64,000 nucleotides of DNA from Hyaloraphidium curvatum SAG 235-1. Lineage: Eukaryota; Fungi; Monoblepharomycota. The DNA is taken from assembly GCA_025558095.1 (NCBI GenBank), contig JAIVFI010000016.1:124001-188000 (forward strand), read 5' to 3'. The translations under genes were made by a program, and so were the position numbers. Positions within the stretch are counted from its first letter, which is position 1, and each line of letters starts with the position of its first letter. Shown here one piece after another: positions 1 to 64,000 of this stretch. The notes beneath the pieces were generated by a model, which worked only from the letters and a program-made list of their open reading frames with translations, was not told the DNA's origin and did no database searches.

Positions 1-1808
1 GCTGGGCGGGGGTGCGGCGCTGCTCCGGGACGCGGGGCTGTACGACCTCAAGCCGAGGGGGGCGGCGGTGTCGCAGATGCCGCCGCTGGAGCAGACCAAG
101 ATCGTCGAGGGGGTGGGCGTGTGCGGGATGATGGCATCGATCGGTGGGTTCCTCGCGGGGGGAGCGTGCATGCATTCGGACTGACGGGGGCCTTTCAGCC
201 TCGCTCCTGAGCACCATCTCCCTCCCCCGGCCGGCCCTCAAGTACGCCGACGCCCTCCTCTACAACTCGGCCGCCTCGGTCCGCCGTTCGCAGGCCTCGA
301 CCGTGGACCTCATGGACCGCCCTCCCCAGCGGGACCCCCTGTTCCCCGTTTTGCTCCCCTCGGGCCCGCAGGTGGCCTACCTCTCCCTCCTGCAGCTCCT
401 AGACCGGCAGCCCGGCGACGCCGGCCCGCGGGCGGACCTGGCCGGCCTGGACGGGCTCCTCCTCGCGCTGAGGCTGGCCCCCGAACGGTTCCGGAGCTTC
501 CCCCCCGAGACGCGCGACGCGGGGCTGCGGATGCTGCAGGACGCGGTCAGGGCGATGCGGGCGAATCTGCTGGACGAGGAAGGCGGGTGGGTTCTCACGG
601 AGTCGGGGGCGGTGCCGCGGGGCGCGGCGGCGGCGGAAAAAGCCAGGGCGCGGGCGGAGGAGCTCGCTTTGCGGGCGACGGGAAGGCTCGGCGGGGACAG
701 GAGGGGCCTGCAGCGGCGGGTGGATGCGGGGAAGCTGCTCGCGATGCTCGAGGTGGCGCGGGCGCAGCTGATGGGTTCGGCGGGACTGTTTGCCTGGGTT
801 GCGGACGGGGGGACGGAGCCGCAGTGGGAGCGGGATCTGCGCAGCGGATGGGCGAGGGACGGGCTCGAGGCGCTGGGTGCCGTCGTGAGCGAGGTCGTGG
901 AGGCGGGGGAGGAGGCCAAGGCGCAGAACGGGAGGGCGAGGAGGGAGGCGGCGCTGGCGTCGGTGCTGGCGTCGCCCGTGCGCGCGGACGGGACGGTGGT
1001 GGCGCCGCCGCGATCGACGTCGCGGCGGAGGCGGCAGGGGTCATCGGACTCGGGCAAGTCGGGGCCGCCGGTTAAGCCGCCGCTCGCGGAAAGGCTGGCG
1101 GCACTGTGCCAGGAGTGGCTGCAGGATTCGATGCAGGGGCTGCCGAGCATCGCCGAGGACGAGGCGGGGACGCCGCTCAGCCCCGAGCCGTCGCCGGCTT
1201 CGGACGGGCCCTGGGCGAGGGCCGGTGTGCGCATGCCCTTCATGCCGACTACGGCGCTCGCGCGCATTCTGGAATCCGTCGCGGAGCTGGGCGCCGTTCG
1301 GTACCCCGAGAACCCGTTCGCGATGGCGTCGGCAGACCCGGCCACGACACTGGTTACGCCGCTGCCCTACGAGATCGGCGAGCTGCTGCGGCAGACGGCG
1401 CAGGCGCTCGCACTCAAGCACACGCTGGGTTCGTGCCGGGCGTGCCTCGCGGCCTTTGCCAGGCGGGTCGCGGACGGCGAGGGCTCGGCCCTGCGCCCCG
1501 TGGCTTCCCTCCGGCGCTCCTCGACGGGCGGCGCCCGGCGCTCGGACTCTGCCCGCACGCAGATCTCCCCGCCCGGCCCGCGCAACTCGTCGCTGTCGCA
1601 GGCCAACGGCCCGCCGCCCTCGGCTGGCTCGGACCCAGCGCGCGCGCCCAGCGTGCGCAGGAGCGACTCTCTGCTGGTGTCCAAACGCAGAGGGCCGTCG
1701 CAGGACGACTGGGTCGCGGGGCTGCTGGGGGAGATGGGCGGGGCGTGCCCGCACGTGGATCCGGCGGCGGCGCAGGGGTCGTCTGTGGTGAGGGAGGTGG
1801 TTGCTTGA
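1..1808 (+). CDS. Hypothetical protein, 5'-partial (runs in from the window edge)
   Basis: Long GC-rich open frame to TGA at 1806-1808; intron ~144-198 (GTGGGT...CTGAC...TTTCAG); no recognisable domain. Confidence 0.6.
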
Positions 1809-1914
1809 GAGGAGGGAGGCAATGTGCGGGAATGACATGTAGGAAAGGACATCTACTTTGACTTGAAGACCATCTGACATGCTGCCCATCATTTTCCAAT
1901 CTGCCCCTTTTACT

Positions 1915-2367
1915 TTACGACCAGGCAGCGTTCTGGAGGACGATGCGATATCCGTCGGGGTCCTCGAAGGTCCGCCCCTCGCGGTCCCAGTACGGGTTGA
2001 ATGCCGGCACCGCCTTGTGTCCCGTCGCCTCCACGCGTGCCACCGCTGCCTCCCACGCGGCCTTGTCGGGCAGGTAGAACACGAGCAAGTTGTCCTCCGT
2101 CGGCGCCCTCCCGACGTCGTGTCCGTGCTTGCGCGTGAACTCGAGGTGGTACGCTGCGCCTTTGTGGCCGAGCATGACCCCGTCGAAGCCGTCGTGGTCG
2201 CGGAATGTGTAGAGCTCCTCGAAGCCCAGCGAGTCGCGGTAGAAGGCGACGACCGCGTCGAGGTCGTTCGTGGGGCGGGCCACACGCAGGTGCGCCCCGC
2301 GCACGCCAGGCGCGGACATCGGGGTGTCCGTGGGAGAAGACGAGTCGGTGCCCGCCGCGGCTGCCAT
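1915..2367 (-). CDS. VOC/glyoxalase family protein, YycE-like
   Basis: HLRVARPTNDL..VVAFYRD.LG, GVMLG, YHLEFT, DNLLVFYLPD, NPYW...G.TFEDPDGYRIVL; intronless. Confidence 0.9.
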   Translation of the reverse strand: MAAAAGTDSSSPTDTPMSAPGVRGAHLRVARPTNDLDAVVAFYRDSLGFEELYTFRDHDGFDGVMLGHKGAAYHLEFTRKHGHDVGRAPTEDNLLVFYLPDKAAWEAAVARVEATGHKAVPAFNPYWDREGRTFEDPDGYRIVLQNAAWS

Positions 2368-2871
2368 TTCATATGGCTTGGTGACGGCGGCGGAGAATTG
2401 CCGGTGCGCAGCACGGCGTCCCCACCGGCTTCCGACTTTCTCCGGCTTGGCACTGCCCAGAACGATGGATTGCTACAGCGTGACGGGCGAAACGGACAGA
2501 TGACCATGCAGACGACGGCGGACTTCGACGTAAAATACCTTATGGGAGACAGGGCTCTATGTACGCCCCTTTGGAAAGTGCCTGTACCGAATCCAAGCCG
2601 CTGCCTAGGTCACAAGCCAGATTTCTGAGGAAAGCATCTCCATGGCGGGATACAGAAGCGTCCCGATTGCCCATGCGGACGAATCCTTGGGCCCGTTGCA
2701 GCGCAAGGGATTGGAACAAACGTCGAGTCACATCGGACTCCCGCTCTTCCGCGCCTGTCACGGCACGGCGAACGACTCAGCCCCTACTAGACAACACTCT
2801 TTCCTCTGCTGCGGACTTCGGTCCACCCCTGGGCCAGTTTTGGCCGCAACCTGCACCGCAAACCATGCAAT

Positions 2872-3870
2872 ATGCCGTCGAACGTCTGGGCACAACTCGC
2901 ATCCTTCTTCTTCGTCCTCGCGGCCGTGTTTGCCGACCTCCTCCTCCTCCGCTTCTGCCTCGTCGCCGCCAATGCCCTGCTCGTCGTAGCGGCCGCCGTC
3001 GGCTTCCCGCTGTGGCCAGACGTGGCCGGCCAGGGGGTCGCCATCGATACGCTGGTCTGGTCGTCAATTTCGCTCGCTTTACACCTCTGGGCCCTAATTC
3101 GGCTCCTGCTGGACGAGCGGCCGCTGCCACCGCTCCCCGACCCGGACGACGAGGGGCTCTTCCAGTACTTTGCCACGCGCACCGGCATCGGCCGGTCCGA
3201 CTTCATCTTCATCATCGAACGGGGCAAATGGACCCACGTTTCCGCCCCCGGGAAGCGGATACCGTGCACCGACGCCCTGCATGTGATCGTGGACGGTCTG
3301 GTCGAGTGCGAGGTGCAGGGATGGAAGCGCCGCGCGGCGGACGAGTTCCGCGAGGGGACGCACCGCTTCGCCCTCGGCAGCGGCGAGCTGTTCGACCTCA
3401 GCCTTGCCAACGCGTTCCGGCTGCCCATCGGGTTTTACAACAGGGAGTTTTCCGCGGCCACCCGGACAGCGGACGTGCTGCTGTTCTCGTGGACGCGCGA
3501 GGCGCTGGACCAGCTTGCGTCGGGCCCGCCGGTGGTCCAGCAGGCGATGAAAAACCTGGTTGCGTTCGCGGTCGCCGACGTCGCGCACCGGCAGCGGCTC
3601 GCCGAGACCGAGGGTGTCGAAGGCACGCTCAAGAGGGGCCTGAGGCATCCGGACTTCCGCGTGCCCCTGCCGGGGGAGGACGAGCCGCCCCCCAAGCCCT
3701 TCTTGCGGCGGGTCGGGGCCTGTTTCATGTGGATCCTGAAGTCCATGGATCCCAGGCCGCCGCAGGGACTGCGGCACTACGCCGTGCCGAAGCAGTACAT
3801 CGAGGACACGGGGACGCTGCGGAGGCAGTCGGTGTCGAGCGTGGTTAGCCCCCCGAGCGGACTGGCGTGA
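2872..3870 (+). CDS. Popeye-domain-like membrane protein (3 TM plus cyclic-nucleotide-binding-like fold)
   Basis: Three N-terminal TMs (DLLLLRFCLV; WSSISLALHLWALIRLLLDERP), then CNBD-like LHVIVDGLVE...GSGELFD...ATRTADVLLFSW. Confidence 0.65.
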   Translation: MPSNVWAQLASFFFVLAAVFADLLLLRFCLVAANALLVVAAAVGFPLWPDVAGQGVAIDTLVWSSISLALHLWALIRLLLDERPLPPLPDPDDEGLFQYFATRTGIGRSDFIFIIERGKWTHVSAPGKRIPCTDALHVIVDGLVECEVQGWKRRAADEFREGTHRFALGSGELFDLSLANAFRLPIGFYNREFSAATRTADVLLFSWTREALDQLASGPPVVQQAMKNLVAFAVADVAHRQRLAETEGVEGTLKRGLRHPDFRVPLPGEDEPPPKPFLRRVGACFMWILKSMDPRPPQGLRHYAVPKQYIEDTGTLRRQSVSSVVSPPSGLA

Positions 3871-4407
3871 TGATGTGGGAACAGCTACCGTCTGATCTGA
3901 AGCATCTCTTTGTCGTGTGTAAATGCAACTTCGTCTATTACTCGTCTAAAAATGAAATCCATCGCATCGCTGATCTATTTAATTGAAAGGCCGGTTCCGA
4001 AGCTGCTGAGCCTTTCCGATGCCCGGAAGACGATGTATGCGGGGCACATCGTGCACTGCGCCAACCGATCTGCGCGGGCTGAAACAGTCCGCCCCAACAG
4101 CAGACGGTGCCACGCCGTTACGCCGGCGTCGACAAGGGGGAGATCCGCAAACTCCCAGGAGTAGGGGAACGTACCGGCGCGCCTCGGCAGCCCGACCTCG
4201 GCGGCGGCGACCCCGTAGACCAAGACCCCAGACCCGGACCACGCGAGAGGGTACTAACTTGTTGAGCGTTGCCGTTGTTCATGGTTGGCGCGGCGTTGGT
4301 GAAGGGCGACGAGGAAGGAGTGGAAAGGAGGAAACAGGTGAGTGGGGTTGTTGATATTTTGTCCGCGGCCCTTTGCTTCTCACATCCATTTCTTGACGAG
4401 TCAAACA

Positions 4408-5725
4408 ATGCAGTCCTCCCGAGCGCCGTGCCGCTTCTTTGCGAGGATACTGCCGCTTCGGGGACGAATGCCATTTCCTGCACAACGAGGTCACTTGGAC
4501 GACGCTTCCCAGTTCGGAGGGCAGGCGGAAGGTGTTCATGGACGCGCTGAACTTCCTCCGCCGCTTTTACGACGTAAAGTTCGGCCACCGAGACCCTTGG
4601 AGAGCCCTGGACGAGATGGAAAGGAGGGTCCGGCGATTCGCTGCAGCGGCCGCCGAGTCGGGCATCGATGTTGTGGCGGTGGTCGATGCCGGGTGCCTGA
4701 CGGACGAAGCGGTCGAAAAGTGGAGGCAGAGGAGGAGGAAAGAGATCGAGAGCGAGAAGAGGCCCATGCCCCTGGCCGCCGACGTCCTCCTCGGGGATTG
4801 CTTGGCGGCGAGCGGCATCCCAGTTGTGCGGCCCCGAGGCGCGGACGCCGACGACGCGATCGCGGCCCTCGCCGTCGTCGAAGGGGGAATCGTGCTCAGC
4901 GAGGATTCGGACTTTCATCGTTACTCGCCGGAGCCCGAAATCGCCATCGACTTCGAGATCGTCGGCGGTCAGCTCGGGCTCTTGATGCCACCGCCGAGGA
5001 GGCGTTCCAAAGCGTCGCCGCGCGCCATCGATCCATCCCTCGCATCCACCTACAAGGCGGGAGGAGACGGGACGGACAAGTGCCTGGCGGCCTCCACCGA
5101 GGAGCTGATCAGGCGCGGCGCGACCAGCTCGTCCGACAAGCTCTTGGGAAGCCTCCACGCGCTCGCGAAGCCCCTCAGGGCGGCGATCCTTGCCCGCCTG
5201 GGAGAAGCTTCGGTCATGGTCGAATACCCAATCTGGAACAGCGACCTCGGCGAGGTCGAGTGGATCGTCGAGCGCGTTGGGGCAAAGGCCGATCCGGCGA
5301 TCGGTGCGATCCTCGATAAACCCGCGGCAATCCTTGACTGGCTCGAAGCTCGGGACATGAAACTAGATACTGGCCACGAGGAGGCATCGTGGCGCAACCG
5401 GGAGCGGGCTTTCAATCGGGCCGCGATCGCGGCCGAGGTGCACCAAGCAGCGCAGTTGAAGAGCGGGAAGGTGCCGTCGATCCTATCCATCATGAAGGGC
5501 TTGCGGGGTCGGTTCCCGGCGGCCGAGCCCGACCTGCCGGGTATGATGCAGTGGATCTCGCTCGGATCGCAGCGTCCGCCGCCTCAGGAAGTCGAGACGA
5601 GGGTCAACTGCCGGACCTGCAGGCGCGAGTTCAGCATCACGAGGTCGGAAGCTGAATGGTTCACGAGCAAAGGTTTCTCCCTTCCTGAGCGGTGCCAGGA
5701 GTGCCGGCGGAGGCGAAGGGGTTAG
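4408..5725 (+). CDS. CCCH zinc finger + PIN/XPG-like nuclease + C-terminal zinc ribbon (zf-trcl-like); frameshift at ~4441
   Basis: ATG 4408 MQSSRAPCRFFA joins RGYCRFGDECHFLH in another frame; acidic PIN motifs VVDAG, DADDAIA, VLSEDSDF; C-term CRTC..EF.IT..E..WF..KGF..P.RC..CR. Confidence 0.7.
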
Positions 5726-6153
5726 CTGATGTGGTTGACAATGTACACGATACCTTAGCAGCTCGCTTACCGTCGTTGCCGTGTCGTCACTTGTACCGCC
5801 AGTGATGGATGACTGCTCACGTGAATGAATTCCATCGTTGGTTTGGCCACCGTGTCCGTAATAGGCGTGGACGGAGTGCAATGAGTGGCAGAATATGCGT
5901 CAGTAATTGCGCGGAGTCGGCTCGGCCGCGTTTCTTGGCTGGCACGGCAACAGACGGTGCGCTTGCGGCTTTCTCATTGTGTTTCGGCTCGGGGTCTGAG
6001 CCGGCCTTCTGGTGCCACATGGTTTGCCTTTTCAGGGGGCTGTTTCGGCGTGCTCGGACGTCATCCCATGCAACTGCAACCCACAGCGCAACGTCAACCG
6101 GGCACCAGCCCGCGCATGAACGATCGACCCGTCATCATTCCCCCGGAACCAAA

Positions 6154-7192
6154 ATGCTCCGCGCCCCTCTCCTTTTACTCGCGCTCGTCGCCGGAGTTGC
6201 GAGGTGGGCAGTGCCCCCGGCCCGCTTGGGCGCCGGCTGACGGAGTCCGTTTCCCCGAACGCAGCGCCGCCGCTGCCCCGAGGGCCTCCGTGCTGTTTGC
6301 CCGCAGCTGCGCCGAGTGCGCCGATGAGTTCTTTTGGTTGGGATCCTTGACTTGCCGCGGGAAGACGAGGATCCGTGCTGACGCCGCCGTTTCCCCCCGC
6401 AGCGAATTCGCCCACCCCGGCGCGCCGCCCGACCGCCCCATCGCCTGCGTGTCGCACGCCGACCGGCGCACCCTGTACCGCCGCTACGCTGCGGTCGACT
6501 GCCTCGCAGACCCCGGGCTCGCCGGCAGGCGCTTCGAGATCACCCAGCCAGATTTGTTGGCTTCGTGCCTGACCGTCGCCGGGTCCGCCCCACCATACCG
6601 GTTCGAGCTGCACGTGGATAAGTCGTGCGCGGAAGTCTCAGGGTTGCCGCCGGACATCACCTATGCGGTGCCGGCCTCGGGCGGCACCCCAGGGTCCTGC
6701 TTCGATATGTCTTTCCTCTCGAGGTCAGCCGACTACTACCCGCCTGACAATTACGGCGCGCGCTTCTCGGAAGGTTGCGAGTCGTTCAACGTCTTCCTCA
6801 ATAACAGCGCCTGCAGCGGAGGACCCGGTACCCGGTTTGATGTGCCGTCGTCGATCGACTGCCTTGCGACCACGGCCCTGGCCGGCAAGATGTTCGGGGC
6901 CGAAGTCATCGATGGCGAAGGATTTTGCATCGTCGTCACCGGCGCCGCGCCGCCCTATGGCGCGGACTTCTACAACGACTTGTGCACGGACTACCGGGGC
7001 GGCGTCAACCAGACCAGCCCCATCCCCCTCGGCTTCCCAACCTCGGGCGGCACCCCCGGCACGTGCTTCGAGGTGTCGAACGGAGCTGCCGTGCTGATTG
7101 TCAGCGCCCGCTTTGTCACCACCTGCGACCGGATCGACGCTTTCAACGAACCATCCTGCGGTGGTCTCAATGAGAGGATCCTACCTGCCTGA
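6154..7192 (+). CDS. Secreted Cys-containing protein with an internal two-fold repeat
   Basis: Signal peptide MLRAPLLLLALVAGVA; introns ~6204-6264 and ~6337-6402; duplicated unit DCLA..LAG..F...C..V.G.APPY...SGGTPG.CF. Confidence 0.65.
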
Positions 7193-7334
7193 TCGATCCC
7201 GGGTGGCGTGCCGAACCCTTTTGCACCGGCTGCCCAGGGGATGTATAGGCGCTTACTGAATGAGTGTTGCTGGAAGATCAAGCCAAGTCGTCCAATCCTT
7301 TTCCCGCAGCGGCACACTCGTGCAAACGTCCACG

Positions 7335-8751
7335 ATGTCCGGGGACATGGGCGAGGAGCGCCGCCGGGCCATGCTGGAAAAGAAGCGCGCCGAGGACATC
7401 GCGGCGCTGCGGAAGCAGAAGGAGGACATCGAGAAGCTCACGACCGTGAAGATCGGGGCGGACCGCTTCCAGGCGCAGAACGACAGCGTCGAGAACGCGC
7501 TCAAGGCCGCGACGGTCGGCCTGGTGCGGCTGGAGGACTTCCAGAGGATAAAGAGCGGGCTCGAGGAGCAGGCGGCGCGGGAGCGGGCGTTCGGGCCCGA
7601 GGGGGCGCGGAAGGGCGGAGACACGAAGAAGAGAAAGGAGAGGGAGAAGGGGAAAGTGAAGCTGTCGTTCGGAGAGGACGAGGAGGAGGCTGAGGGCGAG
7701 AACGGGGCCGCGGAAAAGGAGGCGGAGGAGGTGTCGACGCCGACCAACGGGCACGCCAACGGACGCGACGGATCCGCGGAGCCCAACGGCGAAAACGGGG
7801 AAGGTCGGTCATCTATTCTCGGCCCGGCAATTGGAGGAACAAAGGACCGGCAACGAGGATATCTTTCCCCAGACGGGGCCCGACGCTCTTCGACCCGTGA
7901 GGACCGCGCGCCGCGGTTGCCGCGGACGCGTCGCGAGCGGGCGACCGAGGGAGATGGAGGCACATAATCTTCTCTCTGAGCCGCACATGGGCTCGTTGGC
8001 GTGTTCTTCCTTCGATTGGGGGCGTTTCTGACCTTGGGGCTCCTGTTGGCAGACGCGCCGGCATTCAAGAAGAAGAAGATCAGCAAGAACCCCACTGTCG
8101 ACACCTCCTTCCTCCCCGACCGCGAGCGCGAGGAAGCCGAGCACCGGGAGCGCCAGCGGCTGAAGGAGCAGTGGCTTTTGGAGCAGGAGAAGATCAAGGG
8201 CGAGACCATCACCATCACCTACTCGTTCTGGGACGGCTCGGGCCACCGCAAGACCGTGGACGTCAAGAAGGGGGACACGGTGTCGACGTTTCTCGAGAAG
8301 GTCCGGCAGCAGTGGCACGAGTTGCGCGGGACCAATGTGGACAATATGATGTTCATCAAAGAGGACCTGATCATCCCCCAGGTTGGTTCTGGCTTCGCGC
8401 AGCTTATTTCTCGCCTCATTTCTCTCCGATCAGCACTACACCTTCTACGACTTCATCCTCAACAAGACCCGCGGCAAGTCAGGCCCGCTCTTCAACTTCG
8501 AGGTCAAGGACGACGTCCGGCTGCTCAACGACGCCTCGATCGAGGTCGAGGAGGCGCACGCGGGCAAGGTCGTCGAGAGGGCGTGGTACGAGCGCAACAA
8601 GCACATATTTCCTGCGAGCCGGTGGGAGGTGTTCGATCCGGAGAAGGTGGGATTTCGCCGATCGCGTCGCCTGGCGGGTCGTTGACCCACGGATTCGTGC
8701 CAGGACTACGGTCGCTATACGATCAAGGATCTGACGAAAGGAATCAATTGA
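7335..8751 (+). CDS. XAP5: FAM50/XAP5 spliceosome-associated nuclear protein
   Basis: [76 protein letters not shown]; introns 7804-8052, 8382-8433, 8647-8703. Confidence 0.95.
7848..7983 (+). ncRNA. Intronic box C/D snoRNA, mgU6-47/SNORD7-like (guides 2'-O-methylation of U6 A47)
   Basis: Guide TAATCTTCTCT (7965-7975) directly before D box CTGA (7976-7979) is the exact complement of conserved U6 AGAGAAGAUUA; D+5 rule gives A47 (human numbering); C-like boxes ACGAGGA 7853 and GTGAGGA 7897; terminal stem CGGC/GCCG; lies in an unusually long 249-nt intron. 5' end uncertain. Confidence 0.85.
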
Positions 8752-9158
8752 CTTTGGTTTATGGGTTGATCTCTCATGCAGGGTCGGGCAAGGATCACGG
8801 GGAATCCCTGCGGGCACCATCCGAGGCGACGCTGGTTCGCAAGCTGTAATACATCTTGGTCTGTACTTAATTTCATTGCGCCGAGAAAGAGGTCTCGCGG
8901 CGACGCCAATGGCGGAGGTGGAGCGGAGGCGGCGACGGGCGCCCCCGGCCTCACTTTTACCCGTGCAGCGGCCCTTTGCCCTTTCTTCCGTAGCCACTTC
9001 AACTCCCACTCCGGCCCGTCGCACCGCACCGTGAGTACCCGGAAACTCGTCTTCCGGTGCTCCAATTGATTACGCCCGCCCTGCCCGGCTTCCTCCCACG
9101 GCGCCGCCGGTTTCGTGCCTGCCTCCCGGACCAACCCCAGGCCGCGCCAGCACACACG

Positions 9159-10655
9159 ATGCCCGCCCAGGAAGCCTACATCGTCTCTGCCGTGCGCACC
9201 GCAGGAGGTCGCAAGGTCAGTTCTCGGCGTATTTGAGGGCAGCCGGAGTCTCTGCTGTCCGGCCGGAGCCCTCGCCACCACTCCTTGTTCCCCGTTTGCT
9301 CATCCGCTTTGTTCCGCAGAACGGCCGCCTGTCCAAGTGGCAGCCCGCCGACCTCGCCGGCAAGGTCATCGCCGAGGTCATCAAGCGCGCCGGCATCCCC
9401 ATCGAGAGCTCGCACCCGCAGAAGGAGGGCCCGGCCAGCATCGTCGACGACGTGATTGTCGGCTGCGTGTCGCAGGTCGGCGCGCAGGCGTCCAACATCG
9501 GCCGCATGGCCGTGCTCGCCGCCGGCCTGCCCGAATCGGTGCCCGGCACCACTGTCGACCGCCAGTGCGGCTCGTCGCAGCAGGCCATCCACTTTGCCGC
9601 CCAGGCCGTCATGTCCGGCACCCAGGACATTGTCGTTGCTGCTGGTTGGTCTCCACCCGTGCGAGAGCCCTGATCTGGGTTGCTGACGGTTCCTCAGGTG
9701 TTGAGGTCATGTCGCTTGTGCCCATCGGTGCCTCGGTCGTCGACGGCATCAAGGCCGGCCACGGCAAGATCGAGGACGCGGCCGGCATCGCCCAGCGCTA
9801 CCCCGGCATCATGTTCAGCCAGTTCGAGGGCGCCGAGCTCGTCGCCAAGCACTCGAACATCTCGCGCAAGGACATGGAGGAGATGGCCGTGCGCTCGCAC
9901 GCCAACGCCGTCCGCGCCACCAAGGAGGGCCGCTTCAAGCGCGAGATCCTGCCCCTCGCCGGCGTCAACCCCAAGAACCCCTCGCAGGAGGTGATCCACG
10001 ACACGGACGAGGGCATCAGGGCCGACACCAACCTGGACGGCCTCGCTGCCCTGCCCACGCTCAAGAAGGGCGGCATCATCACCGCCGGCCTTGCCTCGCA
10101 GATCTGCGACGGCGCTGCGGCGTGCCTGATCGTCAACGCCGAGGGTCTTGCCAAGATCCGCAAGCTCAACCCCGAGATCCGCCCGCGTGCCCGCATCGTC
10201 GCCATGGCCCTTGCCGGCTCCGACCCCGGTGAGCTTCTTCTGAAGCGATCGTTGCCGGGATTCCGCTCATCCGCCTGCTTCTTCCAGTCATGATGCTCTA
10301 CGGCCCCGTCCCCGCGACCCGCAACGTCCTCAAGAAGGCCAACATGACCATCGACCAGATGGACCTGTACGAGGTCAACGAGGCCTTCGCCAGCGTCCCC
10401 GCCGCCTGGGCCAAGGACCTCGGTGCCGACCCGGCGAAGCTGAACGTCAACGGCGGCGCGATGGCGCTCGGCCACCCGCTCGGCGGCACCGGCGTCAAGC
10501 TCATGACCACCCTGCTGCACGAGCTCGAGCGCAGCGGCAAGAGGTTCGGCCTCCAGGCCATCTGCGAGGGCGGCGGCACCGCCAACGCCACCATCATCGA
10601 GGTCATCCCCGAGGCCGAGGGCAAGAAGATCATGGGCGCCGTCGCCAAGCTCTGA
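9159..10655 (+). CDS. Acetyl-CoA C-acyltransferase (thiolase), peroxisomal (PTS1 AKL)
   Basis: AYIVSAVRT, TVDRQCGSSQQA, EVNEAFA, NVNGGAMALGHPLGGTG, AICEGGG; 3 introns; C-terminal AKL. Confidence 0.95.
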
Positions 10656-10726
10656 GCGGGTTCGTTGACTTGCGATTGTGTGTATTCTTGCCAAAAGAGG
10701 CGGGGAGTCGTGCGGCCGAAGGCGTT

Positions 10727-10839
10727 TCGAGGGAGCGCCGATCGCATCCCGTCAGACTACCGTCCAACAACGATGCTCAAAGGAGAGCGTGGATGTCGCG
10801 CGTCCGGAGGCGTTGCTCGAGGGAGCGTCGATCGCATCC
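10727..10839. repeat. 23-bp direct repeat pair upstream of the SDR gene
   Basis: TCGAGGGAGCG(C/T)CGATCGCATCC at 10727-10749 and 10817-10839 (22/23 identical, 90-bp period). Confidence 0.7.
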
Positions 10840-10883
10840 GGTTGTTTACATCCCAACCAGGACGTCTCCTTCAGGTCATAGCG

Positions 10884-11777
10884 ATGCGCACGATTCTCGT
10901 CACGGGTTCCGGCCGCGGCCTCGGAAAGCACACCGCCGCGGTGCTCGCTGCTGCCGGCCACCGCGTCATCCTCGTGGCCCGCACGAAAGCGGCCGCGGAT
11001 GCCACGGCGGCATGGATTCGCGAGTCTCACCCGAACGCGGACCTCGACACCCGGGCATTGGACTTGTCGTCCCTCGCGGCCGTCCGCAAGTTCGGCGAGG
11101 CGCTCTCCGACGAGGGCATCGTCCTGGACACGCTGTTTCATTGTGCCGGAATCATGCAGCAAAGTGCAGAGAGGCGCCTGACCGCGGACGGCTTCGAGGA
11201 GACGTTGGGCGTCAATGTGCTCGCCCCATTCGCGCTTACCGCCGCCCTCTGGCCCGCCCTGGAGCGCAGCGCCTCCCCGCGCGTCGTCGTCGCCGGATCC
11301 CGCCTGCACGCCAAGACGTCGAGGGGCCCGGGAGCCGATTACGACTTCTCCGACCCCTTCCTCGAGAATGGCTACGAGCCGAACCGGGCGTACAAGAACA
11401 GCAAGCTCGCCGCGCTGTGGTTCGTCTCCGAGCTGCAGCGTCGCGCATCTGCGGCCGGCGCACAGACGAGGGCGTTCTGCGTGTGCCCGGGCTTCGTCCC
11501 CGCCACGGCGTGCGAGGTGACGAGCGGGTTCCAGTACTTCCTGATGAAGTACGTCCTGGTCTGGGCGCCCTTCGCCACGTCGATCGCGGCGGCCGCCGAT
11601 TCCTTGGCGTTCATGTGCGCGGACCCCGCGCTGGACTCGGAGGAAGCGGGGGGTTTCTGGACCGCCAAGAAGCCGTTCGCGGGCAGCGAGGAGTCCAGGG
11701 ATGCGGAGAAGGCGCGGCAGTTCTGGGAGTTTGCCGCGGAAAAGACTGGGAGGACGGATTGGCTGGCTAGCAAATGA
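10884..11777 (+). CDS. Short-chain dehydrogenase/reductase (retinol-DH/WWOX-like)
   Basis: TGSGRGLG, LDLSSL..VR.F, T.DGFEETLGVN, YKNSK (YxxxK), CPGFV; intronless. Confidence 0.92.
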   Translation: MRTILVTGSGRGLGKHTAAVLAAAGHRVILVARTKAAADATAAWIRESHPNADLDTRALDLSSLAAVRKFGEALSDEGIVLDTLFHCAGIMQQSAERRLTADGFEETLGVNVLAPFALTAALWPALERSASPRVVVAGSRLHAKTSRGPGADYDFSDPFLENGYEPNRAYKNSKLAALWFVSELQRRASAAGAQTRAFCVCPGFVPATACEVTSGFQYFLMKYVLVWAPFATSIAAAADSLAFMCADPALDSEEAGGFWTAKKPFAGSEESRDAEKARQFWEFAAEKTGRTDWLASK

Positions 11778-11815
11778 AGCCGGGTTTGCTTGTCGCGTCA
11801 TTGACCAATACACCC

Positions 11816-13404
11816 TCATTGCGTCGGGCAAAAGCTTTCCGGCGTCAGCGTCGTCCCGATCCCCCTCAGCAGCGACCATGCCGCCACACCCAACGTGACC
11901 ATGGTCACTAGGAACGCCCGCAGCATCCCGTACCCCGCCGCGAACCCAAAGAACCTCGCCCTGTACGCTCCGACCTCGGTGAAACTCCCCAGCAGCGCCT
12001 CGTGCCGCGAGATGGCCGCCGACCCCTCCGCCAGGTCCGGGTGGCAGAGGAGCATCCGCAGCTGGCGCCGCGCGTCGTGGTAGCACTCCGCGGCGGCGTC
12101 CAGGCAAGCGTTGCGGCCGGCGAGGTTGCCGATGCTGACGGAAAAGTGCAGCGGCACGTGGACGATGGTGCAGAGGAGCCAGACGGGAAAGCAGGGGCCC
12201 GTGGACTGGCGGCGGTGAGTAAGTAGGTCGCTGGGAGCGCAAGCGCGGCGCAGGGCACCCACTATGTAAGCGATGGCGGCCACGACAATAAACGGGACGC
12301 CCATGAAAGCATAGAAATTCGCGAGGAGAGACCATTCCTGCTTCTGCTGCAGGCGCCACAAGGCCAGCAAGTGGTGATGCAGGCGAACGTAGAGCTCGTC
12401 TTCAACGGCCAGAAGGTCCGTCGGCGATGTCCGGGACCGATCGATAAATGATCCAAGTGCAATGCGGAGCGCACGTATCTGGAGGCGAAGGCGTAGTTGA
12501 AGGTATGCAGGATTGCCGAACTGCGAGAAGCGTGCTGAGTGTATTGTCCAGAAAGCAATGTTGCAGGCTGAACGGACGAACAGCAACACTTAGTGCAGCG
12601 CCGCCACTTTCCTCGAATGCTCTGACCGTAGAGGGCCCCCAGTAAAGCCCAGCCGGAGTTCCAAAGCCGTCCCCCTTAGGTGCCGATGGCCGTCCAAACG
12701 AAGAAGGTCTGCACGCCGATGTAGAGAGTGACGTTTGGGACGCCGTCAAGCATGACGAACAAGGCAGCAGAGCGCTCCAATCCCCCGCAACATCCCTTGG
12801 AGTCGCAAGGGCAATATGTGTCCCCCGGCTCGTGTCGTACAAGGAGCGAAGGCGGTCCCGCTCCCTCCCTCTCTATCCCCGGCTTGCCCGCCTCGCCTCC
12901 TCCGCGGCCGACAAAAGTCAGCCACAAGACGAGCTGCGCAAAAGGCGCGAACGCGAGCCTGACGGCGTCCGGTACCCGCGAGCTGGCGCGCCCAACCGAC
13001 AGGAATATGAAGGACGAGGACGCGCCATTGAGCGCCTGAACCGCCAGACCCGCCGCCACCGCCTGCACCGAGAACCGCCCGTCGTTCCATGCCACGGCGA
13101 GCGCGGCCAGCGAAACCCCCAGCACGGCCCATGCGGTTGCCCACACGGCGGGCGACCACGGGTCGAGAGCCCACGGGGAGAGCCCGAACGCGGCGACGAA
13201 GCGGAACAGCGGGTCGCGGAACGCGCGGCGCACAGATTCGCGCGTCGGCAGGTCGCGTTTGCGGAGCTCCGCCGCGGAGTCGTCGAATAGCCCCGGCGGC
13301 GCGGAGGCACCGGGAGACACGGGCGGCAGTGCGGGGCCGAGCACAGGGAATAGCAGCCGCCATTCCTCCGCGCTGAAATCGGTTATTGGCGGGCGATCCG
13401 CCAT
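11816..13404 (-). pseudogene. 7-TM gustatory-receptor-like (7TMIC) paralog with an in-frame TAA; probable pseudogene or null allele
   Basis: Collinear with 43964-45508 (FSAEEW, H..GD..CPC...C.G, Y..LH..L...W, ARFFGF...G..R..LVT..TL...W); TAA at 12676-12678; frame then resumes via a possible 38-nt intron ~12589-12626. Confidence 0.65.
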
Positions 13405-13783
13405 AGTATTGGGCCTCGTGGAGGGTGACGCTCACAAGAAGATTCTTGGGTCTCGGGAACGATGTCAATCCCCGAACCCAACGTCCAACGGTCACCGTTT
13501 CGGCGCACTATCTGATCGGTCCAGCGGGTCGCAACGTCGATCGCGGGGCCAAAGTCCGATCGCCCGCCTCCCGCCAACTGTCCTCATCGCCCCAACACCT
13601 CGCCTCCCATCGACATAGACCAATAATTCCGGACTCAGGATCACCTCCGACCCGCAGCAAGTTGGGATATCGCCTTTCTTCGTTGCCAAATGTACACAGC
13701 AGAGACCAAGCGTTTACTTCTGCAAGTCGCCGAGGGGAAAACACGGTCGTCAGTGAAGCGCCAGCGGAAACCAGCGGGATCTT

Positions 13784-14896
13784 TCACACCTTCTTCTTCT
13801 TGTCTTTGTCCGCTGCGCCCGCCTTGGCCTTCTTGGTGCCCCGCACCTTCTTGGCCCGGTTCTTGCGCTCCTTGCGCTGCTTGCGCGAGGTCACCTGGCG
13901 CTCGAACATGCCGTTCTGCAAAAGGGCCGGCGTCAGCACGATTGCACGGCGGCGCACCCTGACCCCGCCCCGGAACCGGGTCCCCGGGGAACCGGTCCCG
14001 AGGCGGGGAGGAGGGGAGGGTACGCACCCGGATCTGCCGGTACTTGGGCTCGAGCTTCTTGAGCGCGTCCAGCGAGTCGTAGATGACCCCGAACCCGGTC
14101 GATTTGCCGCCACCAAAGGCGGTGCGGAACCCAGAGACGATGATGCACTCCTTCTCGGCCTGCCGGGGGCCGCGTGCGTCAGCGCCGCCCGCCGCCGGGC
14201 CGGGAAAACGCACCTTGTACATCGCCGCGAGCTTGTCCCGCAGCTCGTCCTTGGAGACGTTGGGCCGGCCGGGGTGCAGGACGTCGATTACGAACTGCTT
14301 GCGCGAGAGGAGGCGGTTGGTGAGGAACTTGCGCGTGCGGATGGTCGCTGCGTCCGCCTGGGAAGGGGAGAGGGGGTGAGTTGCCGTTCGTAGGGATCCA
14401 AGAGAGAAGGCCGAGAGGGGAAGAGCGGGAAAGAGGGGGGCCGGGGGCGGGGGTGGGCGTCGCGGGCGGGGAGCGGGCAGGAGGCCGGCAGGGCGATACC
14501 GTCGAGCGGCAGCCGAACCACGGCATCGCGGTGCTCCCACGGGCAACGGCCAACGGCAGCCCGGGCCCGACGGGGCCGCGGGAAGGCCAGTGGTCCGGCA
14601 TGCCGCAGGTTGGCGGCCTTCGCCTCGCGCCCTGCCCGCCCTGCCGCGCGACCGCAGAGACATCCGGAGGTCCAGCAGGGCACGATGCCCGTAATGGCCT
14701 CCAGATGGTCCCGCTGGCCCGCACGCGTGCCCGCCCGGCCCTGGCCCCGCGCCATCTGCCCGCCGGTTCGCCGACGCCCGTCTTCTCCCCTCCAACCCGG
14801 CCCCAGTCCAGCCGCACGCCGGCAGCAGACATCCCGGCCCTCCGCAATCCTCCCTCCGCGCGCGAAGATGCCCCGACGGGCAGGAACACCGACCAT
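13784..14896 (-). CDS. RPS24: 40S ribosomal protein eS24
   Basis: [56 protein letters not shown]; ATG-only first exon (14894-14896), 536-nt intron 14358-14893, two further short introns. Confidence 0.96.
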
Positions 14897-15028
14897 TTTG
14901 TCCCGAACTCGCTGGACAGGTGCAGGCGGGGCAAGGGATCCGGACCCAAACAAACAGCCTGGGTTCGCTAACCCAGCAGCACCGCCCACGTGCGCCCAAA
15001 CAACGCTGCATTCCCGGGGGGCGCCGCC

Positions 15029-17107
15029 ATGTCCCGCGTGTACCTGGCCGACAGCGACGACGACGAGGCGCCGGGCATCCGGTGGCACGCGCAGCCCGTG
15101 GACCGCAAGTACCACTCGCGGGCGCCCGCCGCGTCGGACCGCGGGTCCCCGCTGGTGCGCCGCCGCATGCAGCGCTGGCTGTGGACCGCGGCGGTGCTCG
15201 GCGCCCTCGCGCTCGCCTTCTTCGGCGGGCTGCCGCTGCCGCTCCTCGGCGGGGCCGGCGACCCCGCGCTGCCCGCGCCCGGCGAGGCCGAGAACGCCCT
15301 GCGGCTGGCCGCAATGGACGCGCAGGGCGCCGGCGACGCAAAGGCCTCGCTCAAGGGGCCCCGCTCGGGCCACCCGGACCGCCTGCAGCCGCACGTCCCG
15401 CAGCACGCGGCCGGGCGCACCCCTTCCCATGTGGAGCACGCCCCGCGGCCCGCTGCACCCCCCGCCGAGGACGAAGACCGGGCGCCCGCCGCGCAGAACG
15501 ATGGGGAGGAGGACGCCGAGGAGGAAACAACCGGGGAGGGCACCGAGGACGCCATCCCCGCGGACTCGCGCCCCGACTCGCACTCGGACGCCCACCGCGA
15601 CGAGGGCGAAACGCGGGGCAGGGTGCAGGTCGTCTCCGGCGGCGGCGAGTCGCCCTCCGCCGCCGCCCCCGAGCCCGCCGACGCCGCGGCCGACGACGAG
15701 GAGCAGGAAGCCGGGCGCCCCGCGACGGCGGCGCAGAAGGCGCTCAAGGCCGTGCACGCCCATTCGAAATCGCTCAAGGGGAACGTGCTGGGGAGGGACG
15801 AGGAGGCGGTTGTCGTCGGGGACCACAGGAATGCGGGCAAGGCGGGCAAGGGGGCCGCGGGTGCTGCGGCCGCCGAGGCCGAGGCCGGGTTGGAGGAGCA
15901 GGGCACCACGGGGAAGCGCGTGGTGACGGGCAGGCCCGCCGCCAGGCTTTCGGACGCCTCGGGATCGGACGGTTCGGCGGAGCTGGCCTCGGGTTCCCTT
16001 CCGGCGGGCAACACGCTCGCGGGCAAGGACGCCGCCGGCACCGCCGCGGGCGCCGACGCGGCCCCGGAACCCGCCTCGGAGCACGCCAAGCTGCGCGGCG
16101 CCCTGCCCCCGCCGGACCCGGTCGCCGGCACGGAAAAGAAGGGCAAGGGCATCGCGGCGGGGGCGAGCAAGGGCACGGTTGCGGCGCTGGACCGGGCGGA
16201 TGGGGACCCCGCGACGGGCAAGGAGGATGCGGCTTCGCCCCCGGACAGGCCGTCGTCGGCAAAGGACATCTCGGCCTCGAAGGCGGCCTCGACCGGCGAC
16301 GCCGATCCCGACGCCGGATCCGCGGGCCCCGACGCCGACGGGCGCAGGGAATCCGCGCGGCAGGCGGCGGAAAAGGCCTCGGTGCGGCTGGCGCCCTCTT
16401 CGGCGGCGGACGACACCGAAGGGGTGAAGGTGGAGGGCACGGGGAGGGGGCTGAGGAAGCTCGAGGGGGCGGGGGACAAGGCGGACGACGGGGCGGAGGC
16501 GGAGGAGGGGGCGGTGACGGGCGGGAAAGGGGGCAAGGATGCGGAGGACGCGACTGCGGGCGCGACGAAAGCTGCGGGCGCGGGGAAGGCGGAGGACCTC
16601 GGCGCGGACGGCGCGGACGTCAAGGCCGGCGGTTCCGGAACGGCGTCGTCGGCGGGCACCGTTGCGGCGAATGGGGCGGCGACCGCAGGCAGCGCGGCGG
16701 ACGAGGAGCCCACCACCGACGGGGAGACCATAGCCAGCGCGGGGGCCAAGGCGAGGGTGGTGAGCAAGGCGGACAAGGAGGACGCGAAGGCAGACCAGGT
16801 GGAAGCGAAGGCAGGCAAGGAGCTCGCGACGGCGGACAAGGATGATGCGACGACGGAGAAGGAGGACAAGAAGTCCGGCACGGAGGGCAAGGCGGACGGC
16901 GAGTCCAAGCCTAATGCAGAAGACGCCTCCGAGGACGCTGCGGACGCGTCCGAGGACAAGCCAGCCACCGCAGGGAAGACGGCCTCTGCGAGCAAGGCTG
17001 CCATGGCGGGCAAGGCCGAGGAGGAGAAGGCATCCGGGGAGGGGGAGGCCGGAGAGGAGGCGGCCGGGGACGACAAGGGCGAGGAGGAGAAGCCGGCGGA
17101 GGAGTAG
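15029..17107 (+). CDS. Single-pass membrane protein with long Ala/Gly/Asp/Glu/Lys low-complexity region
   Basis: ATG in GCCGCCATG context; basic stretch then [21 protein letters not shown]; long disordered tail. Confidence 0.7.
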
Positions 17108-17651
17108 GCCGTGTGGGTTTAGCTCGCAGATGGATGGTCATTACCCGTGTGTCTTATTTGTGATGCTATCGGTTCCTTTTGCGTTCAACTCGGCATGCTG
17201 GTCCCAGGTTTTCCTGGGATATCGGACTTCCGCCACACAGTTTGGCTTTCTACGTCACGCTCCAGCCGCCCGCCGCCCTCCCCGGCGTCCTCGCTCGCGA
17301 ATCGCCGCCCGCAGAGGACTTGGGACCGAAGATTTGTCTCCGGCGGTCACGTTTTGCGTTCTCCTTGGCCCAACCCCGGTTCCAGGCGCCAGCCGGTGGG
17401 ACTGCGACACACGGATTGTGACTTCGACGTAGGACACCCGAGCCCCCGCGTTCCTCAACGCTGAGCCGAACGGATCTCCGCCTCCTCGCGGAGAGCAACT
17501 GGCATCCAAAGAGAGAGGAAACGCTGCCAGACCGGCGACAGCAACTGGGGAATCTTGGGCGGTGGCAGCCTTCGTCTGAGTCAACCGCGCGGAGCCATTC
17601 TTGAGCCTCCGCAACCACATGCAGCGTTTAGCGATGCCATGTTTGGAGTCG

Positions 17652-20600
17652 ATGGGCTCTGGGCACCCATCTGTGGTGCAGAGACTAGGTCTGACGCCGG
17701 GACCAGTGGCATTCCCCCTTGATTCTAACGGGATATGCCTACTAGAGTACCGGAAACGGGTTTTCCTCACCATAGTGCTCACGGCTGGGCTGCTTGCCCT
17801 CCTAGCCGCCGCCATTCCGCGCGTGGGCGCGGTCCCCGCTCTCGCATTCGTCTCGCCGCTCGCCCCCGTGAACAACTCAAGACGACTGAATGGCCGACAG
17901 ATCGATACGGCGTGCGGTTGGATCAACAAGGGCGAGGAGTGCTGCCCCTGGGGCCAAATTTGCCCCGCCGGCAGCGAGTGCTACAGCACAGGTCAGATGT
18001 CGACGAGGCGATGCAGAGTTGCGGGACAGTCGTGCCCCTCGGGACAGAGGTTTTGCAGTTTCGTGTGCACCAACTTGGACACTTCGATGAACAACTGTGG
18101 TTCCTGCGGCCATACATGCGGAGGAAGCAGCGAAGCTGATTGGTATTGCTCTGGAGGTGGGCACGGATGACTTTGCGCGAGCTGAAAGCTGACGAGAACG
18201 CAACAGGTGAATGTAAGTACAGCTGCAAACCGCCGGTGTGTGCTCCAGGTCAAATGGTGGCCTCTGCGATGGCAATGTGTCCCTATTGCGTAAGCTACGT
18301 CTGATCACTTTTGGTCGCCCGATGATTAATGTTATCCGAAGCGAGAGTGTGGTAATGGGAAGTACAACTGCGGGCCTTCTGGGACCAATAACTGTGTCGA
18401 TCGGACCACGGACAACCAACATGTGGGTTGCGTGCGGAATTGCCCTGATGACACCTACGTAGGGCATCCTCTTCAGTGTGGCTCGTGTGGAAATGCATGC
18501 CCTTCCTCTTCGACGGTAAGCTCATCAACCTACAGGTTCATGTGAAGTCTAAAGCGATCCTCACGGCACAGTGTACGAATGGTGTCTGTCGATCTACTGA
18601 TCCTTGTGCCGGCATCAATTGTGGCTCATATTCTTCCTGCTCTGCGGGCCGCTGTTCTTGTAATTCTGGTTACTCGTCCCCCAGCGGGGATGGCAGGAAC
18701 TGCGAACCTATTGATCCTTGCCGGGGCATCAATTGTGGTGACTATTCCTCATGCTCAGGCGGAAAGTGCACGTGCAATCCGGGCTATGAATCTACAACCG
18801 GGGACGGGAAGAACTGCCGCGGAATCGATCCGTGCCGAGGCATCAACTGCGGCGACTACTCCTCGTGCTCGGGCGGCAAATGCACCTGCAACCCCGGCTA
18901 CGAGTCGCCGTCCGGAGATGGAAAGAACTGTGCACCGGTCAACCCATGCCGAGGCATCAACTGCGGTGACTACTCGTCGTGCTCGGGCGGCAAATGTACC
19001 TGCAACCCGGGATACGAGTCGCCGTCCGGAGACGGAAAGGGCTGCATCGTTATTGACAAGTGCCGCGGCATCACCTGCCCGTCTGGCCAAGTGGTGAGCC
19101 TTTGCGGTTCAATTGCAGGCGCTCTGAGCTAATCCACGACTGTTTGGCCCGCAGTGCTCCAACGGCGGCTGCGTCTGTTCTTCCGGCCTCACGTCCTGCG
19201 GTGGGAGCTGCATCAATCTCAACTCCGACTCGCGCAACTGCGGCGCTTGTGCAACTTCATGCCCCGACGGCCAATCCTGCTCTTCGGGACGCTGCGTGTG
19301 CCCGAGCGGCCTCACGAACTGCAACGGATTCTGCGTCTCGGTCGACTCGGACAGGAACCATTGCGGGCGGTGCGAAAACGCCTGTGCCGCGGATTCGACG
19401 GGCTGCTCCTCAGGCACGTGCCAGTTCCGACCCACCTGCGGCTCGGGGCAGACCAACTGCGGCTCCGAGACCTCTCTCAACTGCGTGGTGCTCGATTCGG
19501 ACCTGAAGAACTGCGGAGCCTGCGGGTCTGCTTGTCCGAGCGGGCAGATTGTGAGTAGAATGGGCGTGCTGCCGCGGCTCGTGTCTGACGAAGCCCGCGC
19601 TGCTCCAGTGCTCCTCAGGAAGGTGCGGCTGCCCGAACGGGCTCACGGCCTGCGGCTCGGCCTGCGTGAGCACGAACTCCGACATCAATCACTGCGGACA
19701 ATGCAACAGCGCATGCGGATCGGGGGCGACGGGGTGCGTGAACGGGGCTTGCCAGATCCCGGCTGCTCCTTCCCCATCTCCTCCCCCGCCGCCGGCGTCC
19801 ACCACGACGACGTCGTCTCCGCCGCCTCCTGGTACGACTCGTACCTCAGCAGCGCCAGCAACGTCATCGGCGTCGACAACCTCCAGTTCGGCGTCAACAA
19901 CGACCGCGACTCTGGTCTTCGCCAGCCCTCCGACCGCAGCTGTGGCTGCCCCAGCTGGAGCCACACCTCTGTCCCTCTCTGCCGGCTCCCGCATCTTTCT
20001 GACCGCGGGATCAAGAGGCTTGTCGTGCAACCCCGACTGCGTTCTCGCGGATGGGTCATCCGGCGAGTACGCCGTAGCGGGGGTCGCCGGCTCCTCGGCC
20101 ATCAGGCTGCAGCGCGGATCGTCTTGCCTCCAAGCGCGGCAGTCGGGCTCTTCCTTCTCCGTCGTGGATTGGAGCTGCCCGGCCTCGCCGGCAAGGCTCC
20201 AGAAGCGGCAGGCCGGATCGCAGCTATTCCCGTACTGGGCGCTCTTCAACTCCTCGTCGGGCTCGCTCATGATCATGAACGCCAACGTCGACGCTTCGTC
20301 TGGCTGCCTCCAGCCCTCGTCGGGTAGCAGTGTCTCGCTTGGCTCCTGTTCGACGGCGGCTGCATCCCAGTGGACCTCTCCCGGCTCCACCCCCCCGGCA
20401 CCTTCGTCTTCGTCGTCCAGCAACATTGGCGCCATCGTCGGCGGGGTGGTCGGCGGCGTCGTCGCCCTGGCTGCGGCGGGTGGAATCGCCTACTACGTGC
20501 GACGGAAGCAGCGCGCCAAAGGGCTCGAGGGCGCCGGAGATGACGCGGCGTCCAGCCTCGACGGCAGCGAATCGGACCACGCCAAGCCGCCCAAGCCGGC

Positions 20601-21969
20601 TATCGGCCTCGCATCCCAAGATACTCTCGCGTTCCCAACGGAAGCAATCAAGCCCGCGGCGCCGAAACCCGAGGGGCCCGAACCGGCTCCTCAGCCTGCC
20701 GCGCTTTCGCAGCCTGTTGTCGCCCCCAAGAGTCCAACAATCAACGCAGTCGACGAAGTAGCTGCTGTGGCACCACCTGCCGCCGCCGATCGACTCTCCA
20801 AGGACACCAAATCGACCTCGGATGGCTCGCAAAAGACCGCCACGATGTCTCGAACGCCGATTCCGAGCCCGACTCCAACGCAGAACTTCGCTCCGGTCGT
20901 CGGCATATCCGGATCCGGCGCCACCAACCCCGACGCCGCAGTCCCCCGCCAATCTTCGGGCAGCGGGGCCGGCGCCGTGGCCATCAACATCTCCCCCTCG
21001 GCCTCCAAGCTGCTGATCAGCAAGGACGACATCTCGATCGACAGAAACCAGCGCCTCGGCGAGGGCGGCTTCGGCGTCGTGTACGTCGGCACCCTCCGCG
21101 GTTCAACCAAGGTCGCGGTCAAGACGATCAAGGGCGACCTGGACGACAGGACCATGGCGGCGTTCGTCAAGGAGGTGGCCAACTGGGAAGGACTCGTGCA
21201 GCGAAACGGTGAGTTGATCGTCGGCGCAGATACACAGCGCGCTGACCCGCGTCCCGAAGTGCTCCCTCTGATGGCCTTCTGCGTCTCGCCGCCGATGATG
21301 GTGATGGACCTGATCGAGGAGGGCAACATGCGCAAGTACCTCGGCGCGCGCGGCTGGGACCAGGCCCTGGGGCGGCGGTTCCTGCACGACGTGGCCTGCG
21401 GCATGGCGTACCTTCACGCGTCGGGGATCCTGCACGGAGATCTCAAGAGGTCAGTTGCGCGCCGTTCCGCGGGGTCGAAGTGCTCATCCGGTTCCTCCTC
21501 CCAGCCTCAACGTCCTCGTCGACGGCCTCCGCGCCGTCATCACCGACTTTGGCCTCTCCCGCGTCCGGCTCGAGGTCAGCAAGTCGACCGCGCGCACCGG
21601 CAACGGCATGCAGGGCACGCCCGGCTTCGTGCCGCCCGAGATGCTCACGGGCGGGGTACTCAAGCCGCCCGGGGACGTGTACGCCTTTGCGATGCTCTGC
21701 TACGAGGTGGTCAGCAAGGGGAGGTATCCCTTCGACGACTTGACCAACATCGCCGCGGTAAGCTCCGTGCTCGATCCGCGGGAATTGCCCACTTACAGGC
21801 GCCGCCCGCGCAGATCGTCTACAAGGTTGCTTTTGAGCGGCGGCGACCCGTCCGACCCGAGGGCGTGCCCGACGCAATGTGGGAGCTCATGGAGCGCGCT
21901 TGGGCTCACGAGCCCCTCTCGCGGCCCGACTTTGTCGAGCTCGAGAAGGAGACGGCGAAGCTCATGTAG
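17652..21969 (+). CDS. Receptor-like Ser/Thr kinase (TKL group) with STIG1-like and EGF-like Cys-rich repeats, Ser/Thr/Pro stalk, ricin-B-like module and one TM
   Basis: Signal-like hydrophobic N-term; about six C..L.SD..NCG.C...C repeats; 4x38-aa EGF-like units; TM IGAIVGGVVGGVVALAAAGGIAYYV-RRK; kinase GEGGFG, VAVK, HGDLKSLN, DFG, GTPGFVPPE, DVYAF; about 10 GT-AG introns; exact start uncertain (17619-17652). Confidence 0.85.
18599..19054 (+). repeat. Coding tandem repeat, 4 x 114 bp (EGF-like unit)
   Basis: DPCRGINCGDYSSCSGGKCTCNPGYESPSGDGKNC units starting at 18599, 18713, 18827, 18941. Confidence 0.95.
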
Positions 21970-22159
21970 GGAGGGAGGGACGAAGCAAGTGCCCCTGCAG
22001 AGTGACATGAAGCTATGTATCTTTATCATCGCGAGGCTAAAATGTGCGCACTGGCTTCAGTAGCTTTGTTCTCTCCTCGTGATTTGAGGGGAGGTCGGCG
22101 AGCTCGATCCCGTCTCGCGGCTCGGAATCATCTAGCAATCTGCCGCCGCGGCCAGAAAC

Positions 22160-22867
22160 ATGTCCGAGCCACATGCGCCCGTGGGAAGAACGACAAAAGC
22201 GCGGCACCGAAGCGCGCCCGCGGCGTCGGACCCCGATGGCCCGGCCGGAGCGCGCAACGCGGACTCGGAGGGCGCGAACGCGTCCGCCTTGGACACCGCC
22301 GGAAACCGCACCGAGGGGCCCGAAGATGCCCCGCCGGGCGCGCAGAACGCGCGAATGACATCGTTCGACGCGGTTGCGGGCTCGCAGCCGGCCTTGGAGT
22401 CTCTGTCGGCCCCTGCGGAACCCCCGCCGGCGGGCCTCGCCGCGCACCCCCCGACCTCCGCCTTGCTCTTCGAGCGCACGACCTCCAACACCTCCCTCGG
22501 CTCGTGGCTCCTCGTGAACCCTTCGGCCGCGCCTGCGCTGCCCCCGCCCGTGCCGCAGGCCGTGCCCGCGGATGACCCGGACATGCCCTCGGAGGAGCTC
22601 TGCAAGATCTGCCTCTCGGCGCCCATACAGACGGCCCTGGTTCCTTGCGGTCATTCTTGCATGTGCATTGCGTGTGCGAGGGGCGCGGTGTCGTACTTTG
22701 CCCCCGGTGGGGAGGAAACGGACCAGGAGCGGACCCAACCAGCGGAGGAGAGCGTTCTCGGGCGGGTCGTGGGCGCGGCGGTCGGGGTCCTCGGCGTAGG
22801 CTGGAGAGGAAGGTGTCCAGTGTGCAGATCACCGGTGCGGGAGGTAGTCAGGGTCTACCGGGTGTGA
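22160..22867 (+). CDS. C3HC4 RING-finger protein (IAP/MGRN-type C-terminal RING)
   Basis: CKIC...LVPCGH.CMC..CA-(~45-aa insert)-CPVCR..V...RVY. Confidence 0.8.
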   Translation: MSEPHAPVGRTTKARHRSAPAASDPDGPAGARNADSEGANASALDTAGNRTEGPEDAPPGAQNARMTSFDAVAGSQPALESLSAPAEPPPAGLAAHPPTSALLFERTTSNTSLGSWLLVNPSAAPALPPPVPQAVPADDPDMPSEELCKICLSAPIQTALVPCGHSCMCIACARGAVSYFAPGGEETDQERTQPAEESVLGRVVGAAVGVLGVGWRGRCPVCRSPVREVVRVYRV

Positions 22868-22980
22868 GGCATGACGGGTTCTTGTCCAATAATCTGCTTC
22901 ACTCAAAAGGAGATCACACGTCCCATCCTGCCTCCAATCACCAATCGCTCGCCCACACGCCATCAAGAAGTGCTCTGCAC

Positions 22981-25445
22981 CTAGAAAGTGAGCTCGAAGC
23001 CCTCCAGGGTCCCCCGGTCCTGGTAGTCCTGCAGCACCGTTCGGTAGGCGATCGCGCCCGGGCCGTAGTTCAAGTTCCTCGGTTTGATGAGCTCCACCGA
23101 ACCCTCGTCGTTGTAGCTGTTATTTTTTCCCGTCAGCAGCTGCACTGGACGAGCACGAAGACCCACTATCCCGGAGTGCACTCCTGGCGGAAGTTCTTCC
23201 TCTCCGCCGACTTGGCGACGATTTCCTCCGCCCATTCCTCCTCCGCATCCACCGTGACCTCGATGACCTTGGCCTTCTGCTTCAAGGCAGAGGCTATGCA
23301 GTACACCACAAATTGCGCCTGGTCCGAGAACACGCTGGGGAAGTTGGTGCTCACCGCCGCCTGGGTGTTGGAGTACTGCCGTCCGCGACGTCAGCTCCCG
23401 CGTCGCACCGTCCGGCCTCCCAAATGCTCACCCAGAAGGCGTTGGGAAGCCCGTGGGTGCACACGCCGTACAGCGTCGCGTACCCCTTCCCCTGCTTGAA
23501 CTTCTCCTCCTTGGTGAGCCCGTCGCGGCCGATAACTTTGAAATCAGTGTGGTTCTCGAAGCCGGGCCCGAAGATGTCGAAGCCCGTCCCCCAGATGATG
23601 CAGTCCACCTCGTACTCCTCCCCGTTCGCGACGACCCCACGCTCGGTGATGCGCTCCACGCCCTGGCCGTTGGTGTCAACCAGTGTCACGTTGGGGCGGT
23701 TGAACGTCTCCAGGTAATCATCCGAATATACTGGACGCTTGCAAAAGCTGGACGCGTCATTTAACACGGATGGCGGCCAGAGAGGCGGGCAAGGAACCCA
23801 CAGGTTGTACCACGGCTTGAGCGCCTCGGCCGTCTTCTTGTCCTTGACCACCTCGTCCACCCTCCGCCGGATGAACTCCATCTTCTTGAAGTCGCCGAGC
23901 TGCAGCAGCTCCTCCATCGAGTACTGGCTGCCCTCGCCCGTGGCAAGGTTGCGCTTCAGGAAGGAGAAGATGTCGCGCGAGCTGTTGGTGAAGCCGTCGT
24001 CGAGCTCCTCGACCCCCTCGATGTCCTGCCCGATCAGCGCGGCCTGGAAGGCGAGGTCGCGCCTCCTGCGGGAAAATGGGTCAGCTGTCCGCTTCCGCCA
24101 CCCAGATCCGATTGCGGACCCACTTCTGCCAGCCGGGGCCCAGGCTCTTGTACCACTCGGGATCCGTAGGCTTGTTGTTGCGGACGTCGACGGCCGACGG
24201 CGTGCGCTCTGCGATCGGATGAAATCAGTCGCGAAGAATATCGACAATGAATGGCGCAGCTCACGGAAGACGTAGAGCTGGCCGCAGCTGGCTCCCAAGT
24301 ACGGGATGCACTGGATGGCGGTGGCTGATTGGTGGGGCCGGATCAGAGCCGGGCGCCGAAATGACACCAGCGCAAGGGCCGACCTCCTGTGCCGATGAAT
24401 GCCACCTTCTTGTCCCCGAGCTTGTCCAGGCTGCCGTAGCTGTCCCCGCCCGTGTAATCGTAGTCCCACCTCGACGTGTGGAACTCGTGGCCCTTGAAGG
24501 TCTCGATGCCGGGCAGATCGGGGAGCTTGGGCCGGTGGAGCGGCCCGCCGGCCGTCACGACGAACTGTGCGGTGATCTTGTCCCCGCGGTTGGTCGAGCA
24601 GGTCCACACCTTCTTCTCGTCGCTCCACACGATCTCGCGGGCCTCGGTCTGGAAGATGGCGTTGTCGTACAGGTTCCAGCGGTTGGCCATGCGACGGCAA
24701 TGGGCCAGGATCTCGGGCGCGCGGGTGTACTAGGAGAATGTGAGCCCGGTCGTCCTCAGAGCCACGAAGAACGGACCTTTTCGACGGGCATGTAGCCTGT
24801 CTCCTCGAGCAGGGGAAGGTACTGCAGGTGGATCAGTGCCGTCGCCCTGCGCGCAGGGATGCCGGACCCACGCAGTAGGCTTCCGAGTCGCAGGCCGCTC
24901 CGGGATAGCGGTTCCAATACCAGTTTCCGCCAAAGTCTCCAGCTTTATCGATCATCTTGAAGTCCGTGATCCCGGCGTCCTTCAGTTTCGCGGCAGTGGT
25001 GATCCCGGAGAAACCTCCGCCGAGAACTGTCGCCGAACGTTGACTCAGCCCCTTCTATGGCCCGTACGCGGCGAGGAACCCACTGAGGACCGTGGTCTCC
25101 ACCTCAATGGGATCCCGGACCAGCGGCTCGGCCCACGGGTCCTGGAGCCACCCCTTGAACTTCTCGCCCTTGCCCTCCCCGATGATGACCCATTGCGACT
25201 GGCCGCTGGGCTTCAGCCGGCGGTCTCGCTCTTCGAGCTGGAGGAAATGGTCAGTGGAAGAATCCAGATCCTAGGCGGTCGGCTACCGACATAGCGCTTC
25301 TTCAGAGCGATAGGGTCTGGGGTCCGGAACAAACGCGAAGAGTGGGGAGGGGGCCGAACATTGAGCACCAGGGTTCCGGAGATTCGGAAGGGCGATGAGG
25401 CGAACCGAAGTCGATCTTCCAGAAATCTTCCGTGGCAACGACCAT
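22981..25445 (-). CDS. Baeyer-Villiger-type flavin monooxygenase (cyclohexanone/phenylacetone monooxygenase family)
   Basis: [36 protein letters not shown] (FxGxxxHxxxW), [34 protein letters not shown]; many short introns. Confidence 0.93.
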
Positions 25446-26580
25446 GGTGGCAATGAAGTAGTCGTCGGCAGCTCAAACTGCGCTCCGGGGGACATGCGGG
25501 AGACGTGAGCGCCCCGACCGATGTCGCGGCTGCGGTACGGACTCACAGTTGCCCGGGAGCTCCGAATCTCAGGGACGACGAGCAAGTTGCAGCTGGTCTT
25601 CCTTTCGGACTGAAGAAGGAGGTGCACCGTCCGACAGAGCGCCGGCGAATTGAGTCAATCTTGAGCCCTGTGGCGGCGCGCCAAAGCGGCAACTCGGCCG
25701 TCCGCATTTGCCACACCCGCCACATCCGAGTGAAAGGCCGTTCGAGGCGGTTGAAGCCAGATCTATGCTTCGAAAGTTTGCCGCTGGCTGCTCAAAAGTG
25801 TGGGAGTGCAGGCGTGCGACGTTCACAGCTCATTGTTGACTATGGACTTTCCTTTCTGGATGACAGTGTATCGATTCTTCTTCTATTCCTCGTCGCCTTG
25901 AAGCCATTTCGCCTCCACAAGCAGCAGAAAGACCTGCATGTAGGTCTACGGGCGATCTGGGGCACGTCGACTAGGCATCTTGATCAGTTCGGTCGCAGGC
26001 AGCTTCGAGGGCGGCTGTACGCGGCCACGCCACGCCTGCTGCGTGATCGGAACCACTCCTTGGCACGAGACCTTACGGCTTGCAACTTGAGGCTCCATGA
26101 GCCTGTTTGGCGCCGAGGCTCCGTTGCAGCCGATAGCACTTGCGTTCCACTGCCTACAGGTGTCCATTTGCCCCAAATGAGATGGGCGAAAACTTAACTC
26201 TACGGTGCTGAATGTCCCGAAGTCGTGGCGGCTTCGTCTGAAGCTCCCACCTGGCCGTTGAGGAGCCGATTGATCGGCTGCACGTGGCGGAGTGGTCGAT
26301 CGCCCATAGCGCTGTCGGGCGGGGTCCATCGCCAAGCAAACCCCGGCGCCACCTGACCGGTCAGAGGCCCGCGCATCTCTCGGTCGGTATTAAGATCCTT
26401 TTATTGTTCTCTGGAGAAGCGCTCTCGCGGGGGACAGAGGCGATTCCGCCAGCGCTGGCTGGGCGGAACGGCAACGGAGATACGACCTGAGCGAAATCAC
26501 CGCCGACTCTCGGCTCCATTGGCGGTCTGCAACGACACTAACTGGGGCCGCCCTTAGTTTTCTCGACGTGGACGGCGGCA

Positions 26581-28374
26581 ATGAGCCCGTCGGCGGACTC
26601 TGGGCCCGACGCGGCCCCTCCCGCTTCCGACAACGCTGGTTCGGACACCCTCACTCTTCCGAGTTCCTGGTTCACGGACGACAAAATCTATGCCTTGGAA
26701 AGGAGGTGAATGGAGCTTGACGCCGCGCCAGGCCGACGGGACGGGGAAGCTGATCCCGCCTGACTCGCAGGGGTCTGTTTGGCCGGAACTGGCTCTACGC
26801 GACGCACAAGTCCCGGTTCCAGGTGCGTTGGGAATGCAGAATGTCCGACGCTTCGAAATCTCATGAGCGTGGTTTCGCAGGAGCCCGGCGACTACATGCT
26901 GTTTGAGATTGCCGGCTACTCGTTCTTCATAATCATGGGAACGGTCGGTGTCGCGCTCCAGTCGTCGCTCTTTCCCTCGTTCATTTCCTTCTTCTATTCA
27001 GGACAACACGCTGCGCGCCTTTCACAACGTCTGCAGGCACCGGGCCTTCCCCGTGGTGAAGAAGCAGTCAGGTAGGCACTATGGCCCGGTAACGGAAGCT
27101 GTGCCTTATCGCGGCCACGTGCTCCAGGTTCTGCCCTCGTTCTTGGCTGCAAATACCACGGATGGTCCTACAACGCTACCGGGGCTCTCACCAAGGCGCC
27201 GCAGTTTGAGAATGTGCCCGGATTCGACCCCTCGCAGAACGGTCTTTACCCCATCGCTGTCCACGTCACGGAACCCGGTGGTTTCGTATTTGTCAACATG
27301 GACAACGGCAAGAACGGCGAGCCCGTCCAGTTCAAGGACTGGTTTGGCGACATGGAGAGCGCGCACCTCGGCGACGGCATGGTCAACTTCGAAGACTACA
27401 AGTTGTGAGTGAAGGCGAACGACATCGACCAGAAACCGTCTGACCCATTGATAGCCACATGGAGTACACTATGGAGGGTGACTTCAACTGGAAGACGCTG
27501 ATGGACGGCTATCAGGAGGTGCGCGACGGCTTCCGTCCCGTGAGATCGAAGCTGACTCCTTTCTCCCTTCATTGCAATGTTTTCCCGCTTGCTCAGTGCT
27601 ATCACTGCCCGGTGGCCCGTAAGTGTCGGTCTGTCCAGCATACGTGCTTGAGCTGAATCGTCTTCCGCAGACCCCGGTCTCGCAAAGGACTACAACACCG
27701 CGACCTACACCGTCACGAATGGCTCGCACTACTCGCGGCATCGGTGCGACCGTTCCGAAGCCGAGAAGGCCAAGGCCGCCCCGGCACCGGCCGCCGCATC
27801 GTCCGAGCCGGTGTCCGCCCTCGGCGGTCTGATGCGGACCTTTGGCTTCGGGAGCTCGGGGCAAAAGGCCGACGAGAAGAAGGAGGTACCGGCTGAGTCG
27901 TCCGGCGACATGGACGGGCTGTGGCTCTACCTCTGGCCCAACACTGGTGAGCTTTTCGGAGGTGGCATGCCCTCCCTCGCTCATCCGAAGCACTTCGCAG
28001 GCCTCAACTGCTACTCGACGTGCTTCTACACCATCCGCGTCAACCCGCTGACCGCGAAGCGCACGCGGCTCGAGTACGAGATCTACGCAAACAAGAACGC
28101 CAGCAAGGCCGAGGTCGATTCCTTCGTCGAGTTCTTCAAGAAGCTCGAGCAGGAGGACTTTGACCTCTGCGAAGCGACGCAGAAGAACCTGGAGAAGGGC
28201 ATCTACAGCAAGGGCGTGCTGCACCCCGTCAAGGAAACCGGGGTCGTCTACTACCAGGGCGAGGTGCGGCGCGTGCTCGAGGAGTGGGCCGGGAAGGAGA
28301 AGGAGAAGGGCCGCGAGATCTTCGGGGCCGGCTTTGCAGTCGAGGACGAGGAGGGCGATGGTTGGTGCCGCTGA
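26581..28374 (+). CDS. Rieske non-heme iron oxygenase alpha subunit (choline-monooxygenase-like)
   Basis: TLPSSWF, AFHNVCRHRA, CKYHGWSY, FNWKTLMDGYQE, CYHCPVAHP, EDFDLCEATQKNL; multi-exon. Confidence 0.93.
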
Positions 28375-28675
28375 TCTGCGCGCTTCGATGAGCAAGGCGC
28401 TGACATACTCCTCAAGGCATCGTCGAGGAGGTCTGCGGATTGCACAAGAAGGAGCTGGCTTGGTGATCGGGTCGAGTGGCAGTTGGCATGGTTGGAGGTT
28501 TTTCGTAGATAGCGTGTAAAGCTTTGCATCCATCGTGTTCCTTGTGAGTTAAGCCGATCTACGTGATCAATGCTCTTGATCGTCCCGGTTGCGAGCGTTG
28601 AGGTGCAAAGGGCGCGTCATCCTCACTCGGCTCGGCGAAACCTGTCCGTCCGCTTCCCCCCACGCCATATCCACG

Positions 28676-29690
28676 ATGGACGTTCAGGAGGCCTCAAATG
28701 CCGCTCCGGCGGAACCATTTATCTTGGACCGCGATTCCGCCGTGGAGAGAGTCTCGCGGACGGAGACCAGCGCTCTGTACGCCCTGACTTTGTCGGACGA
28801 CCTCCGGATCGGCGAGGTGCCCCATGGGGGCTACGTCCTAGTCGTTCTACTATCCGCCGTCGCCGATTTCTTTGCGGACCGTCACCCTGACCCTACTACT
28901 GTCAGCGGGTTTTACTTGAAGCCGACTTCTCGCAACACGCCGGCCCGGGTCGCCGTGGAACTCATCAAGGCGGGGCGGCAGTACAGCGTTGCTCGTGCCA
29001 TGCTCTCCCAGCCGGACTCCGACGGCTCCTGGACGGACAGGACCATGTGCATTGCCACCTTCGGCGATTTGGAGAAGGAATCTGGCCCCACGAGACTGCT
29101 GGACATTTCGAACCCCGTGGCCCCGCGGGCACGATGCGTGCGGTTCGACGAGCCCGAGCGGAAGGACACCAGGATGATGGTGCCGTTCATGAGGCTCCTG
29201 GAGGACAAGGTCGGCGACCCAGACTGCCCGTTCCCCACGCCGTTCAACTCGACGGGCCGGGCCGAGTCTCGCGTCTGGATCCGATCTAAGGACGGGCGGC
29301 CCGTCGACTGGAAGACCCTCGTCATCCAGGCCGACGCGACACCGGTCCTGTTCGGGTACGGGCTGGAATTCCTGACGGGAGGGGCGCAGGCGTGGTTCCC
29401 AACGGTCGAGCTCTCGATCTCGTTCAAGGCCCGGCCGAGCAAAGGGACCAGCTGGCTTGCCCAGGCCGTGAAATGCCGCGCACTGGTGAACGGTCGGCAC
29501 GAGAACGACGTTGAGCTGTACGAGGAAGGGCCCGACGGCCAAGATCGCCTCCTGGCGATCGCGAGAGAGATTGCGCTTGTCGTGGTGGGTGACTTTCCCT
29601 CTCGCTGCTTCGGATACAAGCTGAATGGTCTCGGTCCCTCAGCCCGCCACTTGGAACCTCAAGCGAGCAGAGAGGCGCGCCAAGCTTTGA
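28676..29690 (+). CDS. TesB-like double hot-dog acyl-CoA thioesterase, peroxisomal (PTS1 AKL after splicing)
   Basis: VPHGGYVL, HPDP..VS.FYL, AWFPTVELSI, NGRHENDVEL; intron ~29586-29642 gives ...RRAKL*. Confidence 0.85.
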
Positions 29691-29834
29691 GGCGTGGTTG
29701 ATGAGTAGAGCTCTAGACGAAGAAGAGAGTAACAACCGTTTGACGCTTTTAGACTTGTGACATTTCACACTACAACAAGACTTCACGTAGAATGCTGAAG
29801 ATCTATCTCTCTACACATTTGCCCCCACCAACTT

Positions 29835-30683
29835 TCACAGCTTGGCCTCGATGGGTTTCGGGGCCGGCCCGTCGAAGAACACAAAGAGCCTCAGCTCGAT
29901 GCTCTCCCTAGGCGCGAACCCGCCCTCCGGAGGAGCATTGGGGTCCTTGAACGCCGAGTGCGGCGCGAAGCGCACCTGCGCCGGTTCCGAATCGAACTGC
30001 TTGAACAGCAGCACCTCCTCGGGAGTCTGGCGCGGCAGGTAGTACCACGCGTGCTGCGGGTTGTAGCGGATCGTGTAGTTGCCGCCGACGCGGTCGGGGT
30101 AAATCAAATCGTAAGGTAGCAGGTCCTCGAACGGCACGGAGCGGGCATCCAAGACTGCGAGCGGGAAGTCGAACACCTGGGGCACCTTGATCGGGCGCCA
30201 GATGTTGACGATGGCCCAGCGGCCGCACTTTTCGGCGTCCGGGCCGAAGAAGTCGCGGAGGCGCTTGCCGGCGCTCGGAATGGCTGCAGGAAGGTCAGCG
30301 GCGGTCAAATCGGCGCAGGCAGCCGCCTCACTGTAGTCGAGATGCACCGACTCGACCGGGCCCCTGGGCGTGCCCGGCTTCCTCACGGTGTGGTCAAACA
30401 CAAAGGCATCCTTTGCCCCAGCGACCTTCTTGGCCAGCTCGACGGCCTCGCGGTAGTAGATCCCCGTGATCTCGGCCTCCGAGTCCCAGTCCTTGACCGC
30501 GGACTTGTGTTCCACGGCCGCGAACCCCTCGCGGTCCAGCGACGCTTTGCCGACCAGCGGGCGGGCGTTGCGAACCTGCACCACGTGGTGCGTCTTCGAC
30601 AGGTTCGTGGTGTTGTTCTCGATGTTGTAGTAGAGCCGCTCGCCGATGTCCTTGGCGTAGTGGAAGAGCCCGGGGACCTCCAT
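29835..30683 (-). CDS. CmcJ/NvfI (AsaB-like) Fe(II)/2OG-type oxidoreductase, PTS1 AKL
   Basis: SLDREGF, VFDHTVR, VHLDY, IVNIWRPI, PLAVLDARS, WYY.P.QTPEEVLLFKQFDS, PHSAF, RESIELR; intron 30284-30331. Confidence 0.9.
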   Translation of the reverse strand: MEVPGLFHYAKDIGERLYYNIENNTTNLSKTHHVVQVRNARPLVGKASLDREGFAAVEHKSAVKDWDSEAEITGIYYREAVELAKKVAGAKDAFVFDHTVRKPGTPRGPVESVHLDYSEAAACADLTAADLPAAIPSAGKRLRDFFGPDAEKCGRWAIVNIWRPIKVPQVFDFPLAVLDARSVPFEDLLPYDLIYPDRVGGNYTIRYNPQHAWYYLPRQTPEEVLLFKQFDSEPAQVRFAPHSAFKDPNAPPEGGFAPRESIELRLFVFFDGPAPKPIEAKL

Positions 30684-31010
30684 GGCGGGCGGGAGTCGGT
30701 CCGGTGGCGAGGAGTGGCGGGCGGTCTACCCAGGCAAGAGGAGCAATGGGGCCCGAACGAGCCCGGCAGCAGCAAGTGCAGATAGTTATCTGCAATTTAG
30801 AGTGCCAGAAGAGCCTGTAGCAGGCCCTCTGAAGGTGCGGCAAAGGTGTTTGAAAACGGGAGACGGTTTCGAGTTTTCGGGGCGGCCAGCAAGGGCATCG
30901 CGCCATCTCGATTTCCGCCGGGCCAACTCATCGGTGCGAAGCTGCTTCGTGACGGAAAAGATCCTCGAAATTCTTGCGCAGCAGTGCCGCCGAAGCAGTC
31001 GGAGCCCCCC

Positions 31011-32278
31011 ATGCCCGCCCAGGACCCGCGTTGGCACTCAATCGACGCGGAGGGCTTCTGCCGCACTGTCGGGCGCCGCCTGGACGAGTTCCACAAGAGA
31101 GTTGCTCCTTTCCTCACGCTTACCATGGAGTGCCGTCCCTGCATGGATGGCAAGGGACTGCAAAGACGCCGTCGACCTCCTCGCGGAAACCAGCGCCATG
31201 CTAGCGACGCCCATGAGGCCCCGAGCTTCTTTACGATCGCAAACGCGGATGCTGGGCGCTCCTCAGGCCCTTCTTTCCTCCCGGAGGAGACAACGATGCC
31301 GCTCCGAGGACGCCGCTCGACCTGCAGCACTGCGTCCGTGCCGTGCCGGCGGCGTTCACAGGCCTGTTTGTGCGAAACTTCCACCAGCTCCGGCAAACGA
31401 TCATGGCGGCGATGGAAAAGTCTCGACAGAAGGCTCTAGGCGTGGAACTGCCCAACGAGACGACGGTCCTGAGCGTCCCGCGCAAAGGGGCTTCGCCTGG
31501 CCAGCAGATCTCCCAAGCCGAACGCGATCGGACCCTCGCCTACGCGAAGCTCTTCGCCAGGCCCGCATACTTCGCAGCCGAGGCCCTCAGCACCATCGCA
31601 ACCGCCTCGTCCTCCGTCCGCCGGTGGCTCGCCATGGACCACGACCTGCTGAACGCCCTGGGAAGCCTCGCGTTCTCACACGAAAAGGTCATCCCGGTCG
31701 CGTGGGAACCGAAACTGCTCGACACGATGCCGGCGCGCGATTTTCCGGCCTTCATCGAGCTCTTCTCCACCCTGATCGACCTTGTCTGCTCAGCCGTCAG
31801 CTCGTTCCGCGGACCGTCGGCACCGCGCCTGCGCCACGCGGGACCCGTCTCTGAGGCGCCCTTCGCCTACTTCGATCGCGTGTCGGACGTGCTCATGTAC
31901 ATCGCTGAAACGCGGGGCGACATTCCGGAGGATTCCTTCGAGCGGGCCACACACACGGCGGACACGATCGCGCAGCTCAGGGAGCTCAACATGAAGGACT
32001 ACGTCGGGGACGCGCCCGAGGACAGCAAGGAGAGGATGTTCACGCGGTTGGCAATGAAGAAGTTCGACGAGGTCCTTGCGAGTACCGGCGTCATCGCCGA
32101 CACCTGCGACGGCTGCGGCAGGGAGGTCGACCCGCCCAAGCGTTGCGGGCGGTGCCGAACGGCCTTTCACTGCTCCGCCGAGTGCCAGCGTAGGGAATGG
32201 CCCGAGCACAAGGACAGGTGCGTTGCCGTCAGCAAGGCGGAGAAGGTGTGGGCGGAGCCCGGGGCGGGCGATCGATGA
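31011..32278 (+). CDS. MYND zinc-finger protein; 5' part appears to carry two frameshifts
   Basis: CDGC...KRCGRCRTAFHCSAECQRREWPEHKDRC; coding-like reading shifts frame near 31122 and 31216; true start uncertain. Confidence 0.7.
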
Positions 32279-32334
32279 TGGGGAGAGGAGTAGAACCGGG
32301 CAAGGCGATCAGCGTTTGAAAGAGACGTGCGTAG

Positions 32335-33378
32335 AACAAACCCAGCTTTCTTCGCCAACCGCGTGCCAGATGGCGCGTACAGCCCCTTCATTTGCTACAT
32401 TTTGGGCCTCCTGCACCCGGACGTGACCGTGGAGGAGGGCAACGGCCAGTGCAAAGTCTGCGAGAAGTCGATGGCGTCCTCACCCCTAACGCGCCTTCGC
32501 CTGCTCGGGCAGTGCAAAAGCCGCCGCCACCCGCCACCAGGCTATCAACAACGCTTAGCTCGAGATCCTCCGCGCCATCCCCAACGTTCCCCTGCACGTC
32601 GTCAAGGAAGCCGTGCTCGCCCCGCCGGACGGCCCCCGCTCCCCCGCAGCCGGCGACTTCTGCTACCCCCGATCACCATGCAACGGAGGTGGCCCTCGAA
32701 CATCCCGACCGCGGGACCACCAACACGGACCATCGCTGCGACGCCTACGTGTGGCTCCTCAGCTCCTCGCTCAGGTGGTTCATCGACATCTCGGTCACCT
32801 ACCCGAACCCCGCGCAAATCCCCGCAGCGGCCACCCAGGAGCTTGCGGCGCGCTATCTCGCAAAGATCCGGCACTACCAGCGCTACTATCTGATCCGGAC
32901 CAACGCTCCGACTTCTCTCGTTCCCGCAGTAATGGAATCTCCGGGGACCTTCCATCCCGAGTTTGAGCGGCTTCTTCAGCAGCTCTCCCTCCTCGCATTC
33001 CCCCGCGGCCCTGACCCTGACGGCCCCTGGGATGACATCGATGGGCTGAGGGCCCTCTTCATGACTTCGGCTCGCCAGCGGCTTACGGCGGCCCTGGTGC
33101 GCGGCACAGAACCCATACTCCGACGCTGGGTCAATCTCTGCGTTCGCGGCAACGGCGGCGGCTCGGCTGGAGGTTCTTCGGACGGCCAGGACTCGGGATC
33201 GGGATCGCCGCAGGGGGCGTCCACGGCGGCTGGGATGGCGGCCGGTGAGGCAAGTCGTCGGATGTAGGGCACGGCTCAGTGGCTTTACGAGATGGAAGGG
33301 TAGTTTTCGGGGGGCAGGGCTTCGCTTTCTTGTAAATCGTTGTTGAGAAATCAGTCACGAAGAAAGTCAGTCAGTCAG
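32335..33378 (+). mobile_element. 5'-truncated, decayed non-LTR retrotransposon with restriction-like endonuclease (CRE/Cnl1/MoTeR-like)
   Basis: ..ICYILGL, CKVC..AFAC knuckle, TRHQAINNA*LEIL, RCD...FIDISVT, K.RHY, LVPAVMESPG.FHP; stops and frameshifts; ends in (GTCA)n tail at ~33351-33378. Confidence 0.8.
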
Positions 33379-33499
33379 CGCCGCGGGTCCAGACCCACCG
33401 GCCCCCGCCGTTCTTCCTTATCCGACAGAGGAGAGCGTCAGTCAGCCGGTTGACGGTTCCGGCGGCGGTCTTGCACAGGGCGATCTGCGAAGAGGCAGC

Positions 33500-36185
33500 A
33501 TGGGGTGGGTCTTTGGCGTGGCCGCCGCACACCCCGCCCGGACCTCGGACTCACCACCCGAACGTTCCCGCAGGAATGCCTTCCTGGCCGCGTGCCTCCT
33601 CGGCGCCACCCTACTCGGCGCCGCCCTCCTCGCCGCCCCCGCGGCCGGCCTCTCAGTTCCCCGCCTCCCCCTCGCGGAGGTGGTCCGCCGCGCGGACGGC
33701 ATCTTTGTCGGCGCCGTCTCCGGCGCCACATCGCGCCGCGACGGCAAGTTCATACTGACGGACGTCACCTACCGCGTCAACGAGACCCTGGTGGCCGGCG
33801 ATGCCGGCACGGTGGCCGCCGCCACGACCGTGCTGACATACTGGGGAGGCACCATCGGCGACGAGACCCAGAGGATCGCGGGCTTCGAGATGCCTCAGCC
33901 CGGGCGCACCTACGTCCTGGCCACGCGGCGGCGGGACGGCGACACCGCGCCGTTCCCCGTGGTCGGCGTGAACCAGGGGCAGCTGCTCGTTGACGGCGCC
34001 GTGCTCCGGGATTCCGGGGGCGACCCGCTCGTCGTGCGGCGCAACGGCGCCGTCGTGCTCTTCCACGAGGCAGCAGCGGCTCCCCCAGGCATGGCAGCGG
34101 ACGAGGCGTCCAGGCCGGCCTCGCTGGCGGATCTCAAGGCCTACCTCGCCTCTAGCCGCCGCACCGCCATTCTCGCCGCCCCGAAGGCCGACTTCGGCTT
34201 CATCGCGTCTCCTCCGGTGCATGTGCCATCCCCGGTCGCCGCGGACGAAGCCCTTAACGGCGCAAACACGACGAAGCCCCCGGCGGGGCTGCCCCGCCCT
34301 GCCCAGGCGCCTGCTGCGACCACCAAAGCCGGCCCCGGATCCTTTGGCGGCGCCTACAACGTCGCTGAGGTCAACGCGACTGCCATCATGCCGGCTACGC
34401 GCTTGGGCAAAAGGTACAACTACCTGGGCGGGCGCTGGCGCGAGGGGGTCACGATGAATCAGTGGCCCGCTGGCTATCCTTCCTGGGAGCCGCGCTACCA
34501 TCTGAACGACCAGTACACGATGGCGCAGTGGAACGAGTACGTTGGGCTCATATCGATTCGTGGCACACCGACTTCCATGGAGGCTCGCTCGTGGAACAAT
34601 GTGGGCCGATTGCGGATCGAGCTGGAGCCGTCGTTGTCGTTCTAATCGTTGGTCCCGGCCGTTTCAGGGCATGAACGATATGGTCGGGATCATTGACGAC
34701 TCGGTCGGGCTGCCGAAGTACAACATCAAGATCAGCGATGCTCTGGGGGTCGCACCGCAGTTTTTTGTCGGCGGCTTCATGGTCGAATGCGACGTCCTGA
34801 TCAGCTCGCACTACACGTGGACCAGCGACGCTACTGCAATGTGGGCTCGTACAACGTCTGCCAACTCCATGTACAACACCCTCCTGCACGAGGTCGGGCA
34901 CTGCCTCGGGCTGGATCACGATCACTTCAAGCTGTCGGCGATGAACTACGGGGTTGGCTGGAGCGGCCTCCCGTACGTCTTCATGGACGACATCCAAGGG
35001 CTCCGTGCCCTATATCCGTCAAGGATCCAGACCGTGACAGACTTTGCCGTCTACATGTTTGTGCCCGAGGGCGGCGAGTTTGGCGTCCCCGGCGTCAGGC
35101 TTCCAACCCAGGTTGTGGCGGGCGACACGATGGCCGTCTCGCGTTTTTGGATCGAGAACGTCGGCACGGAGAGGCTGAACGAGATCACCATGAACGCATA
35201 CATTTCCACCGACCTGACCATCGGCAACGGCAACGACCGCTACATGACGACGATCTACTTCCCCGGTTACTCGATGGTGCGCGGGCAAGCTGCGCGTTTG
35301 GATTCGGACGTCTCCTTTGTGGTGCCGCAGGACACGGATGCGGGAAGCTACCACATCGTTTTCGCCGCCCAGAACAACGGCATGGCCCACGCGAGCATAC
35401 CTGCCGGCACTTTCCCGGGGTATGCCAACTCGGGTAACCACATTGCGTTCAGCAGGGAAAAGGTCAGGGTCTTTGCCCGCCTTGAGAGCGCGTGGTTCGA
35501 GGACGCCGGCTCCCGCGTCTACAGCTTGACGAAAGGACGCGCGTACACTTTTGTGGTTAGATTCTACGGCAAGTCGGACGGCGCTTCGGTTGATGTCCAG
35601 TCGGCCGGCTTGTCTATCGGAGCCTTTACGGTCTACGTTCCTGCCGGAGAGAGGGATGGAAGATCCCCCATCACCCTCGGAGAAGGCTTTACGGACACGG
35701 AGCTCCGGCTGGATGCCACGTACGGCGGCTTAACAGTTTGGGCCTCTGCCACCGTCCCCGCGACGAACCCGTGCAGGATAAACAACGGAGGGTGCTTCCC
35801 CTCCGCAACTTGCACCAACGACGGCGGATGGGCCGTGTGCAGGTGCCCGAACGGCTGGACCGGCGATGGATACTGGTGTGAGCGGCGCAAGGTCAATGTC
35901 AGGCTCGTCGTGGCCAACGCCTCGGTCCGGCCGGGTGCCCGCGTAACCCTTGGGGCCACCCTGACCAGGGCCGACAACCGGCAGCCGATCGCAGGGGTTC
36001 AGCTCGTGTTCAGGGTGGGGTCCAGGGACGTGGGGAGGGCAAACACCAACCGGCAGGGAATCGCCACGTTCACGTATGCTGCACCGAGGTCGCTCGCGCG
36101 AGGGCGGCAGACGATCACGGTGCGATACGGGGGCAGCTCGAGCTTCAACGCGGGTTCGGGCACGGCGAGGCTGACGGTCAGCTGA
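33500..36185 (+). CDS. Secreted metzincin (matrixin-like) metalloprotease with CARDB-like, EGF and bacterial Ig-like domains
   Basis: Signal-like segment; LAEVVRRAD.IFVG.V pro-region; HEVGHCLGLDH plus Met-turn SAMNY; EGF NPC..NNGGC...ATC; C-term Ig-like G.A.TN..G.ATF.Y; intron 34601-34667. Confidence 0.88.
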
Positions 36186-36215
36186 GCTGCGGAGCATTGG
36201 ATTCGTTGAAGCTGT

Positions 36216-36623
36216 TGTGAAGGTACGGGACATTACTCTATTGGGAGATTAACCATTCGATCGGGCACGGCCCCCGGGGGAGTTCCCGGGGAATCCCGAG
36301 GGAGTCCCCGGGGGAGCCCGGGGGAGTCCCCGGAGGCCGGCTCGGGGGGTATAAAGAGTGGGACATTGTAAACGGGAGAATCTTGGTCGTCTGCAACCTC
36401 AACGTGCCCTCCGTATCGTGCGGCTCTGACGTGCGGTTCCCCGGCCGTTGCGCCCGTGTTCTGAGAGCCCTTTGGGACGCACCTCCGGAAACCTTCCGCG
36501 CTTTGCTAAGAACATTCGTCACCGTTCGCTAATCTACATCCAGGGCCTACCCGACCCGAAGAGCCAAGCGGGATTCGCGCGCCGGGTTCGAGCTTCAGGC
36601 CCGGTTCGACCCGGACCGTCGCA
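36216..36623 (+). mobile_element. Solo LTR (408 bp)
   Basis: Begins TG, ends CA; imperfect terminal IR TGTGAAGGTACGGG / CCCGGACCGTCGCA (11/14); 4-bp TSD CTGT at 36212-36215 and 36624-36627; TATAAA at ~36350 after CCCGGGG(G)AG tandem motifs. Confidence 0.75.
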
Positions 36624-36751
36624 CTGTGCTTTAGACTATTAGGGAGAAAAGAAGGCCATGATGGTGTATTTGCTGGCTACGACGGCAGGGCTATACATGA
36701 CCGGGTACTCTTCACACAACTCTAGGCCAGATGCTCGCTGATTGTGGTCTA

Positions 36752-37030
36752 TCAGGCGCCCTTAATGAGTGTGGCACTGCCAGCAGCGGAGTGCTCGCCT
36801 TCGTGCTCCTCGAGCTCGGCCAGCGTGGCGATCGCGTTCGCGATGATCTGCGCGATCCGTCAGGCTCCGCGCGAAGACACCCTCGGGATCGACCCACCGC
36901 GTACTTGTAGTTGCCAAGGTCGCGCACGGTCTTGATGTGGAGCTCGGCAAAGGTCTTGTCCTTCTCCTCGCTTATGCCCTTGAGCATGGACGGGGGCCAG
37001 TCCAGGATCTCGCTGATCGACGTCCCGCAG
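36752..37030 (-). pseudogene. Small conserved hypothetical protein fragment (EIL..P.S.L.G.SE...IKTVRDL...KY family); 5' end not identifiable
   Basis: TSISEILDWPPSMLKGISEEKDKTFAELHIKTVRDLGNYKYA|IIANAIATLAELE with intron ~36849-36897. Confidence 0.55.
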
Positions 37031-37378
37031 GTTGTGACAGACCCAGACCGGGGAAGAGTCTGGACTGTCCGCCGTGAGGCGAAAGGAAAAGAGGCCAACA
37101 AATTGTATTCGATGCGTGCTGCCTGGTGGGGCGCAGGCCGCGCCTGAGGCAATACATCGGAAGGACGTCGAAAGTCATCTGCAGTCCTCCGGACGCCATC
37201 CACGTCCCGATCCACAAGTCCATCCCGGGTCCTTGAGCCCCCCTACATGATGAGCCCTCGGCAGACCTGGTCTGGGTCTGCCACAAGGTGGAAACGCAGC
37301 ATGTCCTTAGAACGCTACGTCAAGTGTCCCCTTTTCCTTGCGCAAAGCCAATCCCGTGCGGCCACACCCCCCTCCCAA

Positions 37379-37557
37379 ATGCGCGCTTCTCTCGGGGAGT
37401 CCGCCCACGCGGCCCTCTTTGCCGTGCTTTTGGTGCTCCTGGCGGCGCCCGGGACGACGTAGGTCTTCCGCCGTGGCCGCGACGGGCTCGCTGACCTTAG
37501 TTCCCGACACAGCCCCGGGGCCTCCCCCGGCCGACCCTCTGCTGTTTTCCGGCGCCC
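37379..37557 (+). pseudogene. Truncated 5' end of a secreted-protein gene (signal-peptide exon, intron, start of exon 2)
   Basis: MRASLGESAHAALFAVLLVLLAAPG; intron 37459-37512 (GTAGGT..CTGAC..CAG); runs into an inverted foreign fragment. Confidence 0.45.
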
Positions 37558-37692
37558 ACGGCGTACTCGCCGGATGACCCGTCCGCGAGCACGCAGTCGG
37601 CGTTGCACGACAAGCCCCTCGATCCCGCGGTCAGAAAGATGCGGGAGCCGGCAGATAAGGACAGAGGTGTAGCCCCGGCTGGAGCAGCCACA
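37558..37692 (-). repeat. Inverted dispersed copy of receptor-kinase ectodomain segment 19941-20075
   Basis: VAAPAGATPLSLSAGSRIFLTAGSRGLSCN(P/A)DCVLADGSSGEYAV; about 91% nt identity. Confidence 0.95.
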
Positions 37693-37872
37693 GGTTCCGC
37701 GATCGCTCACCAGGACCACAGGGATCGAGTGCACCGCGATCACCAAGACCGACGAGGCAGCGGAGAACGAGGGTGGGGCTGGAAAGGAGGAGAGGTCGAA
37801 ACACTGGCTACATACACTTTACTGCCTTGCCGCTGCCTGGACTCAAGAACCCGAATGCTACCCCGACGATGC

Positions 37873-39558
37873 CTACCCGGGCGCCGCCGCTGCTCCTCCG
37901 GCCGGGACCGACGACGCCTCCCCCGGCGCCGCCGCCGCCCCCGCGACGGGCACCGAAGCCCCGCCCGCGGGAACCTCGGTCAGGCTCGTCAGCGACAGCG
38001 CCGTTCCCCGCCTGAGCGTGCGCCGGAGCGTGAGCCCCGGGAGCTCCACCGAGCCCGTCGACTCCACTTTTCGGATGTCGGGCAGCGAGTCGTGGTCGTC
38101 CGGCGACGCCGCCGCCGATTGGGGCATTGCGGCGCCGGCAACTGGGATCGGCGAGGTGGAAGAGAGATCGGGGATGAGGTTCGGCAGCTCGGCCGACTGG
38201 CGGTTGAGCGTCTGCGAGATGGCCAAGGGGGAGGCGAGGGTCCGCGAGAGGGTGGTGGAGAGCTCTTTGGCGGCCTGCGCCTGCGCGTCCAGCCCCGCTC
38301 CCAGCAGCGCGGTGTCATCGGCCGTCCGCGCGGTGTCGAGCGCGGGCTCGGGGAGCTTCACCGGCGCGGGCGCGATGCCGAGCAGCTGGTCGTTGATGGA
38401 TTTCAGCTGCGAGAGGTAGGTCTCGGGCACCATGTTCCTGATCCACGGGTGGTCCAGCGCCTCGGCGGCCGTCATGCGCTTCCGCGGGCTGATGGTCAGC
38501 AGCCGCTTCACAAAGTCCTTGGCCTCGGCCGATATGGGCTTCCACTCCTCCGAGTCGAACTGCGGCCCCTTGGCCTGCTTGGCCAATATGTCCATGTAGT
38601 CCACGCCGCCGTCGAAGGGCCCGTACCCGCACAGGAGGTGGTGGGCGAGCACGCCCATGGACCAATCGTCGCATTTCGAGGTGTACTTGACCCCCTCGAT
38701 GACCTCGGGCGCGGTGAAGCTGGGCGTGCCCATGCCGACCGTCGTGGTGAAGTCCGTGGGGCCACGCAGCTGCTTGCTGATGCCAAAGTCCACCAGCACG
38801 ATCCGCGAGTCGAACTCGGGGCCCGAGAAGAGCACGTTGTGGGTCTTGAGGTCGCGGTGCAGCACGCCCTTGGCGTGCACGTAGGCCAGGGCGTTGCACA
38901 GCACGGCGGCGATGCAGGCCGCGTCGCGCTCGGTGTAGTGGCCCAGCTGCTCGATCCGGTCGAACAGCTCGCCGCCGGCGGCCTGCTCGAACACCAGGCA
39001 CACATGCTCCTTGGTCTCGAACCAGTCCAGCAGCTGGATCACGTTCGGGTGGTGCAGCTGGGTCAGGATGGCGATCTCGGTCAGGGCCTCGGCCACGTGG
39101 CTGGCCTTGAAGAGCGAGCCCTTGACGACGTGCTTGACGGCGACGGGGGTGCCCGAGGGCGCGTGCACGGCGGCCGACACGTAGCCCGACACGCCCTGGC
39201 CGAGCTTCTTGACCTCCTTGTATAATTTCCTTTTCCTCTCGCCCGCCTCGACGGCGGCGGCGACCTGCTTCTTTGTGCGCTCTGCCGGCAGCGGCGGCGG
39301 GTCTGCGGCGCCGGCGGGGCCGAGCCGCGGCGACTGCGCGCCCGACGCGAACGGAATGCGCGGCGCATCGGCCGCGGCCAATTTGGGCGACGGCCCCGCG
39401 AGCGAAGCGGCGGGCAGCGGCGCGAGCGGCGACGGCGGCGCGGGAGACGCCACGCCGACGAGCACCGGCGACGCCGCCGGCCCGCTCTTGGCCGCGCCGC
39501 CGACGTCGCTCGAGTGCGACTCGGTCCGCTTGAGCAGCTTGCTGAACAGCCCGGACAT
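37873..39558 (-). CDS. CAMK-group Ser/Thr kinase (CaMK1-like)
   Basis: LGQGVSG, VAVK, LHHPNVIQL, GGELFDRI, HRDLK, DFG, GT..FTAPE, ISAEAKDFV..LL; intronless. Confidence 0.92.
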   Translation of the reverse strand: MSGLFSKLLKRTESHSSDVGGAAKSGPAASPVLVGVASPAPPSPLAPLPAASLAGPSPKLAAADAPRIPFASGAQSPRLGPAGAADPPPLPAERTKKQVAAAVEAGERKRKLYKEVKKLGQGVSGYVSAAVHAPSGTPVAVKHVVKGSLFKASHVAEALTEIAILTQLHHPNVIQLLDWFETKEHVCLVFEQAAGGELFDRIEQLGHYTERDAACIAAVLCNALAYVHAKGVLHRDLKTHNVLFSGPEFDSRIVLVDFGISKQLRGPTDFTTTVGMGTPSFTAPEVIEGVKYTSKCDDWSMGVLAHHLLCGYGPFDGGVDYMDILAKQAKGPQFDSEEWKPISAEAKDFVKRLLTISPRKRMTAAEALDHPWIRNMVPETYLSQLKSINDQLLGIAPAPVKLPEPALDTARTADDTALLGAGLDAQAQAAKELSTTLSRTLASPLAISQTLNRQSAELPNLIPDLSSTSPIPVAGAAMPQSAAASPDDHDSLPDIRKVESTGSVELPGLTLRRTLRRGTALSLTSLTEVPAGGASVPVAGAAAAPGEASSVPAGGAAAAPG

Positions 39559-40010
39559 CGCGGCGCTGGCGATGCCGCGGAGTTTGCTGCGGTCCCCCGA
39601 GGCGGCGCAGCGCCAAAACCCTGAACTCGCTGATATCTGGCAGGCGCCCGCCTCGCCGACCTTAGCAATGAGCGGACATAGGAGACATAGAGGACAGTAG
39701 TCGCCTCCCATGTGCTGGAATCAGCTTTTGACAGGCGGAATCAAGGCCTCGGTCGCCCGACTAGTTTCCCCGCACAGCCCTCACTCCCAGGTCACCCGAC
39801 ATTCTCGACCATCTTCGCTGTAGTTCGTGTATGTCACTGAGATTCCGTTCTGGGATGATGGTGATGAGGGCCTGCTGTCCCTTGATGCCTTGAGAGGTGA
39901 CGTGTCGTTGGCGTGATCGACTCGTCTGGGTGACTGGGCGGGCGCGCGAGTCGATCGACAACAACGACAACCCACCAGCGCCGCGCAGGGAATCCGACCG
40001 CCCCCGAACC

Positions 40011-41228
40011 ATGTTCTCCTCGATGGGCTCCACCGCCGGCCCCAAGCTCCTCTTCCGCCTCGTCCTCGCCTTCCTCCTCGCCTTCGCCTTCTGGTCCCTC
40101 TCCCCCCCCTCCCCGCACATCCCCGCTCTCGGCGGCCTCCCCCCCGCCAACGCCACCCTCGACCTCTCCGAAATCCTCGTGATCTCCCTCCCCGCCGCCA
40201 AGGCGCGGCGCAGGATGCTCTCGGACCTCGCCCGGCTCTCGGGGCTCAGGCTGACCTTCGTCGACGCCGTCGGGCCGGGATCGGCGGAGATCGACCTCAC
40301 GCGCAGGGTGCTGGGAGATCGCGTGGCCGAGCTGCGGGACTACGAGATAGCGATATGGTGGTCGCACCACCGCGCGTGGACACGCGCCGCGGACCTCGCC
40401 TCCCGACCGCACGCCTCGTTCGCGCGGCGGAGGATGCACGAGATCGCGAGCAACCGAACGGAGCGGATCGGTGCGGGGGAGCCGAAGGTGCTCATCCTCG
40501 AGGACGACGTGGACTGGGAGCTCGACGTGCGGTCCCGCTTCTCACACCTCCTCCGCGCGGTCCCGCGGTGGGGCGTGGAGGGCGATCCTCCGCGCGCGGT
40601 GGAGGGTGCCGACATGCTCTACGTCGGTTGGTGCTTCGAAGAAAACGTTTCGGTACCTTTGGAGTCCTGGCGGGGAAAATCGAGGGTCCTGGGCGAGGTG
40701 CGGGTCCCCGCCGGGGATTCGGGCGATCCGCCCGCGAGGACCTACGCGCTCGCGAGGCCCATCTTCCCGTGCTGCCAGCAGTACGTTGTCCCAATCCGCC
40801 GCGCGAAACGAGCCGCTGACATTCGGACTCCCGATCGCAGCGCCTACATCCTGACCGCCTCCGCCGCCGCCCACCTCGCGCTCACCTCCCTCCCGCACCA
40901 CGCCCTCACCTCGCGCTTCCCCGCCCCTTACCTCCCCGGGAAGCGCTGGGCGGCCGTCGACATCCACGTCGCCAACGGGCCCGCCAAGGAGCACCTCCGC
41001 GCGGCGGTCGTGCATCCGCCGCTGTTCAGGCAGCTACCCGAGGGGGCCAAGCCGCAGGGGGAGGGGCTGCTGAGGGGGGCGAGGGGGGAGTATTGGAAGA
41101 AGAGGGGGGGGAGGGAGGGGGAGGAGAGCCAGTTCAAGCTGATCGAGGCGGAGAGGGGGGAGGAGATGGGCAACGCGGGGAAGAGGGGAAAGGATCGGAA
41201 GGAAAAGGACGGGGAGAAGGAGGGTTGA
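40011..41228 (+). CDS. Glycosyltransferase family 25-like type II membrane protein (copy 1)
   Basis: N-term TM; VISLP...RR, TFVDAV, SH..AW, LILEDDVDW, DMLYVGWC, AYILT..AA; intron 40781-40840. Confidence 0.82.
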   Translation: MFSSMGSTAGPKLLFRLVLAFLLAFAFWSLSPPSPHIPALGGLPPANATLDLSEILVISLPAAKARRRMLSDLARLSGLRLTFVDAVGPGSAEIDLTRRVLGDRVAELRDYEIAIWWSHHRAWTRAADLASRPHASFARRRMHEIASNRTERIGAGEPKVLILEDDVDWELDVRSRFSHLLRAVPRWGVEGDPPRAVEGADMLYVGWCFEENVSVPLESWRGKSRVLGEVRVPAGDSGDPPARTYALARPIFPCCQQYVVPIRRAKRAADIRTPDRSAYILTASAAAHLALTSLPHHALTSRFPAPYLPGKRWAAVDIHVANGPAKEHLRAAVVHPPLFRQLPEGAKPQGEGLLRGARGEYWKKRGGREGEESQFKLIEAERGEEMGNAGKRGKDRKEKDGEKEG

Positions 41229-41326
41229 TTTACACCGCTTTGGGTTTTGCTGGGGAATGTTGGACTCCGTCGTCTCGATCTTGATTGCAGCCCGCTCGTC
41301 CGCGAAAAGCCCCCCGCGCCGCATGA

Positions 41327-42298
41327 TCACCCCTCGAAATCGTCGTCGAAATCGTCCTCGGCCCACGGAGCCACGGCCCGCTGCGGCGCATCTCCTCCCT
41401 CGCCCTCCTCCTCGAGGAGATCTGCGGCCCGCCTCAGGTCCCACGGATCGACCCTTTCCCGACCTTGGGCGTCGGCGCCTCCCGTGTCCCCTGCCTCCGC
41501 TTCGGCCAAGTCGGCCTCGAACTCCTCCCTGAAGATGCTCGAAACCCACAGGTCGAACCCGCGCGGCAGCAGCGTCGGCCAATCGCGGTCCGACACGACG
41601 GCGCCCGCGATCGCGAGATCCTCGCATCCCGCGAAGCCCAGTGCCGCCGTCGACCTCGCGATTTTGTAGTCCACCACCGACTCGTCCGGCTCCACGGGAT
41701 CGAACGGCTCCACGTCCGACGCGTCGTGCGCGTGCGGCACCAGCTCCGCGTGCTCCCCCCACCTGGTCCCCGCCTCGCCGGTGCCCGCCTCGCCGGGCTG
41801 CAGCGCGACCTGGAACGCGGTGGCTGCCTCGGGCATCGCGGGGCCGAGCTCGGGGATGCGCAGGCCGATGCGCACGACGAAGGCGGGGGTGGCTTCGCCG
41901 CAGCTCGGGCAGAGGAAGGCGATGCGGCGCCGCATGAGGGCCTGGCCGGGCACTTTGTAGCGCACGGCGCCGCGCTCCACGCGGTCGCGCACGAGGCGGA
42001 TGGGGAAGTGCGGAAGGCCGATGGGGTCGCCGTGGCCGTATCCGCGGCGGATACGCGTGAAGAGGAGGAGCTCGGGCGGGCCGCGGCGCAGCCATCCGAC
42101 GAGGTGCGAAGACGCGGCGCGGCGGAAGAAGCGCGACGCCGTGCGGATGCGGAAGAGCTCGGGCTTCGGCAGCGCGGCGAACACGCGGTCGAGCACCTCG
42201 GGCGGCAGCGCGGCGAAGCGCCTTCCGAGGTCCGCGGCGGCGGCGACCTGCCGCTCCGCCTCGAGGCGCCGTCCGCCGCTGCGCGTCACCGCGACCAT
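41327..42298 (-). CDS. F-box domain protein
   Basis: FAALPPEVLDRVFAALPKPELFRIRTASRFFR near N-term; acidic tail. Confidence 0.75.
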   Translation of the reverse strand: MVAVTRSGGRRLEAERQVAAAADLGRRFAALPPEVLDRVFAALPKPELFRIRTASRFFRRAASSHLVGWLRRGPPELLLFTRIRRGYGHGDPIGLPHFPIRLVRDRVERGAVRYKVPGQALMRRRIAFLCPSCGEATPAFVVRIGLRIPELGPAMPEAATAFQVALQPGEAGTGEAGTRWGEHAELVPHAHDASDVEPFDPVEPDESVVDYKIARSTAALGFAGCEDLAIAGAVVSDRDWPTLLPRGFDLWVSSIFREEFEADLAEAEAGDTGGADAQGRERVDPWDLRRAADLLEEEGEGGDAPQRAVAPWAEDDFDDDFEG

Positions 42299-42502
42299 TC
42301 TGCTCCGTAATGATCTCCTTTTGAGGCGCAACTCAACGCCCAGTATTGCGCGCTGCGGGTTCTGCAGCCCGCGATGTGCGCCAGCTGTGCGGTGACTCCG
42401 CTCGTGCGACGGCTTCTCCGCCGCGCGGCCCGGCAAACAAACAGCGCCCTCCGCGTGCCCCCGCCCTCCAGACAACGCGGCGACCTCCCAAACATCGCGA
42501 AA

Positions 42503-43783
42503 ATGCACGTCGCGATGGGCCTCACCGCCTCGCCCAGGGCCATCTTCCCCTGCGTGCTCCTCCTCGCCCTGGTTGCCCTCCTCGCGGCTGGCGTCCCCTC
42601 CCCCCCTCTACCCCGTCCCGGCACCCCACTTCCCCGGCACATCACCTCCCTCGGCGGCCTGCCCCCAGCCAACGCCACCCTCGACCTGGCCGCCATATAC
42701 GTGGTCTCTCTGCCCGCCGCCAGAGCGAGGAGGCGCATGCTGGCGGACCTTGCGTCGCTCTCGGGGCTGCAGCTGACGTTCCTGGACGCCGTAGGGTCGG
42801 CCTCGATGGAGGTGAACCTGACGCGGGAGGTGCTCGGGGACTGGGTCAAGGGGCGGAAGGACTACGAGATCGCGACGTGGTGGTCGCACTTCCGCGCCTG
42901 GCAGCTCGCCGCGGACCTCCCCTCCCCCTCCCGGCCCTCCTTCGAACGGCGGCGCCTCTCGGAGCTCCAAAAGGGGCAGGTGGAGCGCATCGGCCTCGGC
43001 GAGCCCAAGGTGCTCATCCTCGAGGACGACGTGGACTGGGAGCTCGACCTCCGATCGCGCTTGCCGCACCTCCTCGCCGCGGCCGCCCGGAGGCGGGATG
43101 AGTACGACCCCGCGCGGGAAGTGGAGGGGTGGGACATGCTGTCGGTGGGCTGGTGCTTCGAGTTCGACACGTCGGTCCCCTTCGAACAGCCCGGGTACAA
43201 TCGTGTGGTCGAGGAGGTCTACGTTCCGTCGGGGGAGGGTTCCCCTGCAGCGCGGACGTACCACCTCGCGCGGCCCATCTTCCCCGCGTGCCTGCAGTGC
43301 GTGTTGCAGCCCCCCACAGCCCGGCGATCGCTGACCCGGCCCGATCCGCGCAGCGCCTACATCTTGACCGCCTCCTCCGCCGCCCACCTCGCATCCACCA
43401 CCCTCCCCTCGCACGTCCTCACCCTGCGCTTCCCCGGAGCTTACCTCCCCCCCGCAAAACAATGGGGCCCGATCGACATACACGTGTCGAACGGCCCGGC
43501 GAAGCACTTCCTCCACACGCTGGTGATCCACCCGCCCCTCTTCAAGCAGGTGCCCGAGGGGGGCAAGAGGCAGGGGGAGGGGCTGCTGAGGGGGGCGAAG
43601 GGGGAGTATTGGAGAAGGAGGGGGGATCCAGAGGGGGGGGAGAGGCAGGGGAAGGAGGTCGAGGCGGAGAGGGGGGAGGGAATGGCGACGTCTACGCCTT
43701 CGGCATTGAGGCCGGAGGCGGCGAGCTGGCCGGGGTTCGGGGAGACGGCCGACGAGCTGCAGCGGATCGTGGCATCGCTCTGA
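42503..43783 (+). CDS. Glycosyltransferase family 25-like protein (copy 2, tandem paralog)
   Basis: Collinear with 40011-41228 including the same intron position (~43298-43353). Confidence 0.82.
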   Translation: MHVAMGLTASPRAIFPCVLLLALVALLAAGVPSPPLPRPGTPLPRHITSLGGLPPANATLDLAAIYVVSLPAARARRRMLADLASLSGLQLTFLDAVGSASMEVNLTREVLGDWVKGRKDYEIATWWSHFRAWQLAADLPSPSRPSFERRRLSELQKGQVERIGLGEPKVLILEDDVDWELDLRSRLPHLLAAAARRRDEYDPAREVEGWDMLSVGWCFEFDTSVPFEQPGYNRVVEEVYVPSGEGSPAARTYHLARPIFPACLQCVLQPPTARRSLTRPDPRSAYILTASSAAHLASTTLPSHVLTLRFPGAYLPPAKQWGPIDIHVSNGPAKHFLHTLVIHPPLFKQVPEGGKRQGEGLLRGAKGEYWRRRGDPEGGERQGKEVEAERGEGMATSTPSALRPEAASWPGFGETADELQRIVASL

Positions 43784-43963
43784 GGCGGGCATTCCTTTAG
43801 GCATTGAAGAATTTGCATGGAGATTGAGGCACCTCTGCGCAGGGGCTCCCGTTGTTGCCACATACGAGAACGCTGTGATCAGAAGAATTCTTGGCGCTTC
43901 GGACAGGTTTCTTGGCGCCGCGTTCCGAACTCTCTCTCGACTAGTTTCCCGCATCGGCAGACA

Positions 43964-45508
43964 ATGACGGAAGTCAACGTCGCAGCCGAGGTTGCCTTGA
44001 CCGTCCCGCCGCGGCGCTTCCGCCTGAGCGATGCCGAGTGGCTCGCCGTCCTCCCCGCCGCGCCGGCATGGGCGCCGGACCTCCCCGCCGCAGCAGCACC
44101 CACGGACCCCGCCGCCGCCGCCCGACAAGCGTGCCCGCTCGATGGCGACGCGTTTCTCGGAACCCTACGCTCGGGGGCGCCAGCGATGGCGGCGTCGTTG
44201 CGGCTCCAAGTCCTCGTCGAGCCGTTCGGAAGCCGAGCCCTGCTCCGTTCGGCCGCGGCCTGCCTGAGCTTCGTTGGGATCGCGGCGGTGTTCTGCGTCT
44301 TTGGTGCCGCCTACTACGGGACGGCACAGCTGGCCATCGGGGTCGCGGCGTTCCTGGTGCAGGTGTTCGCGTGCAGCCTGGGGCTCGCGGCTTTTGCGGC
44401 CTACCGGAGCAATTTCAGGGCTGCTGGGGCCAGCGGTGGAAGCAAGTCTTCCCCAATGGAAGCCGATTTCTCGGGGCACGGCGCCGCGGGTTTGGCCCGG
44501 TGGCTGCAGCTGGTGTCGGCCTCGGGGACCAGTTCTGAGCCTACGGAAGGCGCCCTGCTCCAGCACGATTCCTCGGATGCCCTGTGCCCGTGCAGCGCTC
44601 CCTCGTGCGCCGGCCGTCTTCCTTGGCTGGCTGGCGTCGCGCGGTTTGCGGAAAGTTCCTTCAAGTTCACGGTGCTGCTCCTCTATTTGCTGCTGGCGCT
44701 CGCCGGCGTAGCCGTCTTCCCCCCCTTTTCGGCGCAGATCTGGTTAGCACCCTGGGCAACCATTTTCATGGCGTTTTTCTGCATCCTTGGCGCGCTGTTC
44801 GGCGTCCCCCTTGCGTTCGGCCGCTTCGCCACCAACCTCCCGCTGCTTGAGCTCTCGCGTAGAGTCAGCCGTCGTGCGATGAGACTCGCCCTGAACCCGG
44901 TGATTGAGCGCTACCGCGCGGCGGTAGACTCCGGCAGCCCTTGGCAGGGATCTGCCAAGCCCGAACGAGCCGCGTACATGGACCTCCACCGCCTCCTCTC
45001 TTCGACGTGGAGGAACCGAATCCGCGGCTTCAGCACCACGTCGCACCTGATCCTCCCCGTGTCCACCGCCGTCATCTGCGGCCTGGCAAACATGGCCGTC
45101 GGATCCTGTCTCCCCGCCTTTTACCCCGGCTACTTTGCCTACGTGCTGTTTGCGGCCCTGCTGTTTGATCTCGTGCACGTCGCCGCCGCCAACTCGCAGG
45201 TAACGGACGTGCGCTCGCTGTACCTCGACGCGGCTCAGGAGCTCGCCGACCTCCGCCGCGAACTCGCGTCGACCGCCCTCCCCCCCGACCCGTCGCTCGT
45301 GACCGCCATGGAAGCCGACTCGGCCGTCCTGGCGTCGTACCTGGACGCGGACCGGTACCGCGCGCGGTTCCTCGGGTTCGTGGTGACCTTCGGCACGGTG
45401 CGCACGCTGCTCGTGACCGCGCTTACGCTGGCCCTGGGGCTGTGGAGCGTCCTCAGGAATCTGGGTGTGGTGCTGACGGGGGAGCTGGCTTGTCCGCCAC
45501 GGGCTTGA
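43964..45508 (+). CDS. Seven-TM protein with GR/OR-like (7TMIC/DUF3537-like) topology
   Basis: No signal peptide; 7 hydrophobic segments, short loops TM1-2/3-4/5-6, long loops TM2-3/4-5/6-7; terminal ARFLGFVV-TFGTVRTLLVTALTLALGLW; intronless. Confidence 0.7.
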   Translation: MTEVNVAAEVALTVPPRRFRLSDAEWLAVLPAAPAWAPDLPAAAAPTDPAAAARQACPLDGDAFLGTLRSGAPAMAASLRLQVLVEPFGSRALLRSAAACLSFVGIAAVFCVFGAAYYGTAQLAIGVAAFLVQVFACSLGLAAFAAYRSNFRAAGASGGSKSSPMEADFSGHGAAGLARWLQLVSASGTSSEPTEGALLQHDSSDALCPCSAPSCAGRLPWLAGVARFAESSFKFTVLLLYLLLALAGVAVFPPFSAQIWLAPWATIFMAFFCILGALFGVPLAFGRFATNLPLLELSRRVSRRAMRLALNPVIERYRAAVDSGSPWQGSAKPERAAYMDLHRLLSSTWRNRIRGFSTTSHLILPVSTAVICGLANMAVGSCLPAFYPGYFAYVLFAALLFDLVHVAAANSQVTDVRSLYLDAAQELADLRRELASTALPPDPSLVTAMEADSAVLASYLDADRYRARFLGFVVTFGTVRTLLVTALTLALGLWSVLRNLGVVLTGELACPPRA

Positions 45509-45983
45509 GGGAGCGGAGGGCAACCATCGCCGATACGGCGCGAGATGGCGGTGGGCGCGATCGCGGTAGCTGTTTTCTGAAGTCCGCCGCCCGCTACATG
45601 GTCGCGGCTGGGCAATCACAGGCCAGATTTTGATGCGAACCCACCTACCGGTTGCCCCGCGCTGCCGTCGGTTGCACCGTGGACTCGAGGAACTGGAAAC
45701 CGCCTTTCCTGTTGCAACGAATACTGCTGTCCATGGCCCGCCGACCCCGGCGATTCCGCGAATGTGTCCCGGATCCGATCCTCGGACGGTGGCAAAAAGG
45801 GAAAAGGTCAAGGGAAGTGGTGCCGATATGCTGGGTGGCTGAACTGCGTCCCTGTCCCATCGGGGCCGATATGTCGAGTGAGGTCGGTGAACCCCATCGC
45901 CATGCCGATATGCGCGGCCGAGTGAGGACGGACCGCACCACCCTTCAGTCGCCGTCCTGCCCCTTGGTGCCTCACTGGGCCAG

Positions 45984-47577
45984 ATGGCGGTCCGTGAGCA
46001 ATCCCCAATTCTCCTCTGCGCGGCCCTCCTGGTCACCCTGGTCGCCCTTACCGCCCGACCCGCGGAGGCGCAGGGCGTCATCGGCGCATCGTGCCTTCGC
46101 TCCTCCATCGTCGAATGCCAGAGTGGCTGCTGCGACCGCGGTATCTGCAAGTCGTGGGAAGCGTGTTTCGCGGCGCCAGTGCCGGCCTCCAATGGTGCGC
46201 CGTGCACGGCAAGCACGCCGAGGCAGTGTTCGTCGGGCTGCTGTCTGGACGGGGCCTGCGCCCCACCGGCAAACTGCTTCGGAGTCGATCCGCAGGTATG
46301 CTTTCGCCGCGCGCAGTCGGGAAGTTCACCAGGTACTCCGTCCCCCATGCCAGACTATGTTCGTACAAAGCGCCGGCTCTGCAACGCTCCGCCTCGTAGA
46401 TTCCAAGGCTTCATGGCCGCTCCAGCTGGAGCTAACCAGTGCAAACTCGAAGACTTCATGGTTCACGGACCGTCCCATTCGCGAGTCGGGTCGCGTGCCC
46501 AACGACGTCTTCCTCGGCACTATCGGAGACACCCCGTCGAGCCCCATGAACGCCGCACTCCTGGCGGCAATCGATAACAGCACTAAGGATCATGTGGGCA
46601 CGGTTTCACCCCTCCGTTCCTTTGGGCTGACACGACCGAACACCGCGTCCAGATGCTCATAGTCCAGCTTGCCAACGGCGTGGTCTCCAATGGGAAGACA
46701 ATGGTCTACAGCGCACGCTTACTCCGCAAGATTCTCGAGTACCCACCCACCCCCAATGTGGCCGTGTTCCGCTCTTCTTTCCTGAACAACATGGCGGCGT
46801 CCACCACGGAAGCTCCCTTCCTGGCGGACAAAGGGAAGGATCAGGTGCTCACGAACGTCGAGCTGTTTATCGACGATTGCCCGAGCAACGTTCCCTTCTT
46901 CTGTTGCGCCGGTTCGAGCTGCAACTACAACGGCTGGCTACCAGCCCCCAATGACACCTACAAGAACGAATATGCATGCCCAAGCAACGCTGTGGGCATA
47001 GTGATATCCGGATCATGCTGGTACGGAAGCTCCAGTGCAGACAAAGGGACTGGTTGCGTGGCGTGCAATGCCCAGGGAGTAACGGAACTCTGCACGACCG
47101 CCTTCCCGGCCACTTGCTCTTCTGGGAACTGCTCGTCGTCGTGGGTTCCGGCCTACAGTCCCAATTTCGAATGCTGCGCCAATGCTCCCGAGACCTGTGA
47201 CTTCTTCAACGACCCCGGCTGCCAGTACTGCCCGGTCGACAGCCCGGGCTACGTCCCCGCACCGCCACCGCCGCCTCCTCCCCCTCCGCCGCCGCCCCCG
47301 CCGCCGGGACCGCCGCCGCCGCCTCCACCTCCGGAATGCAACATCTGCAGTTTCGATTGCCCCAAGCAGAGCTGCTGCAACACCGGAGCTTGTTCGGAAC
47401 CAAGCTGCTGTACCGGATGTAAGCTTGACTATCGCTTTAACTGGCCCTTGCTGGCGGTTGACCAACGCGACATTTCTAGGTGCCCCCAACTGCAAGACAT
47501 TTTGCTACAAGGAGCCCGAGTGCGGACAACCGGCTGGCCAGACCATATGTACTGGCCCTACTGACGTGTGCACGTAA
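45984..47577 (+). CDS. Secreted Cys-rich protein containing a prokaryote-like FVQ.A...WFTDRP.R..G...NA.L...LFID domain and poly-Pro
   Basis: Signal peptide; CC repeats; introns 46296-46353, ~46594-46652, ~47419-47479. Confidence 0.7.
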
Positions 47578-47957
47578 CGCAAAGGGGAGACGGGCTATGC
47601 GCCATCGCCATCTTTCTAAGTGATAGGCGGAGGCGGGGCACGGGGGTTTGCTTGATGTACTTTGCAACGGATGGGGCCGGAATCTCCACCGAAATCGTGC
47701 AGCGCTGCGTCTGGCAGCCGCAAGCTTCGGTGCCGTGCTGCCTATGGTATTCGTGTGCCTATCCGTGTGGCTGTTTATGAAGTCGAAACGAACTTGAACT
47801 CAACGCGGGTATGCGCCGCTTGGTGGGCCAATGTGTGCGCGCCGAACCCGCCCAATTGCGTGCTCCGCCCCTCCGCTGGGCCGCCCCCAATATCCCCTCA
47901 CCAGGCAGTATCCCGCGAAATCATCACCGGCGGCACCCACAGCCCTGCGAGCACGCC

Positions 47958-49111
47958 ATGGCACCCGTCGCGGCCGAGCCCGTCAGCCCCGTGACGCCGC
48001 CCGCGTCGCTGCCGCCGGCATTCGCCACGCCCGACGTGTGGGTCGCTGCGGACGTCGAGGCGCACCCGGAGCGGTGGACGCACGCCCTGTCGGCCGAGGA
48101 GATCGCCGAGTTCGACGCGGCCATCGCGCACTTCCTGTCGCTGGGGCTGCCGCTCTCCGCCGCGTCGCGGGAGAACTTCCCGCTCGGCCCGCGGACCGCC
48201 GCCCTCGCCGAGCGGCTGCGCGGGGACCTGTACTCCAAGCACGGCTTCGCGCTGCTCAAGGGGCTGCCGGTGGACAGGTGGACGCGCGAGCAGGTGGCCG
48301 CCTTCACGCTCGGCTTCGGGAGGCAGTTCGGCTCGCTGATGCCGCAGAACAAGAAGGGTGCGTTCGGCAGGGCGCCCGCCCGTCCGGCGTCGCCGACCTT
48401 GGTCGCTGACCCCGATCCGCGCCAGGCCACCTCCTCGGCCATGTCAAGGACATCGGCCACGACCCCAGCCTGCCCACGACCCGCATCTACGCCACCCACG
48501 AGCGGCAGCGCTTCCACACCGACGAGGCCGACACCGTCGGCCTGGTGTGCCTCGAGGTGGCCGAGAGCGGCGGCGAGTCGCTCATGGTCTCGTCCGCGGC
48601 CGTGTACAACCACCTCCTGGAGCACGACCCCGCCTCCCTCAAGGTCCTGATGGAGCCGTTCTACTGGGACCGCAAGGACGAGCAGGCCCCCGGCGAGGCG
48701 CCCTACGGCCTCGCCCCGGTGCTGATCCACCTCCCCCCCAAATCGCCCGGCGGCCCGGGCCGCCTCGCCTCCTTCCAGGACCGCAACTTCCTCCGCACCG
48801 CCTCCCGCCACGCGGGCGTGCCCCCCCTCACGCCGGCTCAGCTCCGCGCGCTGGACGCGCTCGACGCCGCGTGCGAGAAGCTCGCGATGCGGATGACGCT
48901 CGAGCGCGGGGACATGCAGCTCCTGCACAACAACCAGGCGCTGCACGACCGGACGGCCTTTGTCGACCGGCAGGACAGGAAGAGGCATCTGCTGAGGCTG
49001 TGGTTGCGGAGGGAGGGGGACGCGGGGGATTGGGAGATGCCCGAGGCGCTGTTCAAGGTGAGGAGCAGCTACGACATCAAGGTCAGGACGACGCCGCTCG
49101 AGGCCGAGTAG
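47958..49111 (+). CDS. TauD/TfdA-family Fe(II)/2OG dioxygenase
   Basis: GFALLKGLP, PQNKKG|HLLGHVKD, FHTD (HxD), LERGDMQLLHN..LHDRTAF, RHLLRLWL; intron ~48358-48426. Confidence 0.92.
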
Positions 49112-49255
49112 GGCGGAGGAAGGGTGGTGCTCCGGCCTGATGTGGGCCCGGGTCGTGCAGATTTGTCATAGAGAACGTCTGCTGGAGGCTCCGCGTGTTT
49201 GATCGGGAGCGTCGCAGTCGGCCACATTTTTCAGGCGTTGCACAGCACTGCAAAC

Positions 49256-50314
49256 ATGGAAGCTGGCGCGTCGCAGCAGGCCATGAAACTCGCGGAATCG
49301 CTCGCATCGTCGTCTCCGCAAGCTAACGCCGCGCTGGGCGCGTTCCTCGGCGCGGCCGCGGCCGACGCGGCGGGCGCCGTGCTCGAGTTCCTCGGCCGCG
49401 CTCCCGACCCGGCCGACGTCGACCGCGCGGTGGCGCAGCCGGGCGGCGGCACCTGGAAACTCGCCCCGGGCCAGATCACCGACGACACGGAGCTGGCCAT
49501 CGCGCTGGCCGACGGGTTGATTGCTGGGAATGCGGGGAGCGCGCCGGCCGTGAACCTGGACGGCGTCGCCGTCGCCTACGGAAAATGGTCCCGATCGCGA
49601 CCGTTCGACATCGGATCGACCACAAGCAAGGCGCTCAGCGCGGCCCCCCTGTCGCAGACCCCGGGCTGCGCCGCCGCCCTCGCCATGCACACGGCGCAGT
49701 TCAACATGTCCTCGCAGGCCAACGGCAGCCTCATGCGCGCCACGCCGCTCGGCATCTTTGCCCACAGGCTCCCTGCCACCGACGCCGGGCGCGCGGGGGC
49801 GCGGGACAGCGCGCTCACCCACCCGAACCCGGCCGTCTGCGGGGCCGAGGCCGCCTACGTCGCCGCCGTCGCGCACCTCGTCCGGTGCCCGGGCGATTCC
49901 GCAGGAGCCTTGGCCGCCGCCAAGTCCGCGCTCGCCGCCGGCGCGGCCGAGTGGATCGAAACCATCGCATGGCTCGACATCGCGGAGAAGGACGCGCTGC
50001 GAGTTCCTTACTACCCGCAGGCCGGATACGCCAAGATCGCGTTCACCCACGCGTTCCGCCACCTCGCAGCGAGGACCCCCTATGAGGATGCCCTGAAGGA
50101 AACGCTGCTGGGAGGCGGCGACACGGACACCAACGCCGCGATCGTCTGCGGGCTCGTCGGGGCGCTCCACGGGTTCGAGGCGATCCCCGAGAGGCTGTGG
50201 AGGCCCGTGCTCGAGTGCGATACGGGTAAGGGGAGGGAGAGGCCGGAGTGGCTGTCGGGAGCGAGGATTCCGGGGCTGGTGAAGTGTTTGCTGGAGTTGG
50301 CACCCGGTCGGTAG
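49256..50314 (+). CDS. ADP-ribosylglycohydrolase (ARH/DraG family)
   Basis: GA.LG...DA.G, GQITDDTE, FDIG.TT, NGSLMR, LTH, GGDTDTNAAI; intronless. Confidence 0.95.
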   Translation: MEAGASQQAMKLAESLASSSPQANAALGAFLGAAAADAAGAVLEFLGRAPDPADVDRAVAQPGGGTWKLAPGQITDDTELAIALADGLIAGNAGSAPAVNLDGVAVAYGKWSRSRPFDIGSTTSKALSAAPLSQTPGCAAALAMHTAQFNMSSQANGSLMRATPLGIFAHRLPATDAGRAGARDSALTHPNPAVCGAEAAYVAAVAHLVRCPGDSAGALAAAKSALAAGAAEWIETIAWLDIAEKDALRVPYYPQAGYAKIAFTHAFRHLAARTPYEDALKETLLGGGDTDTNAAIVCGLVGALHGFEAIPERLWRPVLECDTGKGRERPEWLSGARIPGLVKCLLELAPGR

Positions 50315-50448
50315 GTACCCGGGGGTCGATCGTTAAAGTCATCGACTGTATCGCGAACCGTGGACAATGATAGCACCATGCGTCTTGTCCAATACATACT
50401 TCCAATGTCCATCTGACGCCCAAGTCGTCCACACGCACTCGCCTCCGC

Positions 50449-53400
50449 CTACTCCCGATCGCAGGTGTACGTCACGAACAGGCTCTTGTCCCCCTTACAC
50501 GGATCCCCGTACACCTCGTCCATCGCCTTGTTGAACGCCGTGTGGGCGCACGAGTGCTCGTCGCTGTCCGAGAGGTACCCGTACGTGCGCTGCATGTCCT
50601 TGATGTTGGAGCCCATGGGGGGCTGCTTGCAGTAGTTGCGGAGCAGGCTGGTGACGTCCTTGGGCTGGCACTGGTCCGTGCAGGGGTTGGGCGGGCCGGA
50701 GACCGGGGGTCCGGGCGGGGGAGGGGGAGGGGGAGGGGGGGCGCCTTTCTTCCTCGGCGGCGGCTTGCCGGGCCGCGAAGGACAGTACTGCACGCAAGAG
50801 TCAACGAGATCGGCGGGATATCCGGATCGGCCCACCTGCGCGCTGACGATGTTTATCTTGCCGAGGTTCTGCGGGCAGTCGAACGTGATGCGGCCCCGCT
50901 TGTCTTTCGCCGCCTTGACCACGGCGCTCCGCAGCAGCTTGCGCGGCGCCAGGTCAGCAGCGTACTTGTCCGCGGCCTCCTTCTCCGCGCGGTCCTTGGC
51001 CGCCTTGGCCTTGACCTGCTGTTCCGCCACGGAGCGCATCAGCGCCTCGTTGATGTCGTCCACCATCTTCTGCGTCCGCGCGACGAGGCCGTCGACGAAC
51101 GGGTGCACGGCCTTGGCGAGGTCGTCCGGCAGCAGCGTGTCCACGGGCTGCACGTCCTGCACCTCGATCACCTGCCACTTGCTCCACGGGTTGACTGACT
51201 GCCGCCACGCGGCCAGGTCGCCCCCGTCGTACAGCGTTTCGTCCCCGCCGACGACCGAGAACCCGCTCTTCTGCGCCTCCTTGAGCCACGAGTTCTGCGC
51301 CGACGACGAGGTCCCCTGGCTGTAGGCGGCGCTGAAGCTCGCCGCGATGCGGCCGAACGAAACGTCGACCCCGGCGCCGGCGTTGATGGTGCGGCTGCGG
51401 TCCTGCCCCTGCTCCGAGTTCTCCGTCGTCGAATCCTCGGTATTGTACAATTTTGCGCCCATGACCACGGTGCGCGGGAACAGGATGCCCCATCTCGCGA
51501 CGACCTCGAGGAACGCGTCCAGCTCGGCCTTGGTGGGCGGCGGGGTCCTGGGCTTTGCCGGGACCGGCCGGCGTACCTTGGCGAGGAAGGCCTTGACGGC
51601 GTCCACAAATGCCGGGTTGACGACGAAGAAGCTCGGGTCGATGGATATCTGCACCTTGGGCAGCGACAGGACGAGCACCTTGCCCTTGCGCGTGGCGACG
51701 CTCTCGGAGAAGCTCGACTGCTCCTGCTTGAAGCCAAACTGCGCGCTCACCGTTACCTGGATAACGGATGGTTCAGCATGCGGGACCTCAAGGTGCTGGA
51801 GGGGATGAGTACCATCATGTAGCGAGCCGAAGCCTTGACGTCCGCGCCCTGGAACCCCGACACGACCATCTTGCTCTGCACCGTGCTCGATGTCTCGGTC
51901 TGGCTCTGCACCGCCTGCGTGCTGCTCCTGAAGAACCCGTTCTGCGCCCTGAACGAGCCCCTCCCCAGCTTCGGGACCAGCACCGGCCCCGCGGTGGCGC
52001 GCTGCGGGACCATGCCGTCCGTGGGCTTGAATGCCGAGAGCAGCCCGCGGGATTTGAAGAGGACCTCCCAGCTCTGCGGCGCCAGCTGCGCCGCGTCCGA
52101 CGCCTCGGGCTGGCTGTCCTGGTCGATGGGCAGGACGATCTGGATGCGAGCGCCCAGCAGCGCGTCCGCGGCGCGCTTGGCGTCCGGGTCGACGGCAAAG
52201 GCGGCCAGGTACAGCCCGTCCAGGTTGTCCTGCGCCTTGACCTGCCCCACGAACCCGCGCTCCCCCGCGCAGCGGGTGCGACCAAACTGCTCGTCGATTG
52301 CGCCCTTGGCCTGCAGCTTCCTGAACACCGTGCTGTCCTTCCCCTCCGGCCCGGCCGAGGTCACGAGGTTCACGGTGAGCGCGGGCGAGTCGACGCCGGG
52401 GATGCAGGCGTAGCCGACGACGGTGATGGAGCCGTCGTCCGCGAGCGAAATCTTGGCGTCGCCGATGGGGGGGTCCACGGTCGCGGCCTTGGCGGTGACG
52501 ACGGGGCCGCCCTGGACCGTGGGCAGGAGGATGAACCGCTTGGCCGCGATGGCGTCGGGCACCGAGACAGAAGGGTCGAAGGCGACGACGGAGAGCTCGA
52601 CGCTGGCCTTGGTCCCGACAAAGTCCTCGTCCAGCCGCAGGGTGAAGAAGGGGTCCACGGTGGAGCTGCCGCACATCTGGCGCACGAACTCGAGGTCCTC
52701 GTCGGGCTTGGGGGGCCGGATCGACGGCGGGCGGGCCGAGATCTTGGCCTTGGTCACCGAGATGGCGGACTGCTCGTTGACGGCCACGCGCGGCGGCACG
52801 GCCCATATCGGCACGTTGTTGCTGGATGCGCTCAGGCACGCCCAGCCCTCGATGGTGGCGGTCCCGTCCGAGGCGATCTTGGCGCTCGTCACCTTGCCCC
52901 GCACCGTGCCGACGGCCCTGGCCTGCTCCTTGGCCTCCTGCGAGCCCGCGACCACCTTGTCGTCATCCTCGGCCCCGACGGTGCCGGCCTCACAGTGGTA
53001 CCAGATGCGCAGGATCGGCGGGCCGGTGGCGCACTTGGGCGCGGGCTTGCCGCCCAGCAGCTTTTCCGCGGTCGCGAAGATTTTGCACGAGGGCTTGCTC
53101 ATGCACAGCTTGACCACCCCGGCCTGCGCGTTGCGGTCGGTCTTGGCGAGCGAACAGGCGAGATCGGCGTCCTTGTCCCGGCGGATTAGCTGCCGCACCC
53201 GTCTGGGGTTCTTGCCGCGGCTCCGCAAGCGAGGCCGCCGGCCCCGGCGCACACGCAGCCGCCGCATCCGTCGGGCATCCTCGTCCTCTTCGTCCCCATC
53301 CTCGCCATCCCCTTCCTTCTCCTCGTCGCCGTCCGCTGAATCCGCCCCGTCGTCATCTCCGTCGGAATCGTCGCCAGACTTGTCCTCGGTTTCATCTGCG

Positions 53401-54146
53401 TCTGAGTCCTCTTCGCCCGAGTCTCCTTTCTCCGCATCGGAATCGCCCGAGTCTTCGCTATCTGCATCCGAATCGCCCGAGTCTCCTTTTTCCGCGTCCG
53501 AATCGTCATCGCCCGCATCGGAATCGTCGTCCGAATCGTCCGAATCTCCTTCATCCCCATCGGATTCGTCCGAGTCCCCATCCTTCGCGCCGCACCGCGT
53601 CGCAGCCGCGACGGCCGGGGTGCGGAACAGTGTCGCCCTGTCCACCACGATCTTGAGTGCGCCGCACTCGAGCGCCCCCTGGTACTTGCCGCCGTCGCCG
53701 TCGGCGCACATGGAGACCACCTTTGCTGAGTTGCCGTTTGAGCTCAGCGGCGGTGTCGTCGAGCACGCGTACGACACCATCAGCCCGGCGCTGGCCTTGC
53801 TGCACGAGTCGCGGCTGGGCACGAGCTCGCGCATGTCGGCGCCGCACCCGTTCTGCCCGTCGCACAGCGCCGACACGCGGTCCTTGATCTCCTTGGCTTC
53901 GCTCGCGCTGACGGCGCACTTGCCCTTCCCCGCGCAGTCGTCGCCGCCGAGCCCCGCGCCGAACGAGGCGTCGGCCACCGCGAGGAACTGCCGCGGCGGG
54001 CAGCCGAGCCGCACAGCGCCGTCCGCCACGCAGAACGCCGCCTCCCCCGCCGCGGCATCCGCGGGCCCCGCGCGGCAGGCGAGCGCCAAAATGGCCAGCG
54101 CCAAAAACGCGCTTCCGCACGGGCCGCTGCGCCGGCGCCGCCGCAT
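50449..54146 (-). CDS. Secreted multidomain protein: SUEL/rhamnose-lectin-like domains + acidic tract + MACPF pore-forming domain + C-terminal SUEL-like domain (~1210 aa)
   Basis: Signal peptide; L.CP....I.V..A.FG...C.G...C...DSC...VSY.C; MACPF-like WGILFPRTVVMGAK, VVGGD, AWRQSV..W.VI; C-term GDPC.G.K.L.V.Y.C; intron 51757-51812. Confidence 0.8.
53281..53580 (-). repeat. Coding Asp/Ser/Glu/Gly low-complexity repeat (e.g. DSDAEKGDSG twice)
   Basis: Imperfect repeats within the MACPF protein. Confidence 0.8.
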
Positions 54147-54523
54147 CGCGGGGGTGGCCTTTGAGGTTCGGGTGCGAGGCGGAAGTCAAACGGGTCCAGA
54201 GCACAGCCATGCATTCGGGTCGGCGATTCGGTCGGATATTCGCGGCCGTACGCGCTGCCAGGCCGGTTCGACCGAAATCAGCCTTGCTAGTAGCAGCGGA
54301 AGCAGTTTCTGAGCGTGGCAGTGTTGGATATCGTGCGGGACCGCCATTTCACGCCTTTTTGCGCTTGCGGGACTGCGGACGCAAGCCTGACTTGCCGCAA
54401 GTCGGGGAGCTCCGCGCTACGAACTCGCCGGAGGCCGATGGGACACTTCGTCGATCTGGATGGCTGCATGCGGTCAGTGAACGAGGCCTCGCGTCGTGGC
54501 AATACTCGGTTCACCCTCTGCCT

Positions 54524-54811
54524 CTATTCTGGACTGCTGGGAGGGGCTCCCCTGGTTGCCACTGCGTTGCAATGTGCCCTGTTGTTCAGGTGCACTTCAA
54601 AGTTGCCCAGAGACATCTCGGGCCCAAGTGCGTATTGCCGCCCCGGGCAGTCGTGGCACCGCACGCGGAGAAACGAATCATCCGGCAAGCCAACGTCCAA
54701 TGTGGTCCGTGCTCTCCGCGCTATCGAGAAGAGAGCGTCGGAGTACTGCCTCCGGAGCATCAGCAGGGCTTCCTGCAGCAGAGGAGCGAGCTCCCGTTCA
54801 TCGACCGTCTC
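54524..54811 (-). CDS. Exon encoding a fungal SNF5-C-terminus-like zinc-finger module; possibly spliced onto the aldolase
   Basis: RVRCHDCPGRQY..GPEMSLGNFEVHLNNRAH; preceded by CTCAC...CAG acceptor at 54812. Confidence 0.55.
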   Translation of the reverse strand, partial: ETVDERELAPLLQEALLMLRRQYSDALFSIARRARTTLDVGLPDDSFLRVRCHDCPGRQYALGPEMSLGNFEVHLNNRAHCNAVATRGAPPSSPE

Positions 54812-55925
54812 CTGGTACGGTGAGATCAACGTTGCCGCCGATCCAGGCAATGCGCTGGTTGACTCTGGGAAATGCCTGCCCTGCCCCTGCACCCACGGCC
54901 TCCCTGACGGACCGCAGGAAGGCGTCAACCTCATCCTCGGTCGTGTCCCACGAGCACATCAACCGCACGATGTGTTTGTCCTCGTCCCACGTATAGAAGT
55001 GGAACTCCTCCTGAAGCGGCTGGATCACATCCTGCGGCAGCCTGGCGAAGACCGCATTGGCCTTCGTGGGCTGCACTATCTCCGCCCGCCAGCCCGGGAT
55101 CGCCGCGATCCCCTCGCTCAGCCTCCTCGCCATGGCGTTGGCGTGCCTTGCGTTCCGCCACCACAGATCCGTCCCGAACATCTCCGTGAACCCCGCCCCG
55201 ACAAACCGCTGCTTGCTCGCCATCTGCGCCAGCTGCTTCGCCGCGCGGGGGAGCATCTCCCTCATCCCCGGGTCCCGGTTGAGCACCACGACGGCCTCGC
55301 CGGCCATCAGCCCGTTCTTGGTGCCCCCGAACGAGACGACGTCAGCGCCGATGCCCGAGGTGATGGCCGCGATCGGCACGCCGAGCGCCGCGGCGGCGTT
55401 GCTGAGCCTAGCACCATCGACGTGCAGGAACATGCCCAGCTCGTGAACCGCGTCCGAAAGCGCCCGCATGTCCTCCACACTGTATATCGTGCCCCACTCG
55501 GTCGGCTGCGTGATCGACACGGCCTTCGGAAACGCGTAGTGCACGTCCCCCCGCCTCACGGCATGCTTCCTCACCAATTCGGGTGTCAGCTTCCCGTCAG
55601 CTGTCGGCACCGTGATCAGCTTGAGCCCCAGCAGCCTCTCGGGCGCGCCCCCCTCGTCCACGTTGATGTGCGCGCTCGCGGCGCACATCACGGCGTCGGA
55701 GCGCCCGCAGAGGAGCTGCAGCGCGGCGCAGTTGGCGCCGGTGCCGGTGCAGAAGAGCTCCACGGCGGCGTCGGGCGCGCCGCACGCGGAGCGGATCGCG
55801 GCCTTGGCGGCCGTGGTGAAGTCGTCGTTGCCGTACGCGGGGAAATGGCCGGCGTTGCAGGCGACGATCGCGTCGAGGACCGCGGGATGCACGCCGGCGT
55901 AGTTGTCGGACGCGAAGCCCTTCAT
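54798..55925 (-). CDS. Low-specificity L-threonine aldolase (bacterial ASDNY type)
   Basis: FASDNYAG.HP, YG.D, TGTGAN, AHI.VDE.GAPE, TQPTE.GT.Y, HVDGAR..NA, SFGGTKNG, VRLMCSWDT. Confidence 0.93.
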   Translation of the reverse strand: MKGFASDNYAGVHPAVLDAIVACNAGHFPAYGNDDFTTAAKAAIRSACGAPDAAVELFCTGTGANCAALQLLCGRSDAVMCAASAHINVDEGGAPERLLGLKLITVPTADGKLTPELVRKHAVRRGDVHYAFPKAVSITQPTEWGTIYSVEDMRALSDAVHELGMFLHVDGARLSNAAAALGVPIAAITSGIGADVVSFGGTKNGLMAGEAVVVLNRDPGMREMLPRAAKQLAQMASKQRFVGAGFTEMFGTDLWWRNARHANAMARRLSEGIAAIPGWRAEIVQPTKANAVFARLPQDVIQPLQEEFHFYTWDEDKHIVRLMCSWDTTEDEVDAFLRSVREAVGAGAGQAFPRVNQRIAWIGGNVDLTVPGDGR

Positions 55926-56208
55926 CCTTCTCGGAGTCGGCAGCCGGCCTGTGCGAGGGGCGCGGGGTGTTTGCTTGTCCGCTCGGCCCGGCGAGCAACT
56001 CCAAAGCTCAACGAGGCCCCAAAGCTCCGAAGGAAGCTCGCCGCCGTCTCGATCATCGGAATCCAACGATGATTCTGTACGTCTATGATAATGAAGGATG
56101 ACATGCACACCAATCAGAGTCAATCAGGTCCAACATCCCCGCCAATTCCGTCCCCTCCACCCCTTCCCTCCAAGACCGTGTCCAAGCCCAATAACGTCCC
56201 CATCCAGC

Positions 56209-57381
56209 TCACTGCTCCTTGGCCGCAACCTCGTCGTCGTCGTCCGTCCTGCGCTCGGGCTCCTCTTCCAGCCCCTTGGCCCTGCGCTCGTCCTGCCGCC
56301 TGCGCCAGGCGAGGAAGTTGCCGGCGGTGCCGAAGACAAAGTCCCAGTGGGACGTGGCAAAGTTACCACGGTTCTGCCAGTGCTTTCGGGCAAGAGACGT
56401 ATGAAGATCGAGCGAGCGACGATCAGACGGGGCGACCCACGTGGTAGTCGTGTACCGGGGGCCAGATGATGAGGTTCAGCGGGTTCCAGGGGAACAGGTA
56501 CCCGCAGTGAACCTGAAAGTCGAGGATGTTGGACCAGAGGATCCAGACAAGCCAGGTGAAGAGGTCGAACTTGAAGAGAAGGGCCGTGAGGTCCGAGATG
56601 ATCATGATCCCGAAGCTCTCCCCGGCGTCGTTCCAGGCCGTGGCGCCGACGTTGGTCACCTTGAACTGGTCTGCGGGGGCGAGGAACATAGAGAGTCAGG
56701 AGGTGATCGTGGGCCCGGCAGGCAGATTGAAGACGCACGGTGCTGTTTGTCTGAAAGAGGACGAAATGGGTCAGTTCAAGCGTAGACACCTCGGCGGACC
56801 TGTTAACCCACGGAGGTGCTTGTAGAGCCGGGGGTGGTGGGCCGCGCGGTGGAACCAGTAGAACCCGAGGTCGAACGTGAAGTAGGCCAGCAGCATCTCG
56901 CCCGCCAGGAACAGCGGCGACCTCGGGAACGACGACACGGGCTGGCGGCCGCCGCTGAAAAACACCCAGTAGGCCACGGCCGACCGCACGGCGCCCTTCC
57001 AGAAGCCGTATCGCAGGCCGTCGACGACCTTGTCGTTGAGCTCTTGCGGCTCGGTGCGCTCGTGGAGCTTGTAGCGCTTCAGGCCGAGGAGGTTGTGCTT
57101 GTCGATGGCACGGAAGAAGTTGTAGAGGACGATGTAGGACTGGAGGACGAGGAGGTCAGGAGAGGTCGGACACCATAGTGCGCGGCCACGCCCACCACCC
57201 AGAAGACGCCGAATGAGAGCGCGGTGTGCAGCAGCGTGTCGCCGAGGAGGTCCCGCGCCGGCGCGACGAAGGCGAGCCACTGGCGACCGAGCGCGGCCCA
57301 CGCGCCGTCGCCGAGGAGGTGGGCGGGCAGGCCGCCCGCGGGCGACGAGAGGGGAGCAGAGGTGTAGTTGTTCGAGTTCAT
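56209..57381 (-). CDS. Fatty-acid hydroxylase/sterol desaturase family membrane di-iron enzyme
   Basis: His boxes YWFHRAAH, HKQHH, HCGY, HDYHH, GNF...WD.VFGT assembled across introns, including a 12-nt microexon 56739-56750. Confidence 0.88.
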
Positions 57382-57787
57382 TGTGCCGTCAGTAGTGGCG
57401 CGGCGCTGGGGCGGGACCGGGGTTTTGAGCCGGAGCGGACGGGCGGCATCCGTGGTCGGCGATCGACCGATCCTCCATGATCCCAATGACTAACCGACCC
57501 GTTGAGTAATCCCGTTCCGTCTCCAGATAGAAGACAGGAGCCAGGGGAGGCGCGCTGGCGTCTCCGTTCAGTAGTCAAGGGAGTCAGTCATGCACCGGCT
57601 AGCCTTCCTGGGTAGTTGCGGGGGACTCGGCGGGTGTGGCAAGGACCCGCGAGGACATCGTCCAGGACCGAGTCACACCGGCACACAAACGCGTGATCGG
57701 CTCGAAGTTACCATGTTGCCGGTACCAAGTTCATCATACGAAGTCTTGTACAGAGGCCGTTAACTTTCCGCGTCCTGCCGAAACTGC

Positions 57788-59386
57788 TCAAGCTTGGGTG
57801 CCGTTCGCGGCTTCTCCGTCAATTCCGGCCGCGATCGTGCCCGACGACCCCTGCCAGCTCACAAGCTTCCTCAGCTGCGGCGTCTTTTTGTGCACGTGCT
57901 CCTCCATCCTGGCCAGCAGAACGTCCAGGTCCGAGATCGCGTCCAGAATGAAAGGTCCCTTGTTCAACATGATACACTCGGCCCTCGCACCCATCGCCGC
58001 ATCGGTCTCCTCCCCCCTGCTCCTGAGCCCGCCCTTGACGAGGTTCTCGAGCACCTGCGTCGCCCAGATCACAGGCACCCCCGCCGCCTCGCCGAGCCAG
58101 AGGATCTCCTCTTGCATCTCGGCGGTGCGCGCGAAGCCGAGCTCGATGGCGAGGTCTCCGCGGGCGATCATCAGCGCGGCGGGTTGCCTGCCGGCGGCGC
58201 GCACGAGGATGTCGGGCAGGTTGCGCACCGCGCGGGCGGTCTCGATCTTGAGAATCACGGGCAGCCGGCGCGCCTTGGCGGGGTCCAGGGCCGCGAGGGC
58301 GTCCTGGAGGAGCGCGACGTCGTCGGGTTCCTGGACGAAGGAGTAGGAGATGCCGTCGGCGTTGGCGGCCGCGAACAGGAGGTCCTCTGCGTCCTTGGCA
58401 GTGAGCGCGGGCACGCGGAGGTCCGAGTCGGGGAAGTTGAGGCCCTTTTCGGGCTTGAGCTTGGCGCCGCCCTCCTTGCAGCGGTTGATGCGGGCCACGA
58501 TCATGGGCGGGGCGGTCGCGGTGCGCTCCACCACGCACTGGATCTTGCCGTCGTCGATGAAGAGGTGGTGCCCCGGCGCCGCGGCCGCCAGCGCCTCTGG
58601 AAGCGTGCACTCGACGGCAAAAGCGACGTCGGCGTCGAACTCGGCAGCCAGGCCGCCTGGCGCTACCACGGCGAGGCGGTCGCCCACGACGGCACGCTTG
58701 GCCCCGTGCAGGGCCCTGCCCGCCCCCGTGCGGATCTTGGGGCCGGCCAAGTCCATGAGCACCTTCATCCTGCGGCCCGTGGCGCGCTCGGCCTCCCTGA
58801 CGTGGCTGATCATCTTGCTCCACGCCTCGGCATGATCGTGCGCGCAGTTGATCCGCACGGCCTCCACGCCGCGCTCCGCCAGGCTCCTTACGAAGCCCGG
58901 GTCCGCGGCGGCCTCGGACGGCAGCGTGACGAGCAGCGCAGACGGCCTGCCTGCTGCGGGGGCGCCGAACAGCTCGAGGGCGCGGCGCCGCAGGGCTTCC
59001 TCGCCGGCGAAGAACTCGCGCGGGTGCGGCGGCGTCTCGCGCGGCATCCCGGCCAGCGCGGCGAGCGCGGCGCGAACGGACTGCAGGTTCGGCTGCACGC
59101 GCGACTCCAGCCGGCCGAGCGACGAGAGGCCGAGCGCCGTCAGCGCCCGCTGCAGCCCGCGCAGGTCCTGCCGCCGCAGCGACAGGTACCGCGCGAGGTT
59201 GTCGGCCGACGGCGCGAATTCCTCGCGCTCAACCCATTGCGCCCACGCGGCGCGCTGCGGGGCCGAGTCGGCCTCGATGTAGGACAGCAGAGAGGTGATT
59301 TGGGCGTGGAGTCGCGCGGCCTCCGCGGCCGGGTCGTGCCGCCCGGAATCGTCCTCGGCGTGGTGCGTGCCGTTGATTGCCGGCAT
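57788..59386 (-). CDS. Pyruvate kinase, atypical bacterial type
   Basis: SA.NLA.YL.LR..DLR.LQ..L..LGLSSLGR.E N-term; RINCAHD, MDLAGPKIRTG, KIET, MIARGDL.IE, IWATQVLE, RAECIMLNKG; intronless. Confidence 0.93.
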   Translation of the reverse strand: MPAINGTHHAEDDSGRHDPAAEAARLHAQITSLLSYIEADSAPQRAAWAQWVEREEFAPSADNLARYLSLRRQDLRGLQRALTALGLSSLGRLESRVQPNLQSVRAALAALAGMPRETPPHPREFFAGEEALRRRALELFGAPAAGRPSALLVTLPSEAAADPGFVRSLAERGVEAVRINCAHDHAEAWSKMISHVREAERATGRRMKVLMDLAGPKIRTGAGRALHGAKRAVVGDRLAVVAPGGLAAEFDADVAFAVECTLPEALAAAAPGHHLFIDDGKIQCVVERTATAPPMIVARINRCKEGGAKLKPEKGLNFPDSDLRVPALTAKDAEDLLFAAANADGISYSFVQEPDDVALLQDALAALDPAKARRLPVILKIETARAVRNLPDILVRAAGRQPAALMIARGDLAIELGFARTAEMQEEILWLGEAAGVPVIWATQVLENLVKGGLRSRGEETDAAMGARAECIMLNKGPFILDAISDLDVLLARMEEHVHKKTPQLRKLVSWQGSSGTIAAGIDGEAANGTQA

Positions 59387-59758
59387 GCTGTATGATTCGT
59401 GGTTGAGATTCCTTCGGGGACGAAGCGGAATTGTATGCGTCGGAAGGACGCCACCCTCAGGCTGAACGCGACCCCGTGCCGAGCACGCGGCACAGCCATC
59501 GGATCCGATGAGTCAAGCCGCCATTCAACACTCCAGATCTGCGCGAGATCATCGGGTGGAGGTCGTGGAGCGTGCTAAGCGAACGTTGGGGTTGCTGGCG
59601 TGAATGGGACCGGTTTGGATGGGATGCGTTGACCTCAAGGGGTAACGACGGCAGTTTGGAGGTCTCTCGCTCTACTATGATTGAGCGGCACAAAGAGATT
59701 ACGGGAATACCGTTGCGGCATACGGTTGCTTGGAATAGCTGCTTTTTCGCTCTCTGAT

Positions 59759-61471
59759 CTAGACCTTGTTGGCGCACTGGCACCACAGTTCGGAGCCGCG
59801 GCACTCGGCCTCGATGACGGCCGAGTTGGACGAAACCGGAAACTGGCCAGCGGCCTGGGAAACCCCGCACCCGTCGAGGCATCCGGCAAAGGCGGAGGTC
59901 CTGCGACCAACACGGATGAGCGTCGTCCACCAGCAGCACTCACGGCGGACACTTACGGGCAGAAGGAATCCCCGCCGGCGTACCTCTTCCACTCCACCTT
60001 GGCGGTCCAGGTGCGCTGGCAGTCCCCGCCGGCGCCCTCGCGAACGCACTGCGCGCGAATCTGGCGAGAGTTGGTCGGGCAGGGGCTCTGGCTGCCGAGG
60101 TAGGCGTCGGCGTAGATGTAGCCGGAGTAGCGAGAGGTGATGGACTTGCAGAGGTCGATGCCCTGCTGCACGGCGTTGGAAGAGAGGTAGTTGAGGCAGG
60201 GGGACTCGGGCCTGCGGTGGAGGTCAGGGAAAGTCGAACTGTGTTGGCGACGGGACCGAACTCACCAGTACTCGCAGAGCTGGACGGTGTCAGTGACCGG
60301 CGGCGGCGGCGGAGGAACCGGGGGCTGCACGCCAAAGGACTGCATGGTCCTCGTGCACCATCCCTTGGGGTCTTCGTAACCCGAGTCGCCCCAGACGCCG
60401 GCGTGGATGGGCCCGCACTCGAAGTAGGGCGTCGAGCCGTCGGCGGTGGCAGCGAGCTGCTCGCAGCAGGCCTTGTCGGTCCAGATGCAGTCGCGGGAGT
60501 TGAGGGACATGCAGGCGGCTGTAGAGGAGAGCCGGTTGGCAAACACGACGACGATCCGGCGCCCGCGTAAGCTTACCGTTTTGCCAGGCGGTGAGCTTCA
60601 CAGGAACGTAGCTGTCGGAACCGTAGCCGTCCTGGAGGCACCTGAAGGCCGACCCGCCGTAGTTGGGCCCACCGGTGGGCGCCTTGCAGCCTCCGGAAGG
60701 CGGGGGCGGGGGAGGAACGCCGCATTGCTGGCGTCGACAACGAGATCAGCCGGGATCACGACCGATCAGCCCGGGGCAGGTCCCACCGTCTGGGGCATGT
60801 TCAGGTAGAGTTGCTGCCACGCCTCCTTGCACCACGGCACGGGGCCGCCTCCGGGAGGGCACAGGGCGCCGGGGACCATCTGGAGCGCGGGCTTGGCGAG
60901 CGGCTTGAGGACGGAGCAGCCGGCGTCCGAGAACCAGGTGCAAGTCTGTGCGGAGGGGGCGCAGCGGGTCAGGACCGCGCCAAATCCCGCCGGAAGTGCC
61001 GTCGTACGTTGTAGTCGCTGCCGAGGCACGAAATCTGGCCAGTCTCGCCGTAGACGGTGTAGGGCGTGACGAGGACATAGGCGTCATCAGCGCACGACTT
61101 GATGCAGCGGTTCGGCGAGCCCTTGGCGGACACGCCGCACCAGGCCGCGTGAGGGGTCGAGCCCCCGCAGCGGGTGCCGTCGGGCTTCATGCCGAACTGG
61201 TCCGAGGTGGCGAAGGGGCGGACCCAGATGAGGTTGTTCGTGCGGGCGCAGGCCTGGGCGAGCCAGCTGTCGCCGGCCGAGGTGTCGACGCAGCCGGCAA
61301 ACTGCGGAGCGTCAAGTGCGAGGCGTCAGCGCGGTCCGATGGCGGCCAGGGAGGGGAACCGACCGCCCATCCGATTTCGTCAGAGAGCGGCGGCGGCGAG
61401 TACTGCGCGGCGGCGCCGGTGGTGGCGGCCAGCGCGAGCGCGGCGCCGGCGAGGAGGGCGACGAGCGGCAT
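59759..61471 (-). CDS. Secreted Cys-rich multidomain protein with Pro linkers
   Basis: Signal MPLVALLAGAALALAA; repeated C.W.D..CC...(P/G)WC module; several GT-AG introns; last exon ends ...ELWCQCANKV* at 59759. Confidence 0.7.
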
Positions 61472-62204
61472 TGGAAGAAGCGTTGTCTGACGGTGTCCTT
61501 GCAACCTGACGGGGGGAGCTGCGGCTGCTTTTGAATGTCCCAAAGGGAATTGGCGGTCCCTACTTCCTGTTCAGGGGTTTCATCGACGGTCCAGACCTGC
61601 GCCCCACCGCCTCAGCTGCTGATCCAGCTGTGCCCCTTTTCCGGCTTCCTTTCCGCCTCGCCGCCCGCTGCGCCGATGTCCGATGTCCGTTTACCCGGTT
61701 GGTCCGGCAACATCTGGTCTACGCCTCGGACGGACGACGGTGAGCGAAAAGTCGGGCAATCCTCAAAGCTCGAACGACCGCTCCTGCTGACTAAACGATG
61801 GCTTAAGTTCCGAATCTCACATGATCGCACTTGCCACGACCCGTCAAGGACTCATCGGTCCACACAGAGCTCACCGTTCCAAGCACCCTGCCGGCCCATG
61901 TGTTGTTTCGGCCACCGCACACATTGTTCTGTTTTGGAGCACCCTCCACGGCATGACAATGCCGTCGAGACTGCGCATCCTGCAAGGGCGTCGTATCTAT
62001 CCGCCCCACGCGGGGAACGGCAAGGAGTCGATCTCGCTGCTGGTTTACCGTCGGAGGCGATCACAAGGCGGGGCGTTGTCCGGACAATGAAGGCAGAAAC
62101 AGGCACAGCCTTCGATACAAAGAGCAAACTGGCATCGCATTGCCGGGGCATCAGGAAAACTGCCCGCTTCGCCTTTAATTCCCGGTCCCGACCGCCTGCG
62201 CGCC

Positions 62205-63403
62205 TTAGAACATGCTCGGCAGGATCACGTTCTGCGGCCTCCGCCCCTCCACCACCGCGCTCGCCATCGTCTCGGCCGCCAGCCTGCGGATGTCGGCCGC
62301 GGCCTGCGGGGAGTAGTAGGCCACGTGTGAGGAGACGGCGAGGCGGCCGAGGAGCCAGGGCTCGCGGGCGCGGTACGCGGCGATCAGCCGGGAGGGTGGG
62401 TCCGCGGGGGGTTCGTCTGCGAAAACGGGCACGCGAGTCAGTTCAAAAGCCGTGGCGGGCGGCGCGACAAAATGCCCACCAGGCAAGCAATCCAACCCGG
62501 CCCCCGCCAGCTTCCCGCTCTTGAGCGCCTCGTACACCGCCTCGTCGTCCACGATCGGCCCCCTGGCCGTGTTGACCACGATCGCGCCCTCGGGCAGCAG
62601 CGCCAGCTGCTCCTTCCCGATCATCATGCGCGTCTCCGGGGTCAGCGGGCAGTGCACCGTGAGCACGTGGGATTGGCGGCACAGTTCGGCCAGGGAGCGC
62701 ACGCGGCGGGCGCCGACGGCGAGCTCGGTGCCGTTGGGGACGTACTGCGGCGGCACGGATGGCGGGTCAGAGGGAAACGGCGCGGTCGGCACAGGCTGCC
62801 TGCCCACCGGATCGTAGCACACCACGTCCATCCCGAACGCCTTGCACCTCAGCGCGACCGCGGTCCCCATCCTCCCCAGCCCCACGATCCCGACGGTCTG
62901 CACGCCCATCCGGAGGATCGTCGGCACGGGGACGAGGCCCCACTTGTAGGGCGGGGTGCGCAGCGCGTCGTGCTGCATGAGCAGGCCGCGTCGAAGGGCC
63001 AGGATGAGGGCCATGGCGTGGTCCGCGACCTGCGAACAGGGCCGAGGATGACATCTCGCTGTAGACCCATTTTGCCAGACCGACGCACCTCGGTCGTCCC
63101 ATAGTCAGGCAGGTTCATCACCAGCACCCCCCTCCTCTCCGCTTCTTTCCTGTCCACCCCGTCGTACCCCACACCCATCCGGCACACCGCCTTGAGCTTC
63201 GGGAACCTCGCGAAATCCTCCTTCGTCACGCGCCACTTGAGTATGCACAGGCCGACGACGTCCTCGCAGTCCTCCTGCCGGAGCTCGGCGATGGAGTTGA
63301 CCGTGCGCAGGCGGAGCTCGACGCCGGGGCCGTAGATGGGCCCCTCGACGGCCGCGTCGGGGTACAGGCCCTCGGGGTACAGGACCACGGGTTTGGAGGG
63401 CAT
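62205..63403 (-). CDS. D-isomer-specific 2-hydroxyacid dehydrogenase (CtBP-like)
   Basis: RMGVGYD.VD, N.PDYGT.EVADHA, GIVGLGRMG, HCPLTPET, VNTARG, GAGLD, SHVAYYS; 3 introns. Confidence 0.93.
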
Positions 63404-63514
63404 CGAGGCGGATGGAGGGGGAGGAGGGGCTGCGGAGCGTGGGGGACGTTTTCTGGAAGTTGAGCCGGTGCGGGCGATCGGCAACGCGTGGATCCTCGCC
63501 ACGCGCCTGCGCCA

Positions 63515-64000
63515 ATGCCCGGCAGAGTCCGCGCGTATCTCGCCGCGTCGCTCGACGGCTATATTGCCGGCGAGAACGACGAGCTGGACTGGCTCGGGGC
63601 GTCGGGCCCCGCGCCCGACTCGGAGCTCCCGGACGGCGTCCTGGGCTTCGAGGCTTTTATGGCCCAAGTCGGCGCGATGGTGATGGGCCGCCGGACGTAC
63701 GACGTGGTCGCGACGATGGACGGCGCCCCGTGGCCGTACGGCGATATCCCCGTGCTCGTGGCCACGCACAGGCCGCTCGAAGGTGCAAGGCCGACCGTGC
63801 GTGCGGTCGAGGGGGACATCGCAGGCATCCTGGACCGGGCGATCGCGCTGGCGGGGGACAAGGATGTCTACGTCGACGGCGGGGAGACGCTGCGGGCCGC
63901 GCTGGACGGCGGGAGGGTCGACGAGGTCGTGCTGAGCGTGGTGCCCGTGCTCCTGGGCAAGGGCCGGCCACTGTTTGCGGGTCTGGAGGGGAGAAAACGG
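63515..64000 (+). CDS. Dihydrofolate reductase/RibD C-terminal family protein, 3'-partial (missed by the ORF track)
   Basis: YLAASLDGYIAG...LDWL, VMGRRTYD, WPY, VYVDGG, VDE..LSVVPVLLG.G.PLF. Confidence 0.9.
   Translation, partial: MPGRVRAYLAASLDGYIAGENDELDWLGASGPAPDSELPDGVLGFEAFMAQVGAMVMGRRTYDVVATMDGAPWPYGDIPVLVATHRPLEGARPTVRAVEGDIAGILDRAIALAGDKDVYVDGGETLRAALDGGRVDEVVLSVVPVLLGKGRPLFAGLEGRKR

Follow-up and report, generated by a model that had tools for sequence, protein, structure and literature searches.

A probable single-pass receptor kinase with a cysteine-repeat, EGF-like and beta-trefoil ectodomain, and its paralogue family, in the chytrid Hyaloraphidium curvatum

Background

Plant wall-associated kinases (WAKs) combine EGF repeats with a transmembrane (TM) helix and a Ser/Thr kinase, and many plant pattern-recognition receptors have a non-RD catalytic loop. 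Fungi are commonly portrayed as having few receptor kinases. Across 18 fungi, one survey counted no more than 54 transmembrane kinases, chiefly IRE1 and histidine kinases (PMC10463195), and Dikarya are described as largely without LRR-RLKs (PMC13618815). LRR-type receptor kinases have already been reported from chytrids, as summarised in PMC13618815 with its references 261-263. In Entamoeba histolytica, TM kinases with Cys-rich (Gal/GalNAc-lectin-like) repeats have been described (Beck et al. 2005, as quoted in PMC10463195). Plant STIG1 peptides are the subject of 2014 work, taken here from its citation in PMC4170102.

In this work we focused on one locus of H. curvatum SAG 235-1, lying in a 64,000-nucleotide stretch of contig JAIVFI010000016.1 (positions 124,001 to 188,000), called the window hereafter. 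A preliminary description, made from the sequence, had proposed that this locus encodes an undescribed receptor kinase with STIG1-like, EGF-like and ricin-like extracellular modules. We examined its gene structure, domains and paralogues, and compared it with the systems above. Pfam and the other searches were run exon by exon or per open reading frame (ORF).

Results and discussion

A single nine-exon gene

Positions 17652-21969 of the window's forward strand, which correspond to 141652-145969 of the contig, form a single gene of nine exons (Table 1), separated by eight introns of 50-61 nt each. The start ATG lies at 17652 and the stop TAG at 21967-21969, and the coordinates given earlier were correct. 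Read from the sequence, every intron runs from GT to AG and holds a CTNAC-like branch site. Position 18341 is an alternative acceptor for exon 3.

Table 1. Features of the receptor kinase gene (window positions)
Feature	Positions	Strand	Content and basis
Exon 1	17652-18156	+	Start codon, hydrophobic leader, first Cys-rich region
Exon 2	18207-18289	+	5-Cys segment; phase-compatible GT-AG introns; Cys spacing kept in paralogue L001
Exon 3	18348-18515	+	Degenerate Cys-rich unit ending in QCGSCGNAC
Exon 4	18572-19093	+	Four EGF-like units (18605-19045)
Exon 5	19155-19550	+	Three Stig1-type / MXAN_6577-type Cys repeats
Exon 6	19609-21208	+	Last Stig1-type repeat, stalk, trefoil, TM helix, linker, kinase N-lobe
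Last Stig1-type repeat	19609-19755	+	First part of exon 6; Pfam, regular expression
Ser/Thr/Pro-rich stalk	19756-19986	+	Exon 6; 66% S/T/P
Six-Cys beta-trefoil module, ~130 aa	19987-20385	+	Exon 6; alignments A1 and A3, AF2
Single TM helix, then basic stop-transfer RRKQR	20404-20500	+	IGAIVGGVVGGVVALAAAGGIAYYV; exon 6, hydropathy scan
Disordered cytoplasmic juxtamembrane linker	20501-20990	+	Exon 6
Kinase subdomains I-III	20991-21208	+	End of exon 6; GEGGFG, VAVK, E of helix C
Exon 7	21260-21449	+	Kinase subdomains IV to VIb, through HGDLK
Exon 8	21505-21757	+	Catalytic-loop SLN, DFG, activation segment, GTPGFVPPE
Exon 9	21814-21969	+	Kinase subdomains X-XI (W-x6-RPxF), stop codon

The splice model is supported by comparison with the closest paralogue, to which exons 4 to 9 are 72-88% identical in nucleotides, without gaps, whereas introns 4 to 8 reach only 38-51%. 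Moreover, the intronless kinase of a relative (L009, Logan run SRR26194948) reads LVQRNVLPLM, HGDLKSLNVL and NVAAVVYKVA at the positions of the window gene's three kinase junctions, and the exon 9 acceptor was chosen by comparison with it. One Logan-run source is a relative of H. curvatum, since its Brix protein is 76% identical. Between the window gene and the C10 paralogue, dN/dS was 0.15 over 634 codons; the gene is intact, with unbroken frames, and is under purifying selection.

The ectodomain and the kinase belong to the same protein. Exon 6 holds an uninterrupted ORF of 533 codons (19609-21207) that runs from the last Cys repeat through the stalk, trefoil and TM helix into the kinase N-lobe, which excludes a two-gene reading. 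Both parts also share the exon 6 ORF in six paralogues, the NCBI model of the C3 paralogue (P0001, 1000 aa; DFJ74DRAFT_324043) has Stig1 and kinase in one protein, and in L009 the stalk through the kinase lie within one ORF of 776 aa. The single spliced protein and domain order proposed earlier are thus borne out, and the finding that the preliminary description had named as speaking against it, a Cys-rich part and a kinase in separate genes, is contradicted by the exon 6 ORF. That the locus consists of two neighbouring genes, or is a decaying pseudogene, is exceedingly improbable. It would fit the absence of the window gene's own protein among the protein database matches, and the public annotation of this gene may be missing or different. 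Against it, besides the shared ORF, stand the identical domain order in seven paralogues and L009, the unbroken frames, the low dN/dS and the stronger conservation of exons than of introns, on which grounds we rejected both readings.

Cysteine-rich and EGF-like repeats

Exon 1 encodes a hydrophobic leader, VFLTIVLTAGLLALLAAAI, which is kept in paralogue L001 and in L009 and is probably a signal peptide. The first ATG lies 36 residues ahead of the hydrophobic core, a distance that removal of an extra 57-nt intron would shorten; such an additional in-frame intron, with a CTAAC branch site, is possible at 17689-17745, and the start codon and the signal-peptide cleavage are uncertain.

About six STIG1-like repeats had been announced, and a regular expression recovered five canonical Stig1-type units, among them one in exon 1 (18033-18119), plus the degenerate unit of exon 3. 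Pfam Stig1 (PF04885) scored 53.5 bits over three stretches of exon 5 (gathering cutoff 24.1), the only exon to pass, with 17.9 bits on exon 6 and 12.9 bits on exon 1. NCBIfam NF041328 (MXAN_6577-like cysteine-rich protein) reached 93.9 bits on exon 5 (E 8.2e-27), just under its curated cutoff of 100, so that by sequence the repeat type is akin to this family while the protein itself is no member. Plant STIG1 peptides and the window repeats have in common the C..G...C...C......D..NCG.C...C pattern recognised by PF04885; here, however, a receptor is built from such repeats, and they fit the myxobacterial family better. The higher score against NF041328 argues that the repeat is a disulfide type of wide occurrence and not a plant ligand that became a receptor. 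Of the link to plant STIG1 drawn in the preliminary description, the Pfam match on exon 5 therefore stands, but the link is weak.

An AF2 model of the exon 5 repeats (pLDDT 86) predicts an elongated beta-hairpin rod. Its best PDB neighbours, TNFR-type CRDs, gave a Z of just 2.4, none of them convincing, and Foldseek returned no PDB match at E<=0.001; from this model we claim nothing beyond an elongated disulfide-rich rod.

The four EGF-like units proposed earlier were recovered in exon 4 both by regular expression and by Pfam cEGF (PF12662; 60 bits over four stretches, cutoff 26.6). Three of them are arrayed in tandem (TRF: period 114 bp, 3.2 copies, 79% matches). The Ser/Thr/Pro stalk was likewise found where expected and, by its composition, is probably O-glycosylated.

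The membrane-proximal beta-trefoil

The next module had been called ricin-B-like. Its AF2 model is of moderate quality (pLDDT 69.9, pTM 0.71). VIA-align placed it on 3win_A (Z 10.0, rmsd 3.2, 113 aligned residues), and the best 50 matches listed were all beta-trefoils, with Z from 10.0 to 7.5. In a shape search of the ESM Atlas the nearest clusters were of ricin type (TM 0.55-0.62). As Foldseek gave no PDB match at E<=0.001, the trefoil assignment rests on VIA-align and the Atlas search. By sequence, exon 6 had no Ricin_B match (PF00652, PF14200, CBM13) in Pfam at E<=1, and a search of PDB sequences with profile A3 at E<=10 gave a chance match and no lectin. Instead of the (QxW)3 signature, the module has QW in the last subdomain alone and PYW in the middle one. 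The earlier claim is thus upheld at the level of the predicted fold, a beta-trefoil, and not at that of sequence; with one clear QxW and no Ricin_B match, sugar binding is at most a possibility.

The module is rare: 28 matches were found in 1.84 billion representatives, H. curvatum being the sole named organism. Among these matches it co-occurred with a kinase in 8, SH3 in 9, Stig1 in 3, LRR in 3 and NHL in 1. It is a module without described function. In a loop modelled with low confidence it has the basic motif LQKRQ, which is conserved; if exposed, the motif may be a kexin-type processing site.

Membrane topology and kinase domain

The hydropathy scan confirmed one TM helix, IGAIVGGVVGGVVALAAAGGIAYYV, followed by RRKQR. 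Together with the hydrophobic leader and the confinement of Cys to the part N-terminal of the helix, this indicates the topology, and a single polypeptide combines an ectodomain with one TM helix and an ePK domain, as in the receptor-kinase class. The juxtamembrane linker is poorly conserved (44% nucleotide identity to the closest paralogue) and has no Pfam match; SH3 is missing here, unlike in some paralogues.

Matches to PK_Tyr_Ser-Thr are collinear over exons 6 to 9 (profile positions 3-55, 66-128, 132-210 and 214-256). All motifs of an active kinase can be read directly (GEGGFG, VAVK, KEV, HGDLKSLN, DFG, PPE, RPDF), so the catalytic residues are kept as claimed, and HGDLK|SLN does straddle intron 7. 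The core is complete, with a catalytic loop that by its sequence is non-RD (HGD) and of Ser/Thr type. The motif of subdomain XI is AW-x6-RPDF in the window gene and CW-x6-RPTF in L009.

The best solved relatives in the PDB are EGFR (122.7 bits), Src/Abl, ACK1 and CTR1. In TK kinases, subdomain VI carries DL(R/A)A(A/R)N and subdomain VIII P(I/V)(K/R)W(T/M)APE (PMC3937382); the window kinase lacks both, with HGDLKSLN and, in the P+1 region, GTPGFVPPE, although its best PDB matches are still TKs. PF07714 outscored Pkinase on every exon (in L009, 177.5 versus 133.6 bits), and the named relatives include oomycete 'TKL/DRK' kinases. These features suggest a TKL-type kinase near the TK/TKL border. 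Because EGFR and Abl are the best solved matches and yet the motifs are of Ser/Thr type, this kinase could inform the origin of receptor kinases in opisthokonts.

A paralogue family with exchangeable outer modules

The single-pass receptor kinase of the preliminary description holds, but it is no one-off: the H. curvatum genome contains at least seven full paralogues. NCBI records of paralogue proteins bear the name Hyaloraphidium curvatum, which places the gene in an early-diverging fungus. In 19 of the about 25 closest kinase loci checked, the kinase ORF also encodes, upstream of the kinase, a TM helix of the same type; two locus pairs look like C30/C48 duplicates, so that the 19 loci represent about 17 distinct ones. 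The H. curvatum paralogues (P0001, L001-L006) and relatives from Logan SRR26194948/SRR23967301 and JGI metagenome 3300050339 have the trefoil-TM-kinase chassis in common, at 71-90% identity for the kinases and 27-83% for the trefoils. Most carry Stig1 and/or EGF arrays, with varying numbers of Cys and EGF repeats, and in some an SH3 domain separates the TM helix from the kinase. LRR heads are found on the trefoil chassis as well (P0029 and others), and there are a kinase-less relative (L007 / P0002) and an SH3-only one (L008). The family is lineage-restricted, with a trefoil-TM-(SH3)-kinase chassis and outer modules that vary between Stig1/EGF, LRR and NHL. Paralogues and relatives are all annotated simply as 'hypothetical' or 'kinase-like'.

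Proposed role

The product of the window gene is, in our view, probably a single-pass receptor protein kinase of type I, which would sense a ligand through a stalk-held ectodomain and signal by kinase clustering. The stalk, probably glycosylated, would carry the rod of disulfide-rich repeats and the lectin-like trefoil off the membrane and through the cell wall. A ligand outside the cell might bind to them there; a glycan or a polymer of the wall or surface is the most plausible candidate, a protein a less plausible one. Ligand-driven clustering would then bring the cytoplasmic kinases together, which could phosphorylate Ser/Thr residues of one another or of downstream partners. Such a receptor might serve surface sensing or adhesion, as first proposed.

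Fungal wall sensors consist of a Cys-rich head, an S/T/P stalk, a single TM helix and a cytoplasmic tail, and a GxxxG-rich TM type is frequent among fungal surface sensors. The window protein mirrors this layout, stalk composition and TM type included, and the kinase-less L007 and SH3-only L008 would also suit a sensor of wall integrity or mechanical stress of the Wsc1/Mid2 type, here with its own kinase, in which a wall-anchored head and a spring-like stalk would report strain with no soluble ligand. We find this somewhat unlikely: the WSC domain (PF01822) was unmatched in any exon at E<=1, setting the protein apart from the Wsc type, and the swapping of outer modules among paralogues (Stig1/EGF, LRR, NHL) is easier to reconcile with diversification of ligands than with one mechanical role.

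Adhesins often contain EGF-like arrays and lectin-like trefoils, and non-RD kinases often signal without activation-loop phosphorylation. The protein might accordingly act mainly in adhesion or in cell-cell or substrate recognition, its HGD-type kinase being minor or mainly a scaffold, which it could be, and the kinase-less L007 / P0002 would agree with this. The kinase exons are, however, the best-conserved part of the gene (86-88% nucleotide identity, dN/dS 0.12-0.15) and keep all catalytic residues, and a chiefly adhesive role is quite unlikely compared with the ligand-sensing receptor kinase that we prefer.

A bolder extension, which we hold to be unlikely, is that monoblepharid-type chytrids independently built a receptor-kinase system out of a ricin-like trefoil cleaved at its conserved basic loop, a TM helix rich in GxxxG, a non-RD TKL kinase near the TK/TKL boundary and, in some members, SH3, with interchangeable heads (Cys-repeat/EGF, LRR, NHL) that recognise glycan or surface patterns of food, host or non-self. 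This would be analogous to plant pattern-recognition receptors; if true, receptor-kinase signalling would have been invented a third time, in fungi, beside animal RTKs and plant RLKs.

Comparison with described kinases

We found no paper describing a Cys-repeat/EGF/trefoil receptor-kinase family in the searchable literature. The word 'undescribed' therefore holds, within that literature, for this family but not for chytrid receptor kinases at large, LRR-type ones having been reported (PMC13618815). Like those, the window gene is a receptor kinase of early-diverging fungi, of a kind largely missing in Dikarya, but its ectodomain is built of Cys repeats, EGF units and a trefoil instead of LRRs. 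A chytrid with at least seven such receptor kinases, and about 17 or more distinct related single-pass loci, points to a signalling style available to early fungi, and these genes offer a tractable set for asking what early fungi sense.

With plant RLKs (WAKs and lectin-RLKs) the family shares the single-pass layout, EGF- or lectin-like ectodomains, a Ser/Thr-type, non-RD loop and expansion by duplication. The best solved relatives of the window kinase are nevertheless animal TKs and CTR1 rather than plant RLK/IRAK kinases, and its Stig1/MXAN repeats and trefoil differ from the modules of WAKs. Judged from these sequences, an origin independent of plant receptor-like kinases is likely. The TM kinases of Entamoeba histolytica, as far as their citation in PMC10463195 goes, appear similar in forming a large single-pass family with ectodomain arrays of short Cys-rich repeats; the lineage is unrelated, and we draw the comparison from the literature, as no more than an analogy.

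Outside the clade, the nearest named kinases include those of Thelephora, Mycena, Leucoagaricus and Trametes (27-37% identity), together with trichomonad, oomycete and chytrid kinases. The Agaricomycete proteins among them give an indirect hint at FslK. Agaricomycete TKL / FslK kinases resemble the window kinase in combining TK-like overall similarity with Ser/Thr-type motifs (PMC3937382). Compared by their description, FslK members are mostly without extra domains or a TM helix (PMC3937382), unlike the window gene.

Gene structure and integrity

The product of the gene under study fits a type-I receptor Ser/Thr kinase. When window positions 17500-22100 were read directly and translated in three frames, nine exons were resolved on the plus strand, running from an ATG at 17652 to a TAG at 21967-21969. 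The eight introns, each 50-61 nt long, have GT(R/C)(A/G)G-like 5' ends, AG at their 3' ends and CTNAC-type branch sites 15-25 nt 5' of the acceptor. Its neighbours are an ORF directly upstream, which ends at 17107, and, from 22160, a RING-finger ORF. The upstream ORF (14990-17107, plus strand, 705 aa) is of low complexity and rich in Ala, Gly, Glu, Asp and Lys, within a stretch of 71-79% GC.

Exons of the receptor kinase gene (window coordinates)
Feature	Position	Strand
exon e1	17652-18156	+
exon e2	18207-18289	+
exon e3	18348-18515	+
exon e4	18572-19093	+
exon e5	19155-19550	+
exon e6	19609-21208	+
exon e7	21260-21449	+
exon e8	21505-21757	+
exon e9	21814-21969	+

Single exons or natural ORFs served as search queries. 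The preliminary description had read the exons as one protein rather than separate genes, and this was borne out. Exon 6 is a single ORF of 533 codons spanning the ectodomain, the transmembrane (TM) helix and the kinase N-lobe, an arrangement that six paralogues from other parts of the genome also have in single ORFs. The NCBI model of the C3 paralogue (P0001, DFJ74DRAFT_324043, 1000 aa) holds Stig1 and kinase in one protein, and a related gene on a Logan contig (L009, SRR26194948, GC 53%) carries stalk through kinase C-terminus in a single intronless 776-aa ORF, reading LVQRNVLPLM, HGDLKSLNVL and NVAAVVYKVA across the sites of introns 6, 7 and 8. Identity to the closest paralogue, on C10, is 72-88% without gaps in exons 4-9 and 38-51% in introns 4-8; together with a dN/dS of 0.15 over 634 codons, this indicates that the gene is intact and that its outer and inner parts are both constrained.

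Downstream of the last Cys repeat, exon 6 encodes a stalk (66% Ser/Thr/Pro), a membrane-proximal module of ~130 aa with six conserved Cys, the hydrophobic helix IGAIVGGVVGGVVALAAAGGIAYYV followed by RRKQR, a weakly conserved linker of ~165 aa and a kinase N-lobe with GEGGFG and VAVK. Exons 7-9 contribute HGDLK|SLN, DFG, GTPGFVPPE and W-x6-RPDF. The Pfam PK_Tyr_Ser-Thr pieces are collinear by profile position (3-55 in e6, 66-128 in e7, 132-210 in e8 and 214-256 in e9). The TM helix and the intact catalytic motifs first described are both present. The best solved relatives were EGFR (122.7 bits), a Src/Abl ancestor, ABL1, ACK1 and CTR1; this kinase lacks the TK-specific motifs given in PMC3937382.

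Extracellular modules

About six STIG1-like repeats had been proposed. When Pfam was run exon by exon, Stig1 matched three stretches of exon 5 (53.5 bits, cutoff 24.1) and stayed below cutoff on exons 6 (17.9 bits) and 1 (12.9 bits). Five canonical C..G...C...C......C(G/V).C...C units were counted by regular expression, the sixth, in exon 3, being degenerate. The STIG1 likeness stands, but not a plant-specific character: NCBIfam NF041328 (MXAN_6577-like Cys-rich protein), which narrowly missed its cutoff of 100 (93.9 bits, E 8e-27), scored higher than Pfam Stig1, so that the units represent a widespread disulfide repeat. Plant STIG1 is a ligand of LePRK2, according to a reference in PMC4170102. 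The AlphaFold model of the repeats is an elongated hairpin rod (pLDDT 86), for which a PDB structure search found no convincing neighbour.

The four near-identical EGF-like units were confirmed both by regular expression and by cEGF on exon 4 (60 bits, four stretches); three of the four are arranged as a tandem array with a 114-bp period (18719-19078, 3.2 copies, 79% matches). The dS of this exon against the C10 paralogue is high (1.57), whereas units of the same gene remain similar to one another, a pattern consistent with homogenisation within the gene.

For the membrane-proximal module, described as ricin-like, the fold was supported and the sequence family was not. Ricin_B gave no match at E<=1 on the exons, and a 14-sequence profile of the module found no lectins among PDB sequences. 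A model built from nine paralogues (pLDDT 69.9, pTM 0.71) aligned to beta-trefoils only, best to 3win_A (Z 10.0, rmsd 3.2, 113 aligned) and 2vsa_A (Z 9.8), then to IL-1, FGF and fungal lectins down to Z 7.5; Foldseek matches were weak (E-values 0.1 or higher). Among the ten nearest rows of an ESM Atlas shape search (TM by query 0.55-0.62), seven were ricin-type lectin clusters and three had no common Pfam family. The QxW motif is kept in the last subdomain only, and lectin activity is putative.

A low-confidence loop in mid-trefoil contains an invariant Arg, mostly within KR or RR. It reads LQKRQ at 20197-20211, with a basic motif (KRQ/RRQ/RRS) conserved across the module alignments A1/A3, and divergent members (L005, L006, P0006, P0010) carry 20-30-aa inserts between two basic motifs. 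This loop is a possible kexin-type processing site, cleavage of which would yield a two-chain receptor.

A 136-bp relic of the trefoil start (19940-20075) lies at 37558-37693 on the minus strand, adjoining a CAMK-like kinase ORF (92% DNA identity; 98% over 45 aa). It appears to be the remnant of a recent partial duplication or of gene conversion.

Paralogues and proposed function

In the 31.9-Mb H. curvatum genome, scanned for paralogues, the exon-8 peptide had 112 kinase matches and the trefoil occurred at nine places. The full order of Cys/EGF arrays, trefoil, TM helix and kinase was found at seven loci, namely the gene itself and those on C10, C3, C6, C8, C24 and C38. The C47 paralogue (L007, G000:C47:3878-5956, DFJ74DRAFT_760618) has EGF units, then Stig1 repeats and a trefoil in front of its TM helix, and ends in a short tail instead of a kinase; it may act as a receptor-like protein, a co-receptor or a decoy. 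The C39 locus (L008) has trefoil, TM helix and SH3 without kinase. In several members (L004 on C8, L006 on C38, L009:10520-10690, P0006, P0019, P0021) SH3 lies between TM helix and kinase, an unusual placement for a receptor kinase.

The same type of TM helix precedes the kinase by 190-570 aa in the same ORF at 19 of the ~25 closest kinase loci, ~17 of them distinct, since two pairs (L011/L020 and L012/L022) look like C30/C48 duplicates. The two receptor-kinase loci on C30 (G000:C30:50400-60900) have matching tblastn kinase matches on C48:1-13500, with equal identity and identical upstream TM sequence for L012/L022. The small contig C48 is possibly an uncollapsed haplotig, or may have arisen by segmental duplication in recent times.

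We propose that an O-glycosylated stalk would hold the trefoil and the disulfide rod out at the wall or beyond it, where a glycan or surface ligand would bring receptors into clusters and the non-RD kinase would then signal. A Wsc/Mid2-like wall-stress sensor with its own built-in kinase is a live alternative; that outer modules are exchanged while the chassis (trefoil, TM helix, in some members SH3, and kinase) stays constant favours ligand recognition. A mainly adhesive role is the other live alternative; a purely adhesive one sits poorly with how strongly the kinase is conserved.

Distribution and relation to described kinases

Searches of the literature library found no paper on Hyaloraphidium together with receptor and kinase, and no description of a Stig1/EGF/trefoil receptor-kinase architecture in work on Stig1 or on receptor kinases in early-diverging fungi. 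Transmembrane kinases are few in fungi (PMC10463195). A few LRR-RLKs have been reported from zygomycetes and chytrids (PMC13618815). Most FslK kinases have no additional domains (PMC3937382), whereas the kinase studied here is joined to an ectodomain and TM helix. Receptor kinases are already known as a class, of which this architecture is a variant.

Among 1.84 billion representatives, the trefoil profile matched only 28 proteins at E<=0.001. Sources were checked for 13 of these: the named ones were all H. curvatum, and the others came from one JGI metagenome and from Logan assemblies. One of the organisms behind these sources is related to H. curvatum, its Brix protein being 76% identical. 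Pfam assigned SH3 to nine of the 28, kinase to eight, Stig1 and LRR to three each, and NHL and cEGF to one each, many of these hits being fragmentary ORFs from genes with introns. In the public collection, paralogue proteins bear the species name Hyaloraphidium curvatum and DFJ74DRAFT tags, which confirms a chytrid source, and public proteins of the trefoil-kinase family are labelled 'hypothetical' or 'kinase-like'. Outside the clade, kinase identity was 27-37% in named proteins (Agaricomycete kinases, oomycete TKL/DRK, the chytrid Dinochytrium) and 44-54% in a few Logan proteins.
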